Positions 1 to 64,000 are shown, counted from the stretch's first letter. The stretch is 64,000 bases of DNA from an uncultured Methanolobus sp. (GCA_963675495.1 OY776215.1:1312001-1376000); one strand, 5' to 3'. The notes: generated by a model from the letters alone, not told the origin. Program-made: numbers and translations.

Positions 1-475
1 AACGGCCGTCCTTGACCCCTGTGTCCACCATTACCACGTCAACGCCTGCTTTTGCACCGACGGCAGGAAGCAGTTGTGGATTGATTGAATTGATACGCTC
101 ATAGTCAGAATAACCTGATGCGACTACCTTTTTCTCAGGGTCAAAGTCCTTTACCGCCTTTGTGATCTTGGTAAGCATTTCAAGAGCTTGTTCCTCGGTT
201 TGTACATCATACAGACCGACCTTAATGTAATCTGCACCTGCAACTGCGGCACCAAGTGCTGCAAGAGATGCGGTACCCGGTTTGAAATTAAAGTCACCGA
301 TTGTTGCGCTTATAGGCTTTTCCGACCTTATGGATTCCTTTACCGCACTTATTATCCATGGGAAATTTGCGCCAAGTGAACCTTCTTTTGGATTCTTTAC
401 GTCAACAATGTCAGCACCGCCTTCGTGTGATGCGATGGCCTCTTCCGGATTGATAGGACTTATTAGTAATTTCAT
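1..475 (-). CDS. mfnB: (5-formylfuran-3-yl)methyl phosphate synthase, methanofuran biosynthesis (runs off the window)
   Basis: Not in the ORF track. The minus strand from ATG 475 reads MKLLISPINPEEAIASHEGGADIVDVKNPKEGSLGANFPWII...GADYIKVGL...MVDTGVKDG, the DUF556/MfnB signature. GAGGT RBS upstream. Confidence 0.92.
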   Translation of the reverse strand, partial: MKLLISPINPEEAIASHEGGADIVDVKNPKEGSLGANFPWIISAVKESIRSEKPISATIGDFNFKPGTASLAALGAAVAGADYIKVGLYDVQTEEQALEMLTKITKAVKDFDPEKKVVASGYSDYERINSINPQLLPAVGAKAGVDVVMVDTGVKDGR

Positions 476-520
476 ATTATAACCTCTTTTTTTATAGCAT
501 GACAGGTGTATCAATTATAT

Positions 521-1231
521 ATGTTTCGTATCATTTTCGTTCTTGATATATTCAACCGGACCGTAGTCCATGCGCAAGGCGGGAATCGTAGTGAATACAA
601 ACCCATACATTTCTCCAGCCGCATATGCAACACATCCAATGCCGTTAAGATAGTCGATGCAGTAAAACCAGCAGAAGTATACATAGCAGACCTCAACCTG
701 CTCGAAAAGATCGGCAAGAGGGAAAAGAACTTCGACATCATAAAGGCCATTTCGGAGAATGCAAAGGTAATGCTGGACCCTGGTATCACATCTGTTTCTG
801 AAACAGAGGATGTCATGGAAATTGCACAATCCGTAATACTGGGAACTGAGACTGCATCCCTTGACACCATAAAACAGGTTAGTTCCTTGTACCCGGGAAG
901 AGTCAATGTCAGCATTGACAAGAAAAATGGCAAGATACTCACAAACGACCCATCTATGCCCGATGACCCTTTCAGGATAGTAGAGCTACTGAATGACTAT
1001 GACCTGGATAACATAATAATCCTGGACCTTGACAGGGTCGGTACATCAACTGGTGTGGATTCACAATTTTTAAGTAAGATCGTATCTATCTCAGACCATA
1101 ATGTGCTTCTTGGTGGCGGAGTCCGCAACGTGGAAGACATTGAGATACTGGAAGAGATAGGACTACAAGGCGCACTTGTTGCAACTGCACTACACAACGG
1201 TTCCATCCCTCTTCATGAAATTCAGAAATAA
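521..1231 (+). CDS. HisA/HisF-related TIM-barrel protein
   Basis: MFRIIFVLDI..VVHAQGGNR..Y.P, YIADL, LDLDRVGT.TG, LGGGVR, GALVATALH motifs. ATG 521 preferred over GTG 506. Confidence 0.8.
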   Translation: MFRIIFVLDIFNRTVVHAQGGNRSEYKPIHFSSRICNTSNAVKIVDAVKPAEVYIADLNLLEKIGKREKNFDIIKAISENAKVMLDPGITSVSETEDVMEIAQSVILGTETASLDTIKQVSSLYPGRVNVSIDKKNGKILTNDPSMPDDPFRIVELLNDYDLDNIIILDLDRVGTSTGVDSQFLSKIVSISDHNVLLGGGVRNVEDIEILEEIGLQGALVATALHNGSIPLHEIQK

Positions 1232-1298
1232 CATACTATAATTATATAGCAAAATTATCATTTATTGTATAACATAATTATCATTTATCGGTGAAATC

Positions 1299-1535
1299 AT
1301 GGCAGACAAGGAAGACAATGTAGAAATCGGCGAGAACTATGGAGAGATCAAGATGGGAGCCGGCTGGTTCCTGACCATTACCCTCGCATCAAGTGAAAGA
1401 TTCGAAAACGAATACATAGAGATCGCAAAGGAAAGAGGCGGACAGAAAAAAGCACGTTTCAACCTGAATCCTAAATATACCCGCACACTTGGAGAGGCTC
1501 TTATCAAGTTCGCCGACGAGAACGGCCTACAATAA
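1299..1535 (+). CDS. small hypothetical protein (78 aa)
   Basis: GGTGA RBS before ATG, host-like codon usage, T-rich tract downstream. Confidence 0.7.
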   Translation: MADKEDNVEIGENYGEIKMGAGWFLTITLASSERFENEYIEIAKERGGQKKARFNLNPKYTRTLGEALIKFADENGLQ

Positions 1536-1582
1536 TCCTTTTTTTTACTTTTTTAACTGCTGTAACCTTCCCTAAAGTATCA

Positions 1583-2194
1583 CTACTGATTAGTCCCTAC
1601 CAGAGATAATATAGCATCCAGGACATCTTTTTCTATCAGTTCGACCGGCCTGTCAGTGTTGATCACAACAAACCTTTCAGGATTATCTGCTGCAAGACGC
1701 AGGTAGTTCGCCCTTACTTCCTCAAGGAAACCTATCTTTTCGAACTTGGTCTGAGCACCACGGTTGCCACATCTCTCAACTGCGATCTTCGGATCAATAT
1801 CAAACAGTATAGTCATGTCAGGGTCTATTGTCCAGCCCCCGTGAATATCCTGTATCCATTGCATAGGATTGGCGAACCTGTCCTTCAGGGTCACCGCCTG
1901 GTAAGCATAACGGCTCCCTGAATAACGATCAGAGATCACATTCTTTCCACTTTCCAGAGCAGGGAGCAGAAGCTTAGAGATATGCTCCGCGTGGTCTGCG
2001 GTGAAAAGCAAAAGCTCTGCAAGGTTATCCGTATCAGAATGTATAGCACGGTTCACAGCCTCACCTATCCAGCCGGTGGTGGGTTCTCTTGTGAAAACAA
2101 ACTCTGAGAATCTGGAATTTGAATTCAGCAGACTTGTTATCGTCGATTTACCAGAACCATCTATACCTTCCAGAGTGATGAGTTTACCTTTCAT
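1583..2194 (-). CDS. tmk: thymidylate kinase
   Basis: LITLEGIDGSGKST P-loop, TREP and SDRY motifs. Start placed at MKGKL (2194). Confidence 0.93.
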   Translation of the reverse strand: MKGKLITLEGIDGSGKSTITSLLNSNSRFSEFVFTREPTTGWIGEAVNRAIHSDTDNLAELLLFTADHAEHISKLLLPALESGKNVISDRYSGSRYAYQAVTLKDRFANPMQWIQDIHGGWTIDPDMTILFDIDPKIAVERCGNRGAQTKFEKIGFLEEVRANYLRLAADNPERFVVINTDRPVELIEKDVLDAILSLVGTNQ

Positions 2195-2261
2195 GAGCAT
2201 CAACAATGAAAGCAAAGGAATACTATTTAGAGTATTTGTTCCACAGAAATGTCTGTTTCAT

Positions 2262-2390
2262 TTATGTCCTTGAAACGTCCTCACTGACGCACTGTGGGCA
2301 TTTCACCGGAAACATATCAGGATTTTCCATAAAAACGAATTCGCATGTATTGCATCTGAAGTATACTTTATTAGGGTCGTAGTCGTCCAT
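2262..2390 (-). CDS. 42-aa zinc-ribbon microprotein
   Basis: Below the ORF-track cutoff. Reads MDDYDPNKVYFRCNTCEFVFMENPDMFPVKCPQCVSEDVSRT with two CxxC pairs. GAGGA RBS 6 nt upstream. Confidence 0.75.
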   Translation of the reverse strand: MDDYDPNKVYFRCNTCEFVFMENPDMFPVKCPQCVSEDVSRT

Positions 2391-2511
2391 AATTAGTCCT
2401 CAAATAAGTATGACTTATAATGATAAATATAGTAATCGGTTGTATAAATATAAAACAAATGTATCCGGCAAAACTATATGCAAAGGAAAAGAACCCTGAA
2501 AAGGATATTAA

Positions 2512-3180
2512 ATGACAAGAATTGGAGTAATCACCAGGGGAAAGTACGGGAACCGTCTGATAGATACCATTAGCTCAAAAACTGAAATGGAAGTAGTTCA
2601 TACTTTTGTACCGCAGATGCTGCCTGACTTCATCGATGAGCCAGACGAATTCCTGGAAGGACTCAATATAGACAGCTCCGTGTTCGATTCGAACATTGTT
2701 ATCACCTATTCACTTCATCCTGACCTCACCGTAGCAATAGCACATAAGGCAGGAAAAGCCGGTGTTAAAGCCCTGATAGTACCAGGGGGAGCATCAAAGG
2801 CACCTGTAGTGGAGCTTGAAGGTATAGCAAAACAATATGGCATGCTCATTGAAGTTGAGGATATATGCTGCACCCTTCAGGAAAAACCGGAAACAAAAGA
2901 ACTTTGTTCGCACCTGTCAAGTCCTGTTCTTGATATTAATGTCGATAAAGGTATAATAGAATCCGTAGAAGTATTATGTGGGGCACCATGTGGAAGCACG
3001 TGGCACATGGCAAAGGAACTTGTGGGAATGAAGGTCGAAGAAGCACCTGCCAGAGCCGGACTGCTCATACAACAATACCCATGCAGGGCCGTCAGGGGAA
3101 ATATGGGCGGCATCCATGAATCCGGGGAGATTCATAAAAAGGCCGTCGAAGATGCGATCAGGAAGAAAAAAGAAAACTGA
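2512..3180 (+). CDS. DUF166-family protein
   Basis: GKYGNR, YSLHPDL, ICC, APCGSTW and YPCRA...IH.SG.IH motifs. Confidence 0.75.
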   Translation: MTRIGVITRGKYGNRLIDTISSKTEMEVVHTFVPQMLPDFIDEPDEFLEGLNIDSSVFDSNIVITYSLHPDLTVAIAHKAGKAGVKALIVPGGASKAPVVELEGIAKQYGMLIEVEDICCTLQEKPETKELCSHLSSPVLDINVDKGIIESVEVLCGAPCGSTWHMAKELVGMKVEEAPARAGLLIQQYPCRAVRGNMGGIHESGEIHKKAVEDAIRKKKEN

Positions 3181-3198
3181 GCATATAAATGGGGAAAT

Positions 3199-4929
3199 AT
3201 GGACAATATCCAGATAGCTGAAAGGTTCAACCAGATGGCGAAACTTCTGGAATTCAAGGGAGAGAATCCGTTCAAGACCAGAGCATATACAACTGCCGCA
3301 AGGACCATAAAAAGACTTGATGAAGAACTGGCATCATTATACAAGAATGGAAAAATTGACACCGTACCAGGAGTCGGTGAAGCACTTAAAGGCAAAATAG
3401 TAGAAATGCTGGAAACGGGTTCGTTCGATGCCTATGAGCGAACAGTGAAAGAAGTGCCAAATGGAATCATGGACATTATGAATATTCCCGGTATCGGTCC
3501 GAAAATGGCAAGGCAGTTCTACGAAAAACTTGGAATCACATCAATTGATGAGCTAAGCAAGGCTGCCAGGGAACACAGGATACGGAGACTTCCAAGGATG
3601 GGGGAAAAACAGGAAGATAAGATCCTCAGGTCCATCGTCCGGCTTCAACAGGACAAAGACCATGGGAGACACCAAATTGCGGCCGTCACAGACATCGCAA
3701 ATGAAATTACGGAGGAGTTGACCTTAAGCCCGTATATCGAAAAGGTAGCCGTAGCAGGTAGTTTGCGAAGAAAGAAAGATACTGTGGGAGATATTGACCT
3801 TATAGCAGTTTCAGATTATCCGGAAAAGACACTTCGAGCCTTTGTAAATCTGAGTAAGGTCGAAGAGGTACTGGAATCAGGAACTTCTAAAGGTGCTGTC
3901 ATGTATCCCGGGAACCTGCGTGTGGACCTGAGAGTTGTAGATAAAAATTCTTTTGGCTCAATGTTGCAGCACTTCACGGGCTCAAAGGAACATAATATCC
4001 ACCTTCGGAAAATCGCACTCTCTAAAGGATACAGCCTGAACGAGTATGGAATTACAAACGAGATCAGTGGCAAGCTCGCACCTTGCAGCAACGAAAAAGA
4101 CCTATATGATTTTCTGGGGCTGGAATATATAGCCCCTGAACTCAGGGAGAATCTGGGAGAGATAGAAGCAAGCCTCATAGGAAAGCTCCCCCACCTGATA
4201 GAAAGAAAAAACATTAAAGGTGATCTTCACGTCCATTCCAACTGGAGTGACGGTGTAAACACAATAGAAGAACTTGCAAATGCGGCCATTCAGCTAGGAT
4301 ATGAGTACATTGCAATCACAGACCACTCACATTCCACAGGTATTGCTAACGGGTTATCTGAAAAAAAATTGCTTGAACATATCGAAGAGATAGAGGACCT
4401 CAATAAGAGATTCGAAGACATCAGGATACTTTCAGGCACAGAATGTGACATTAAAGCAGACGGAAAGCTGGATTATAGTAATGACATCCTTGAAAAACTG
4501 GACATTGTAATTGTGGCTGTACACGCAGGACTGGAACAGGACATGAGCAAGATGACCAGAAGGATAGTTACAGCCCTTGAGAATGAACATGTGGACATAC
4601 TTGCCCATCCCACCGGCCGAAAATTTGGAAAACGACCTGCATATGATGTTGATATGGATAAAATATTAACAGTGGCAAAAGACAACGACAAAGTGCTTGA
4701 GCTAAATTCATCGCCCTGGAGACTTGACCTGAATGACACCAATGCAAGAAAAGCAAAGGATTATGGTGTTAAGATTGCCATCAACACGGACACACATGCA
4801 ATTGACCATTTTAACAATATATCATTTGGAATAGATGTCGCAAGAAGGGGTTGGCTAGAACCGGAAGATGTTATCAATACCATGAATATAAAGCAACTAT
4901 GTTCCAGACTTGGTATTCCAAAAAAATGA
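3199..4929 (+). CDS. polX: family X DNA polymerase with C-terminal PHP domain
   Basis: GENPFK.RAY, HhH motifs, GSLRR, GDID and RVD catalytic triad, HFTGS. PHP motifs DLHVHS, TDHS, LAHPT, NTDTH. Confidence 0.93.
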   Translation: MDNIQIAERFNQMAKLLEFKGENPFKTRAYTTAARTIKRLDEELASLYKNGKIDTVPGVGEALKGKIVEMLETGSFDAYERTVKEVPNGIMDIMNIPGIGPKMARQFYEKLGITSIDELSKAAREHRIRRLPRMGEKQEDKILRSIVRLQQDKDHGRHQIAAVTDIANEITEELTLSPYIEKVAVAGSLRRKKDTVGDIDLIAVSDYPEKTLRAFVNLSKVEEVLESGTSKGAVMYPGNLRVDLRVVDKNSFGSMLQHFTGSKEHNIHLRKIALSKGYSLNEYGITNEISGKLAPCSNEKDLYDFLGLEYIAPELRENLGEIEASLIGKLPHLIERKNIKGDLHVHSNWSDGVNTIEELANAAIQLGYEYIAITDHSHSTGIANGLSEKKLLEHIEEIEDLNKRFEDIRILSGTECDIKADGKLDYSNDILEKLDIVIVAVHAGLEQDMSKMTRRIVTALENEHVDILAHPTGRKFGKRPAYDVDMDKILTVAKDNDKVLELNSSPWRLDLNDTNARKAKDYGVKIAINTDTHAIDHFNNISFGIDVARRGWLEPEDVINTMNIKQLCSRLGIPKK

Positions 4930-5320
4930 TAATAAAATAAGATTCCAAGACTTAAGATTATAGATATATTTCACCATAAGGAAATAATTGATATTCTTGT
5001 TGCTTCCTTTCAGGAAAAAACAAAAAATATAAATTCCTCTTCTGTAAATTTAATTTTGATAAATACAAAAAAGAGGTAGAATTGCTGAAGAATTAACAAT
5101 TTAATAGACGGTGTTTTAGGTATTTTGTGCTTTGATGGTAGTTAAACACATCATAAATGGAAAATTATGAGGTGCAATTTTGAAAAATATGAAAACTAAC
5201 AGGCATGACAGATCTGTAAAAAAACATGAGATCGATTTCCAGAAAGAAATGAAAAGGCAACAAAAAAGAAGAACATGATAATATCGCTTTTTTGGATTAC
5301 TTTTTAATGAAAATATTAGC

Positions 5321-5339
5321 TGGCAGGATTATCCTGCCA
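5321..5339. terminator. inverted repeat just 3' of marker-14 gene
   Basis: TGGCAGGAT-T-ATCCTGCCA, 9-bp perfect arms. Confidence 0.4.
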
Positions 5340-5349
5340 ATTCCTATTA

Positions 5350-6786
5350 TCATTTGTTCTGCAATTTAATACGCTGACCAAGTATGCATTTTCCTCCTCT
5401 GTGGCCGCCCAGCGGATTAAAGGTGGTTCCCAGGGAATTCATACACCTTGCCATAACAGCGGCACCACGCGCAAGGCCATCGTCCACGAATACAACATGT
5501 TCATCGATCTTGTGATTGATACCAAGTTCATGAAGGTACTTCAGTATGAGTTTTGGCTTGTTACCGGTTATGCCCGCCCTTCCAGTGACACCTATTGCAG
5601 TATCCTCAAAGACAAGGCCCTCGTCCTGTGCCACCTTGACAAGACGCTGAACTACACGCCCCATGACCTCATCGATGACGGCAAACAGGAATTTTATATT
5701 GTGTTTTTCATATATCTCAGCACCAAGCGCTGCCAGTTTATCCATATCAGAACCATTGTCACCAATATCACAGCCAATTAGTACTACATTTATAGCATCT
5801 GCGGCCTCTGAATTTACAGGAACACTTCCGTATCGGTTACGGCCTTTGGGTACTTTCTCTATAATAATATAGTTCAGTATCTTCTCTGCATATTCATGAA
5901 TGGCTTTGCCCTTCAGTCTAAGAGTAATCCCATCAAGTGACTTGTCACCAGAAATATCAAGTGCGGTACCTTTTTTGGAATCAACCTCGCCAGTTCCTTT
6001 GATAATCGCGTCAGGAATCGCACCGGCGTAACCACAGAAGTTTCCGATGGTTTTCGCATAAGGAAGATCTGGGCTGATTATCCTGCCGTCAAGTGTGGTA
6101 CCAAAGTCCATGGAAATACATGGATTGCGGAAATCCACATCCACCCATTTTGCCCCTTCCTTAATTCCTGCTGTTGCAAGTTCTCCTTCCATTTCATTGG
6201 CAACTATTTCAACACCTGTTGCACCAGTAGGAGGGGTCACACTTGCCACTGCACCATCGAATATCACTTTTTCAAGTTTGGAGTATTTCTGGAACCTGTC
6301 AGGGAGATTGGAAATTGACATTGGAGGAGTCATTCTGTTTGGCGGTACTCCTGCCATTAAACATCCATCTGCCAGTGCCTTGATAAACTCACCGACTTCA
6401 TCAGGAGAATCGAAACCTGCGACAACACCTGTTGACCTGACAACAAAGTGAACATCTGTTTTAATGTCAAGGTTTGCCTCTTTCACAGCTCCAAGAAGTG
6501 TATTCTTCACCAATTCACTAACTGATTCCCTTGTCAGCTCGACACCGTTCAATGTCTTTCCAAATACTTCTTCCCCGGGTTTTGGGAGGCGGACATCCCT
6601 TGTCATACTAACTGTTTTTTTGACAAGCCTTGTCTTACCGTCTTCCAGATTGGTTGCGGTGAGAATACATTTTGTAGTGGTATTACCTACTTCTACAGAT
6701 GCTACAATAAAATATGATTTGGATTTGTCTTTAAGGTCAAGTAAGCGAACTGAAGGACTTTCTGCAATTCTGGGTTTATATGCCAT
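5350..6786 (-). CDS. methanogenesis marker protein 14 (DUF2114)
   Basis: ASVEVGNTTTKCIL, VRSTGV, NEMEGEL, DFGTTL, VDDGLARGAAVMARCMNSLG. Confidence 0.88.
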   Translation of the reverse strand: MAYKPRIAESPSVRLLDLKDKSKSYFIVASVEVGNTTTKCILTATNLEDGKTRLVKKTVSMTRDVRLPKPGEEVFGKTLNGVELTRESVSELVKNTLLGAVKEANLDIKTDVHFVVRSTGVVAGFDSPDEVGEFIKALADGCLMAGVPPNRMTPPMSISNLPDRFQKYSKLEKVIFDGAVASVTPPTGATGVEIVANEMEGELATAGIKEGAKWVDVDFRNPCISMDFGTTLDGRIISPDLPYAKTIGNFCGYAGAIPDAIIKGTGEVDSKKGTALDISGDKSLDGITLRLKGKAIHEYAEKILNYIIIEKVPKGRNRYGSVPVNSEAADAINVVLIGCDIGDNGSDMDKLAALGAEIYEKHNIKFLFAVIDEVMGRVVQRLVKVAQDEGLVFEDTAIGVTGRAGITGNKPKLILKYLHELGINHKIDEHVVFVDDGLARGAAVMARCMNSLGTTFNPLGGHRGGKCILGQRIKLQNK

Positions 6787-6795
6787 TTATTTCCC

Positions 6796-7197
6796 TCACA
6801 TATAGGGTTGAAGTTTCTGGATGATATTCTGTTTGGGTACAGCACCAATTAACTTATCGACATATTTTCCTTCTTTGAAGATAAGCATTGCAGGAATACT
6901 GGTTATTCCAAATTTTACTGCTGTCATTTTTTCCTCATCTACGTTCAACTTGCCAATGACTAATTTTCCCTGCATTTCGGTTGCCAATTCATCGAGAACA
7001 GGAGAGATCGTACGGCAAGGACCGCACCAAGGCGCCCAGCAATCCACCAATACCAAAGGATACTTTGATACGAATTCATCAAATATTGCATCCGCAATTG
7101 TCACAGGACTTGAAGGACACTGTTTTTTCTCCAGAGATTCTTTTAAGTCCTGCATCCTTTTTTGTCTGATAGATTCTAATTCATCCATTGAATTCAC
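6796..7197 (-). CDS. trxA: thioredoxin
   Basis: WAPWCGPC active site and SIP cis-Pro motif. Confidence 0.92.
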   Translation of the reverse strand: MNSMDELESIRQKRMQDLKESLEKKQCPSSPVTIADAIFDEFVSKYPLVLVDCWAPWCGPCRTISPVLDELATEMQGKLVIGKLNVDEEKMTAVKFGITSIPAMLIFKEGKYVDKLIGAVPKQNIIQKLQPYM

Positions 7198-7395
7198 CTT
7201 TTTGATTAGTAGTATTATTTACAAATATTTAACTGTGAACATGATTTGATATAGACGTTGGATTTCTTCGTAGTATCTGTTATTAACACATTTAATTGTT
7301 TGTATGGTTGTGTAATTACTCCACAATACCACCTTCTACAAGGAAATCCGGGAAAAAGGGATAAACATCAAAACAATAGATTAACATGGATAAAA

Positions 7396-8418
7396 ATGAC
7401 AAAATGGACACTTGAGAATATACTCAGAATCGACCCGCAAGAGTTTGAAGTACTTCTCTCAAGACTTTTTTCGAACATGGGATACAAGACAGAACTTACC
7501 CAATACTCCAGAGACAGAGGAATTGATATTGTTATTAGGATAGAGAACTTCGGACTCGCTCACAAATGGCTTGTTCAGGCGAAGAGATATTCAGAATCCG
7601 TAGGCGTAAAGGAAGTAAGAGAATACAGCAGTCTGAGATATCGTGATCGTGTTGATGGCGTGATAATTGCTGCAACCTCTTCATTCACTAAAGAAGCAAT
7701 GGAAGAAGCAGCGGAGCATAACCTTAAACTAATAGATGGAAACCTGCTTGTGGAAATGCTCAACCACTATTTACCTAACCAGTACACAGAAATTGCAGAC
7801 AATTCTGGGAAAAATACTGATAAACTGCCAGAGAAAATAGGCAATGGAGCTATTCTGAAAAGAGGAGAGAAAGTTCTTGCAAATGAAGTAGTAACGATGG
7901 CAAATGAAAAGTTCACTATTATTCTGACAAACAAGAATGTGTTCCTCAAAAAAGAAAGTTCCAGCTTCTTTTCAAAAAGTTCAAACATTGAAGAACGCAT
8001 TGAAATAAAGGACATTTTAGGATTGCATAACGAACCAAACAGATCCATATTAATAACAGGAACTAAAAAACTCAAAATGTATCCTATTAACTCCAGAAAA
8101 CTTCCTGAGCTGGTAAATATATTCGAAACCCTTCGCCCGGAATACCTGAGGGGTGAACACCTGAAGCTCTCATCAAGAAACGGAACACAACTTACAATAC
8201 TCACAAATAAGCGTCTAATTGTTTCTGAGATTTCAGGAGAGATGCAGAGGGAGATTCCAAACAAGAAGATCGTTGGTGTTGAACTGAAAGGTGGTTTCCT
8301 GAAAAAGGATCAGTTGCTTGTGTTGGAAGATTCCGGCGTTGTAGTAAAACATTATTTTGATGTCAATGAACCTGCAAAATGGAAAGAAATGATAGAACAA
8401 TGCGTCAGAACATATTAA
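7396..8418 (+). CDS. Mrr-like restriction endonuclease with two C-terminal PH-like repeats
   Basis: FE.L...LF..MGY...T..S.DRGID...VQAKRY...VGVKEVRE...TSSFT.EA...LIDG is the Mrr_cat pattern. The C-terminus has two LxRGE...ILTNK(N/R) repeats. Start placed at ATG 7396. Confidence 0.8.
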   Translation: MTKWTLENILRIDPQEFEVLLSRLFSNMGYKTELTQYSRDRGIDIVIRIENFGLAHKWLVQAKRYSESVGVKEVREYSSLRYRDRVDGVIIAATSSFTKEAMEEAAEHNLKLIDGNLLVEMLNHYLPNQYTEIADNSGKNTDKLPEKIGNGAILKRGEKVLANEVVTMANEKFTIILTNKNVFLKKESSSFFSKSSNIEERIEIKDILGLHNEPNRSILITGTKKLKMYPINSRKLPELVNIFETLRPEYLRGEHLKLSSRNGTQLTILTNKRLIVSEISGEMQREIPNKKIVGVELKGGFLKKDQLLVLEDSGVVVKHYFDVNEPAKWKEMIEQCVRTY

Positions 8419-8428
8419 ATTTTTAATA

Positions 8429-8443
8429 ATACATCACATGTAT
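8429..8443. promoter_or_regulatory. candidate operator palindrome upstream of copZA
   Basis: ATACAT-CAC-ATGTAT just before TATATAA, with a second ATACATCA half-site at 8460. Confidence 0.35.
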
Positions 8444-8496
8444 GAAATCTATATAAGAGATACATCAAATAATTACTAACGGGGAGTCACAAAATA

Positions 8497-8706
8497 ATGG
8501 TTACAGAAACGATTAAAATTGAAGGTATGATGTGTGGACATTGCCAGGCAAACGTGGAAAAATCCATTGGTGCAATTGCAGGGGTCAGTGAAGTAAAAGT
8601 CGACCTTGAAGCGAAGCATGCGACAGTTACCTTTGATGATTCTGTTGCAAAACTTGATGCCATTAAGGCAGCAGTAGCAGACGCAGGTTATACTGTTGTA
8701 GCCTGA
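8497..8706 (+). CDS. copZ: copper chaperone (HMA domain)
   Basis: GMMCGHC motif, 69 aa, ends AGY, adjacent to copA. Confidence 0.9.
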   Translation: MVTETIKIEGMMCGHCQANVEKSIGAIAGVSEVKVDLEAKHATVTFDDSVAKLDAIKAAVADAGYTVVA

Positions 8707-8749
8707 AATCTCGAAAATATAACCATTTTCTTTTACTTTTTCCAGCAAC

Positions 8750-11515
8750 ATGAAAGCAGATATCAAAGTCTTTGGCATGACATGCATGCATTGCCACAAG
8801 CGTGTGAATGATGCAATATCAGATCTTAAAGGTGTGAATTCTGTTGAGGTCAGCCTTGAAAACGAGATGGCATCTGTTGATTTCGATATAGAGACCATTG
8901 CCCTTGAGGATATTAAAAAAGCCGTTACTGACGCAGGCTATGAAATTGGTGAAGATGCCTGTCAGGTTCCTGATGAAGGAGAGGCTATATGTCCAATTAT
9001 AATTGATGACACGGAACCGGAAGAAAGCAAAGCAGAGCCAGGAACTGTTAAGGAAATTGTCTTCAAGGTCTCAGGGATGCAATGCTCTGCCTGCGCACAG
9101 AACATCGAAAAAAACCTGAATAAACAGGAAGGAGTGATATCTGCTTCTGTGAACTTGCCCATGGAAAGGGCATCTGTTAGTTACGACCCTGCGCTCATCA
9201 CCCCTGTCGATATGGAAAATGCGATCGATGACATAGGCTATCATGTTGTTAAGGATAAGCTCGTGCTTGAAGTAGGTGGGATGAAGTGTGCCGCCTGTTC
9301 CCAAAACGTTGAAAAAGTCCTCAAGAGACTGAAAAGTGTAAGTTCTGCAAGTGTTAATATTACCACAGGACGAGCACAGGTAGAATATAATTCCTCACTT
9401 TTATCAGTTGATGAGATTCGAAAAGCTGTTGAAGGAATCGGATATTCAGCAGCCCTCCCTGCCGACAGGAAAGAAGCAGAGGACAGGGAAAGGAAGGAAA
9501 GGGAACATGAGATAAAACAGCAGAAGAACAACCTGCTTATTTCCGTTGCAATTTTAATCCCTATAATGCTTGGAAATATGAAAATGATGTTTCCGGGTCC
9601 TTTTGGTTTTGTGCCAGCCCTGTTCTCTGACAGGAATCTGTTGTTTCTGCTGGCAACCATTGTTATGGTATTCCCGGGAAGACAATTCTTTGTTGGCACC
9701 TACCGTGGCCTGAAACATGGTGTCACTGACATGAACCTGCTGATTGCCACCGGTACAGGAGCAGCTTATGTCATCAGTATTGCAGCAAGTTATCTGGATC
9801 TTGGCCCTGGCTACGAACATGTGTATTACGACACAGCAGTGATGCTTATCACTTTCATCGTTTTTGGAAGATATCTGGAGGCAAGGGCAAAGGGCAGGAC
9901 ATCCGAGTCCATTAAGAAACTCATCGGCCTGCAGGCAAAGACAGCACGCATCATCGTTGCCGGTGAAGAGAAGGAAATACCTGTGGAAGATGTACAGGTT
10001 GATGACATCGTCTTTGTAAGACCCGGGGAAAAAGTACCTGTTGATGGTGTTGTCGTCGAGGGCTCGTCTGCCATGGACGAATCGATGATCACAGGAGAAA
10101 GCATACCTGTGGAAAAGAGCGTTGCTGACATGGTCATCGGTTCCACACTGAATAAATCAGGAGCACTGAAATTCAAGGCCACCAACGTTGGTGCTGACAC
10201 CGCCCTTGCGAGGATAATAGAACTTGTGGAAAATGCCCAGAACTCCAAGGCACCTATACAGCGTATAGCCGATGTTGTTGCCGGGCATTTCATTCTTGTA
10301 GTTCACATTATCGCACTGGCAGCGTTCTTCTTCTGGTACTTCATCGGCTATGAGACATTCAACGTTGCAGTACACTCAGGAATAGCAAGTCCGTTCCTGT
10401 TCTCTTTGCTTATTTCCATTACGGTGCTTGTGATTTCGTGCCCCTGTGCAGTTGGACTTGCAACACCTGCCGCAATCATGGTTGGCACCGGCAAGGGTGC
10501 AGAGAACGGAATTCTGATAAAGGGCGGTGAAGCCCTCGAGAGAACACTTAAGATAGACACTATCGTGTTCGATAAGACAGGAACCCTCACAAAAGGTAAG
10601 CCCGAACTTACCGATATTGTGCTGACTGCTGGCCATGGCAATGATGAGGTACTTACTCTTGCAGCAAGTGCGGAGAAAGGCTCAGAGCATCCACTTGGAG
10701 AAGCAATTGTGAAGGCTGCCGAGGAGAAGAAACTGGATATCAGGAATGTGGAGAAGTTCAACTCAATTGCAGGACATGGTGTTGAAGCTACTATCGATGG
10801 TAACAGGGTACTGCTTGGAACCCGCAAGCTCATGGAAGACAATGATGTTGATATTTCCTCGTTAAGTGAGAATATGGAACGTCTTGAAACAGAAGGCAAG
10901 ACTGCAATGATAGTTGCAAAAGAAGGCCAGACAATTGGAATTGTCGCTGTTGCGGATACACTCAAGGAAAACTCAAAAGAAGCTGTGGAAAAGCTGCAAA
11001 AGATGGATATCGAGGTTGTGATGCTCACCGGAGACAACCGCAGGACTGCAGATGCCATTGCGGCCCAGCTTGGAATTAACAGAGTGCTATCAGAAGTGCT
11101 TCCTGGAGACAAAGCATCGGAGATCAAGAAACTCCAGGATGAAGGCAGGATCGTCGCAATGGTTGGAGACGGTATCAATGATGCACCTGCACTCACACAA
11201 TCCGACATTGGCATTGCAATGGGAGCAGGAACGGATGTTGCAATGGAATCCGCACAGATAGTCCTGATAAAGAATGACCTCAGGGACGTATTGGCCTCTA
11301 TAAGATTGAGCCGCCTTACAATGAACAAGATCAAGCAGAACCTCTTCTGGGCATTTGGTTACAACAGTATTGGCATACCGCTTGCAGCAGGAGTACTGTA
11401 TCCATTCATAACAAAAATAGTCATCAGCCCAGAACTTGCAGCGGCTTTCATGGCAATGAGCTCTGTTTCGGTCACAACTAATTCCCTGCTCATGAAGAGA
11501 AGCAGGATAAAATAA
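8750..11515 (+). CDS. copA: Cu(I)-exporting P1B-type ATPase
   Basis: Three HMA domains (CMHC, CSAC, CAAC), TGES, CPC, DKTGT, GDGIND, YN and MxxSS motifs. Confidence 0.95.
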
Positions 11516-11527
11516 GGAGATGGTCAC

Positions 11528-11761
11528 ATGGATAATGTTTCAGGGAAGAATACAGGAAAATACTCACTCATCGCGAGCGTAGCTTCTTCACTTTTACTTG
11601 TCATCATCTTTACAGGATTTTCACTTTTGGTTAATAGCTCCAGAACCGTTCCACTGTACAGCCAGGTGGACATCATTGCAGGCATGGTCTTTGTGTTCAT
11701 CCTGAGTATGATAGTAGCGGCTTCGGTGTGGCCGGGAGTAATTGAGAAATATTTAGAATAA
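11528..11761 (+). CDS. small two-TM membrane protein
   Basis: GGAG RBS, 12 nt after copA stop, two hydrophobic stretches. Confidence 0.65.
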   Translation: MDNVSGKNTGKYSLIASVASSLLLVIIFTGFSLLVNSSRTVPLYSQVDIIAGMVFVFILSMIVAASVWPGVIEKYLE

Positions 11762-11823
11762 CAATATATTCTATAAAAGCAAGAAAATGCACACTTTTCT
11801 AAAAACTTTAAGTTGGTGATTTA

Positions 11824-12393
11824 ATGATACTTAATACTAAAATGATGCCAGAAGCAGAAGTTAGTCTTAATCTTGCACTATATCTTATTCTAAATGATTT
11901 TGTTACATCGAATGTAATGGTAGCCATCGATGGGGCACAGGTTAAAACAGGCAATAACATTCACTTTCCAATTGAAGAATTTATGGCAAAAAACAACTGC
12001 AAAATAATCGAAAAACAAAATGATTGGAGAGGAACTTACAAAATAAAAAATGCTGCATATAATATTGAAGTCCATTCTTCCCCAGGAAAAGGAGATGTTG
12101 TTGCAAAACTAATTAATGGTGTTGATTTGCGCGTTGAAAGCAAAAAAGGCCCTCTAACAAATAGTAAAAGTTCTAAAGAATATCCATTGATGAGAGAAGC
12201 AATTGGTCAACTTATGACTATTGGAGAATATAATGCCAACGATAAATTAGCGATTGCAATTCCAAATTCACCAAAATTCAAAAGCCTTTCTGAAACATGG
12301 AAAAAGGCACCCCTTATTCAAAAAAATAATCTTTGTTTTTTATTAGTTAATCGAAATGGAAATGTAGAGGGAATTGAAGAAATATTGTATTAA
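11824..12393 (+). CDS. AT-rich hypothetical protein, PD-(D/E)xK nuclease-like
   Basis: GKGDVVAK...LRVESKKG...EAIGQL pattern. Visibly more AT-rich than its neighbours. The true start may be a few codons downstream. Confidence 0.6.
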   Translation: MILNTKMMPEAEVSLNLALYLILNDFVTSNVMVAIDGAQVKTGNNIHFPIEEFMAKNNCKIIEKQNDWRGTYKIKNAAYNIEVHSSPGKGDVVAKLINGVDLRVESKKGPLTNSKSSKEYPLMREAIGQLMTIGEYNANDKLAIAIPNSPKFKSLSETWKKAPLIQKNNLCFLLVNRNGNVEGIEEILY

Positions 12394-12429
12394 GAATCCT
12401 ACAACCACCCCGCTAGAAATAATTTAATT

Positions 12430-13410
12430 TCATTCCATATCCAGATGCGGATTGATATCGCACCCTGTGCATGGCAGGCACATAGTATCAAAAGTATCTG
12501 CACGCAGGCCATACTCATCCAGTATTTCCCTCAGGAAGCGGTTGAGATGCAATAACCTTTCAGCAGATGGCCTTTCTATTGTAACCTCACCTTCGCGTAA
12601 CGGGTGTCTGGCGGCTGCCCTGAGAATTGGAACAACACCTATTGACACCAGTTCTTCAATACCTTTCTCGGCAGACTCATCTGTTTCCCCCAGACCAATG
12701 ATGAAATTAGAGCAGACTTTATTCTTTCCGAATATCTCAACGCCTTCCCTTAGTGCATCAAGTAAGTGTCCAAGGTCCTGATCGGGACAGACTACGGCGT
12801 AGATATCCCTGTCCATGGTCTCAACGTTGTATTTGAGTTCGTCAGCACCGGCATCCTTAAGCCTGCGTGTGCAGCCCTCAGTAGGATATACGGAAACACC
12901 GATTGGAACATTATATATTTCTCTGAGCTTGCGAATAAGTTCCTCAGCCCTGTCAACTTCTTTTTCTGCGGAGATCTCGACACCTGATGTAATGGAAATT
13001 GCCTTCATCCTGCCGGTACTGTCGGCATCTGCAATCATCTTCAGCATCTCATCCATTGTCTTGACCTTACCACCCAGCTTTGGAACCGGACAGAACTTAC
13101 AATCATAAATGCATTTTTCACACATTGTTATGAAAGCCTGATCCGGGCAATGAATGAGTTCTTCTTCAATGCTGCCTCTTGCGATCTCAACATCGTCCTT
13201 TCTTATCACAAGGTCCCCATTTTCCATTTCTGCAGTTAATGGAGATTCTTTTTTAACAGCGAGACGCACACGATGTCCACCTGAATTGAAGAAGAATGCC
13301 ACATTCCCGGCTCCAGGACCGGCTGTGGGGATGGTCAGGTGGTGGATGAGGGCAGGATCCATATTTACGGAACCTACTGAGATGAGTTGTGCTTTGGTTT
13401 CTGCGTTCAT
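12430..13410 (-). CDS. radical SAM protein (biotin-synthase-related)
   Basis: CIYDCKFC (CxxxCxxC), ITSG, SNFIIGLGE, C-terminal CLPCTGC. Confidence 0.85.
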   Translation of the reverse strand: MNAETKAQLISVGSVNMDPALIHHLTIPTAGPGAGNVAFFFNSGGHRVRLAVKKESPLTAEMENGDLVIRKDDVEIARGSIEEELIHCPDQAFITMCEKCIYDCKFCPVPKLGGKVKTMDEMLKMIADADSTGRMKAISITSGVEISAEKEVDRAEELIRKLREIYNVPIGVSVYPTEGCTRRLKDAGADELKYNVETMDRDIYAVVCPDQDLGHLLDALREGVEIFGKNKVCSNFIIGLGETDESAEKGIEELVSIGVVPILRAAARHPLREGEVTIERPSAERLLHLNRFLREILDEYGLRADTFDTMCLPCTGCDINPHLDME

Positions 13411-13464
13411 GAATTCTCCATTATAATGAAAGTGTGACCATTTTTAGCAATATACTTACATAGC

Positions 13465-14334
13465 CTATTTTTGCCTGGAATACTTTATTGTTTCCCCAAA
13501 ATGATCCATACCACACCGGTCGATGACATCTCCTAGCCGTTCACCTTCAAGTGCATTCTGGCGATAATAGTCAATGGTCCTTTCAAGGACATCAAATACA
13601 ACTTCCTCTTTGTCCGTCCTGAGAAACTGGTCACCCATGCGTGGCCTTTTACCTACTTTGCCACCAACGAAAATCGTGAACCCTTTCGTCTTTGTTTGCA
13701 TAGCATCTTTCAGGCATGCTGCAATGCATAAACCACATGTGATACATTTATGCATATCAAGATACAGGCTACCATTTTCTATTTTTATGGCAGAAATCCC
13801 ACATGCTTTTTCACATTGCCTGCACATGACACAATTGTCTTCAATGAAGACCGGTTCTTCAAAACCCATGATACCGAAATCGTTTTCCTGAACTTTCAGG
13901 CAGGATGATGGGCAACCTGTTACTGCAATTTTGAACTTATAAGGAACTGGTTTTGCAAAGTACATCTCATCAATTTTGTCGCATATTGCCTGACAGTCAA
14001 TTAGACCACGTTTACATACACTGTCTCCCTGGCATGCTACGACTGCTCTTATCTTTTTTCCAGAAGCTCCCGGACTTATTCCCGCAGAAGCCATTTGCTT
14101 ACTGGCACCATCTGTGTTATCAAGATGAACGAACGGTATCTCCATGCCCTGACGGGAGGTCACGTGTACATAGCCCTTACCGTATCTGTCGGCAGCATTG
14201 GCCACTGCCCTTAGATAGTCGGATGTCAGATTGCCACCTGCAGCATGCAAGCGCATGGAGAAGTAATCATCCTGCTTTTGGGAAAGAAAACCTTTTTCCT
14301 TCAGCAGATTTTTGTCTGTATTTCTTTTTACCAT
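13465..14334 (-). CDS. siroheme sulfite/nitrite reductase-like protein with 2x[4Fe-4S] domain (Dsr-like protein)
   Basis: HVTSRQG, CQGDSVC (Cx5C), KFKIAVTGCPSSC (Cx3C), CVMCRQC..AC and CITCGLC..AC, GGKVG, GERLG. Confidence 0.88.
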   Translation of the reverse strand: MVKRNTDKNLLKEKGFLSQKQDDYFSMRLHAAGGNLTSDYLRAVANAADRYGKGYVHVTSRQGMEIPFVHLDNTDGASKQMASAGISPGASGKKIRAVVACQGDSVCKRGLIDCQAICDKIDEMYFAKPVPYKFKIAVTGCPSSCLKVQENDFGIMGFEEPVFIEDNCVMCRQCEKACGISAIKIENGSLYLDMHKCITCGLCIAACLKDAMQTKTKGFTIFVGGKVGKRPRMGDQFLRTDKEEVVFDVLERTIDYYRQNALEGERLGDVIDRCGMDHFGETIKYSRQK

Positions 14335-14475
14335 TTAGGTCACTTTCTGTTTCCAGTTATATGGAATTTATTTGAAACACCCATCAAGAGTGATGGAATA
14401 GATTGACGATTTAGTAATAGATAAATAGCATAAAAACATTTTGGAATGTCCCCATAATACATAGAAGTATCATTA

Positions 14476-14507
14476 ATAATCATGATGCTGCGAACCATCA
14501 TGATTAT
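14476..14507. promoter_or_regulatory. 12-bp perfect inverted repeat in divergent promoter region
   Basis: ATAATCATGATG-ctgcgaac-CATCATGATTAT. Confidence 0.5.
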
Positions 14508-14585
14508 ATTATTCAAATTTTGTTTTATACCATAAGAACAATATAATGCATCCTAAAAGGACATCCGTGATCCTGGGAGATTAAG

Positions 14586-15746
14586 ATGCCGATCGATCCT
14601 ATATGTAAGAAAATTGTCCCCGAGGACACTTCGTGTAATACAGAATACGGAGGAAAAACGTATCATTTTTGTTCAGATTGGTGCCAGGTTAAATTCGAGC
14701 ACCTCGAAAAAAGTGTTATCCGAATGAAAAGATCCATTCCTGAAAAAGAGCGCATATCTTTTGGGAAACTCAGGAAAGATATAATCAAGCCGGGAATCTG
14801 TACTTTATGTGGAGCCTGTTCAGCTACATGCGAGTCCATAGCTATCAAGAACGATCAGCCTACTCTTGTTGACAAGTGTACGGCATGTGGTGTTTGCTAT
14901 AACCAGTGTCCACGGACCATAACCACTGAAGAGGGACTTATCGGAAAACTACGCAATGCTTACAGTGCACGTTCAGCACTTCCTGATATTAAAGGACAGG
15001 ATGGCGGAGTTGTGACTTCCATGCTTGCTTATGCACTTGATGAAGGACTCATCGACTGTGCTATCGTCACCAAAAGGTCAGAAGAAGAGCCTTGGAAACC
15101 CGTACCTATGATCGCACGGACATGTGAGGAATTGCTGGATTCATCCGGTAGTATGTACAGCCACAGCATGACGCTGAGTGCGTTAATGAGTGCCATAAAA
15201 CAGGGCTGGAGAAGTATTGCTTTTGTGGGTCCAAGTTGTAATATCGATGCTGTCACCAAGATGCAAAAAAGCCCATACGGGTTTTTGAATCTCTTCATGA
15301 GAGCAAATATACTTAAAATGGGACTGTTCTGCATGGATACCTTCTATTATGAGGGAATCAAGGAATTCGTGGAAAGTAAAAACATTCGACTGGAAGATAT
15401 TGAATCCATGAAGATACGTAAAGGCCAGTTCGAATTCCATACTCCTGAAGAGCTAAAGGTCTACCCGCTCCATGAAATGGATATGTACAGGAGCAGCTCA
15501 TGCAAATTTTGTACGGATATGGCTTCTGAAAATGCCGATATTTCTTTTGGAGGCGTTGGTACACCACAGGGATGGACCACAGTTCTTGCCCGCTCCGGCC
15601 TGGGATATGAGTTATACAATGAAGCTGTCGATAGTGGCTACATAGACTCACACCTGCTTGAAGAAAAAGAAATGAAAGGTGCTCTTAACCTTGCGAAGAT
15701 GAAGAAGATCCAGATGTATTCACTCAACCGCAGGCAGAATCTTTGA
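14586..15746 (+). CDS. F420-binding FrhB/FdhB-family protein with N-terminal YHS/TRASH domain and 2x[4Fe-4S]
   Basis: DPIC...YGGKTYHFCSDWC (YHS), CTLCGAC and CTACGVC, QDGGVVT, VGPSC, GLFC, CKFC.D...ADISFG.VG..GWT. Confidence 0.85.
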   Translation: MPIDPICKKIVPEDTSCNTEYGGKTYHFCSDWCQVKFEHLEKSVIRMKRSIPEKERISFGKLRKDIIKPGICTLCGACSATCESIAIKNDQPTLVDKCTACGVCYNQCPRTITTEEGLIGKLRNAYSARSALPDIKGQDGGVVTSMLAYALDEGLIDCAIVTKRSEEEPWKPVPMIARTCEELLDSSGSMYSHSMTLSALMSAIKQGWRSIAFVGPSCNIDAVTKMQKSPYGFLNLFMRANILKMGLFCMDTFYYEGIKEFVESKNIRLEDIESMKIRKGQFEFHTPEELKVYPLHEMDMYRSSSCKFCTDMASENADISFGGVGTPQGWTTVLARSGLGYELYNEAVDSGYIDSHLLEEKEMKGALNLAKMKKIQMYSLNRRQNL

Positions 15747-15923
15747 GAGCATAAAGCAAGATCATGTATGAGACAGATTTTGTTAATAAACAGATAATGA
15801 ACTAAAATTCTTGTTATTGGAATTACCTATTAAAAATTACTTTTGTTATTGAATATTGTAATGAGTTAATGTTATAAAGTATCAAAAAAAGTTTTATTTG
15901 ATAGAACTACGGGGCTTGATGTT

Positions 15924-16382
15924 ATGGGTGAAAAAATAAAAGATCAAAAGATACTTGAAGAAATACTGTTGGAAGCGCAATATCTGAGATTGGCACTTTG
16001 CAATGATGACAGACCTTACATCGTACCAATGTCATTCGGATACAAAAATGATGCAGTTTATTTACACAGCTCCAGAAAAGGTACTAAAATTGATTTGATA
16101 CGAAAAAACAAGAATGTTTGTTTTGAAGTAGATGATTTTTATCAAACCCTCCCATCAGATGAGCCCTGCTCATATTACATGAAGTATCGAAGCATTGTTG
16201 GATACGGAACAGCAACAATCCTGGGAAAGAAAGAGGAAATTAAAGATGGTCTTCAAATCATAATTGACCACTTCCACAATAAAGAATATAGTATTGATGA
16301 CCTGAATCTTAATGGAGTAGCTGTTATTCGTATTGATGTGGAGGATATGCATGGCAGACAATATGGAATGGACTCTGAGTAA
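15924..16382 (+). CDS. pyridoxamine 5'-phosphate oxidase-like flavin-binding protein (NimA-like)
   Basis: RLAL...PYIVPMSF...YLHS...G.K...N.NVCFEVD, YRSIVGYG. Confidence 0.85.
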   Translation: MGEKIKDQKILEEILLEAQYLRLALCNDDRPYIVPMSFGYKNDAVYLHSSRKGTKIDLIRKNKNVCFEVDDFYQTLPSDEPCSYYMKYRSIVGYGTATILGKKEEIKDGLQIIIDHFHNKEYSIDDLNLNGVAVIRIDVEDMHGRQYGMDSE

Positions 16383-16416
16383 TCATATCTGAATGACTAT
16401 TGGGAAGTAATTTTTG

Positions 16417-18351
16417 ATGAAATACGGGCTTGGAATAGATGCAGGCGGCACATACACCGATGCCGTCATCCTGAGCGAAGTTGACGGCAGGATAGTGGAG
16501 AGTACAAAATCGCCAACTACATATCCAGATCCACTCACTGGAATCCAGAATGCACTTGACTTACTGAATCCCTCTTACCTGAAAAATGTATCAAAAGTAT
16601 CTATTTCCACAACCCTTGCAACAAATTCCCTTCTTGAGAACACTGTTTCAGAACAATCCGGGTATAATGTTGCACTTATAATGATAGGTGCCATAGACAT
16701 TGACAAAAAATCAGATGTCTCTTATTACATTAATGTGAGAGGCGGACATAACCCAAATGGGTTTGAATGCCAGTCATTAGACACCGCGGGAATCAGAGAT
16801 TATGTTCTTGAAGTAAAAGACAAAGTCTCTGCTTTTGCTATATCCTCTTGTTTTAGTGTCCGCAATCCAGATCACGAACTCAAAGCTAAAGAGATATGTG
16901 AGGAAATTACGGGCTTACCTGTGGTTTGCGGACATGAGCTTTCACAGTCACTGGGTTCTTACGAAAGAGGAATAACCGCTTATCTGAATGCTCAATTAGT
17001 TCCTATTACGACACAGTTCATGAATACAATTGTCTCAGAGATAAAAAGGCGTGGAATTGAGGCAAGAATTACAATGCTCAAGTGTGACGGTTCTGTTGTA
17101 GACATCAAGGAAGCCCTCAGGCATCCGATAGAATCAGTGTTTACAGGACCTGCTGCCAGCCTTGTTGGCGCATCCTATCTAGCTGGAATCAGCAATTGTA
17201 TTGCAATTGACGTTGGTGGAACCAGTACTGACGTTGCAAAAATAACTGATGGGGTACCTGAAGTAACGGATGAAGGAGCCGTTGTTGGAGGCTGGCACAC
17301 AAAAGTAAAAGCCATACGCATGGAAACCTCAGCCATGGGAGGCGACAGCCATGTATGGATCAAGAACGGAAAATTAAACATTGGACCACGCAAGGTGATT
17401 CCGCTTTGTGTCGCTGCAACAAAGTGGCCAATTGTCAAGGAAAAACTGAAAGGAAGAAATATCCTTTCAAAAATGCAGTTAACAGAAAACATACAGCAAA
17501 CCAAATTTTTTATTCGGACAGGCAACAAGCCCGGCAGGTTGAGCAAGACGGAAAAAGAATTATATGACTGTATAGGTGATGAGCCTGCTTCTATTAAGGA
17601 AATTTTCACTACCGATATACCTTCTTCTGTGTTTCTGGACATCTTAATAAAGAAAGATCTTATACAGGCAATAGGGTTCACTCCAACAGATGCCTTACAT
17701 GTTCTGGGAGATTACACTGAATGGGATGGCGAAGCTTGCATAATTGCGGCTGAATTACTGGGTGGAATGACTTCTTCAGATGGACTGCAGTTTTGTAAAG
17801 ATGTTAAGAATCAATTCACACAAAACATGGCTGTCTATGTCATGGCATACCTCTTGAAAGATATCGATCATGCAGATATCAAAAAAATAATTGAGAACAG
17901 GGATGAATACATCACAAAGTTCAAGATCGCAACGCCGGTGGTTTTACTGGGTGCCCCGGTCCAGGCTTACGTTGATGATATCAGGGATATGATCGATACG
18001 GAAATCATCTTGCCAGAATATGCAGAAGTCGGAAATGCTGTCGGTGCGCTTGTGGGTAAAATGACAAAAAGGATTGAAATACTCATTCGTAAGATATACG
18101 AAGGTAACAAGCCTGTCATAATGATGTTTTTCCCGGAAGGAAGAAAACGATTCAATAGTTACTCCTCTGCTCTTGAGGAAGCAGATGTTGTGGGAAGACG
18201 GCTCATAACGGACTACCTGAACGGTTCCAGCCTTCCAATCCAGGAATTAAATATAGAAGTTATAAGACAGGATGTCAAAGCCATTGAAGAAGATAGATCC
18301 CCAATGGAGATCAAACTTGTTTTCATAGGTGTGGGAACAGTCGATAATTGA
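16417..18351 (+). CDS. hydantoinase/oxoprolinase family protein
   Basis: LGIDAGGTYTDA, STTLATN, GPAAS, DVGGTSTD, GGDS, FTPTDALH, GNAVGA. Confidence 0.88.
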   Translation: MKYGLGIDAGGTYTDAVILSEVDGRIVESTKSPTTYPDPLTGIQNALDLLNPSYLKNVSKVSISTTLATNSLLENTVSEQSGYNVALIMIGAIDIDKKSDVSYYINVRGGHNPNGFECQSLDTAGIRDYVLEVKDKVSAFAISSCFSVRNPDHELKAKEICEEITGLPVVCGHELSQSLGSYERGITAYLNAQLVPITTQFMNTIVSEIKRRGIEARITMLKCDGSVVDIKEALRHPIESVFTGPAASLVGASYLAGISNCIAIDVGGTSTDVAKITDGVPEVTDEGAVVGGWHTKVKAIRMETSAMGGDSHVWIKNGKLNIGPRKVIPLCVAATKWPIVKEKLKGRNILSKMQLTENIQQTKFFIRTGNKPGRLSKTEKELYDCIGDEPASIKEIFTTDIPSSVFLDILIKKDLIQAIGFTPTDALHVLGDYTEWDGEACIIAAELLGGMTSSDGLQFCKDVKNQFTQNMAVYVMAYLLKDIDHADIKKIIENRDEYITKFKIATPVVLLGAPVQAYVDDIRDMIDTEIILPEYAEVGNAVGALVGKMTKRIEILIRKIYEGNKPVIMMFFPEGRKRFNSYSSALEEADVVGRRLITDYLNGSSLPIQELNIEVIRQDVKAIEEDRSPMEIKLVFIGVGTVDN

Positions 18352-18395
18352 CGCAAAACCCTACTTTTTTAAGCATCTTAAGCCAATGTTCTATT

Positions 18396-19202
18396 ATGAC
18401 CCCCTATGATTACGTCCACGGTTACTCCGAAAGAGAATCAGTCCGCCTCTGTGACCAGGCAAATACACTGGAAGAGCTCCTGCACAGCGATACAAAATAC
18501 CCGCCAAACAGCAAAGTGCTTGAAGCCGGATGCGGCATTGGTGCACAGACGGTAATCCTCTCAAAAAATAGCCCTCAGGCACAGATAACATCTATAGACA
18601 TATCCGAGGACTCCCTGAACAAAGCCAAAGAACGTGCCGCCAAAGAGGGAGTCAAGAATGTAGAGTTCCGCGTGGAAAGTATTTTTCACCTCCCCTTTGA
18701 GGATGAGAGCTTCGACCACATTTTCGTCTGCTTTGTGCTCGAACACCTAAATGAACCGGTTCGGGCTCTTGCAAACCTGCGCAGAGTACTCCGCAAAGGC
18801 GGCACCATCACGGTCATCGAAGGAGACCACGGCTCATGTTTCTTCCACCCCGAAACAGAGGACGCAGTAAAAGCCTGGAACAGCCTTGTTGAAGTTCAGG
18901 CAAGACTTGACGGAAATTCACTCATCGGCAGGCAGATCTATCCGCTTATCAAAAAAGCAGGCTTCACTGACATTGCAGTCTCACCCCGCATGGCCTACAG
19001 CGATTCCAGTAGACCGCACATGGAAGAAGGTTTTGTGAGAAAGACCATCATTCCTATGGTTGAAGGTATCAGGGAAAGTGCGATTGAGATGGGAATTATT
19101 GATGCGGAGACTTTTGACAGGGGAATTGAGGATCTGCACAGGACGGCAGAGGAGTACGGGACTTTTAATTATATGTTCTTTAAGGGTGTGGGGAGGAAAT
19201 AA
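18396..19202 (+). CDS. class I SAM-dependent methyltransferase
   Basis: VLEAGCGIG motif I, LPFEDESFD, CFVLEH, EGDHGS. Start placed at ATG 18396. Confidence 0.88.
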   Translation: MTPYDYVHGYSERESVRLCDQANTLEELLHSDTKYPPNSKVLEAGCGIGAQTVILSKNSPQAQITSIDISEDSLNKAKERAAKEGVKNVEFRVESIFHLPFEDESFDHIFVCFVLEHLNEPVRALANLRRVLRKGGTITVIEGDHGSCFFHPETEDAVKAWNSLVEVQARLDGNSLIGRQIYPLIKKAGFTDIAVSPRMAYSDSSRPHMEEGFVRKTIIPMVEGIRESAIEMGIIDAETFDRGIEDLHRTAEEYGTFNYMFFKGVGRK

Positions 19203-19250
19203 ATAATAGATAAGTTTTCCTATATTATGATGCATTTCTAAGTACATTAT

Positions 19251-20090
19251 TTAAAAATGATTTCTTTCGCTATTTATCCATAACTCCTCGAATTTATCAT
19301 GGAGTTCTTTTGACATCGAGGTATCGTATATTTTGACCATTCCAAGTATTTTGTCCAAATAGACAGGGTCATTGATTTCCAATATAACCAGTTGTTTGTC
19401 AATTAATACAAATTTATGCGGAGTATCCAGATATCTTATCTCCAGATATTTGGAAATTTTTTGAGACATCATATCATTTTCCGCAGATTCGTGCAATTGC
19501 TTTAGTGATGTCGATAAAACTGGATTTGGATCGATTATTCTGATTCTTATTCCTTTCTCTACAAGAGGTAAAAGGCTTTCTTTGAACATTGAAGAAAACA
19601 TATCTTTAAATTGTTCAGATTCCATTGATTTGATCCTTCTTGGAACACTAATACATAGTTCTGTTTTTGCCCCATGAAAAACCTGCTTGAACAATTTCAT
19701 GACTTCATCAGTTCCCATTGCAGCTGACCAAAAATATTTCTCCTCTTTAATCTGACATTTATAGTGAGACAGTTTATCCTCAAGATCATCTATCGTCGCC
19801 CGAAATGTATGTAGTTCCCTATTGACTTCATTTTCTTTTCGAAGATAAAAATCATCAAATGCAATCTTTGCATCCACTGCCCTGTATTTCTTAGGTCTTG
19901 AATGCTGGACTTCAATAAACCCCATATTTTCTAGGTTTTCCAGAACAGCATAGACCTTACCCATGGGTATCTTTGATATTTTAGATAATTCTGCAGCGGC
20001 TATAAACCCTTCTTTCAATATAGTCAGATATGCAGTAGCTTCATATTTATTAAGACCTAGATTTCTTAGTAACTGTTCACTTTCCATCAT
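19251..20090 (-). CDS. TrmB-family transcriptional regulator
   Basis: LGLNKYEA.AY..L...S.IP.GKVY.VL.LE..GFI....RPKKY wHTH, plus a C-terminal PLD-like HKFVLID. Confidence 0.88.
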   Translation of the reverse strand: MMESEQLLRNLGLNKYEATAYLTILKEGFIAAAELSKISKIPMGKVYAVLENLENMGFIEVQHSRPKKYRAVDAKIAFDDFYLRKENEVNRELHTFRATIDDLEDKLSHYKCQIKEEKYFWSAAMGTDEVMKLFKQVFHGAKTELCISVPRRIKSMESEQFKDMFSSMFKESLLPLVEKGIRIRIIDPNPVLSTSLKQLHESAENDMMSQKISKYLEIRYLDTPHKFVLIDKQLVILEINDPVYLDKILGMVKIYDTSMSKELHDKFEELWINSERNHF

Positions 20091-20129
20091 TTAACACTTC
20101 CATGGTTTATTATAGAGTGAAATCCCTAA

Positions 20130-20157
20130 ATATAAACAACTCATATGTTGTTTATAT
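20130..20157. promoter_or_regulatory. 11-bp inverted repeat overlapping back-to-back TATA boxes (candidate TrmB operator)
   Basis: ATATAAACAAC-tcatat-GTTGTTTATAT between the divergent trmB and ABC operon. Confidence 0.5.
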
Positions 20158-20245
20158 AAATTATGTGAGCATGGGACCTACTCAGAACCTACCCGTCTTT
20201 TATATAAAAATAAAAAAAACTAATAATAAATTAATGACAGATATA

Positions 20246-20287
20246 TTAAGAGAAGGTGTTCTCAAATTAATAGAAGGTGTCCTCAAT
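20246..20287 (+). repeat. 21-bp tandem duplication covering the RBS
   Basis: TTAAGAGAAGGTGTTCTCAAA / TTAATAGAAGGTGTCCTCAAT. Only the second copy runs into the ATG at 20286. Confidence 0.7.
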
Positions 20288-21458
20288 GAGACTAAATATA
20301 CAAAATATCAGTGTATTCATGATAATTCTATTGTTGATAGGAATTAGTACCTCAATGACCTGTTCTGCAGCTGTCAATGGCGTTGAAATAAACACTATGG
20401 AAGTAACACCCCAGCCAGCAGAGCCAGGAAATGATGTAACTCTTAAAATAAGGGTCACCAACCAGGGTGTGGAAAGCATAGAGGACTTTTCACTGAAAAT
20501 AGATGTGACCTACCCTTTTTACCTGAAAAGCGAAAGTAAGAATTTCGAGAACAAGAGAATATTAAACATTGGATCATCGGTGGATAACACCTATTATTTG
20601 ACCATTGACCCAAATGCAACTTCTGGAATCTATCCGGTGAAGTTCGATGTTCACGTCAATGATGTGATCCTGAACCCATCTGATAACAATGTCTATATAC
20701 AGATCATAGGTAAACCTGACCTCACGGTAAAAGCCGATGCTATTGACAAAATATCTCCGGGAGATACATTCCCATTGCAGCTATCGGTGAGTAATATTGG
20801 TACCGGAATGGCGAATAATATAAAGATCAGTTCTGAATCTGAGAGTATTCTGATGCTTGGTTCTAACGTTGAACTGATCAACAGGATAATGCCGGCAGAA
20901 ACATCACAGGTTAAGTTCGATCTTATTATAAGGAATGATCTAGAACCCGATGCATACCAGTTTCCTGTTAAGCTCAAATACATTGATGAGATGGGAACTA
21001 ACTACACGTTGACCTACAACATCGGTCTCAACATACTGAATAATGCGGAGGTTGGTATCCAGAGTATAAAGATAACTCCAACTCAGGTCACACCTCTGGA
21101 TGAGGTCCATATTGTGGGTATCATCGAGAATACAGGGAACGGCGATGCAAAGCAGGTTGTTGTGGACCTGATAACTGAAGATGGGGAACATAAGTCCTTT
21201 ATAGGACAGCTTAAAACCGATGACGATGCACCATTTTATTTTGATATTAAGCCCGGATCTGCAGGTAAGAAGAACTTCAACCTCACCATCTCCTATACCG
21301 ATGATTTTGGTTCACATGAAGTTGAGCAGACAATACCGCTTCAGGTCAGCAGACCAAAAACCAACGTAGCCTTGGCCATTGCACTTATAATTATCATTGC
21401 CCTGCCCGTGGCTTATTTCATCATCAGGAAGAGGCGGAATGAGAATGGACAAAAATGA
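20286..21458 (+). CDS. COG1361 S-layer-domain-like extracytoplasmic protein of ABC exporter operon
   Basis: Signal peptide, repeated Ig-like modules (PG...L...N.G.G.A), C-terminal TM followed by RKRR. Confidence 0.8.
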   Translation: MRLNIQNISVFMIILLLIGISTSMTCSAAVNGVEINTMEVTPQPAEPGNDVTLKIRVTNQGVESIEDFSLKIDVTYPFYLKSESKNFENKRILNIGSSVDNTYYLTIDPNATSGIYPVKFDVHVNDVILNPSDNNVYIQIIGKPDLTVKADAIDKISPGDTFPLQLSVSNIGTGMANNIKISSESESILMLGSNVELINRIMPAETSQVKFDLIIRNDLEPDAYQFPVKLKYIDEMGTNYTLTYNIGLNILNNAEVGIQSIKITPTQVTPLDEVHIVGIIENTGNGDAKQVVVDLITEDGEHKSFIGQLKTDDDAPFYFDIKPGSAGKKNFNLTISYTDDFGSHEVEQTIPLQVSRPKTNVALAIALIIIIALPVAYFIIRKRRNENGQK

Positions 21459-22647
21459 CCTTAAAGTAATGATTTTTCTGGCATACAAGAATCTTACCAA
21501 AAGCAAAATCACCTTCATGGTCATTGTTGCTGTAATGGCAATGAGTTTTCTTTCCATTACTTTTTTTGCATCGATCATTGATGGTCTTGGATACGAATTT
21601 GAAGAAGGGATGATAAGAGGACAGACCGGACACCTCATGATCGAACCCCAAGAAGATGAACTGTATATTTCCAATTCAAAAGACCTTGTGAAAGACATCA
21701 GAAGGATTCCGGAGGTTGCTGGTGTTGCGCGAAGACTGGATGCCAGCGCAGTGGCAAGGCATGAAAATATAGAAATAGGAAACCCAGTTCTTTTTATAGA
21801 GCCTGAAAATGAGAAAGATGTCTCAGATTACTGGAACAGTGTCCTTGTAGGAGAGTATCTTTCAAAAAAAGACACTGATGAACTGATAATAGGCGCGGAT
21901 CTGGTAGAGTCCTATGCAGAAGAAGATGACACTCAAAAAAGGTTTGGTGTGGATGTTGGCGATAAGATCACATTAAGTTTTAGCAACGGATTTGTAAAAG
22001 AGTATAGAATAAAAGGCATATATAAAACAGGATCACGTTTTGTGGATGACAAGATAATAATCAATTTTGATCAGTATCAGACCATATTCGGGTCCACAGA
22101 TGATATTGCATCTAACATCATAATAGCACTCCCGGAAAGAGGCGTTGAAGAATTATATACAAGGGACCTGATCGACCTTGGTGTTAGTGATCAGATCAAT
22201 AAATGGCAGACAAAGATGGGAGCTGTGAACCAGTTTGTGGGAAGTCTTCAGATAACGAACCAGATAACCGGTACTATAGGACTGCTTACTGCTTTTGCAA
22301 CGATATATATCATCATATTCATCAATGTCACAAATAAAAGAAAACAGATAGGTATACTCAAAGCTGTAGGTATCAAAAAAGAGATAATCCTGGGATCATA
22401 TGTCCTCCAGTCACTAGCCTATGGCATTACAGGGGTTATAATTGGAAATCTGGTAATGCAAGTATTACTGTTGCTTCTATCAATTCATCCACTGAGCATG
22501 CCCATTGGGCCTGTGGTCCCTATATTGACAAATGAGAGGCTTCTGACCACCAGTGCCACGCTTATAATGGCATCCATAGTAGCCGGGTTTTTCCCGTCCC
22601 GAAAAGCTGCAGATGAGAACATACTGGATGCGATATTTGGAGGATGA
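21439..22647 (+). CDS. ABC transporter permease (LolE/MacB/FtsX-like)
   Basis: One N-terminal TM, large external loop, KRKQIGILKAVG motif, FPSRKAA ending. Confidence 0.88.
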   Translation: MRMDKNDLKVMIFLAYKNLTKSKITFMVIVAVMAMSFLSITFFASIIDGLGYEFEEGMIRGQTGHLMIEPQEDELYISNSKDLVKDIRRIPEVAGVARRLDASAVARHENIEIGNPVLFIEPENEKDVSDYWNSVLVGEYLSKKDTDELIIGADLVESYAEEDDTQKRFGVDVGDKITLSFSNGFVKEYRIKGIYKTGSRFVDDKIIINFDQYQTIFGSTDDIASNIIIALPERGVEELYTRDLIDLGVSDQINKWQTKMGAVNQFVGSLQITNQITGTIGLLTAFATIYIIIFINVTNKRKQIGILKAVGIKKEIILGSYVLQSLAYGITGVIIGNLVMQVLLLLLSIHPLSMPIGPVVPILTNERLLTTSATLIMASIVAGFFPSRKAADENILDAIFGG

Positions 22648-23336
22648 ACATGGAAAGAACGATCATCAGAACAGAGAATCTTGAAAGGGTCTATATTTCA
22701 GGTGCAGTTAAAACGTACGCTCTTGTGGACATCAGTCTTGAGATAAAAGAAAGTGAGTTTGTTGCCATCATGGGAAAAAGTGGAAGCGGAAAAAGCACAT
22801 TGTTGCACCAGTTAGGACTTCTGGATAAGCCTACTAAGGGAAGTATAAACATAGATGGACATGATGTCATCAATATTTCTGAAAAGGAGAGGACAAGATT
22901 TCGGCTTGATGAACTGGGTTATGTTTTCCAGTCATATAATTTGATACCTGAACTGACTGCCATAGAGAACGTATATATCACGCCCATGGCAAGGAATTTG
23001 AAAAAAGAGGAATATGAGAACGTGGCAGAAGAGATCCTTACGGCTGTGGGACTTGGAGACCGTATGCATCATTACCCATCTGAACTTTCCGGGGGACAAC
23101 AGCAGAGAGTGTCCATTGCAAGGGCACTGGTAAATAAGCCAAAGATACTTTTTGCAGATGAACCCACAGCAAATCTTGATTCTGCATCCTCGGAAGATGT
23201 TATCAATCTGTTCCGAAAATTCAACCAGGAGATAGGCCAGACCATAGTAATGGTAACCCATGAGCTCGAGGAAGGAGAGAAGGCAGACAGGATCATCTGG
23301 GTCAAGGATGGATTACTTGATCCGGGAAAACAGTAG
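22644..23336 (+). CDS. ABC transporter ATP-binding protein (LolD-like)
   Basis: GKSGSGKS, LSGGQQQR, FADEPTANLD, VTH. Confidence 0.93.
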   Translation: MNMERTIIRTENLERVYISGAVKTYALVDISLEIKESEFVAIMGKSGSGKSTLLHQLGLLDKPTKGSINIDGHDVINISEKERTRFRLDELGYVFQSYNLIPELTAIENVYITPMARNLKKEEYENVAEEILTAVGLGDRMHHYPSELSGGQQQRVSIARALVNKPKILFADEPTANLDSASSEDVINLFRKFNQEIGQTIVMVTHELEEGEKADRIIWVKDGLLDPGKQ

Positions 23337-23450
23337 AGTATTTGGCAACAAAAAGCCTTGATTAAAAATATATGGGTTTCATGCAACCACAATATAATGG
23401 ATTTTTTATAATATACAAAGTGCGTGGGATTAAGAACACCAATTTTCATC

Positions 23451-24128
23451 TCAATATTTCTTCCCCACAATCACAAATCCATTCACCCGTTTCCCAGTCC
23501 TTGTCACAAACTCATCATTCTTGAAATACTCCACCTCAAACCCGTTCTCGATCAGCAAAAAAACAAGCTCCTTCTCAGTAAAATGATGAGCAATATAAGC
23601 AAGCTCCCCGGTCTTCTCATCATAAGCAATAATCGAACCCTCCTCTTTTGTCACGGCCAAGTCATTGATGTACCGCTCACGATAGAGCTTCGAATGCCAG
23701 GTCTGTCCGAAATCAGCGATATAGAGGTGGCCATGTGGTTTCAGCACCCTGCACGCTTCCCGGATTATTCTGGCACGGTCATCTTTTGAGACTACAGTGG
23801 TCAGGAATGCCTGCATTACTGCAATATCGAAACTTGCATTAGCAAAGGGGAGAGTTGTGGCATTGCCTTTGACAAATAATGGGATTTGCGGGCAATTCTG
23901 TGATTTAGAAGAGGACTTTGCCATACTCAGAACTTCAGTGTTGACGTCAACACCGGTTAGCGAATAGCCATGCAATGCCAAGGGAATACTTACTTTTCCG
24001 TTGGCACAACCGATGTCAAGGATACGGCAGGCAGGAGATGTATATTTGTAGATTATCGGGTCAAGCTCAATTGTTGTCGGGATGTTCTTGCCCTCTATTT
24101 TTGACCATGAAGATGAGTGGCTTTCCAT
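23451..24128 (-). CDS. class I SAM-dependent methyltransferase
   Basis: ILDIGCANG, GVD, LPFANASFD, RVLKP.G. Confidence 0.85.
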   Translation of the reverse strand: MESHSSSWSKIEGKNIPTTIELDPIIYKYTSPACRILDIGCANGKVSIPLALHGYSLTGVDVNTEVLSMAKSSSKSQNCPQIPLFVKGNATTLPFANASFDIAVMQAFLTTVVSKDDRARIIREACRVLKPHGHLYIADFGQTWHSKLYRERYINDLAVTKEEGSIIAYDEKTGELAYIAHHFTEKELVFLLIENGFEVEYFKNDEFVTRTGKRVNGFVIVGKKY

Positions 24129-24262
24129 TAGACAGACTCCGTAATAGTTAGCTCCTTAACTCATTATAATTGACCTGAAAACTATTTGAATGTCTGGTAC
24201 AGAAAATAACAACCTACCTTGAAACAAACGTTTTATTATGTTAACAGTGAGAAGTATATAAC

Positions 24263-24637
24263 ATGACCAGACTCGATGAAATTTGCATCTCCAGAACAAG
24301 ATGCATTATCTATACTATTCTCCTGTTTATCCTTGCAGGTATTCTTGAGATTGGAGGCGGATATCTTATATGGCTCTGGATACGGGAGAACAAAGATATG
24401 AGCTTTGCACTTCTCGGGGCTGTAACTTTGTTCCTTTACGGCATCGTTCCGACCTTTCAACCCTCGCATTTCCACAGGATATACGCCACATACGGAGGCA
24501 TATTTGTGGTAATGTCACTGCTTTGGGGATGGGTGTTTGACAAAATACCACCGGATACCTATGACATCATAGGCTGTTCTGTCATCCTCGTTGGCGTGGG
24601 AATCATTTACTACTGGCCCAGGGAAGGTGAAGAATAA
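24263..24637 (+). CDS. YnfA/UPF0060 small membrane transporter (copy 1)
   Basis: LFILAGILEIGGGYLIWLW, RIYATYGGIF, PDTYDIIG. Confidence 0.85.
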   Translation: MTRLDEICISRTRCIIYTILLFILAGILEIGGGYLIWLWIRENKDMSFALLGAVTLFLYGIVPTFQPSHFHRIYATYGGIFVVMSLLWGWVFDKIPPDTYDIIGCSVILVGVGIIYYWPREGEE

Positions 24638-24981
24638 TGAACGAAGGACTGGTTTCATTTACACTGGTATCCCTCGGACTCTTCTTCTTGGCCGCCCTCT
24701 TTGAGATCGGCGGAGGATATCTCGTATGGTTATGGTTGAGGGAAAAGAAAGGCATATGGATAGGACTACTTGGAGGACTTGTACTTGCAGTCTACGGAAT
24801 CATACCCACTTTTCAGCCCGCACATTTCGGAAGGGTATATGCTGCGTACGGCGGAATATTCATAGTCTCCTCACTTATCTGGGGGAAGTTCGTGGATAGG
24901 ACAGAGGCGGACAGATATGAGATAATTGGCGCTCTGATAGCACTTATAGGCGTATTCATCATGTTTTACATTCCGAGGTAA
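24637..24981 (+). CDS. YnfA/UPF0060 small membrane transporter (copy 2)
   Basis: LFFLAALFEIGGGYLVWLW, FGRVYAAYGGIF. Overlaps the copy-1 stop (TAATG). Confidence 0.88.
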   Translation: MNEGLVSFTLVSLGLFFLAALFEIGGGYLVWLWLREKKGIWIGLLGGLVLAVYGIIPTFQPAHFGRVYAAYGGIFIVSSLIWGKFVDRTEADRYEIIGALIALIGVFIMFYIPR

Positions 24982-25103
24982 GCTTTGGACTGCTCAAACA
25001 TTCTAAGGCAACCTACCAGTAAGGACTAAAACTGCAAGTCACTGGAAAGAGAGATACTAACTGGTACAAATATAGATCATTGGCAATAACTACGAGACAA
25101 ATA

Positions 25104-25442
25104 TTAATTTTCTGGATCAGGGCCAGACGGTTTCTTCTGACCCAGTGTCCGCTCAGCCTCACATCTGCACTCCTTCATAATAGGTTCAGGAATTAGTTTC
25201 ATTGCCAGCAGGAAGCCCAGGGGAATGAGGATAATATCATCAACTTGACCAATAATGGGAATGAAATCAGGGATCAGATCGATAGGGCTTAGAGCATAAA
25301 TAGCAACACCACCTGCAAGTACTCTGGTGTACAAAGGCAGATCAGGTCTTTTGCTTGCCAAAGAAAGAGTCTTTGTATGTAGCTGCACCTTGTAGAACTT
25401 ATTCTTCAATAAAGTCTTAGCTGCTATTTTTACAATACCCAT
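25104..25442 (-). CDS. DUF1232/YkvA-family protein
   Basis: YALSPIDLIPDFIPIIGQVDD signature. Confidence 0.88.
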   Translation of the reverse strand: MGIVKIAAKTLLKNKFYKVQLHTKTLSLASKRPDLPLYTRVLAGGVAIYALSPIDLIPDFIPIIGQVDDIILIPLGFLLAMKLIPEPIMKECRCEAERTLGQKKPSGPDPEN

Positions 25443-25770
25443 CTGATAGAACCTCAGGAAAATGAACTTATTAATGACTATGTTGTTTGCTCATATATTT
25501 TTAGCGACATACTTCCAATAAATTAGTATGACAAAAACACAGAGAAAAATAAAGTTATAGTTCACAAGCATATGTGTGACCATTCTATCGTAAACTTGTT
25601 TTTGTCTTAAGGCCAACTAGTAAAACACCCTATAATATCTAAATGGAATTGGTGTTAGTTCGTATTCAACATCCCATAGGCAATTATCTGATCATTCCAG
25701 GTATCTACAAACTAAACCATGTAAGCTTCAAATGCAGAATTGAAAAATAAAAAATAAAAAAAAGGAATGA

Positions 25771-26631
25771 TCAGATCATTTTTCTTGGTTGCTTGTGCTC
25801 AGGAAGTGCAGGTAAAGGCATTGTATTGATAAGAATCGGACTCTCTACCTCCTTTGCACGTTCAAGCAGAAGTTCTTTGCCTTTTTGGCTCACTGCAAAC
25901 AAGGGGACAGCAGTTCCAACCTGTGCAAGAGGCTTGATAACATCTCTTATAGGCTTTGATGCACAACCTGTGATGATATCAACATAATTAATGAGTTCAA
26001 GTGCATCTTCTCTGCTAAGACCGGTGGTATGCGCACCTATTATTGTAAGGTCCAGCTCAAGTCCGGCTTCCATTTCACGAAGTTTCTTTGCAGTATTTGG
26101 GTCAACTGCAGAAACTGCAATTCTCCTGTAACCAAGCTGAGATGCCTTCTCCACACCAGCTACCGGGTCGATAATTGCAGAAGATGGGTCAAGGATAACT
26201 CCTCCTCGCTCAGTGATCCCATTGATAATTCCATCAATAGGCTCGGTCTCTACAAGTCCTGACATTCTGGCGCCCATTCCCTGAACAAGGGTTGGGTTAT
26301 TGGTGATAACGGTTCCTGCCCCTTCACAAACGGTTACTGTTGTATCAAGAAGGTCCCTTCGAAGACCGCTCATCATAATCTCTGATGCCCCAAATCCAAC
26401 AAATACCTCATGCTCCAGTATCCTATTATCCGTGAACATCCCAAAATCCTTGATGCGAAATTCCATGTTTTCCCTGACCGCATCTTTTGTTACTTTTTTT
26501 ATTCCACGCATTTTGTCAAATAAAGGACACCAATCTATCTGAGGCTCCCCTACTTCTACTACTTTACCATCTTCTACAACAACTCTTGTCTTTCCTAAAA
26601 GTTCCATTACATGAGGCATATTCTTCACCAT
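25771..26631 (-). CDS. methanogenesis marker protein 8 (DUF2099)
   Basis: HVMELLGKTRV, WCPLF, FGASE, VCEGAGTV, HTTG, TGCASK. Confidence 0.85.
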   Translation of the reverse strand: MVKNMPHVMELLGKTRVVVEDGKVVEVGEPQIDWCPLFDKMRGIKKVTKDAVRENMEFRIKDFGMFTDNRILEHEVFVGFGASEIMMSGLRRDLLDTTVTVCEGAGTVITNNPTLVQGMGARMSGLVETEPIDGIINGITERGGVILDPSSAIIDPVAGVEKASQLGYRRIAVSAVDPNTAKKLREMEAGLELDLTIIGAHTTGLSREDALELINYVDIITGCASKPIRDVIKPLAQVGTAVPLFAVSQKGKELLLERAKEVESPILINTMPLPALPEHKQPRKMI

Positions 26632-26668
26632 TAAATATTATATATTATGTGATTTTTGAAGTTATAAT

Positions 26669-27106
26669 TCAATTAGCATCATCCAGCATGTCGGATGCGT
26701 TCATGTGCATTATTTCAATCAATTTCAAAATCTCTTTTCTCTGATCAACGTCAAATTTGGATAAAAGGTTCTCTTCCCATTTAGTAAATATCCTAATCAT
26801 TTCAGGTTCGATTGCCTTTCCTTTCTCCGTCAGAAAAATAAGATATGAACGCCTGTCGTTTTCGTCGATCTGCCTTAGAACATAACCATCATCGACTAAT
26901 TTTTTTATCGTTCTTGTGATTGTGGTCTTATCCACTTTTATCGTCTGTGCGAGTAATCCCTGAGTAATACCATCCATCTTGAAAAGGGGCATCAAAATAC
27001 GGAGTTGTGCGCCTCCAAAACCGTAAGGTTCCAGTTCTTTATCGTAGTATCTACGAGCATATCTGTCAAGATATGAAATGTGTTTTCCAACGAATTCAGT
27101 ATACAC
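26669..27106 (-). CDS. MarR-family transcriptional regulator
   Basis: DGITQ..LA....VDKTTITR.IKKL...GYV.R..D.NDRRSY...LTEKG. Confidence 0.9.
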   Translation of the reverse strand: MYTEFVGKHISYLDRYARRYYDKELEPYGFGGAQLRILMPLFKMDGITQGLLAQTIKVDKTTITRTIKKLVDDGYVLRQIDENDRRSYLIFLTEKGKAIEPEMIRIFTKWEENLLSKFDVDQRKEILKLIEIMHMNASDMLDDAN

Positions 27107-27145
27107 AGCCGTATGCTCCTTTTAATAGATTATTTAAACTTTGAT

Positions 27146-27183
27146 AGTTGTATGTGCAACTTAAAATAGTTGTAGATAAAACC
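27146..27183. promoter_or_regulatory. tandem MarR-type operator palindromes
   Basis: AGTTG-tatgtg-CAACT (27146-27161) and imperfect AGTTG-tagata-AAACC (27168-27183), upstream of marR. Confidence 0.55.
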
Positions 27184-27456
27184 ATAATGATATAGCTAAC
27201 GATGAAGCCAGAAATCCATTAACTTAAGAAAAAACCACTCTGTAGAATCCTCAAACAATTAAACTACACAATTTGACATATCTGCCAGGATTGTGTCTGA
27301 ATATCAAGCATTTTATGGTTTCAATGATTACGTGCGTTAACGGTCAAATAAATCTAAAATCAGTTTCTTTAACCAACATTTTTAATATAATCATTTGCTT
27401 TTCTAACACTTAAATATCTATACATATTACTCTATTTCAAATTCGAGGAACTTACG

Positions 27457-27738
27457 ATGATCACTAAAGAAGAAGTAGAACACGTAGGCTGGCTCGCACG
27501 TATCGAGATCGATGAAAAGGAATCCGATGCTTACGCGCAGAAGCTCAACTCCGTGCTGGACTATTTCGGACAGCTCGACGAGGTTGATACCGAAGATGTG
27601 CCACCTACATACCATGTTGCAGACATTATGAACGTATTCAGGGAAGATGTTGTCAAGCCATCCATGTCACAGGAAGACGTGCTTGCAAACACAGAGAACA
27701 AGCAGGAAGGCAATTTCAAAGCCCCAAGGATCATGTGA
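27457..27738 (+). CDS. gatC: Asp/Glu-tRNA amidotransferase subunit C
   Basis: ITKEEVEHVGWLARI, L.EVDT..V.PT, FRED, FKAPRI. Confidence 0.95.
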   Translation: MITKEEVEHVGWLARIEIDEKESDAYAQKLNSVLDYFGQLDEVDTEDVPPTYHVADIMNVFREDVVKPSMSQEDVLANTENKQEGNFKAPRIM

Positions 27739-27747
27739 GGTGTGCAA

Positions 27748-29175
27748 ATGACAGCATGGACTGATATTTCAAGCATAAAGCAAAGAATTGCGGACTCTTG
27801 CGCCGAAGAGGTCACAGCAGCCTACATAGAGACCATCGGCAAGAGTAAGATCAACGGATTCACAACCCTCTGGGACGAGGCGATTAACACAGCCCGTGAA
27901 ATTGACTCAAACGGCCACGAAGGACCTCTGGCAGGAGTTCCCATCGCCATCAAGGAGAACATATCCACAAAAGGACTCTCCACAACCTGTTCATCTAAGA
28001 TACTGGAGGGATATGTACCACCATATGATGCACATGTCATTGAGAGATTGAAGGAAGCAGGTGCAGTAATTCTCGGAAAGACCAACATGGACGAGTTTGC
28101 CATGGGAACTTCCACCGAATCAAGCTGTTACGGACCCACATTCAACCCATGGGACCTTGAAAGAGTACCCGGCGGATCATCAGGCGGCAGCGCTGCTGTT
28201 GTAGCAGCAGGAGAAGCACCCATATCTCTTGGATCAGACACAGGCGGGTCGGTCAGATGTCCGGCAGCATACTGTGGCGTAGTGGGACTCAAACCAACCT
28301 ACGGATGTATCTCAAGATACGGACTCATCTCTTACGCAAACTCACTGGAGCAAATTGGTCCTCTGGCAACAAATGTAGCAGACATTGCAACAATTATGGA
28401 CGTTGTCGCAGGATACGACCACAGGGATAGCACATCCATCAACAGGGAAAACACATACAGCGATGCCTTGAAGGACGATGTAAAAGGAATGAAAATAGGC
28501 GTACCTGATGAGTACTTCGGTGAGGGCATCGACAAGGATGTCGAGAAATCTGTATGGGATGCTATCAGCAAATTCGAGGATATGGGAGCTACTTACGAAA
28601 AGGTGTCCATGCCACACACAAAATACGCACTTGCATCTTATTATATCATAGCCATGAGCGAAGCCTCATCCAACCTTGCACGTTTTGACGGAACCAGATT
28701 CGGACACCGTGCAGATGGAGAGAACTGGCATGTTATGGCATCAAAGACCCGTGCAGAAGGTTTCGGAACTGAGGTCAAACGCAGGGTATTACTTGGAACC
28801 TACGCACTTTCAGCAGGTTACCATGATAAGTACTATCTTAAAGCACTCAAGGTAAGGACCCTTGTGAAGCAGGACTTTGATAAGGCTCTTGCAAACGTTG
28901 ATGTGCTTATGGCACCAACCATGCCGGCACCAGCATTCAAGATCGGTGAGAAGATCGAGGACCCACTTTCACTCTACCTATCAGATGTCAACACAGTACC
29001 AATGAACCTTGCAGGTGTGCCATCTATCTCAGTGCCATGTGGATTTGCAGGTGACATGCCTGTTGGACTGCAGATAATAGGCAAGCATTTCGATGAGAAT
29101 ACTATCATCAAGGCAGCCTATAGTTTCGAGCAGAATACCAATCACCACACCAGAAGACCACCGGAGGTGGCATAA
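27748..29175 (+). CDS. gatA: Asp/Glu-tRNA amidotransferase subunit A
   Basis: Amidase signature [28 protein letters not shown] 27748 follows GAGGTG. Confidence 0.96.
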
Positions 29176-30596
29176 TGGTTTACGAGAACCCTGACGGAGT
29201 AAGAATTGGTCTTGAGGTCCACGTCCAGCTGAACAAGCTCAACACAAAGCTGTTCTGTGGCTGTTCCACAAAATACCACGACTCCGAACCTAACACCCAC
29301 GTATGTCCTGTATGCCTTGGACTTCCAGGTTCATTGCCGGTCATCAACGAGAAAGCAGTCGAGTACGCCATGAAGATAGGTCTTGCACTGAACTGCAGTA
29401 TCGTTGAGCAGACCCAATTCCACAGGAAGAACTACTACTACCCGGACCTTCCAAAAGGCTTCCAGACCACCCAGTATGATTTCCCGATAGCAGGCGAAGG
29501 AAAGATAGTGATTGAGGGAGAGGATGGAGAACGTGTCATCGGAATAACACGTGCTCACATGGAAGAAGACCCTGGAAGACTCCAGCACATGGGAAGCATC
29601 GACAAGTCCAAAGGCACACTCATTAACTACAACCGTTCAGGAATGACACTTATCGAGATTGTCAGCGAACCTGATATGAGAAGCCCAAAGGAAGCAAGAC
29701 GCTATCTGGACAAACTCAGGAGCATACTTGATTACCTTGACGTTTTCGACGGCGACCTTGAGGGAGCAATGAGAGTTGATGCCAATGTTTCGGTGTTCAT
29801 GGGCGAGCGTGTTGAGGTCAAGAATATCTCGTCCTTCAAAGGCGCAGAGAGGGCACTGCTCTACGAGATAATGAGGCAGAAGAACCATATCAGACGTGGT
29901 GGCGAGATCACACTGGAAACCAGACACTTCGATGAAGCCAGAGGTGTGACACTTTCCATGCGTACCAAGGAAACAGAGAATGATTACCGTTACTTCCCTG
30001 AGCCTGACCTTGTACCACTCAGAGTTGCAGATAGAGTGCCGGAAGTGCTCGAAACATTGCCGGAACTTCCTGATGCAAAGAGAGAGCGTTTCGTAAAGGA
30101 ATACGGCATTATCGATATGCATGCAAGGGCGCTCACAACCGAAATAAAGGTGGCAGACTTCTACGAAGCTGTGGCAGCAAAGGTAGACCCAAAAGCAGCA
30201 GCAGTATGGGTTGCAGATGTCCTGAAGGGCGAGCTCAACTACCGTGATCTTAGCATCGATGCATTCTCAGTGGAAGATATTGTTGCCATCATTGAACTGG
30301 TTACCAGTGACAAGATCACCGAGCAGAGTGGTGTAGAGATTATCCGTACTGTAAGGGATAACGGAGGCAAACCACAGGACATTGTAAAAGAGAAAGGACT
30401 TCTCAAGGTGGCAGACGATATTGTTGCAACAGCCGTTGGAGAAGCAATTGCCGAGAACCCTGAAGCTGTAACAGATTTCCATGCAGGCAAGGAGAAGTCA
30501 ATGAACTTCCTTGTTGGTAAGGTAATGCAAAAGACAAAAGGTCGTGCTGACGCCCGTGAAGCAAGAGAGAAACTCATTGCGAAATTAAATGAGTAA
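29175..30596 (+). CDS. gatB: Asp/Glu-tRNA amidotransferase subunit B
   Basis: IGLEVHVQL, RKNYYYPDLPKGFQ, HMEEDPG, DYRYFPEPDL. Confidence 0.96.
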   Translation: MVYENPDGVRIGLEVHVQLNKLNTKLFCGCSTKYHDSEPNTHVCPVCLGLPGSLPVINEKAVEYAMKIGLALNCSIVEQTQFHRKNYYYPDLPKGFQTTQYDFPIAGEGKIVIEGEDGERVIGITRAHMEEDPGRLQHMGSIDKSKGTLINYNRSGMTLIEIVSEPDMRSPKEARRYLDKLRSILDYLDVFDGDLEGAMRVDANVSVFMGERVEVKNISSFKGAERALLYEIMRQKNHIRRGGEITLETRHFDEARGVTLSMRTKETENDYRYFPEPDLVPLRVADRVPEVLETLPELPDAKRERFVKEYGIIDMHARALTTEIKVADFYEAVAAKVDPKAAAVWVADVLKGELNYRDLSIDAFSVEDIVAIIELVTSDKITEQSGVEIIRTVRDNGGKPQDIVKEKGLLKVADDIVATAVGEAIAENPEAVTDFHAGKEKSMNFLVGKVMQKTKGRADAREAREKLIAKLNE

Positions 30597-30608
30597 TCCT
30601 TTAAGGTA

Positions 30609-30645
30609 GGAAGGGGCATTTAGCCCCATTCCCTAAATTTTCATA
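30609..30645 (+). terminator. hairpin plus T-tract after gatB
   Basis: GGAAGGGGC-attta-GCCCCATTCC followed by TTTT. Confidence 0.5.
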
Positions 30646-30756
30646 ATTTAGTCTGTTATTTTCCTGAAACTGTTTTAAGTTAACTTTGTTTTCGTTTCAG
30701 AGATGCTGTGATTATCTTAGCGAGCTTAAGTTTAAACTTGCCCGGTAAAAACATAA

Positions 30757-31098
30757 TTACAGGTGATGTTCATCCACATTCGCAAGGAACGCTTCTCCAC
30801 GTGGAGTGACAATGTAGGTGTTCTCGCCATCTTTTTCAATGTAGAGAGTATCCACGAGCATGTCAAGATTCAGCTTTGCCTGTACATTATTAAGGTCGAA
30901 CTTGGCCTTGACCTCATCAAAGGTCATTTTTCCTTCACCCATGGCTTCAAGCATGTGTCTGCGGACAGGGTTCTGCATGGCCTTCAGACCAGCCCTGTGA
31001 TCCTCTGTGGGATTCTCCTTTAGCTTGCCCTCTTTCTTTGCTTTCTCATACCATTCCTGTCTTCTTTGCTCCAGATCATCATTTGTCATATCAATCAT
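30757..31098 (-). CDS. ArsR-like winged-helix protein
   Basis: KAMQNPVRRHML...LDML...YI......Y.VTPRG. Confidence 0.75.
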   Translation of the reverse strand: MIDMTNDDLEQRRQEWYEKAKKEGKLKENPTEDHRAGLKAMQNPVRRHMLEAMGEGKMTFDEVKAKFDLNNVQAKLNLDMLVDTLYIEKDGENTYIVTPRGEAFLANVDEHHL

Positions 31099-31305
31099 TC
31101 ATTATTAATGATTATACTTATTATATAGTTTATCCTGTGGAAAGAAGAATTAGCATGAATATTTATACCATAGAAGACAGTGACAGGATAACTCAATAGG
31201 ATACGAAATAGAGCATGGATTTGCCAAAACAATTATATGTTTTGAGCATCATGTAAGCAGCCTATTATTCTAATAATACATATTACAATCATTTAGGTGA
31301 AAATA

Positions 31306-31452
31306 ATGGCAAGATTCCCAGAAGCTGAACATAGGATATTGATAAAGAAGATCTGTATGGATTGCAATGCCCGCAATGCAGTACGTGCAACAAGATGCAG
31401 GAAATGCGGAAGCAAAGACCTGCGTATGAAATCCAAGGAAACGAGAGGCTGA
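31306..31452 (+). CDS. rpl40e: 50S ribosomal protein L40e
   Basis: Not in the ORF track. Reads [56 protein letters not shown]. Confidence 0.95.
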
Positions 31453-31460
31453 TCTTTCTC

Positions 31461-32204
31461 ATGCAAGTGGAAGAGTACCTCAACAAGATCGCAGAAAGCG
31501 AAGGTACAGTTCACTTGACACTTATCGATCCGGCATCACAGACTCCAGAAGAGGCTGCAGAGATCGCATATGCTGCAACCCTCGGAGGAACAGATGCTAT
31601 TATGATCGGTGGTTCCACAGGAGCCGGAGGAGTGGTACTGGATCAGACACTCCTTAAGATAAAAGAGAAAACAGACAAACCTACCATCCTGTTCCCAGGC
31701 AACGCGGCAGGTGTCAGCATGTATGCTGATGCTATCTTTTTCATGAGCCTGCTGAATTCCCGTGACATTAATTTTGTCACGACAAACCAGGCAATGGGAG
31801 CACCGCTTGTTTACAAGAGTGGGATTGAGCCCATCTCCATGGCTTACTTGATAGTAGAGCCAGGGGGAACGGTTGGTTGGGTCGGCGATGCCAGACTAAT
31901 ACCAAAACATAAGCCAGAACTTGCAGTTGCTTATGCACTTGCAGGAAAATACCTTGGCATGCACTACACTTATCTGGAAGCAGGCTCTGGTGCTGATGCG
32001 CCCGTGACCCCGGAAATGATAGGGGCAGTAAAACATACCCTCGGTGACAATAAATTGATAGTTGGTGGCGGAATACGAGACGGTGAGACTGCAAAGTTAT
32101 GCGCGCTTGCAGGAGCTGACATGATAGTAACAGGGACTATCCTTGAAGAGAGTTCAAATGTTACTGCAAAGATAAAAGAACTTGTTTCAGCTATTAAGAA
32201 GTAA
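31461..32204 (+). CDS. geranylgeranylglyceryl phosphate synthase
   Basis: HLTLIDP, DAIMIGGS, FMSLLNS, YLEAGSGA, VGGGIR, GAD.IVTG. ATG 31461. Confidence 0.93.
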   Translation: MQVEEYLNKIAESEGTVHLTLIDPASQTPEEAAEIAYAATLGGTDAIMIGGSTGAGGVVLDQTLLKIKEKTDKPTILFPGNAAGVSMYADAIFFMSLLNSRDINFVTTNQAMGAPLVYKSGIEPISMAYLIVEPGGTVGWVGDARLIPKHKPELAVAYALAGKYLGMHYTYLEAGSGADAPVTPEMIGAVKHTLGDNKLIVGGGIRDGETAKLCALAGADMIVTGTILEESSNVTAKIKELVSAIKK

Positions 32205-32267
32205 CTAAAGGGCTTTACTTTTTCTTTATATATTCTTCAGACCTGAACTATCCAAGGAGTTTTAACG

Positions 32268-33989
32268 ATGCTTGAAGTATGCAATATCTCAAAAGATTAT
32301 GAATTCAATAACGAAAAGAAAAGAATTCTGGATAACATCTGTTTCAATGTTGCAGACGGAGAGATTCTTGGAATTACCGGAAAGAGCGGTAGCGGTAAAA
32401 CCACCATTTTAAAGATACTAAGGGGAATAGAAGATTTTGATTCCGGTCATTTTGAACTCGATGAACAAAGGATCGAGCCAAATGCAGATAAACAAAAACT
32501 TAAATTCCTTACAAATAACAGCGCAATACACCTTCAACGTAATTTCGGACTCTGGAGCGGACCCGCAATTGAAAATATCATCCGCAGACTGAATGCTCTT
32601 ACAGGAGGACACGAAGGCGTACCTGAGCCTGATGCGCACAACTATGATGAACTGCAAGAAGAAGCCATGTATTACATGCGCCTTGTAGGACTTGAAAATA
32701 AGGCACAGCATTCTACCAATTTATTAAGCGGCGGGGAGAAGCAAAGGCTCATACTTGCACGCCAGCTTGCAGCAAAACCACGCATACTACTTCTGGATGA
32801 ACCTGTGACCATGACAGGTCCCGATACAAAACAAGACATGCTTGACCTCATAAAGGACATCAAGACAGAACTCAACATTCCTATTATTGTTGTTTCACAC
32901 CTTCCTGAAGTCCACCTCTACCTTGCAGACAGGGTTGCGTACCTGGAAGAAGGAAAGATAGTAGATGTCGGAGAACCTGAAAATGTGCTGAAGCATTTCC
33001 TCAAAGATATCGAAGAACAAGTTCCACTCCCGGAAAGAAAGGATGAAGGTCCAATAATAAAGGTTACAGGACTCTCAAACCGTTATTTTATTTTAAGGGT
33101 GGGAGAAGTGCTAAAGTTTGAAGACCTCTCACTTGATATTAACAAAGGAGATATTACTGCATTCATCGGACCTTCCGGCGCAGGAAAAACAACGCTCCTG
33201 AAAATGATAGAAGGGCTCAGGATCCCAAAAGAAGGAAATATCAGTTATCTGCATGATGGAAACTGGATGAATATCATAGATTTCACAACGCAGCGCATTG
33301 ACCTGCGAAGGAAGATGAGCATCATGCACCAGGAGTTCACACTCTCACCACACTCCACCATCAGGGACCAGATGGCATTCAAACTGCGTCTTAAAGGTGA
33401 AAGATCACTATTATATGCCAGGGAGAGAGCCGCAGAGCTAGGCATATCAGATGAAGCACTTGACACACTTTACAGGCTCACTGAAGTCAATGAAGATGAG
33501 AAAGACAAGGCCCTTAGGGAAATGAACATGACCATCGACATATACTCCAAGCTTTTCCCCCTGGTAACAAAAGAAGATGTTGACAAACATGCAGTAGACG
33601 TATTTGAAGCTCTTAATCTTCCACTTTCAGTACTCGACAAAACCCCCTACCAGATAAGTGGCGGAGAACATGTAAGAGCATATATCGCACTGGCACTTGT
33701 ATCTCACCCGGAAATATTAATGTTAGATGAGCCTTTCGGCGACCTTGACCCGATCACCCTCAGAGATGTTACTAACTCTCTGAAGAGAATAAATCAGAAA
33801 TTTGGCACAAGCATTGTATTTGTAAGCCATCACATGGACTTTGTGAGGGAAGCTGCACACAGGGCGATCCTCATTGATAATGCAAAGATAATCATGGACG
33901 GGAAGCCGGATGATGTATGCAGCAAGCTCATAGAGATGAGTCATGCGAAGTACCTTGAACATGATATCGACGAATTGTTGGAGAACTAA
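32268..33989 (+). CDS. double-ABC ATPase, AtwA (MCR component A2) paralog
   Basis: Two ABC cassettes (GKSGSGKT, GPSGAGKT), HLQRNFGL, LARQLA, DEPFGDLDPIT. No CxxC zinc insertion visible. Confidence 0.8.
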   Translation: MLEVCNISKDYEFNNEKKRILDNICFNVADGEILGITGKSGSGKTTILKILRGIEDFDSGHFELDEQRIEPNADKQKLKFLTNNSAIHLQRNFGLWSGPAIENIIRRLNALTGGHEGVPEPDAHNYDELQEEAMYYMRLVGLENKAQHSTNLLSGGEKQRLILARQLAAKPRILLLDEPVTMTGPDTKQDMLDLIKDIKTELNIPIIVVSHLPEVHLYLADRVAYLEEGKIVDVGEPENVLKHFLKDIEEQVPLPERKDEGPIIKVTGLSNRYFILRVGEVLKFEDLSLDINKGDITAFIGPSGAGKTTLLKMIEGLRIPKEGNISYLHDGNWMNIIDFTTQRIDLRRKMSIMHQEFTLSPHSTIRDQMAFKLRLKGERSLLYARERAAELGISDEALDTLYRLTEVNEDEKDKALREMNMTIDIYSKLFPLVTKEDVDKHAVDVFEALNLPLSVLDKTPYQISGGEHVRAYIALALVSHPEILMLDEPFGDLDPITLRDVTNSLKRINQKFGTSIVFVSHHMDFVREAAHRAILIDNAKIIMDGKPDDVCSKLIEMSHAKYLEHDIDELLEN

Positions 33990-34140
33990 AGGTTTTATTT
34001 TATTTTTCTTTTTTTGTATTTTATTTTTTACTTAAATGGATTTGAAATATTGCATTCATGTTAAACCCTGTATCAATACTGATACATTCAGAATAAGACT
34101 TTTATTGTAACACACGATAATTAATTAGTGGAGGTTTAAA

Positions 34141-34488
34141 ATGAAAGACTTTTCAGATATCACAGAAATCATGAAAAAGGCTGGCCTTTTTGGAATCGGT
34201 TTGTGGGCATTGACAGAGGAGAAGATACAGGACATTGCCGACGACCTTATCGAAAACGGGGAGATCAAAAAAGAAGAGGGTAAGAAATTCGTCCGCGAAG
34301 TAGTTGATGAACAAAAGAAGCAGAAAGAAGACCTCGAGAAAAAGATCTCAACCAAGGTTCAGGAAACCATCAACAAGGCAGACGTTGCAACAAAAGATGA
34401 AGTAAGGGAACTCAAAGATATCATTCAAAAACTTGATGAGAAACTTGACAAGCTCACTGCTTCAGATGACGAAGAGAAGGATGTTTAA
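34141..34488 (+). CDS. phasin-like coiled-coil protein
   Basis: GIGLWALTEEKI...LI..GEI..EEGKK, VATKDEV..L. Commonly paired with a UbiB-type kinase. Confidence 0.75.
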   Translation: MKDFSDITEIMKKAGLFGIGLWALTEEKIQDIADDLIENGEIKKEEGKKFVREVVDEQKKQKEDLEKKISTKVQETINKADVATKDEVRELKDIIQKLDEKLDKLTASDDEEKDV

Positions 34489-34533
34489 CAATATACAGGA
34501 GGAGTAGCCTTTAGCAAGAGCAAAAACCTCTTT

Positions 34534-35109
34534 TTGCTTTTTTCAAAGATAATTTATTCTTTGATCTATGACCAAACTGAGGAGAATCCGGATGCACCAT
34601 TAGATGAATGGAGCATTTTTCCCGATACACCACGCACAGGCGACATGTTGGACATAGAAGGGAAAACAAATCCCGGTGAAACTATAGGAATGACAGTTTC
34701 ATTCACAATATACACCCCTGTAATTGATAGAGGGTATAAATACGTATTCGAAAATATCAGAATACCAGGAGGCAGTAACAGTTTTCAAGTAAGGTCACAA
34801 AAGGTAGAGGACCTTAATTTTATCGTCCATATGTTCGTAGACTTTAAGCGTAGCTTTGATGCTGCGAACGGAATCGCTGAATTCTTTGAAAAGAATGTTC
34901 CAGCCGGGAACTATGAAATTGTTGTAGAAGGAATGGCAATGGATGGTGAAAAAGAAGTAAAGATAGATTTTGTAGCTACCCAGACCGTCAAAGCCGATTC
35001 AGAAGGGAAATTTAATCATAAATATGACACAAGTGCACTGCCTGACGGAGATTTCACTGTGAAGATAGGAGACTGTGAAAAAATAATCACATTAATGCCT
35101 GCTACTTAA
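34534..35109 (+). CDS. hypothetical beta-rich protein (start uncertain)
   Basis: Long ORF with host-like codon usage and an Ig-like beta pattern. Confidence 0.6.
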   Translation: MLFSKIIYSLIYDQTEENPDAPLDEWSIFPDTPRTGDMLDIEGKTNPGETIGMTVSFTIYTPVIDRGYKYVFENIRIPGGSNSFQVRSQKVEDLNFIVHMFVDFKRSFDAANGIAEFFEKNVPAGNYEIVVEGMAMDGEKEVKIDFVATQTVKADSEGKFNHKYDTSALPDGDFTVKIGDCEKIITLMPAT

Positions 35110-35134
35110 AGTCAAAAAATAAAATGTAAGGGGA

Positions 35135-35404
35135 TTACAATCCCTTTGCAATCATAAGTTTTATGAAATCAGTAGATTCCATTACGGGTACACTGTCTAT
35201 CATACAGATGTCGGACCATGGAATATTGAATTCAGCATATGCCTCTGAACTTTCAGCCTCATAGAGAATGAAGTACCTTCCTCCATTAAGATCGACCCAC
35301 TGGTTGATAATGTTAATACCTGCCGGGGGTTTTAATTTCTTGAAATGTTCAATTACCTGTTCACTATCATGGGGATCCCATGAGCTTATATCAAAAAATA
35401 ACAT
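35135..35404 (-). CDS. DUF3303-like small protein
   Basis: PPAGI.II.QWVDL.GGR.F..YEAES......PWSD......PVM. Confidence 0.7.
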   Translation of the reverse strand: MLFFDISSWDPHDSEQVIEHFKKLKPPAGINIINQWVDLNGGRYFILYEAESSEAYAEFNIPWSDICMIDSVPVMESTDFIKLMIAKGL

Positions 35405-35595
35405 TCTTTCTCACTCCTTACTATCTCTTTTCAGACAAATTGCCAGATACTTTCTGACTACTATCAATTTAGAAGAATAAATTATATAACAGTTTCTCTA
35501 AAATTTAAAAGATAAGTATCGGCGATAATTTAATAATAAGGCCAGTCATAAACAATAATACATCCAAACAAAAAAATCAAAGTCAAAGGAAGATA

Positions 35596-37275
35596 ATGAG
35601 AAACCGGAAGATCCACAGATATTCAATGATCAAAAGATATGGTAAGATCGTTGATGCCCTCGTGAAATACGAGTTTGGATTCATTGCTGACAGAATGGGA
35701 ATAGGCAACATTAGACCTTTAAGATCAAGGATCAAAAAGCAGGAAAAGGTACTAAAAAACACCGATTCCAGACCCAAAAATGCCAGAATGATGCTTGAAG
35801 AACTAGGACCCACCTACATAAAGCTTGGTCAGATACTTAGCATGCGTCAGGACTTGATACCTCCTGACTACGCAAGGGAGTTTTCCAAACTTCAGGATGA
35901 CATACAGCCCTTTGGGATTGAAGAAGTTGAAAAAATTATCAAGGAAGAACTGGGCTCTGACATCAAGGATCTTTATGAGTCTTTTGAAGAAATACCCATA
36001 GCAGCAGCTTCAATTGGCCAGGTTCATCGTGCAAAATTAAAGAGTGGGGATGATGTAGTTGTTAAGGTTCAAAGACCCGGAATAAGGAAGATCATAGACG
36101 CAGACCTTGACATAATTTACAGTATTGCAGCTTTTACAGAAGAACACCTGCCAGAAGCAAAGTTATATCGGCCGGTGGAAATTGTTGAAGAGTTTGAACG
36201 TTCGATCAAAGCAGAACTGGATTATACCCAGGAAGGCAGGAATGCCGAACACTTTGCTCACAACTTCCAGGAAGATCCACGCATATACATCCCTAAGGTC
36301 TATTGGGATTGTACCAGTATGAAAATTCTGACCCTGGAGTACATCGACGGGGTCAAAAGTAGCTCCTTTGAAGAGCTTGCCAAAATGGAAGTGGACAGGA
36401 AAGAGATAGCAATAGACGTACTGAAAGCATTCATGAAACAGGTTTATGATGACGGGTTCTTCCATGCAGACCTTCACCCCGGAAACGTTTTCATAATGAG
36501 AGATGGCAGGATAGCACTCCTGGACTTTGGAATGGCAGGATTCCTTTCCCATGATATGCGCAATCTACTCATCGATGAACTTATTGCAATCACCAGAGGT
36601 GACACAGCATTATATATTGAACTTTTAAGGGATCTTGGGTCGATAGGAGATAAAGTGGATATAGCATCGCTTAAGATAGACATTGATAACCTGTTGTACA
36701 AATACTATGGAAGGTCCCTGAGCCAGCTCAATACTGCACTGATACTGGAAGAAATGATCAATGTCCTGAGAAAATACCAGGTCAGAGTTCCTGCAAATGT
36801 TGCACTACTATCAAAAGGTGCTATGACCATAGAAGGGTTCAGTAGCATAATGGACCCCGAGATTAACCTGACAATTGTAGCAGAGCCTTTTGCAAAGAAG
36901 GCAATAAAGGATCGTATTCGTCTTACCAACATTGCAGGTACCGCTTATAGAGATATTAGCAACTGGTCCCGTGTTCTTCATCGGGCTCCTATGAAGATAT
37001 CCCACATACTCGATATCGCTGAAAGAGGTTACCTCAAACTACGCTTTGAACCTCAGGGTTTTGACAGGGTAGTTGCTGAGATAGACGCTGCAAGTAATCG
37101 TCTTTCCTTTAGCCTTATAATTTCAGCCATAATCGTAGGTTCTTCCTTGATAATACAAACAGGAATGGAGCCACATATATGGGGAGTTCCACTGCTAGGG
37201 GTCATCGGTTTCTTGATGGCAGGATTTTTGGGAATGTGGCTCGTAATATATATTCTTCGAACCGGAAGGATATAA
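35596..37275 (+). CDS. ABC1/AarF/UbiB-family atypical kinase
   Basis: LGPTYIKLGQ, AAASIGQVH, VKVQRP, HADLHPGN, LLDFG. Confidence 0.92.
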   Translation: MRNRKIHRYSMIKRYGKIVDALVKYEFGFIADRMGIGNIRPLRSRIKKQEKVLKNTDSRPKNARMMLEELGPTYIKLGQILSMRQDLIPPDYAREFSKLQDDIQPFGIEEVEKIIKEELGSDIKDLYESFEEIPIAAASIGQVHRAKLKSGDDVVVKVQRPGIRKIIDADLDIIYSIAAFTEEHLPEAKLYRPVEIVEEFERSIKAELDYTQEGRNAEHFAHNFQEDPRIYIPKVYWDCTSMKILTLEYIDGVKSSSFEELAKMEVDRKEIAIDVLKAFMKQVYDDGFFHADLHPGNVFIMRDGRIALLDFGMAGFLSHDMRNLLIDELIAITRGDTALYIELLRDLGSIGDKVDIASLKIDIDNLLYKYYGRSLSQLNTALILEEMINVLRKYQVRVPANVALLSKGAMTIEGFSSIMDPEINLTIVAEPFAKKAIKDRIRLTNIAGTAYRDISNWSRVLHRAPMKISHILDIAERGYLKLRFEPQGFDRVVAEIDAASNRLSFSLIISAIIVGSSLIIQTGMEPHIWGVPLLGVIGFLMAGFLGMWLVIYILRTGRI

Positions 37276-37365
37276 ATTGAGCAGTACATATTAAATAGAC
37301 ATAGAATATAACTAATACTTCGACTTCGTTGACAATAGGCACCAACGACCATTTTCGGTGAAAAA

Positions 37366-38340
37366 ATGACAGATCCAAACGTTGAGAGAAAGCTTGTCGA
37401 AATAATGCGCATTATTAATGAAAGTGACAAGCCAGTAGGTGCGCGCCTTATAGCTGACGAGCTTCACAATCGTGGCTATGCTATAGGGGAAAGAGCCGTA
37501 AGATATCATTTACGCATACTGGATGAAAGAGGGTTCACTAAGAAACACGGATACATCGGGCGCACTATAACCGAACGTGGCAAGAAGGAACTCAGTGATG
37601 CACTCATAAGTGACAGGTTTGGTTTTGTTATTACCAAGATCGAAGAGCTGATGTATAAAGCAAACTACAATTTGGAATCTGGCAAAGGAAACGTTATTGT
37701 CAATATAACGAACATTGACAAAGACGATTACGATAATGCCACAGACATTATAAGATATGCAATGGATAATGGTGCAACCATCAGCCCCAGAGTAAGTATA
37801 ATTGAAGAGGACACTGACCTTGATATTTACGTACCTGATGGAAAAGTTGCCGTTGCCACTGTATGCAGTATCACTTTCGATGGTTTACTTTTGAATAACG
37901 GGGTTCCTGTAGTCCCTGTTTATGGCGGCCTTATGCAAATGGAAGACTATAACGCAACTGGTTTTCTGGACCTCATTTCATATAGCGGAACATCCATTGA
38001 TCCCATTAAGATCTTCCTCAGGCGTAAAGCAACTTCCATACTTGAAGCTATTGATACAGGCAATGGAAAGATGCTTGCAAACGTGCGTCAGATACCTACA
38101 TCTGCAGCCCAGAGAGCAGCAGAGATCATGGAAATGGCAAAAAAAGATGATATCAGCGGCCATATTACAATAGGTGACCCAGACGAAGATGTTCTTTATG
38201 CACCTATAGAAAGAGGAAAGGTCGGTATCCCCGTAATGGTAGGAATTAATTCTGTTGCTGCTGTTGAAGAAGCTGGGATCAATGTTGATACACATCCGGT
38301 TTCAACTGTGATGGAATATAGCAAGATGAAGAAACTTTGA
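37366..38340 (+). CDS. nrpR: nitrogen regulator NrpR (wHTH + one NRD/DUF128 domain, NrpRI-type)
   Basis: GARLIADEL..RGY.IGERAVRYHL..LDE.GFT, ATVCSITFDG, SIDP, GIN. Confidence 0.85.
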   Translation: MTDPNVERKLVEIMRIINESDKPVGARLIADELHNRGYAIGERAVRYHLRILDERGFTKKHGYIGRTITERGKKELSDALISDRFGFVITKIEELMYKANYNLESGKGNVIVNITNIDKDDYDNATDIIRYAMDNGATISPRVSIIEEDTDLDIYVPDGKVAVATVCSITFDGLLLNNGVPVVPVYGGLMQMEDYNATGFLDLISYSGTSIDPIKIFLRRKATSILEAIDTGNGKMLANVRQIPTSAAQRAAEIMEMAKKDDISGHITIGDPDEDVLYAPIERGKVGIPVMVGINSVAAVEEAGINVDTHPVSTVMEYSKMKKL

Positions 38341-38884
38341 GGAACTGGTCCAGCTCTGCAGAAGATAATTATTGTTTTCTACTTTTTTTATTATTCGATA
38401 TTGAGAAATTGCCCTTTCCAAATTTATTGAAGAGGATTTTATAAGCATACGCATCCATTGATTCTTCACTTTCCATTGAGAGAGATCTGGAAATTGCTTA
38501 CCTTCGTTATAGCAATATATTGCCTATTTCTATGCCAGAAGTGAAGATCTACTCATGCTTCTCAGGTATTGAATTGTTAAAACATAAATCTTATGAGTAT
38601 ATCAGCTATATACAAGCTAAGAGAACACATACCATTAATTTGTGATTTTGTAAATTTTTTTATAACTTGGCCTATATTAAGCCCTTACCCCAGTACGCCA
38701 CAAAATATGAAGAATGCATGCGAAAAGAAGGAACATTTTTAATATTGCTGGAAATGAAAAATATCCAATGTGGGGGAATTTATGATTTTCTAGCCTAGTT
38801 TAGGCTCTAAATAAGCATAACTTCTGTTATAAATCATGAATTTTAATAAATAAAAAAAGTAAGTGACACAAGTAAATAGCAAAA

Positions 38885-38917
38885 TTTAAATACTATTAAC
38901 TCTACACATAGCATCCG
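38885..38917 (+). promoter_or_regulatory. amtB promoter: TATA box plus conserved TCCG at fixed spacing
   Basis: TTTAAATA (38885-38892)-N21-TCCG (38914-38917), same layout as at the ferredoxin and nifH promoters. Confidence 0.65.
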
Positions 38918-38950
38918 TCTTCCTATTAAAATGAAACAAAGGTGTTACTT

Positions 38951-40366
38951 ATGTATGGAATATCACAGAAACTCAATTCAAAGATGATCTGGCAGGCTTT
39001 ACTGCTAATGAGCGTCATATTTATGTTATTTATAGTTCCGGCATCTGCAGGAACAGTAGAAGAAAACAGTGAATCAATAGCAAATCTTGAAACCGCACTC
39101 ACATTTATGTGGCTGCTCATTGCAGGTGCAATAGTGTTCCTGATGCATGCCGGTTTCTCACTTGTTGAGATCGGTCTGACAAGAACCAAGAACACAGCCA
39201 ACATTCTCATGAAGAACTTCATGACAATCTGTCTTGGTGTAGTTGTATACTGGGCAGTCGGTTGGGGAATCATGTACGGTGCTGATTTTGCAGGACTTAT
39301 TGGTATTGACCAGTTCTTCCTCATTGGTGCTGACAATGCACTATGGAACAGCTGGTGGTTCCAGATGGTCTTCGCAGCAACCGGCGCAACAATTGTTTCC
39401 GGTGCAATGGCTGAGAGGACTGACTTCAAGGCATATCTTGTTTACACAGTACTTATGGTAGCACTCATCTATCCAGTATACGGACACTGGGTATGGAGTG
39501 GTTCAGGAATACTTACAACCGGATTTATCGTTGATGCAATTGGTGTAGCTCACCATGACTTTGCAGGATGTGGTGTAGTACACTCAATTGGTGGATACTC
39601 AGCTCTTGCAGGTGTACTTGTAGTTGGTGCAAGGATAGGCAAGTTCAAGAACGGAAAGGCAATGGCAATTCCAGGTCACAGTCTTCCACTCGCATTCCTC
39701 GGTACCCTTATACTGGCATTCGGTTGGGTAGGATTTAACGGTGGTAGTACCCTTGATGCAATGGACCCATTCGTAAACCTTGTAATCGTTAACACATTCC
39801 TGGCAGCTGCTGCAGGAACGATCATAGTAATGATCATAACTTGGATGAAGACAGGAAAGCCAGACCCATCCCTTACAGCAAACGGAATGCTTGCAGGGCT
39901 TGTGGCAATCACTGCACCTTGTGGCTCAGTTAGTAACCTGGGTGCAATCATAATCGGTCTCATCGGTGGTATTGTAGTATACGCAGGTGTAATGTTCAAT
40001 GAGAACGTACTCAAGGTCGATGACCCTGTAGGTGCAATCGCAGTACATGGATATACAGGTAGCTGGGGACTTATCGCAGTGGGTCTCTTCGCACTGGGAC
40101 CAGGTGAAGGTTCAATACTCGAAGGTGCAGCATACACTGCAGAGACAGCAGGTCTCTTCTACGGTGGTGGAATAGGACTCCTTCTTATCCAGCTAGTTGG
40201 TGTAGTTCTAAGCATAGTATGGGCATTCGGTATCTCATACATAATCTTCAAGATACTCGATGTAATTATCGGACTTCGCGTATCAGAAGAACACGAGATT
40301 GCAGGACTTGATGTAGTAGAACACGGTATCAGCGCATACCCAGAGTTCCTTATTGCAAAGGAGTGA
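38951..40366 (+). CDS. amtB: ammonium transporter
   Basis: FQMVFAAT..TIVSGAMAER, HDFAG..VVH..GG, FGWVGFNGGS, DDPVGAIAVHG. Confidence 0.96.
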   Translation: MYGISQKLNSKMIWQALLLMSVIFMLFIVPASAGTVEENSESIANLETALTFMWLLIAGAIVFLMHAGFSLVEIGLTRTKNTANILMKNFMTICLGVVVYWAVGWGIMYGADFAGLIGIDQFFLIGADNALWNSWWFQMVFAATGATIVSGAMAERTDFKAYLVYTVLMVALIYPVYGHWVWSGSGILTTGFIVDAIGVAHHDFAGCGVVHSIGGYSALAGVLVVGARIGKFKNGKAMAIPGHSLPLAFLGTLILAFGWVGFNGGSTLDAMDPFVNLVIVNTFLAAAAGTIIVMIITWMKTGKPDPSLTANGMLAGLVAITAPCGSVSNLGAIIIGLIGGIVVYAGVMFNENVLKVDDPVGAIAVHGYTGSWGLIAVGLFALGPGEGSILEGAAYTAETAGLFYGGGIGLLLIQLVGVVLSIVWAFGISYIIFKILDVIIGLRVSEEHEIAGLDVVEHGISAYPEFLIAKE

Positions 40367-40371
40367 TTTAA

Positions 40372-40710
<339 letters not shown>

Positions 40711-40771
40711 GTGCTTTCTTCCTCTTTTATTTTTAAAAACATATTTACATAAATTACACGACAATCAAAGT

Positions 40772-40863
40772 GAGCCCCGGGAATTCAATATACCTATTGT
40801 ACAGGATTCTGCAAGTCCAATTGTCATAATTTATTAGTAAACTTCCATAGTTTTTCGGGGCTC
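40772..40863. mobile_element. possible MITE/IS-end remnant at the left edge of the defence island
   Basis: 92 bp bounded by the inverted repeat GAGCCCCG...CGGGGCTC in an otherwise AT-rich intergenic region. Confidence 0.3.
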
Positions 40864-41034
40864 TTCCCTAACTACATTTTTGCATTACTTTTTTTAGTAC
40901 TTACATTCTCATCTGGTCTCGACAGATAATATTTATATTGAATGTACGCCTAAACTTTGCCAAGATCATTTCATATTTTTATAGCTTTATCAGCAACTTC
41001 CGATAAACAGCAGAATATCGAACGTATAGGAAAT

Positions 41035-43788
41035 ATGAGCGAAAATCAAACTCCAGAGCAGGAAGCCAGAGACAAGATAGACATAAAACTGAATGATTCT
41101 GGCTGGGTAGTACAAAAAAGAGAGAAGATAGACTGGAGTGCTTCCCACGGAATTGCGGTGCGTGAATACTGGACTGATGTGGGTCCGGCTGATTATGTCC
41201 TTTTTGTTAACAAGATACCTGTTGGGATTATTGAAGCAAAAAAGAAGGAAGAGGGACATAAACTGACAGTTGTGGAGGAGCAATCCGCAGAATATGCTTC
41301 CAGCAAGTTAAAATATCTGGATAATGGCCAGCTTCCTTTTGTTTATGAGAGTAATGGAGAACTCACAAGGTTCACGGATTATCGTGACCCTAAACCAAGA
41401 TCAAAGTCTGTGTTCTCATTTCATCGGCCTGAAACATTCAGGGACTGGCTCAAAAAAGAGCCTTTAAGAGAAAGGCTTCTTTTGATACCGGAATTACGAG
41501 TTGAAAATTTGCGTGATTGCCAGATAATGGCAATTAATAATCTTGAAACTTCATTTAAGGAGAATCGTCCTAAAGCTTTGATCCAGATGGCCACTGGTTC
41601 CGGAAAAACCTATACTGCTATTACTTTCATTTACCGCTTGCTAAAATACGCAGATGCCAACAAGATACTGTTCCTTGTTGATACCAGAAACCTTGGTGAG
41701 CAGGCGGAGCAGGAATTCATGGCTTACATGCCAAATGATGATAACCGCAAATTCACTGAGTTGTACAATGTTCAGCGGCTGCGTTCCAATTATATATCTT
41801 CGGACAGCCAGGTATGCATTTCCACTATCCAACGTCTGTATTCCATTCTTAAGGATGAGGAGTTGGATGAAGAGTCAGAAACTGAGAATCCTGCTGAGAA
41901 GAAATGGCAGCCAAAGGAGCCACTTCCTGTTGTATATAATGAGAAGATCCCAATTGAAGAGTTTGATTTTGTGGTTGTTGATGAGTGTCACCGTTCTATC
42001 TACAACCTGTGGCAGCAGGTAATTGATTATTTCGATTCGTTCCTGATAGGTCTGACAGCGACCCCGGATAAACGTACTTTTGGTTTTTTTGATGAGAATG
42101 TGGTAAGTGAGTACGGCCATGAGGAAGCGGTGGCAGATGGTGTGAATGTTGGTTATGATGTGTACACTATTGAGACTGAGATCACAAAAGAAGGAGCAAA
42201 GATCAACGCAAAGGAGTTTGTGGACAAGAGGGAGAAACTTACCCGCAGGAAGCGCTGGGAACAACTCGATGAAGAGTACACATATACTGGCAAGAAGCTT
42301 GACAGGGATGTTGTTAATCCAAGCCAGATAAGAAATGTCATACGCACTTTCAGGGACAAACTGCCGGAGATATTCCCGGGAAGAGAAGAAGTTCCAAAGA
42401 CGCTGATCTTTGCCAAGACAGACAGCCATGCAGATGATATTATACAGACAGTACGGAAAGAGTTCGGAGAAGGTAACGCTTTTTGTAAAAAAGTCACCTA
42501 CAAAAATGAAGAAGACCCGAAGTCTGTGCTGTCACAGTTCCGTAATGATTACAATCCAAGAATTGCTGTGACAGTGGATATGATAGCTACCGGCACGGAT
42601 GTTAAGCCGCTGGAATGCCTGCTGTTTATGAGAGATGTGAAAAGCCGGAACTATTTTGAGCAGATGAAAGGACGTGGGACCAGAGTCATGGGTTATGATG
42701 ACCTGAAGAAAGTCACGCCTTCGGCAGTTTCGGCGAAGACTCATTTTGTGGTTGTGGACGCTGTGGGTGTCACTAAGTCCATGAAGACTGACAGCAGACC
42801 ACTTGAGCGTAAGAAGGGGATCGCCTTGAAAGACCTGTTGGCAGCGGTTACTTTTGGCGCTCAGGATGAAGACCTTTACATTTCACTAGGGAACAGGCTG
42901 TCGAGGTTGAACAAGCAGATCACTGATGATGAAAGGGCTACTTTTGCTGAAAAAGCCGGTGGAAAAGAAATAAGCGGGGCAATCCGGGACTTGTTCAGAG
43001 CATATAATCCTGATATTATAGATGCCATGGCTTCCGGTATAAAACAGCAGCAACCCCAGATATCTCAAGAGAAAGCACAGAAACAGGCACAACAGGAATT
43101 AATAGATGTTGCGAGGTCAACATTTAACGGAAGGCTGAACGATTATATCGAGAATGTACGCAGGGTACACGAGCAGATCATTGATACAGTGAATACTGAT
43201 ACTGTTCTCAGGGCTGAGTGGGATAAGGAAGCTGTTGCAAAAGCTGATGAGCTGGTAAGCGACTTCAAAGTCTATCTGGAAGCTAACAAGGATGAGATCA
43301 CAGCATTGCGTATCTTCTACAACCAACCCTACCAGCGCAGGGATGTGACCTTCGCAATGATAAAAGAGCTGCTGGAAAAGCTGAAGATAGAAAAACCCCA
43401 CTTTGCACCTCTGAGAGTCTGGCAGGCATACGAGCAACTGGAGAAGGTCAACGGCAATTCTCCCAAAAGCGAGCTTACAGCTCTGGTCTCCCTTATCCGC
43501 AGGGTGACGGAGATAGACCCGGTTCTTACCGCCTATGACCAGACAGTGAACCGTAATTTCCAGGATTGGGTTTTCAGCAAACAGGCCGGAACCCTGAAGT
43601 TCAATGAAGACCAGATGAACTGGCTGCGCATGATAAAGGATTACGTGACCAACAGTTTCCATCTGGAAATAGATGACCTCGATTACACTCCCTTTGATGC
43701 AATGGGCGGTCGTGGAAAGATGTACCAGCTCTTTGGCGATGAGATGAACGTGATTATCGGCGAATTGAATGAGGCACTGGCGGCTTGA
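41035..43788 (+). CDS. hsdR: Type I restriction enzyme R subunit
   Basis: ADY...IIEAKK nuclease, MATGSGKT, DECH, LTATP, TG.D, QMKGRGTR, EcoEI-R-like C-terminus. ATG 41035. Confidence 0.95.
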   Translation: MSENQTPEQEARDKIDIKLNDSGWVVQKREKIDWSASHGIAVREYWTDVGPADYVLFVNKIPVGIIEAKKKEEGHKLTVVEEQSAEYASSKLKYLDNGQLPFVYESNGELTRFTDYRDPKPRSKSVFSFHRPETFRDWLKKEPLRERLLLIPELRVENLRDCQIMAINNLETSFKENRPKALIQMATGSGKTYTAITFIYRLLKYADANKILFLVDTRNLGEQAEQEFMAYMPNDDNRKFTELYNVQRLRSNYISSDSQVCISTIQRLYSILKDEELDEESETENPAEKKWQPKEPLPVVYNEKIPIEEFDFVVVDECHRSIYNLWQQVIDYFDSFLIGLTATPDKRTFGFFDENVVSEYGHEEAVADGVNVGYDVYTIETEITKEGAKINAKEFVDKREKLTRRKRWEQLDEEYTYTGKKLDRDVVNPSQIRNVIRTFRDKLPEIFPGREEVPKTLIFAKTDSHADDIIQTVRKEFGEGNAFCKKVTYKNEEDPKSVLSQFRNDYNPRIAVTVDMIATGTDVKPLECLLFMRDVKSRNYFEQMKGRGTRVMGYDDLKKVTPSAVSAKTHFVVVDAVGVTKSMKTDSRPLERKKGIALKDLLAAVTFGAQDEDLYISLGNRLSRLNKQITDDERATFAEKAGGKEISGAIRDLFRAYNPDIIDAMASGIKQQQPQISQEKAQKQAQQELIDVARSTFNGRLNDYIENVRRVHEQIIDTVNTDTVLRAEWDKEAVAKADELVSDFKVYLEANKDEITALRIFYNQPYQRRDVTFAMIKELLEKLKIEKPHFAPLRVWQAYEQLEKVNGNSPKSELTALVSLIRRVTEIDPVLTAYDQTVNRNFQDWVFSKQAGTLKFNEDQMNWLRMIKDYVTNSFHLEIDDLDYTPFDAMGGRGKMYQLFGDEMNVIIGELNEALAA

Positions 43789-45146
43789 TGATGGATGAGT
43801 GGATAGAGAGTATTGTTGCGGCTGGTGAGGGATACCATATTGAGTTCAAGGAGAGTCTTGATAAGTCGTTTGTTGAGGAGGTTTGCGCTTTTGCTAATTC
43901 CAATGGCGGAAAGGTATTTCTTGGCATTTCTGATAAGGGGATCATCAAAGGTGTTCAGACCGATAATAGTTTCAGATCAAGGGTGCAGGACTCCCTGAGA
44001 CAGTTGCAGCCACAGCTTGATGTTAAGATCGAAGTGCATGACAATTTTATTGTTGCTGATGTGCCGGAGGGGAGCGAGAAGCCTTATGCCTGTTCCAGAG
44101 GGTTCTTTCTTCGAAACGGGGCAAATTCCCAGAAACTGAACCGCAATGAGATCATCGCTTTTTTCCAGAAGGAAGGTCGCATCCGTTTTGAAGAACTGCG
44201 AAACGGGAAGGCAGATTTTGAGAATGACTTTGATGAGAGGGCATTTCGTAATTTCCTGAAACTTGCAGGCATTACTAATTCAATTGACAGGATGTCTTTG
44301 CTGCGGAATCTGGATTGCATTACTGATGATGGAAAACTAAATAATGCCGGAGTTCTGTTCTTTGCAAAGGATATTGATTTCCTGCTAAATCATGCTATTG
44401 TTGTCTGTGTCCTGTATAAAGGAACAAAAAAAGTGCATATCCTTGATAAGAAGGATTTCAAGGAAAATATTGTTGAGAACATCGACAATGCCATCCTTTT
44501 TGTTAAAAGACATACCAACGTGGAATACAGAATTGAGAAGATCCAACGGGAAGAGATCCCGGATATTCCCGATATAGCTCTAAGAGAAGCCATCATAAAT
44601 GCAGTATGCCACCGAGATTATTTTGACAGAGGTTCCAATGTGCTTATAGAGGTCTTTGACGACAGGGTTGAGATCTCAAACCCCGGTGGCCTGCCAAGCG
44701 GCCTTAAGCCCTCTGATTTCGGCAACCTGAGCGTTGCCCGCAATCCCCTTATTGCATCCCTGCTGCACAGGATAGACTATATTGAAAAGGTCGGCACCGG
44801 CATAAGCCGTATCAAGCAGGCTGTAGATGAGAACGAGAAGACTTCGGTTGAGTTTTCATACGATGGTCGTTTTTCCGTGATTTTCCGAAAACTTGACATA
44901 AGTTCGGAGATGGAGTTGGGAGAAAAGTTGGGTGACGGTTGGGAGAAAAATTCGGAGAAAAGTTCGGAGAAAATCCTTGAAGCAATTAAAGAAAATCCCA
45001 CTATTACCCGTGAAGAACTTAGTCAGATTGCAGACTTGTCTATACGGGGAGTGGAATGGAACCTTGCTAAATTGAAGGATGAAGGAAAAATCAAGCGTAT
45101 TGGATCGAGAAAAAGCGGGCATTGGGAAATAATAGATAAGTCCTAA
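43788..45146 (+). CDS. Schlafen/AlbA_2 + HATPase_c_4 (RecG-C-like) + wHTH protein X1
   Basis: EG..IEFKES, CAFANS.GG...LG..D.G, REAI.NAVCHRDY, I.NPGG, RNP.IA, E..GTG, C-terminal wHTH ending G.W. TGATG overlap with the hsdR stop. Confidence 0.88.
   Translation: MMDEWIESIVAAGEGYHIEFKESLDKSFVEEVCAFANSNGGKVFLGISDKGIIKGVQTDNSFRSRVQDSLRQLQPQLDVKIEVHDNFIVADVPEGSEKPYACSRGFFLRNGANSQKLNRNEIIAFFQKEGRIRFEELRNGKADFENDFDERAFRNFLKLAGITNSIDRMSLLRNLDCITDDGKLNNAGVLFFAKDIDFLLNHAIVVCVLYKGTKKVHILDKKDFKENIVENIDNAILFVKRHTNVEYRIEKIQREEIPDIPDIALREAIINAVCHRDYFDRGSNVLIEVFDDRVEISNPGGLPSGLKPSDFGNLSVARNPLIASLLHRIDYIEKVGTGISRIKQAVDENEKTSVEFSYDGRFSVIFRKLDISSEMELGEKLGDGWEKNSEKSSEKILEAIKENPTITREELSQIADLSIRGVEWNLAKLKDEGKIKRIGSRKSGHWEIIDKS
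44901..44972 (+). repeat. degenerate 12-bp tandem array inside X1 linker
   Basis: Six units near AGTT(C/G)GGAGAAA, with lengths 13,12,11,12,12,12. Confidence 0.75.
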
Positions 45147-45178
45147 AATAAATATATCAACGCTTGGTTTTAAGATTG

Positions 45179-45250
45179 CTGTGGTATAAACTGTGGTATA
45201 AACTGTGGTATAAACTGTGGTATAAACTGTGGTATAAACTGTGGAGAAAA
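45179..45250 (+). repeat. 12-bp tandem array, intergenic
   Basis: CTGTGGTATAAA x5 perfect (45179-45238) plus a degenerate sixth unit. Confidence 0.95.
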
Positions 45251-45310
45251 TCCAAAAATAAAAGACTTTTGCAACGAATAACACCAAATAAGTGTGAAAA
45301 TTTAAAATTA

Positions 45311-45346
45311 ATTAATGTAGAATTAAATGATGAATTGGCGGCTTAA
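45311..45346 (+). pseudogene. relic 3' end of a second hsdR allele
   Basis: Reads INVELNDELAA* versus the hsdR end IIGELNEALAA*; 27/36 nt identical to 43753-43788. Confidence 0.7.
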
Positions 45347-45348
45347 AA

Positions 45349-46833
45349 ATGGAATTACCCGATAGTTGGATTAAAGTCGTTTCAAGTGAAATATTAGATA
45401 TTAGAGATGGAACTCACGATACTCCAAAATATGTTGATGATGAAATATATCCTTTAGTAACATCCAAAAATCTAAAAAATGGAGATTTAGACTTAAAAAA
45501 TGTAAAATACATTTCTAAAGAAGATTTTTTACAAATTTCACTGAGATCAAAGGTTGATATTGGCGATATTCTATTTGCAATGATTGGCACTATTGGCAAT
45601 CCTGTCTTAGTAAAAGCCGAGCCAAAATATGCAATCAAAAATATTGGTTTATTTAAAAATCCTAAAAAATTAATCAGTTCTGAATTGTTTAAGTATTACC
45701 TAGATTCATTCACTTTTTATTCACAAATTGAAGAAAAACAGTTTTTAAAGGGAACTACACAAAAATTCATACCACTTGGGCATTTGAGGAAAATAGAAAT
45801 CCCGCTCCCACCACTCCCCGAACAACGCGCCATAGTCTCCAAGATCGAGCTGCTCTTCAGCGAACTTGACAACGGCATCGCCAATCTCAAACTGGCACAG
45901 GAGCAGCTCAAAGTTTACAGGCAGTCGGTGCTGAAGAAAGCGTTTGAAGGAGAGCTTACGAAGAAGTGGAGAGAAAAGCAGCAGGATTTGCATGGTGCTG
46001 ATGAGCTGCTGGTTGAGATTAGCAGGGAAAAAGAAGAAGCTGCCAAGGCTACCGGCAAAAAATTAAAAACTGTAAAACCCCTCAATGAGACTGAATTAAA
46101 AGATTTGTCAAGCCTGCCGACTGATTGGAGATGGACAAAAATTGAAGAACTCGGGGAAGTAACAGGTGGCCTGACAAAGAATTCAAAAAGAAATAAAATA
46201 TCTACAAAACTGCCTTACCTTAGAGTCGCTAATGTCTATTCCAATGAATTACGTTTAGATGACATCAAATTCATCGGTATTGAAGAACAAGAAATCCCGC
46301 GAGTAATATTAAAAGAAGGAGATCTTTTAGTCGTCGAAGGAAATGGAAGTTCTAGTCAAATCGGTAGAGTTGCCATCTGGAATGGAAAAATATCTCCATG
46401 CGTACATCAAAACCATCTCATAAAAGTTAGATTCCAAATTGTGGATATCGGCAAATTTATACTTTTTTGGCTAATTTCATTTGAAGGTAGAAAACAGATT
46501 ACTAGAGTTGCAAGCTCCACGTCAGGCCTTTACACATTAAATATTTCAAAAGTATCCTCTTTACCTATTCCAGTCCCACCTCTCCCCGAACAACAAGCCA
46601 TCATCAGCGAAATCGAAACACGCCTTTCAGTCTGCGATAAAGTAGAACAGGATATCGCGGAGAATCTGGAGAAAGCCGAGGCTCTTAGGCAGAGTATTTT
46701 GAAAAAGGCGTTTGAGGGGAAACTGCTCAATGAGAGGGAGTTGGAGGAAGTTAGGAAGGCGGATGACTGGGAGCCGGCTGAGGTTTTGTTGGAGAGGGTG
46801 AGGGCTGAGAGAGCAGAAAGTGGGAAGAGGTGA
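45349..46833 (+). CDS. hsdS: Type I R-M specificity subunit
   Basis: ELP.SW start, two TRDs, twice PP.LPEQ.AI...IE and RQS.LKKAFEG.L. Confidence 0.93.
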   Translation: MELPDSWIKVVSSEILDIRDGTHDTPKYVDDEIYPLVTSKNLKNGDLDLKNVKYISKEDFLQISLRSKVDIGDILFAMIGTIGNPVLVKAEPKYAIKNIGLFKNPKKLISSELFKYYLDSFTFYSQIEEKQFLKGTTQKFIPLGHLRKIEIPLPPLPEQRAIVSKIELLFSELDNGIANLKLAQEQLKVYRQSVLKKAFEGELTKKWREKQQDLHGADELLVEISREKEEAAKATGKKLKTVKPLNETELKDLSSLPTDWRWTKIEELGEVTGGLTKNSKRNKISTKLPYLRVANVYSNELRLDDIKFIGIEEQEIPRVILKEGDLLVVEGNGSSSQIGRVAIWNGKISPCVHQNHLIKVRFQIVDIGKFILFWLISFEGRKQITRVASSTSGLYTLNISKVSSLPIPVPPLPEQQAIISEIETRLSVCDKVEQDIAENLEKAEALRQSILKKAFEGKLLNERELEEVRKADDWEPAEVLLERVRAERAESGKR

Positions 46834-46840
46834 GGAAAAA

Positions 46841-48322
46841 ATGGGATTAGAAAGGTTGAAAAGACTACTCAAAGAGCAGGAAGGCATCCGTCTGGAATTT
46901 AAGGAAGCACGCACAGCCTTGCCGGGTAATTTATTCGAGACAATTTGTGCTATGCTCAATCGTGATGGTGGGGACATCATTCTTGGAGCAGATGACACTG
47001 GCAACATTACCGGGGTCGAGCATAACAAAATTGAGTCCATTGTGACCAATCTGGTCAACCTGTCAAACAATCCTCAAAAACTCAATCCACCATTCATACT
47101 ATTCCCACAAACCTATGAAATAGAGGGAAAATGGCTGATCCATATCCAAGTTCCTGCCAGCTCACAAGTGCATAAGACCGGCAGTACTGTATTCAATCGT
47201 AGCAATGATGGGGATTTTAAAGTCACACAGCCACAACAAATTGCAGAGATACACAACCGCAAAGCTGCCCATTACACTGAAGGAATAATTTATCCTGCAT
47301 TGCATTTTGAAGATTTCAAAGCTGACCTCTTCCCTAAAATTAAAAACCTCATCCGAAGCCACAACGACAACCACCCGTGGCTGGCACTGACAGATAAGCA
47401 AATGCTGGAAAAGGCAGGTCTTTGGAAGCGAGACCTTAAAACAGCACAGGAAGGTTACACTCTTGCAGCAGCTTTGCTACTTGGCAAAGATGAAGTTATC
47501 CAGCAAATACTTCCATACTTTAAAATTGATGCACTAGCCCGTGTGGAGGATATTTATCGTTACGATGATCGAGAATACATTCAAACAAACCTAATAGAAG
47601 CCTATGAACAACTAATGACATTCATCGGCAAACACTTACCCGATAAATTTTATATGCAAGGCGATCAGCGAGTAAGCCTTCGAAATAAAATATTCAGGGA
47701 AATAGTTGCAAATCTGATTGTCCACAGAGAGTATATGAATGCTTACCCATGCACATTTATAATCTATGCAGACAGGGTTGAAACCGAAAACGCAAACAAC
47801 CCACATGGAGAAGGACCGATCGATCCTGATAGGTTTGCCCCATTTCCTAAAAATCCAGCAATCGTAAAATTCTTCATGCAGCTTGGAAGAGTAGATGAAT
47901 TGGGTTCTGGTGTTTTAAACGTAAATCGATTTATCAAGGAATATGCAGATGGTGGCAGCCCACAGTTTATTGAAGAAGATGTATTCAAGACCATCATTCC
48001 TCTTGCTGAAGAGTCAATTGAGGGAGCAATTGAGGGAGCAATTGAGGGAGCAATTGAAGGAACAATTGAGGGAGCAACCCGACATGTGAAAGACAAACTC
48101 ACTATACTTTTGCAAGTGATTGCAGAAAATGAAGGTGAAAAAGTTCCTGACTATGCAGCCATAACCAAACTGTCGGTTAGCAGTGTTGAAAGATACATTA
48201 AGCAATTAAAGAATGCTGATCTGATAGATTTCAGAGGGAGATCAACATTGACCGGGGGTTATTACCTGACAGATGAAATGAAGAAAAAGTTAAAAGGAAA
48301 AACTCAGGGACAAAAAACATGA
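46841..48322 (+). CDS. Schlafen/AlbA_2 + HATPase_c_4 + wHTH protein X2
   Basis: EG.RLEFKEA, CAMLNRDGG.I.LG.DD.G, REIVANLIVHREY, PKNP.I, ELGSG, C-terminal wHTH ending GGYY. ATGA overlap with hsdM. Confidence 0.88.
   Translation: MGLERLKRLLKEQEGIRLEFKEARTALPGNLFETICAMLNRDGGDIILGADDTGNITGVEHNKIESIVTNLVNLSNNPQKLNPPFILFPQTYEIEGKWLIHIQVPASSQVHKTGSTVFNRSNDGDFKVTQPQQIAEIHNRKAAHYTEGIIYPALHFEDFKADLFPKIKNLIRSHNDNHPWLALTDKQMLEKAGLWKRDLKTAQEGYTLAAALLLGKDEVIQQILPYFKIDALARVEDIYRYDDREYIQTNLIEAYEQLMTFIGKHLPDKFYMQGDQRVSLRNKIFREIVANLIVHREYMNAYPCTFIIYADRVETENANNPHGEGPIDPDRFAPFPKNPAIVKFFMQLGRVDELGSGVLNVNRFIKEYADGGSPQFIEEDVFKTIIPLAEESIEGAIEGAIEGAIEGTIEGATRHVKDKLTILLQVIAENEGEKVPDYAAITKLSVSSVERYIKQLKNADLIDFRGRSTLTGGYYLTDEMKKKLKGKTQGQKT
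48015..48077 (+). repeat. 12-bp tandem array inside X2 linker
   Basis: CAATTGAGGGAG x5 (fourth unit CAATTGAAGGAA), encoding IEGA/IEGT. Confidence 0.92.
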
Positions 48323-49857
48323 CCGAGAACACATCATCCATCGTATCCAAAGTGTGGAGCTTTTGTAATGTACTGCGTGACGGAGGGGTGAGCTATGGAG
48401 ATTACCTTGAGCAGTTGACATTCCTCATATTCCTGAAAATGGCAGAGGAATACAGGAAGCCGCCGTATAGCAGGGATATTGACATCCCGCAGGAATATAC
48501 ATGGGATGTATTAAAGCAGAAGCGTGGCGCTGAGCTGGACATACATTACAGGAACCTATTGGATGAGCTTGCCAGAAAACCGGGGATGCTCGGACAGATA
48601 TTCCTCAAGGCGCAGAACAAGATAAGCGACCCTGCCATGCTGTACAAGGTCATTGATATGATCGACAAGGAAAGCTGGGTCATGATGGGCGTTGACACCA
48701 AGGGCGAAATATACGAAGGACTTTTGCAGAAGAACGCAGAGGACACAAAAAGCGGAGCTGGTCAGTACTTCACTCCCCGACCGCTCATCAAGATCATGGT
48801 TGAATGTCTGCGACCACAGCCCATGAAAACCATAGGCGACCCCTGCTGTGGTACTGGCGGGTTCTTCCTGGCTGCTTATGATTTTCTCACATCACGATCA
48901 AATGAGCAACTTGACCGGGAGCAGAGTAGGTTCTTGAAGAACGATACCTTTGGTGGCAACGAAATAGTAGCCGGAACCCGACGGCTGGCCCTCATGAACC
49001 TCTTCCTGCACAACATCGGAGAGATTGACGGACAGCCCATGATATCCAACTCCGATGCACTAATAGCCGATTCCGGTGAACGGTTCGATTACATCCTCAC
49101 CAATCCTCCTTTCGGTAAAAAGAGCAGCATGACCTTCACTAATGAAGAAGGTGGCCTGGAAAAAGAAGACCTCACCTACAATCGCCAGGACTTCTGGGTC
49201 ACTACCAGCAACAAACAGCTAAACTTCGTGCAGCACATCCACACCATTCTCAAAACCGGTGGTCAGGCAGCTGTGGTATTACCGGATAACGTCCTCTTTG
49301 AAGGAGGAGCCGGGGAAACTGTGCGCAAAAAGCTCATGGAAACTACCGAACTTCACACCATACTTCGTTTGCCAACCGGCATATTCTACGCCAACGGAGT
49401 GAAGGCTAACGTGTTATTCTTTGAAGCAAAACCCGCCTCTAAAAATCCATGGACAAAGGAAGTCTGGATATACGACTACCGCACCAACGTACATCACACA
49501 CTGAAAAAGAACCCCCTGAAATACTCAGACCTTGAGGAATTCATACGGTGTTACAATCCTGAAGACCGGCACAATCGCAGCGAAACATGGAATGAGGAGA
49601 ATTCCGATGGCCGATTCCGCAGGTTCAGTTATGAGGAAATAGTGGCAAGGGACAAAACCAACCTTGATATTTTCTGGCTCAAGGACAAGAGCCTTGCAGA
49701 CCTTGACAACCTTCCTGATCCTGACATACTTGCAAACGAGATAATAGAGAACATCGAAGCCTCACTTGAGAGTTTCAGGGAAGTAATGGACATTGTGAAT
49801 GGGAACGTAAGCAGTGATCTGGTATATTGCAAAGACATTCGTTCCAACACAAAATAA
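48319..49857 (+). CDS. hsdM: Type I R-M m6A methyltransferase subunit
   Basis: GAGQYFTPR, DPCCGTGG, NPPF, LRLPTGIFY. Confidence 0.95.
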   Translation: MTENTSSIVSKVWSFCNVLRDGGVSYGDYLEQLTFLIFLKMAEEYRKPPYSRDIDIPQEYTWDVLKQKRGAELDIHYRNLLDELARKPGMLGQIFLKAQNKISDPAMLYKVIDMIDKESWVMMGVDTKGEIYEGLLQKNAEDTKSGAGQYFTPRPLIKIMVECLRPQPMKTIGDPCCGTGGFFLAAYDFLTSRSNEQLDREQSRFLKNDTFGGNEIVAGTRRLALMNLFLHNIGEIDGQPMISNSDALIADSGERFDYILTNPPFGKKSSMTFTNEEGGLEKEDLTYNRQDFWVTTSNKQLNFVQHIHTILKTGGQAAVVLPDNVLFEGGAGETVRKKLMETTELHTILRLPTGIFYANGVKANVLFFEAKPASKNPWTKEVWIYDYRTNVHHTLKKNPLKYSDLEEFIRCYNPEDRHNRSETWNEENSDGRFRRFSYEEIVARDKTNLDIFWLKDKSLADLDNLPDPDILANEIIENIEASLESFREVMDIVNGNVSSDLVYCKDIRSNTK

Positions 49858-49899
49858 CACATATATAATATAGTATAATAAATATAATAAAAGATATCT

Positions 49900-50556
49900 T
49901 TGAATCCGAAAAATAAAATGTTGATCGTTGATGATGAGCGAATCAACGTAGCACTCCTTACATCGTATCTTTCTGAGACTTACGACATAGTTTCAGTCTC
50001 AAATGGTGAGGAAGCACTTAAAATAGTGAAAACTTAAAATCCAGGCCTTGTACTGCTCGATATAGTTATGCTCGGAATGGACGGATTTGACGTATGCAAA
50101 ATAATCAAGCAGGACTATAAACTTGATTTTATACCTATAATAATGCTCACGGCTCTGACGTCCAGGGATGATCACCAGAAAGGAATTGAAGTTGGTGCGG
50201 ATGACTTCCTGAAAAAACCTGCTGACAAATTTGAACTGAATGAAAAGATCAGAGCCCTTCTGCGCATCAAAGAGCAGCATGATTCGCACCTCATCGACCG
50301 CAACAAAGCATACGAATATCTCGGTTATGTTGGAGTATTGATAGCTGTTCTTGACAAAGATCACAAACTCATCCATATTAACAAAAAAGGTGCTGATATT
50401 CTTGGCTATAAAAGAGAGAATATTATTAATAGAGATTGGCTGGACCTTTTTGTTGCGGAAACTTATGTAGAGCCTGTGAAAAGCAAATATGACAATCTTC
50501 TGAACAAAGGAAAATCCAATAGTAAGGATGCTGAGATGGCTGTGTTGAGGAGATAA
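49900..50556 (+). pseudogene. response-regulator receiver + PAS pseudogene
   Basis: Frame from TTG 49900 reads LIVDDE.IN...NGEEAL.IVKT*NPGLVLLDIVM..MDG, with an in-frame TAA at 50035-50037. It ends within the PAS domain. Confidence 0.8.
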
Positions 50557-50691
50557 ACTAGTGTGATGTTGTCAACGTTCAACTCATTTCGTGCTTTGGA
50601 ATAACAGGTATTTACAGCCAGATGCTTATGTTCTAAGGTCCCAACCTGTTTTTCGAATACACTATTTAGTTCATAAAAACTGATACATAGA

Positions 50692-50724
50692 TTTAAATAT
50701 TAATACCTAAGTAGTTACTTTCCG
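50692..50724 (+). promoter_or_regulatory. ferredoxin promoter with shared nitrogen motif
   Basis: TTTAAATA (50692-50699)-N21-TCCG (50721-50724). Confidence 0.6.
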
Positions 50725-50777
50725 AATACAAATATTTAAAGACATGGCTTAAAAACATAAATTTAAGGAGGCTCATC

Positions 50778-51083
50778 ATGCAAAAACCAAACAACCATAT
50801 ATTTATTTGCGCAAGCACAAGACTGAACGGCAAAGTCCAGGGCGCATGCAAGAACAAAGATTCACATGACCTGGTAGCAATGTTTAACGAAGCAATAATG
50901 GATAGAGATCTGGAAGGTGAAGTGATGGTTACTTCGACCGGATGTGTGGGTCTCTGCGAAAAAGGACCAATAGTAATGATCTATCCTCAGCAGACATGGT
51001 ATGGAGAGGTAGCTGAAGATGATATCGATGACATACTTGATGCAATTGAGGAAGGTGCAGTTGTGGACAGATTGTGCATATAA
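50778..51083 (+). CDS. thioredoxin-like [2Fe-2S] ferredoxin
   Basis: HIFIC...GAC...TGCVGLCEKGP...YP...WY. GGAGG RBS. Confidence 0.9.
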   Translation: MQKPNNHIFICASTRLNGKVQGACKNKDSHDLVAMFNEAIMDRDLEGEVMVTSTGCVGLCEKGPIVMIYPQQTWYGEVAEDDIDDILDAIEEGAVVDRLCI

Positions 51084-51101
51084 ATCGATGGAATACGAGA
51101 C

Positions 51102-51146
51102 TATAAAGCGATTTGTTCAATATTATTGAATAAATCCCTTTTTATA
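51102..51146 (+). terminator. imperfect hairpin after ferredoxin
   Basis: AAAGCGATTTGTTCAAT / ATTGAATAAATCCCTTT arms followed by a T-tract. Confidence 0.4.
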
Positions 51147-51596
51147 GAGCTGTAGAAACCCTCATTTGAATAGTACCTTTTTGATCTGGTTTCTTCACCA
51201 TATTTTCTTTTGGAACATAAAAATTGTTAATATCAGATCTCTATTATGATACAATTTTTATCAACTGCTTCTGCCATTATCCTACAATATACCATCAAAT
51301 CATGGATTTAACGGAGTTTATCTTCTGAATTTAATATTTAAGTCGGTTTTTCACATATCCAAATTTATAAGAATTAAAATTTTGCCTTGACCAAGAAATC
51401 ACAATGAATACTTGAAAGGTTGTCTTTTCCGGATATATAAATATTTACCTAAAGCGGACGAAAATTTCCTTTTTTAGCTGAAAACGGACATAGTTAGCAT
51501 ACATTTGTATTTTATGCATAATGTAGAGATCACATACCCTATAGACAGCGTTTTTAACAAATAAATTAGAAAATCATACTTACCATAACAAATAGT

Positions 51597-51629
51597 TTTA
51601 AATATAGTAACATAGTACATAGGATTCCG
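51597..51629 (+). promoter_or_regulatory. nifH promoter with shared nitrogen motif
   Basis: TTTAAATA (51597-51604)-N21-TCCG (51626-51629). Confidence 0.65.
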
Positions 51630-51710
51630 TTGTATGATACAAATCAAAGCAGCTCCAATAACACAAATTCATACAACAAATCCAATAGAAAAACACATCA
51701 AAAAGTATAG

Positions 51711-52544
<834 letters not shown>

Positions 52545-52554
52545 GGTGAAAAAA

Positions 52555-52872
52555 ATGCAAATGGTTCGTGCAATTGTCAGGCCTAACAAGGTATCTGACA
52601 TCGTTGAAGAACTTGAGAAGGGTGGCTACGTTTCCCTTACCAAGACCGATGTATACGGAAGAGGAAAGCAGAGAGGTATACACACAGCTGAAGTGCAATT
52701 TGACGAACTTCCAAAGACAATGCTCATGATGGTAATTGAAGATGATGAGAAGTCAAAAGTTCTGGATATAATCAAGAGTTCAGCTCACACAGGAAAGTAT
52801 GGAGACGGAAAGATCTTCGTAAATCCAGTTGAAAACGCTTACACAATACGCACCGGCGAAAGTGGACTTTAA
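52555..52872 (+). CDS. nifI1: PII-like nitrogenase regulator 1
   Basis: PII motifs (GRGKQ, GDGKIFV), first of the pair between nifH and nifD. ATG 52555 follows GAGGTG. Confidence 0.92.
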   Translation: MQMVRAIVRPNKVSDIVEELEKGGYVSLTKTDVYGRGKQRGIHTAEVQFDELPKTMLMMVIEDDEKSKVLDIIKSSAHTGKYGDGKIFVNPVENAYTIRTGESGL

Positions 52873-52891
52873 ACCCGAAGGGGAATGTTAA

Positions 52892-53272
52892 ATGAAGGAA
52901 ATAACGGCAATCATTCGTATGAACAAGGTGCACAAGACCCTAGATGCACTTTCAGAGTGCGGATACCCATCTTTCACCGTGGAAAAGGTAATGGGCAGAG
53001 GAAAGCAAAAGGGATTATGCTATGAATTTGACCCACCACTTCCTGAGCAGGAAGGAGTTTCAGCAAAGAACTGTATCCCATTCATTCCAAAGCGCCTGTT
53101 TACCATAGTTGTCGACGATAAGGCAGCAGACAGGGTAGTCCAGAGGATAATCAACATCAACCAGACAGGACATGCAGGGGATGGAAAGATCTTCGTAACA
53201 GACATACCTGAATCCTTCAGGATAAGGACAGGAGAAGAAGGCAATATCACTGTAGAGAGGGAAGAACAATGA
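52892..53272 (+). CDS. nifI2: PII-like nitrogenase regulator 2
   Basis: MKEI.AIIRMNK, extended T-loop, IPKR, GDGKIFV. Confidence 0.92.
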
Positions 53273-54849
53273 GCTCAGAAATTGAACATTCACAGGGTGT
53301 CATTGATGAGATGATGAAGATCTACCCTGAGAAGGTCGCAAAGGACAGGAGGAAGCACTTAACTGTCAAAGATTCATGTTCCGAAGAAAATCACATCGAA
53401 GCTAATGCCAAGACCATTCCAGGCATAATGACAAACCGTGGTTGTGCCTATGCCGGTGGTAAGGGTGTGGTAATGGGACCTATCAAGGATATGGTTCACA
53501 TCACACACGGACCAATTGGCTGTGGCTATTACACCTGGGGAACCAGGAGAAACATGGCCAAGGCGGAAGATGGTGGTGACAACTTCCTTCAATACTGTTT
53601 CTCAACCGACATGAAAGAAACAGATATTGTATTCGGTGGTGAGAAGAAACTCAAGGCAGCTATCGATGACGTTGTGAGGATCTTCAAGCCAGGTGCAATA
53701 TCGATCTGTGCAACATGCCCTGTAGGACTTATTGGCGATGATATAGAAGCAGTTGCTGCAGAAGCAGAGGAAGAACATGGTGTAAAGATAATGTCCCTTC
53801 GTTGTGAAGGTTACAGAGGTGTAAGCCAGTCAGCAGGACATCACATTGCAAGTAACGTGATCATGGAGCATATCGTTGGTACCGAGGAACTGGAGAATCC
53901 AACACCATTTGACATCAACATCTTTGGTGAATACAATATTGGTGGTGACCTATGGGAGATCAAGCCACTCTTTGAAAAGATCGGATACCGCATAGTTTCA
54001 AGCTTCACAGGAGACGGCTCGTACCATAATCTTGCAAAGGCACACCAGGCCAAACTCAGTGTCCTTCTTTGTCACAGGTCAGTGAACTACACTAACCGCA
54101 TGATGGAAGAAAAGTACGGAGTACCATGGTTAAAGGTCAATTACATAGGCATCGAAGGTACAAAGAAGTCATTCAGAAAGATGGCACAATTCTTCGATGA
54201 CCCTGAAATTACAAGAAAGACAGAAGAGATCATTGAAGAAGAGATGGCAAAGATCCAGCCTGAACTTGAAAAGTACAGAAACAAGCTTCAGGGCAAGACA
54301 GCTTTCATTTACTCCGGAGGATCCAGATCACACCACTACCAGAATCTCTTTGAAGATCTTGGTATGAAGGTTCTGGTTGCAGGATACCAGTTTGCTCACC
54401 GTGATGACTACGAAGGAAGACAGATACTTGATGGTTTGAAGGAAAAAGCATCCAGTGGAATGCTTGAAGATCTACACTATGAGATGGAGGAAGGATTTGA
54501 ACCTGCCATCAGTGAAGAACGCATGAAGGAACTCAAGGAAAAGCTTGGTCTGATGTCCTATGACGGAATGATGCCGGAAATGAAGGATGGTACGATCGCT
54601 GTGGATGACCTCAACCACTACGAGACTGAATTCCTCATCAAGGAACTCAAGCCAGACCTGTTCTGTTCAGGTATCAAGGACAAGTACATGGCACAAAAGA
54701 TGGGAATTCCATCCAGGCAGATCCACTCCTACGACTACAGCGGACGTTACACCGGTTTCACAGGTGTACTCAACTTCGCAAGAGATATCGATATGGCAGT
54801 GAACAACCCAAGCTGGAAGCTCTTAAAGACCCCATGGAAGGCAGAGTAA
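53269..54849 (+). CDS. nifD: nitrogenase MoFe protein alpha chain
   Basis: RGCAYAG, HGPIGC, ATCP P-cluster Cys; CHRS and HSYDY cofactor ligands; clostridial-type insertion. Confidence 0.96.
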
Positions 54850-54862
54850 AGGAGGAAGAAAA

Positions 54863-56233
54863 ATGTTAGATTATACACCAAAGGAAGAAGTCCAGAGAGA
54901 TGCACTGGTCGTTAACCCTGCCAAGATATGCCAGCCTATTGGTGCATCATACGCTGCAATGGGTATACACAACTGTATGCCCCACAGCCATGGATCACAG
55001 GGATGTCTCTCATACCTGAGAATGTGTCTTACAAGACACTTCAGGGAACAAACTGTAGGAACTACCAGTAGTTTCTATGAAGGAACCGCCGTTTTCGGTG
55101 GTGCATCCAATCTCAAGAAGTCACTGGCCAACATTGAGGCAGTATACACACCGGAAGTTGTTGCAATTCACACAACATGTCTTTCAGAGACAATTGGTGA
55201 TGACGTTAACCAGATAATAGAAGATGTACAGATGGAAGAACTTATCGACCCATCCATCAAACTATGTGCTGCATCAACCCCAAGTTATGTGGGTTCCCAC
55301 GTAACAGGCTATGACAACATGGTAAAGTCATTCGTTACAACCTTTGCCACGAAGACAAAGCCAAATGGTAAGCTCAACCTGATCCCGGGTTTTGTGGACC
55401 CTGGTGACATACGCGAGATGAAGAGAATACTCTCCATCATGAACATACCAACTATCGTATTCCCTGACCAGACAGATGTGTTCGATGCAGGAATTACCGG
55501 AGATGGTGGACTCTTTGCGAAGGGCGGTACACCAATAGGTGATGTTGAGGACAGTGCAAACTCAATAGGAACAATTGCGCTCTGCGGCATGGCAGGAGGC
55601 GCAGCAGCAAACGTATTCAAGAACAAGTTCAAGATGCCAGTACAGATAGGACCTGTACCAATAGGTGTTCGTTACACTGACAGGTTCATCATGAAGGCAG
55701 CAGAACTTGCAAGCGTCCCAATCCCACCGGAACTGGAACATGAGAGACAAAGAGTCGTTGACATGATGACAGATGCTCACCCGCACTTCTACGGAAAGAA
55801 AGTAGCCATATTCGGTGACTGCGACATAATAGAAGGTCTGACAAGCCTGGTACTTGAAATGGGAATGGAACCAACTGTAGTCCTTTCAGGTTCTGTAAGC
55901 AAGAAATTCGAGGAAAGAGTTTCAGAAATGATACATCCAATGTACCCTGACTCACATATCCTCACCGGAGCAGACCTATTCACACTCCACCAGATCATAA
56001 AGAACGAGCCTGTAGACATGCTGATCGGTAACACCTATGGAAAGCACATAGCACTTGCTGAAGATATTCCATTGATCAGAGTCGGATTCCCAATCATGGA
56101 CAGGGCAAACTTACATTACTTCCCTGTCATGGGATATGCAGGAGCAGCTCGAATGATCGAGTGGATCGGAAACACTTTCCTGGACATTAAGGATAAGACA
56201 ATTCCTGAAGAAGAACTTGAGGTCGTTCAATAA
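54863..56233 (+). CDS. nifK: nitrogenase MoFe protein beta chain
   Basis: NPAKICQP, HGSQGC, TTCLSETIGDD, GFPI.DR. Confidence 0.96.
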   Translation: MLDYTPKEEVQRDALVVNPAKICQPIGASYAAMGIHNCMPHSHGSQGCLSYLRMCLTRHFREQTVGTTSSFYEGTAVFGGASNLKKSLANIEAVYTPEVVAIHTTCLSETIGDDVNQIIEDVQMEELIDPSIKLCAASTPSYVGSHVTGYDNMVKSFVTTFATKTKPNGKLNLIPGFVDPGDIREMKRILSIMNIPTIVFPDQTDVFDAGITGDGGLFAKGGTPIGDVEDSANSIGTIALCGMAGGAAANVFKNKFKMPVQIGPVPIGVRYTDRFIMKAAELASVPIPPELEHERQRVVDMMTDAHPHFYGKKVAIFGDCDIIEGLTSLVLEMGMEPTVVLSGSVSKKFEERVSEMIHPMYPDSHILTGADLFTLHQIIKNEPVDMLIGNTYGKHIALAEDIPLIRVGFPIMDRANLHYFPVMGYAGAARMIEWIGNTFLDIKDKTIPEEELEVVQ

Positions 56234-56267
56234 AACGACCTACCTAATTTATTAGCGGAGTGAGAAC

Positions 56268-57767
56268 ATGCCAGACATTACAAGCGTGGTTAACACGCTG
56301 GATGAAAGACAACCATACATAACCCTAAAGCAGGCAAAGAAGAGCAGCGAACTAGCATGCGACAATACATCCATCGCGGGTTCAATGAGCCAGAGAGCCT
56401 GTGTTTATTCAGGAGCTCGCGTGGCATTGAATCCTGTGACCGATGCTGTACACCTTGTACACGGTCCAATTGGATGCGCAAGTTACACCTGGGATATCAG
56501 GGGTAGCCTGTCAAGTGATAAGGAAACGTTCCGTACCAGTTTCTCAACTGATATGAAGGAACTTGACGTAGTATTCGGCGGCGAGAAAAAACTTTCAAAG
56601 AGTATCGACGAGATTGTCGAGTTATACAAACCCCCGGTCATCTTTGTCTATTCAACCTGTATTGTCGGTATAATCGGAGATGACCTTGAAGCGATTTGCA
56701 AGGAAGCAACCGAGCGAGTAGGCATTCCTGTAATACCTGTACAATCAGAAGGTTTCAAGGGAACAAAGTCTGATGGGTATAAGGCAGCGTGCAATGCACT
56801 TATGCAGATCATCGGAACAAAGGAACCTGAAATAACCTCAGAATACAGGATCAACATCTTTGGCGATTACAATGTGGCAGGAGATGTATGGCTGGTAAAG
56901 CCCCTCTTTGAAAAGATGGGAATACAGGTCATTACTTCCATGACAGGAGATGCAACAGTAGATACCATCTCAAAGTCACACGGAGCCCATTTGAATTTAG
57001 TGCAGTGTTCAGGTTCCATGACATACCTTGCAAAGTGGATGAAGAAGGAATATGGAATTCCCTTCAAGAAGGTTAGTTATTTTGGAATCGAGGATATTGC
57101 AATTGCACTTAGAACAACAGCTGAGTTCTTTGGTTCTGAAGAAATGATGAGAATCGCTGAAGAGATCATCGAAAAGGAAACAGAGAGAATAATGCCTGAA
57201 ATTCAGGCAATCAGAAAAAGGGTTCAGGGAAAGACCGCGGCAATATACATGGGCGGCGCTGCCAAGGCACTTACACTCATTAAGGGCTTCCGGGAACTTG
57301 GAATGGAAGTCGTTATAATAGGTACTCAGACTGGAAAGCGGGATGATTACAAGCAGATCAGTTATCAGGTGAAGGATGGAACAGTCATTGTAGATGACGC
57401 AAACCCGCTGGAACTTGCCGACCTTCTTGTTAACCAAAAAGCAGACCTCATGGTTGCAGGTGTCAAGGAAAGATTCCTGGCTTACAAGCTTGGTGTCTCT
57501 TTCTGTGATTTCAACCATGACAGGGTCATTGAATTTGAGGGATATGACGGGTTCCTGAACTTTGCAAGAGAGCTGGATATTTCCATTAACAGCCCAGTGT
57601 GGAAGTATGTTGGAAGCAAGCTAGGGAATTCGAATTCAGGAAGCACGAGAATGAAGGATGTCATCAAGTCTACTGAACAAAGCAAATCGGAATCAAATAA
57701 GGTAGTAGGGGAGAGAAGCAATATGCACGAGATCAACACAATTACAGTACAGGAGTCTGTGGCATGA
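56268..57767 (+). CDS. nifE: FeMo-cofactor scaffold NifE
   Basis: SQRACVYSGA, HGPIGC, YSTC, VQCSGS. Confidence 0.93.
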   Translation: MPDITSVVNTLDERQPYITLKQAKKSSELACDNTSIAGSMSQRACVYSGARVALNPVTDAVHLVHGPIGCASYTWDIRGSLSSDKETFRTSFSTDMKELDVVFGGEKKLSKSIDEIVELYKPPVIFVYSTCIVGIIGDDLEAICKEATERVGIPVIPVQSEGFKGTKSDGYKAACNALMQIIGTKEPEITSEYRINIFGDYNVAGDVWLVKPLFEKMGIQVITSMTGDATVDTISKSHGAHLNLVQCSGSMTYLAKWMKKEYGIPFKKVSYFGIEDIAIALRTTAEFFGSEEMMRIAEEIIEKETERIMPEIQAIRKRVQGKTAAIYMGGAAKALTLIKGFRELGMEVVIIGTQTGKRDDYKQISYQVKDGTVIVDDANPLELADLLVNQKADLMVAGVKERFLAYKLGVSFCDFNHDRVIEFEGYDGFLNFARELDISINSPVWKYVGSKLGNSNSGSTRMKDVIKSTEQSKSESNKVVGERSNMHEINTITVQESVA

Positions 57768-59179
57768 GCGAGCGTAACTACACAACTGTCAACCCCTGTA
57801 TAATGTGCCAACCTATTGGCAGTGTGATGGCATTTAAGGGAATAGAAGATTCAATGGTGCTACTGCACGGCTCACAGGGTTGCAGTACATACATGAGACT
57901 GCACCTTGCACATCATTTCAGGGAACCAGTGGATATAGGTTCAAGCTCACTTAGTGAGAAGGGCGCAGTCTACGGTGGAAGCGAAAATCTGAAGAAGGCA
58001 CTTAAGAATATAATATCACGCTATGATCCGAAGGTTATCGGTGTTTCAACCACATGTCTTGCCGAAACAATAGGAGATGATATTTCCCGCATAATCAGTG
58101 AGTTCAGGGAAGAGGAAAACATTGGTGATGAAAGGATAATCATTCCGGTACCAACACCCAGCTATGAAGAAAGTCACAACAGTGGATATATCAAGGCTGT
58201 TGAGGCTATTGTCAAGACCTTCACACTGGAAGACTCAAAGAAGGAAATATTCAATAATAAGCTCAATGTTGTGCTTTCAGAGAACATCTCACCTGAAGAT
58301 ACAAGGGAAATGAAGCATATTTTCACCAGTATCGTAGGACAGAATTCATTTATACTCCTGCCTGATATCTCAGAGACATTTGATGCACCCATGACAGGAG
58401 ACCTTCGCAAGATACCTCTGGGAGGAACAACACACTCTGATATTGCAGACATGAAGAACAGTGCGGCAAGCATCGGACTGGGAATTACAAACGATAACAG
58501 AGCAGTAAATTATCTTGAACAGACCTTTGACATCCCTGCACAAAACCTGCCACTACCGATAGGACTTGAATACACTGACAGGGTACTGAATGAGTTATCT
58601 AATATATCCGGGATGGAGACCCCTGATGAGTTCCAGAAGGAAAGAGGCAGACTTATCGATGCCATGGTAGATGCCCATAAGTATGTGTATGGCACTAAGG
58701 TTGCAATTTATGGAGACCCGAACAACGTGCTTGGAATGTTATCCCTTGCACTTGAAAATGGTATGCACCCAATACTTGTAGTTGCTTCCAGCAAGTCACC
58801 AAGATTTGCAGAACATGCTATGGAAAGGGTTGACCAGGTAAAGCCAGATTGCGATGTTACGATCCTTGAAGATGTGGACTTTGATACTTTCAATGATGCT
58901 GTTAGAAAGGCAAGACCCCAGATGCTTATTGGAAACTCCAATGGAAAGTACATTGCAAAGGATATGAACATCCCGCTGATAAGATTCGGGTTCCCAATAC
59001 ATGACAGGGTCGGTGCCCAAAGATTATTGACAATTGGATACAAGGGAGCAATGCGCATGCTTGACAGGATAACCAATACTATCCTGGAAGTTCAGGATAC
59101 TGAACTAGCTGCGAAATGGTCTGAACCGGAAAGCTACGTTCCGCTCGGCGAGAATTCATTTCATTCCGCAGAAGCGTGA
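57764..59179 (+). CDS. nifN: FeMo-cofactor scaffold NifN
   Basis: VNPC.MCQP, HGSQGC..Y, HFREP, GFPI.DR.GAQ. Follows nifE. Confidence 0.92.
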   Translation: MSERNYTTVNPCIMCQPIGSVMAFKGIEDSMVLLHGSQGCSTYMRLHLAHHFREPVDIGSSSLSEKGAVYGGSENLKKALKNIISRYDPKVIGVSTTCLAETIGDDISRIISEFREEENIGDERIIIPVPTPSYEESHNSGYIKAVEAIVKTFTLEDSKKEIFNNKLNVVLSENISPEDTREMKHIFTSIVGQNSFILLPDISETFDAPMTGDLRKIPLGGTTHSDIADMKNSAASIGLGITNDNRAVNYLEQTFDIPAQNLPLPIGLEYTDRVLNELSNISGMETPDEFQKERGRLIDAMVDAHKYVYGTKVAIYGDPNNVLGMLSLALENGMHPILVVASSKSPRFAEHAMERVDQVKPDCDVTILEDVDFDTFNDAVRKARPQMLIGNSNGKYIAKDMNIPLIRFGFPIHDRVGAQRLLTIGYKGAMRMLDRITNTILEVQDTELAAKWSEPESYVPLGENSFHSAEA

Positions 59180-59216
59180 AGACAATACCAAAAACGTGTA
59201 ATTAAAAACGAATATT

Positions 59217-59262
59217 ATGCAGGATTTAAGAAAAGTAACATTATCCTGCATTAACTTTTTTA
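59217..59262. terminator. hairpin between convergent nifN and next gene
   Basis: ATGCAGGAT...ATCCTGCAT followed by a T-tract. Confidence 0.45.
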
Positions 59263-59302
59263 TTCACTATCTCCATTCTGATTTTTTAAGATTGAAACTG
59301 AC

Positions 59303-60025
59303 CTAAAGAGGAGCCATGACATCAAGCTCCTGATCATAGTCATAAACATTGATAGTATTGTGTATTATTACAGGAGAGTTCATTCCCTGAACTTTCATCT
59401 GTATGTCGATGTAAGTCTCAATGGAGATAATATAATAAGTATCTTCATCAATGAGATATCTCACGTAATAATCACGTAACTGCTCAGTTCCCTGGAGGTC
59501 CAGACCTACCTTGTCAGCCTCCTTCATCAATGCTGTCTGGTCAGGAATTGCTGTGAGCACTATGCCTCTGTCGGTCCTTTCCATACTGAGGTTCGTGGAC
59601 TCTTCAAGAAGGAACTCATTCCTTGATAACTGGTCATTGCTTTCCCAAGTGGCATCATCCAGATTTCTGGATTCCCATGTACCATTGTCCTCTCTTATGT
59701 ATGCTTTCTCATCAACAACTATCATATCTATGGACCTTTCAGGTGAGTAAAATATGATATCCATCTCCTGGTCACCATAACCAACATAACCACTTCCGTT
59801 CAAAGGAGATATTGTCTCTCCGAGGAGTGTGATCTCATTGCTCACGTTGAACTGGTAGGACCCAATATCCTCTGAGACATGTATAACTCTTCCTGCAAGA
59901 TCATATGGATCATTTATCTCTCTGTGCTCTGCATAATAATAAATACTGGACAATATTAATATGGAAATAATAATTAGAGCAGCATAAAGCTGCTTGCTAC
60001 TACCCCCTTTTTCTGCTGCTGACAA
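59303..60025 (-). CDS. membrane-anchored extracytoplasmic protein (LolA/LppX-like beta fold suspected)
   Basis: TTG start with AGGTGA RBS, N-terminal TM, beta-rich body ending YDY...DV..P. Confidence 0.6.
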   Translation of the reverse strand: MSAAEKGGSSKQLYAALIIISILILSSIYYYAEHREINDPYDLAGRVIHVSEDIGSYQFNVSNEITLLGETISPLNGSGYVGYGDQEMDIIFYSPERSIDMIVVDEKAYIREDNGTWESRNLDDATWESNDQLSRNEFLLEESTNLSMERTDRGIVLTAIPDQTALMKEADKVGLDLQGTEQLRDYYVRYLIDEDTYYIISIETYIDIQMKVQGMNSPVIIHNTINVYDYDQELDVMAPL

Positions 60026-60060
60026 TCAGATCACCTTTGTGTACATAGATTAGATTCCCC

Positions 60061-63000
60061 TTATTCTCTTCTTCGCAGAACTACAATACAAGCCAGCAGT
60101 GCTACTATGCTAATGGTGAGTATCCAGAATGAAGCAGATGAACCTGATGTTTCCTCATCAGCAGGGAAACTTCCTTTTTCTTCCTCTTCCTCTAACGATA
60201 TCGGTGTATCTGTCTGAGTACCCACTGTTCCTTCGCTTGCTACTTCTGATCCAAGAGGTGTATCATCTTTCGAATCAATAATACCATCATTGTCAGTATC
60301 TGCGTTGAAAGGATCAGTGCCTATCCTTCTCTCTACAAAATCGAACAGACCATCACGATCAGAATCAAGTGGACTGTCATCATCACTGTCATCTTCTGAT
60401 ACAAAGGACTCAACTCTTACTTCTCCGCAAAGTCCGTAAGTGCTGAAGTGAGATACGTTAGCCCACATGTAACCTTCATATTCATTACCATCAACGATAT
60501 CGTTCTCGGTGTTTATTCCAAGTTCATAGACCCAGTCCATATCAGTACTCATCTTTTCCCACTGGCTACTGGTCTCGTTGTACCAGACCATTGAAAGTAT
60601 GGATTCATCGACGTCACCAACATCGTTGCCATCAAGGTCTCCTGTCCTGTCAAGATCACGACCAGTGTAATAGATCACGATCAAGGCACGCTGGATATTG
60701 TTGACAGTTCCGTTCATGACATTATCACTGACATTGATATCAAGATACTTGACACCAAGATCTTCCGGGGATAATCCGAAGCTGAGGTTATGAGGAAGCT
60801 CGTTCTCATCGTGCCGGACCAGTTCTATTGAAGGTCTGACCGGTTCTTTAAGTTCGACCATCACATAAAGTCCTAGATCGCTGATAGAATCTGCCTTGAA
60901 CTGACTTACTGTTGTCAGGTACTCCAGATCAGAACCTGTCTTGAACAGTTCAAGGACCTTATAATGGTCATTTGCATATGGATGTGAGAGCATTACTACC
61001 GTCTGGTTATCTGACCAGACATCATATTCCACACCGAAACGTTCATAGACCGATCTTTGCATTTCTGAAAGCTTGTCCGGAGCTACAGAAGCAAGTATGT
61101 TCATAGTGATATTGCCTGCTGTAGTATCGTCCGTTCCAGGCCTTCCAACGAGCAGGATATTCTCTTTATCAGAGTATTTTCCGATATCATCTGGCTGGAA
61201 TACAGTCACATTAGTATACTTCTCAAGATTCTCTATAAGCTCTAGGGTATCCTCGTCCTCATCATAGCTTGCCCATATCCTTTCAACATTTGATGCAAAT
61301 GTATATGGATCCTCGGAATCATTCAGACCATTTCCATCCGTATCACCGTTATTAGGGTCCGTACCGTTGATCAGCTCGAACAGATCAGAAAGGCCATCTC
61401 CATCTGTATCATTACTTCTTGGATCGGTCATGTTACTTATTTCCTGACCATCAAGAATACCATCACCATCAGTATCATTGAGGTACATGCTGGTATTATA
61501 GAAGATCTCATAACCATCAAGCAGGCCGTCACCATCAATATCAGGATTACATGCATGATCATTCTCCCAACTAAATTCCTCACCATCTGGTATAAGGTCA
61601 TCATCGGAATCAGCATCTGTCATACTTGTACAGGTCTCCTCCTCCTCACTATCAGTGAGCCCGTCACCATCGGTATCATTGTTGTTTGGGTCTGTACCAT
61701 AATTAAATTCATCCATATCGTTTAACCAATCACCATCGGTATCCCTCATTAATGGATCAGAGCCAAATATTATCTCAGTGTTGTCATCCAGATGATCTCC
61801 GTCAGTATCACAATCAAGAATATCTGTTCCCAGATTGATCTCCACAAGGTCACTCAAGCCATCATCATCTGAATCAGTGTCCCGTGGATTGGATGAATTA
61901 CTGTACTCTGCAAAGTCGCTCAGACCATCATAGTCAGTGTCTTTATTAAGAGGTTCACTGTCAACACGAACTGTGTAAGTACCCGATTCATTGGTAAATG
62001 TCACATCCCATCCGGCAGTTTCAATGACATCCATCAGGACGTCGCTATCCGTATCGGTAATGTTGGTCGGTGACATCGGGTTAAGATTGCTCAGATATTC
62101 CGCCTCATCTCCAAGGCCATCCCTGTCACTATCAGGTGACAAAGGATCCGAGTAGACCGTCATATTAAATGTACTGCCACCGTAGTTGAAACTGATCTGC
62201 CATCCACTGATCTCCAAATAGTCTGACATGTTATCGTTGTCAGTATCGTAGTCTGACATGTTCGTGCCATAGATGAGTTCCATCCTGTCATTCAGGCCAT
62301 CTCCATCCTTGTCGGATCTAGCAGGGTCAGAATATATAGTATTTAGCTCAAAATTATCACTCAAGCCATCACCGTCTGCATCCCATGCACTTGGGTATGG
62401 ATCATCATCATTGGCAAGACCATCTTGATCATAGTCCAGTGCAGAGAGTTGACCCCATCGTACAAGACCATCTAAACTATTAGGAAGTATATCAAAGTAG
62501 ATAGGGTCCATTACACTGTAAGTTGAGTCTGTTTCTTCCACTGTAGTATACTTATAACCATTCCAGAAATCCCATTCTATCTTACGGTCAGTATATATTA
62601 TTTTATAATCTGCTGTGAAGTATAGTCTTAGAGGGAAATTTATATAGGCAGTATCTGGTTCGATCCATGCAACAGCCTCATAGGTAGTGTTCTGTTGATC
62701 AGGATAGAAACTTTGTACTGATACGGTATTAGTGTAATCGCCATAGTCTGCTTGCCACCAAGCAAATGGTGTTTGTTCGTCCCCCCAGCGACTGTTCTTG
62801 TAGTGAGGAACTATATAGCTGTCCTGAACATTCTGCCAGGTACCAGAAGATGTTCGTGTTATTGTTCCGTCAATATAACTCCTGAAAATTATCTGGTCGC
62901 CCAGGTCCAATCCATTGCTTTCATTATCCCTGAGATCAAGTGATGTATTAATCATACCCAATGAGCACTCTGTGTTTGGGTACGTTTGATGGAATTTACC

Positions 63001-64000
63001 AACAAGCCATGAGATGAAATCAGAGAAACCTATTCCAAATAGTCCGAGGATAAAATCGGTCAGACCTATAAGTCCCATAATGATTCCTCCTACAAGTGCA
63101 ATTATCCATCCTACTGTAGGTATTGCTGCACATGCCAGAAGAAGCACACCGATAGCAAGCATGACAGAAGCATATAGGATCATTATCGTAGCATAAACAG
63201 TACCCTGGAAAGTTCCGGTGTTCGACCAGCCCTCGCTCATTGCTATATTGAAAAAACCCCATAATGCAAAGCCAACGTCAAAGACAAATCCTGCGACCAT
63301 GGTGATCATGCCGATCACACCAAGTACTTTACCAAAACCATTCAGGCCCTTGGCAATGCTACCAACCACCCCAAGGGTTTTGTTCAGTGACTGGCTGGTG
63401 GTCAGCAGTATTCCTAAGAACCCTTTTACTGTTTCCAGTACATATTTGGTGGCAAAGAAGGCCCGGTAAGCTATTTCTGTTGTATTTGCAACAAGGTCCA
63501 TGAAAGCAAAGCTTACAAAAATAATATTTCCTGCCCAGGACTGAATATCATCGAGAATTTCCATTGCCAATGGATATTCAAAGGACAGAAGTGTTCCACC
63601 TATCTTTGTGACCTTTGATTCACCTACAGACCATACGAGTGACAAAGCCATGACAGATTGAAGGGAGTCTGCATTTATACTCACTGCATTACCCCAGTCC
63701 TCAAGTTCACCGAGCATGGATTCTGAACCTACCCGGGAATTATCTGTGGTATTGTACCAGTTTGTCTGCAGTGTCTTTAAAGAGATCACGGGTTCACTGC
63801 TCATATCTATTGAAAGGTCATTGCCCATAATGTATGAACCTGAGCCCATATCAGAAAGGTCAGATATTGTGAAATCATTCTGGATCGCAGAGATCACAGG
63901 AAGTATGCGGTCATCAGGAAGTGAATCCAGGGCACCCGGAGTCATTTCAGTGGTAAGCGCCTGTAATCCGATATCTTGATGTTCAAAACTATCAATATCA
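60061..64000 (-). CDS. giant surface protein with hydrophobic helical region, DxDxDG Ca-binding repeats and C-terminal anchor (5' end outside window)
   Basis: Frame stays open from 63945 to the window edge. Many DTDGDGLxDxxE repeats, a PGF-pre-PGF-like SHFSTY domain, and a C-terminal TM followed by RRR. Confidence 0.88.
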   Translation of the reverse strand, partial: DIDSFEHQDIGLQALTTEMTPGALDSLPDDRILPVISAIQNDFTISDLSDMGSGSYIMGNDLSIDMSSEPVISLKTLQTNWYNTTDNSRVGSESMLGELEDWGNAVSINADSLQSVMALSLVWSVGESKVTKIGGTLLSFEYPLAMEILDDIQSWAGNIIFVSFAFMDLVANTTEIAYRAFFATKYVLETVKGFLGILLTTSQSLNKTLGVVGSIAKGLNGFGKVLGVIGMITMVAGFVFDVGFALWGFFNIAMSEGWSNTGTFQGTVYATIMILYASVMLAIGVLLLACAAIPTVGWIIALVGGIIMGLIGLTDFILGLFGIGFSDFISWLVGKFHQTYPNTECSLGMINTSLDLRDNESNGLDLGDQIIFRSYIDGTITRTSSGTWQNVQDSYIVPHYKNSRWGDEQTPFAWWQADYGDYTNTVSVQSFYPDQQNTTYEAVAWIEPDTAYINFPLRLYFTADYKIIYTDRKIEWDFWNGYKYTTVEETDSTYSVMDPIYFDILPNSLDGLVRWGQLSALDYDQDGLANDDDPYPSAWDADGDGLSDNFELNTIYSDPARSDKDGDGLNDRMELIYGTNMSDYDTDNDNMSDYLEISGWQISFNYGGSTFNMTVYSDPLSPDSDRDGLGDEAEYLSNLNPMSPTNITDTDSDVLMDVIETAGWDVTFTNESGTYTVRVDSEPLNKDTDYDGLSDFAEYSNSSNPRDTDSDDDGLSDLVEINLGTDILDCDTDGDHLDDNTEIIFGSDPLMRDTDGDWLNDMDEFNYGTDPNNNDTDGDGLTDSEEEETCTSMTDADSDDDLIPDGEEFSWENDHACNPDIDGDGLLDGYEIFYNTSMYLNDTDGDGILDGQEISNMTDPRSNDTDGDGLSDLFELINGTDPNNGDTDGNGLNDSEDPYTFASNVERIWASYDEDEDTLELIENLEKYTNVTVFQPDDIGKYSDKENILLVGRPGTDDTTAGNITMNILASVAPDKLSEMQRSVYERFGVEYDVWSDNQTVVMLSHPYANDHYKVLELFKTGSDLEYLTTVSQFKADSISDLGLYVMVELKEPVRPSIELVRHDENELPHNLSFGLSPEDLGVKYLDINVSDNVMNGTVNNIQRALIVIYYTGRDLDRTGDLDGNDVGDVDESILSMVWYNETSSQWEKMSTDMDWVYELGINTENDIVDGNEYEGYMWANVSHFSTYGLCGEVRVESFVSEDDSDDDSPLDSDRDGLFDFVERRIGTDPFNADTDNDGIIDSKDDTPLGSEVASEGTVGTQTDTPISLEEEEEKGSFPADEETSGSSASFWILTISIVALLACIVVLRRRE

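Follow-up and report, generated by a model that had tools for sequence, protein, structure and literature searches.

The 12-bp tandem arrays X1 and X3 in a type I restriction-modification (R-M) operon of a Methanolobus-like archaeon are probably in-frame minisatellite tethers at which cassettes of array and winged-helix domain (wHTH) are exchanged, and the array X2 of the same operon would be a relic of such a cassette. This joint explanation is given a probability of about 70%. X1 and X3 would each encode a tether that joins a Schlafen-nuclease/GHKL-ATPase body to a C-terminal winged-helix tail. In the proposed mechanism, units are gained and lost through replication slippage or unequal crossing-over, and recombination within or at the arrays would replace, stack or delete cassettes. 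X2 would derive from a TVEK/KTVV-type cassette that has lost its wHTH, with the remnant persisting as a non-coding, length-variable repeat. Table 1 lists the features in the window, i.e., the whole stretch of 64,000 nucleotides that was analyzed.

Table 1. Genes, arrays and wHTH segments of the operon, numbered from the first letter of the window.
Feature	Coordinates	Strand	Basis
hsdR (type I restriction subunit)	40957..43788	+	Pfam HSDR_N, ResIII, Helicase_C, EcoEI_R_C; 3' end overlaps gene A start
Gene A, predicted Schlafen(AlbA_2)-GHKL ATPase-wHTH	43785..45146	+	453-aa ORF, 451 aa in sequence collection; Pfam
X1, in-frame 12-bp array, gene A linker	44901..44972	+	Sequence reading, TRF, ORF
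Gene A C-terminal wHTH, cassette type 1	44973..45143	+	HTH_24 residues 394-437; AF2 three helices and two-strand wing
X2, intergenic orphan array	45179..45250	+	Sequence reading, TRF
hsdS (specificity subunit)	45349..46833	+	Pfam Methylase_S, two stretches
Gene B, second predicted Schlafen(AlbA_2)-ATPase-wHTH	46820..48322	+	Overlaps hsdS end and hsdM start; Pfam
X3, in-frame 12-bp array (IEGA x5), gene B linker	48015..48077	+	Sequence reading, TRF, ORF
Gene B C-terminal wHTH	48078..48319	+	AF2 topology
hsdM (methyltransferase subunit)	48319..49857	+	Pfam N6_Mtase 8.9e-68, HsdM_N

The Pfam matches of hsdR, hsdS, and hsdM, all on one strand, identify the locus as a putative type I R-M operon with the order hsdR, gene A, hsdS, gene B, hsdM. 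Its genes overlap or abut, and their order is identical in four congeners. No recombinase gene was found among the ORFs and Pfam matches of the operon, and Rfam gave zero matches at E <= 1 over positions 44700-48400. It had been predicted that three arrays with a period of 12 bp are present here, and TRF recovers all of them at the same positions with 5.1 (X1), 5.5 (X2), and 5.2 (X3) copies. In the entire genome of 2,874,008 bases TRF reports 182 repeats with a score of at least 50, of which 13 have period 12, and only five period-12 arrays contain at least five copies. Three of these five are found inside one 3.2-kb stretch, a clustering that is far beyond chance.

Genes A and B are distant relatives (about 22% identity). 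The AlbA_2/Schlafen domain (PF04326) scores above the cut-off of 25.3 bits in both, with SLFN_AlbA_2 matches of 7.1e-20 and 1e-14, respectively. The GHKL-type ATPase region (PF13749, HATPase_c_4) of gene A reaches 76.9 bits (1.2e-21), while that of gene B scores 22.4 to 24.9 bits and thus falls under the 26-bit cut-off; PF13749 is annotated on several gene B homologs in precomputed lists. The E-x4-E-x-K motif reads EGYHIEFK in gene A, where E13, E18, and K20 are invariant in the alignment, and EGIRLEFK in gene B, where E14, E19, and K21 are nearly so. The mean pLDDT of the AF2 model of gene A is 81. Its wHTH is matched by HTH_24 (1.6e-08), and a comparison of the wHTH sequence with solved structures gave no match below E = 0.1. 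The wHTH matches of gene B are weak and sub-threshold, but the AF2 model predicts a wHTH topology with three helices (414-429, 435-442, and 446-458) and a two-strand wing (462-465 and 473-476), followed by a helix at 478-489. Both proteins are predicted to be defence-type Schlafen(AlbA_2)-GHKL ATPase-wHTH proteins, the ATPase region of gene B being a candidate.

The two coding arrays differ in regularity. For X3, TRF finds 92% matches over 48015-48077 (score 112), while X1 is detected at 44914-44973 with 77% matches (score 71). When counted from 44901, the units of X1 are 13, 12, 12, 11, 12, and 12 nt long. The 13-nt and the 11-nt units shift the phase, and this bears out the original reading of X1 in two frames: units 2 and 3 (AGTTGGGAGAAA and AGTTGGGTGACG) are translated one base off phase as (E)LGEK-LGD, while units 1, 4, 5, and 6 are translated as SSEM, (G)WEK, NSEK, and SSEK. 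X1 can thus be divided into an LGEK-phase sub-array (44914-44937) joined to an SSEK-phase sub-array (44938-44972), the DNA units of which are identical at 10 of 12 positions. The two frames would stem from an old junction of these sub-arrays, probably tolerated by a linker peptide under weak constraint, and do not seem to reflect any general rule. The wider claim, that the DNA repeat is kept independently of the peptide, does not hold as a rule, as 494 of the 498 pairs of arrays with near-identical units share the same frame. In the AF2 model the residues corresponding to X1 (371-389) form a coil with a pLDDT of 34-38, and helix 1 of the wHTH begins within the last units of the array. A helix is predicted for the X3 region of gene B (394-408), also with low confidence (pLDDT 39-56).

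The congeners provide evidence for exchange. They carry different combinations of array and wHTH on gene bodies that are 85-90% identical, and the identity breaks at the array. Between the window and genome G002, the identity of gene A is 80-97% as far as the array and 45-63% beyond it. For gene B, the identity to the congener G008 is about 88%, dropping to about 35% from the array onwards; here the congener has a different array, TAQV x4, followed by a wHTH of the PF21247 type. Mosaic arrays are found in the window, in the congeners G007 and G008, and at locus L020. The same type of cassette is also found on other proteins: arrays of the xQVT type together with a PF21247 wHTH are present on AlbA_2/HATPase_c_4, Fic (PF02661), and PF13271 proteins. 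A repeat is present in 62 of 120 hits, and in 61 of these 62 the period is a multiple of four. By these comparisons the array travels with the wHTH as a cassette, on Fic and other bodies as well. The original prediction had mentioned, as an alternative, slippage or recombination modules that tune the linker length or swap HTH tips. It is this alternative that is supported by the identity breaks, the shared cassettes, and the differences in copy number described below.

The arrays are a hallmark of the entire family. A set of 160 loci was kept from 592 and 418 confirmed matches, and 127 of them have a complete C-terminus. At the DNA level 121 of these 127 have an array whose 3' end precedes the stop codon by 35-115 aa, and the smallest period is 12 bp in 109 of the 121, although related genomes and loci in these and the following counts are non-independent samples. 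The wHTH is immediately preceded by a tandem peptide repeat in 74 of the 120 best homologs of gene A and in 76 of the 120 best homologs of gene B. The copy number differs by at least one unit in nine of 19 pairs of near-identical loci, defined by 400-nt upstream flanks that are at least 95% identical. At three loci with 100% identical flanks (L102, L103, and L143) the arrays have 6.2, 3.2, and 5.2 copies, and among close relatives the number spans from one to more than seven. X3 has 5.2 copies in the window and 6.0 in G007. These numbers are taken from assemblies, many of them short-read and prone to misjudge repeats; four public runs were covered as Logan contigs, and those from the organism itself break at X2 and X3. 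Two metagenome runs, which had small word shares, contained only short, partly unlike pieces of the locus. Judged from these assemblies, the copy number of the arrays changes much faster than point substitutions accumulate. When 95 arrays were compared with their consensus, 52 single-base differences were synonymous and 162 non-synonymous; the synonymous share (52/214, 24.3%) is close to the expected 23.8% (p = 0.87). The differences between units thus look neutral, and the linker peptide appears to be loosely constrained.

X2 is located in the gap of 202 bases that separates gene A, with its stop codon at 45146, from hsdS, with its ATG at 45349; it begins 33 nt 3' of that stop codon and ends about 100 nt 5' of the ATG. 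Its first five units, all perfect copies of CTGTGGTATAAA, span 45179-45238, and a variant sixth unit, CTGTGGAGAAAA, occupies 45239-45250; TRF finds 100% matches over 45179-45244 (score 132). Each array had been suggested to stand just before a wHTH-like segment. This holds for X1 and X3, while X2 is intergenic and is followed by a stub of three codons, TVEK-IQK-stop, in the frame of the related coding arrays. Nor are the arrays all unrelated, as was first thought. X3 does represent a separate unit family, but the variant unit of X2 equals the unit of the coding array of gene A in G007, and the main unit differs at a single position from that of a coding KTVV array at locus L080, a similarity reached by two of 500 shuffles.

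Arrays like X2 also occur elsewhere in the family. In 18 of 126 loci, including that of X2, an array begins within 0-60 nt downstream of the stop codon. The corresponding number is 1-2 of 109-125 in four of the five control windows of 66 nt; the fifth, at 126-192 nt, has six of 123. Seven of the 11 period-12 orphan arrays match the coding unit of another locus with at most two mismatches; the remaining four match no sampled coding unit, which counts against the relic explanation. Among Methanosarcina loci, orphan arrays and a pseudo-cassette that has an internal stop are found, as would be expected of decay intermediates. At L107 an intact second cassette follows directly on the first, in tandem, and at L019 one ORF contains two modules. 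A wHTH-like segment is still present in only two of 127 downstream regions, one of them with an internal stop, and most of the proposed cassette losses would therefore have left no other trace. For the same reason a standing reservoir of silent cassettes was rejected. The possibility that hsdS uses the start region of a gene present in the congeners but missing here was dropped, as the alignment of the gap after X2 is too poor to place the ends of the segment of about 1.6 kb.

The X2 unit is found unchanged at the same position in four genomes despite diverged flanks, with 5.5 copies in the window and 3.1, about 5, and 1 (G002) in the others, and it is perfectly homogeneous in the window. Both properties count against a neutral relic, and could indicate constraint. 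X2 could have been co-opted as a cis element, either upstream and TATA-like or in a 3'-UTR, acting on the next gene. This gene is hsdS in the window and a PDC-M11A-like gene in the congeners. The unit is retained while the sequence following it differs. Each unit also contains TATAAA, which presumably resembles an archaeal TATA box. However, G002 has just a single copy, the congeners have a separate, better conserved A/T-rich box nearer to the next start codon, and X2 has no Rfam match. Such a function is thus considered very unlikely.

Several other readings give the arrays themselves a function. The 12-bp arrays could be working recombination arms of a mobile cassette made up of the array and a winged-helix sensor, with the arrays after stop codons as 3' arms or landing pads. 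This is possible but unlikely. If true, the repeats would drive diversification of defence sensors and not just mark a tolerant linker, and the cassette would pass between the bodies of different defence genes, Schlafen-ATPase and Fic among them. Rather improbable is programmed sensor switching, where the arrays serve as recombination arms for the cassettes, the post-stop arrays are again a 3' arm or landing pad instead of debris, and wHTH tails would be exchanged within a cell lineage often enough to be of use, in analogy to the movement of repeat-flanked hsdS domains. The identity breaks at arrays, the excess of arrays within 60 nt of the stop in comparison with four of the five controls, the tandem and double modules at L107 and L019, and the occurrence of one cassette type on unrelated bodies would all fit, and domain movement via flanking repeats has been proposed for Helicobacter pylori hsdS in the passages compared (PMC3077401). 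Against it stand the scarcity of second wHTH-like segments downstream and the lack of a recombinase gene among the annotated genes of the operon. Furthermore, the orphan units and the in-gene units of the same locus are unrelated in family B, and there is therefore no homology for exchange.

The explanation by cassette exchange does not account for the period of 12, and this counts against it, since the other tandem repeats of the genome favor 15, 18, and 21. The period would be selected at the protein level if the peptide repeat is the functional unit, for instance if a semi-rigid four-residue spacer or a small-xxx-small stripe for helix packing sets the distance or pairing between ATPase and wHTH. 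Among the best 240 homologs of genes A and B the peptide periods are 4, 8, 11, 14, and 7, with none of 3, 5, 6, 9, or 10. The conserved frame mentioned above, a small residue at a fixed position in most units, and the helix predicted for the array of gene B would also agree with this, as would the central 12-bp repeats of H. pylori hsdS, which according to the passages compared set the spacing of two DNA-recognition domains (PMC3077401). Still, the unit differences show no synonymous excess, AF2 confidence is low across X1 and X3 and the array of gene A is predicted as coil, one DNA unit is read in two frames in X1, and the period is kept also in non-coding orphan arrays. Many units have Pro or Gly at each fourth residue, and those with Pro cannot be α-helical. 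A simple α-helical ruler therefore does not fit, and was rejected as a general cause of period 12. All in all, a functional peptide repeat is judged to be quite improbable. A frame-tolerant adaptor was dropped because most units of family B have a TGA in one frame.

The least probable of the readings, for which the comparisons yield no support, is the one first proposed, that the arrays are iteron-like sites bound by the wHTH encoded next to them, leading to autoregulation or tethering. The arrays do abut the wHTH coding segment in the 121 loci, the X2 unit is retained in four genomes, and across homologs the type of unit does covary strongly with that of the wHTH, as this model predicts: pairs with similar wHTHs have the same unit in 181 cases and not in nine, and pairs with dissimilar wHTHs share the unit in 66 cases and not in 1974. 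Co-inheritance of a cassette predicts the same, however, and the covariation therefore does not separate the two. The nine and the 66 pairs are exceptions in both directions, and such mismatches are found even among congeners, where a similar recognition helix is paired with different units and one unit with different wHTHs. The window and G007 have a common wHTH type but different units, and the window and G002 have a common SSEK unit but different wHTHs. The constraint expected at synonymous sites of a binding sequence is not seen in the array differences. Nor are the units enriched outside the locus, where 24, 17, and 13 matches with at most one mismatch were observed in the whole genome against 15.5, 21.3, and 11.0 expected, and no match was found upstream of the operon. 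The wide span of copy numbers in close relatives also argues against binding sites.

Few architectures are commoner among prokaryotic Schlafens than that of the Schlafen-ATPase-HTH proteins. For such proteins the present analysis describes an HTH tail joined through a hypervariable 12-bp repeat, where repeat and tail behave as an exchangeable cassette common also to Fic proteins, and where loss of the cassette would leave recognizable orphan arrays. The arrays may therefore serve as a simple sequence marker of cassette boundaries and as a readable record of past tail exchange. For annotation, they would account for short perfect repeats in the gaps of R-M operons that might otherwise be mistaken for regulatory sites.

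In-frame coding minisatellites (VNTRs) and bacterial simple-sequence contingency loci are head-to-tail repeats in which the copy number varies between near-identical alleles. X1 and X3 agree with coding VNTRs, as their head-to-tail units have a length divisible by three and lie inside an open frame; X2 is non-coding. The variation between near-identical locus pairs, and of X2 and X3 between congeners, is likewise of this kind. In on/off phase variation by simple sequences the unit length is not divisible by three, and a change in copies shifts the reading frame. Here all three arrays have 12-bp units, which keep the frame, and a change in the array therefore alters length and not an on/off state. 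Unlike in contingency loci, the two-frame stretch of X1 results from one 13-nt and one 11-nt unit and not from a change in copy number. Plasmid iterons, to which Rep winged-helix initiators bind, are roughly 17-22 bp long and belong to the non-coding part of a replication origin. The arrays are similar in being direct repeats spaced about one helical turn near the gene of a winged-helix protein, but X1 and X3 encode protein, the repeats have a period of 12, the neighbors are R-M and Schlafen-type genes, and no Rep gene or origin feature was found at the locus among ORFs and Pfam matches.

As to the proteins themselves, genes A and B correspond to a composition of prokaryotic Schlafens designated HisKinase-HTH (Nat Microbiol 2026, PMC13056530), also named the Schlatpase supradomain with a C-terminal HTH (bioRxiv 10.64898/2026.05.29.728809). 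They share with it the AlbA_2 domain with the E-x4-E-x-K motif, named as catalytic in prokaryotic Schlafens (PMC13056530), as well as the PF13749 GHKL-type region, which in gene B is a candidate below the cut-off, the short C-terminal HTH, and the location next to defence genes. Exchangeable C-terminal sensor modules, and Schlatpase modules that move among R-M, pAgo, and NACHT contexts, are described in the passages compared (PMC13056530; bioRxiv 10.64898/2026.05.29.728809). In those passages neither a repeat linker nor variation in its length is brought up, and orphan arrays and turnover of HTH cassettes are likewise absent. Among the further titles and abstract openings compared, none deals with a repeat linker in these proteins.

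The closest parallel to the linker is found in type I hsdS of H. pylori, for which variable 12-bp central repeats and repeat-mediated domain movement (DOMO) are described (PLoS One 2011, PMC3077401). According to the passages compared, the central repeats set the spacer of the recognition sequence, and the repeats flanking the moving domains are unique sequences of 19-53 bp and not tandem arrays (PMC3077401). In the present operon hsdS is not where the arrays lie: two are carried by accessory Schlafen-type genes and one by an intergenic gap. Within hsdS (45349-46833) TRF found no such array, only three short low-score repeats with periods 7, 9, and 10. As far as those passages go, both systems have in common that an R-M-associated protein has two DNA-recognition modules separated by 2 to 6 copies of an in-frame 12-bp unit, and that repeat-flanked domains are replaced, lost, or duplicated.

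All three 12-bp tandem arrays, X1, X2 and X3, are real and were recovered by TRF where they had been predicted. Genome-wide, this program reports five arrays of period 12 with five copies or more, and three of the five lie within this 3.2-kb stretch. The genome is one contig of 2,874,008 bases (G+C 40.5%). The arrays are housed in a type I restriction-modification operon whose genes are all on the plus strand, and its flanks contain NrpR, an ammonium transporter and nifH. Gene ends and starts overlap at hsdR/gene A (43785-43788), hsdS/gene B (46820-46833) and gene B/hsdM (48319-48322), which fits one co-translated operon.

Features of the restriction-modification operon and its arrays, in window positions
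Feature	Position	Strand	Description
hsdR	40957-43788	+	type I restriction-modification operon
Gene A	43785-45146	+	Schlafen AlbA_2, GHKL-type ATPase, wHTH
X1	44901-44972		12-bp array
Gene A-hsdS gap			202 bases, contains X2
X2	45179-45250		12-bp array
hsdS	45349-46833	+	
Gene B	46820-48322	+	Schlafen AlbA_2, GHKL-type ATPase region below cut-off, wHTH
X3	48015-48077		12-bp array
hsdM	48319-49857	+	

The operon is shared with three congeners, while a fourth (G001) has hsdR-hsdS-hsdM alone, without genes A and B. The former (G008, G007 and G002; loci L015, L016 and L017) contain two additional ORFs between gene A and hsdS. The first encodes a PIN-like protein of ~495 aa matching the PADLOC candidate defence family PDC-M11A (E 1.9e-148), and the second is ASCH-like and runs into hsdS; this ~1.6-kb segment is absent from the window (45147-45348 compared). 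Directly past the restriction-modification island, the ORF at 50068-50556 opens partway through a response-regulator receiver domain, covering positions 52-111 of the 111 in the profile, and continues into a PAS domain; it is possibly truncated, or its start is misplaced.

Genes A and B share just ~22% identity. Both encode a Schlafen AlbA_2 domain with an E-x4-E-x-K motif and a C-terminal winged helix (wHTH), and with their GHKL-type ATPase region they are the sole matches to PF13749 in the genome, gene B scoring below the cut-off. Among named homologs, the one closest to gene A is from a Methanolobus species. In passages of recent papers this architecture is named pSlfn HisKinase-HTH or Schlatpase-HTH, and its C-terminal domain is viewed as an exchangeable sensor (PMC13056530; bioRxiv 10.64898/2026.05.29.728809).

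The reading that best fits X1 and X3, compared across related loci, is that of hypervariable in-frame linkers bounding an exchangeable cassette, which consists of the array and the wHTH. The original prediction placed every array directly before a wHTH; X1 and X3 do end in frame at the wHTH start, but X2 lies outside any gene, beginning 33 nt past the stop codon of gene A and ending ~100 nt ahead of the hsdS ATG. In the AF2 models the gene A array is coil (pLDDT 34-38), with helix 1 of the wHTH beginning within the last units, and the gene B array is a low-confidence helix (pLDDT 39-56). A tandem peptide repeat is found 55-95 residues from the C-terminus in 74 of the best 120 homologs of gene A and 76 of the best 120 of gene B. 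The main periods are 4 (31 and 43 homologs, respectively), 8 (22 and 19) and 11 (20 and 5); periods 14, 7 and 12 also occur, and 3, 5, 6, 9 and 10 were seen in none of these homologs. At the DNA level 160 related loci were sampled, the best 80 from each of two sets of 592 and 418 confirmed matches. Among them, 127 include the entire C-terminus; an array ends 35-115 residues ahead of the stop in 121 of these, and the smallest period is 12 bp in 109 of the 121. The units are diverse, with SSEK, LGEK, TVEK, TTQE and TSEK among those of the gene A family, and IEGA, EGLN, DGVN and DTVN among those of the gene B family. Two gene A homologs, P0018 (392 aa) and P0019 (397 aa), have their C-terminus within or shortly past the array, one of them using its third frame (RRKV repeats); as both are without the wHTH, they are truncated, tail-less forms.

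In gene A, identity between the window and G002 is 80-97% up to the array and 45-63% beyond it, where another wHTH type follows four SSEK units in G002. In gene B, identity between the window and G008 likewise falls from ~88% ahead of the array to ~35% beyond, G008 having four TAQV units and then a PF21247-type wHTH. The PF21247 cassette with xQVT-type arrays is also borne by Fic (PF02661) and PF13271 bodies, and a repeat is present in 62 of 120 hits to this cassette (period 4 in 49, 8 in 10, 12 in two and 11 in one). LGEK, SSEK and TVEK units are mixed into mosaic arrays in the window, in G008 and G007, and at one Methanococcoides locus. Together these comparisons argue that the array is part of the cassette and that it is at the array that identity is lost. 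An intact second cassette directly behind the first is found at the metagenome locus L107 (~2640-3300). Here the gene body is frameshifted shortly ahead of its array, and an IEGA array and wHTH are followed by a double stop, past which a short ATAQ array and an intact PF21247-type wHTH continue in the same frame, and then hsdM.

The copy number differs by at least one unit in nine of 19 locus pairs with 95% identity or more over the 400 nt upstream, and it is 6.2, 3.2 and 5.2 in three loci that are 100% identical over this flank. Contigs of this region from public runs break at X2 and X3. Single-base deviations from the consensus of 95 arrays comprise 52 synonymous and 162 non-synonymous changes. 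The synonymous share is 24.3%, and the expectation if all non-stop changes are counted is 23.8% (p = 0.87), so neither the array peptide nor its synonymous sites give any sign of constraint.

The two-frame reading of X1 was correct. Its units are 13, 12, 12, 11, 12 and 12 nt long, which shifts the frame of units 2 and 3 by one base (ELGEK-LGD); the remaining units translate as SSEM, WEK, NSEK and SSEK. SSEK and LGEK units are identical at 10 of 12 bases with frames one base apart, and pure arrays of either kind exist among the homologs. The same frame is used in 494 of 498 array pairs with units at most two mismatches apart, the four exceptions all being SSEK versus LGEK, and the LGE-to-SEK junction of X1 recurs in G008 and in Methanosarcina loci. 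The two-frame stretch thus appears to be an old junction passed down in the lineage. In the original prediction the DNA was kept independently of the peptide; the two frames are instead evidence of a tolerant linker peptide.

For X2, the best reading is a leftover of a cassette that has since been lost. Its unit CTGTGGTATAAA is found directly 3' of gene A in four congeners, the window included (5.5, 3.1, ~5 and 1 copies). The last X2 unit in the window, CTGTGGAGAAAA, is identical to the unit of the coding TVEK array in gene A of G007, and in this frame X2 continues as TVEK-IQK-stop, resembling how helix 1 begins in homologs. The main unit has one mismatch to the coding KTVV array of locus L080, a match reached by only two of 500 shuffled units, and the mismatch creates a TAA in that frame. 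Methanosarcina homologs display intermediates: LGEK arrays orphaned past the stop, a pseudo-cassette of LGEK array and wHTH that is interrupted by a stop, and an ORF containing two modules. An array starts within 60 nt past the stop in 18 of 126 loci (three of the 18 being near-identical to one another), compared with 1-2 of 109-125 in four of five control windows and 6 of 123 in the fifth (126-192 nt past the stop). Seven of 11 period-12 orphans match coding units of other loci at two mismatches or fewer, while four match none sampled, and a wHTH-like segment is still downstream in only two of 127 loci. Short arrays of the non-coding 12-bp units CTGCACGATAAC and TGCGGGATAACC lie between a Schlafen-type gene and hsdM in four divergent bacterial metagenome loci (L106, L135, L138 and L151); these match none of the coding units sampled. 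Orphan arrays may alternatively be 3' recombination arms rather than debris.

Run X8, whose type is not recorded, consists of short contigs that vary greatly in depth. Over 44642-45583, a segment comprising X1, the wHTH of gene A, X2 and the hsdS 5' end, its contigs sum to ~5-10 times the depth of the gene A body. This is only a hint that the segment might be separately or highly transcribed, as contig depth cannot give RNA levels or ends.

The reading of the arrays as iteron-like sites bound by the wHTH encoded beside them is not supported: the differences between units look neutral, the units are not in excess elsewhere in the genome, none lies upstream of the operon, and unit and wHTH types occur in mixed combinations among congeners. 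Unit type is associated with wHTH type, units being shared in 181 pairs with similar wHTHs and not in nine, against 66 and 1974 pairs with dissimilar ones, but the loci are related to one another and co-inheritance predicts the same pattern, so this association decides neither reading.

A repeat linker in Schlafen-ATPase-HTH proteins was not found in the titles, abstract openings or term-searched passages of the papers retrieved. The closest analogue described there is H. pylori hsdS, where passages of one paper report a 12-bp repeat in the central region that varies from 2 to 6 copies, and also repeat-mediated domain movement (PMC3077401).
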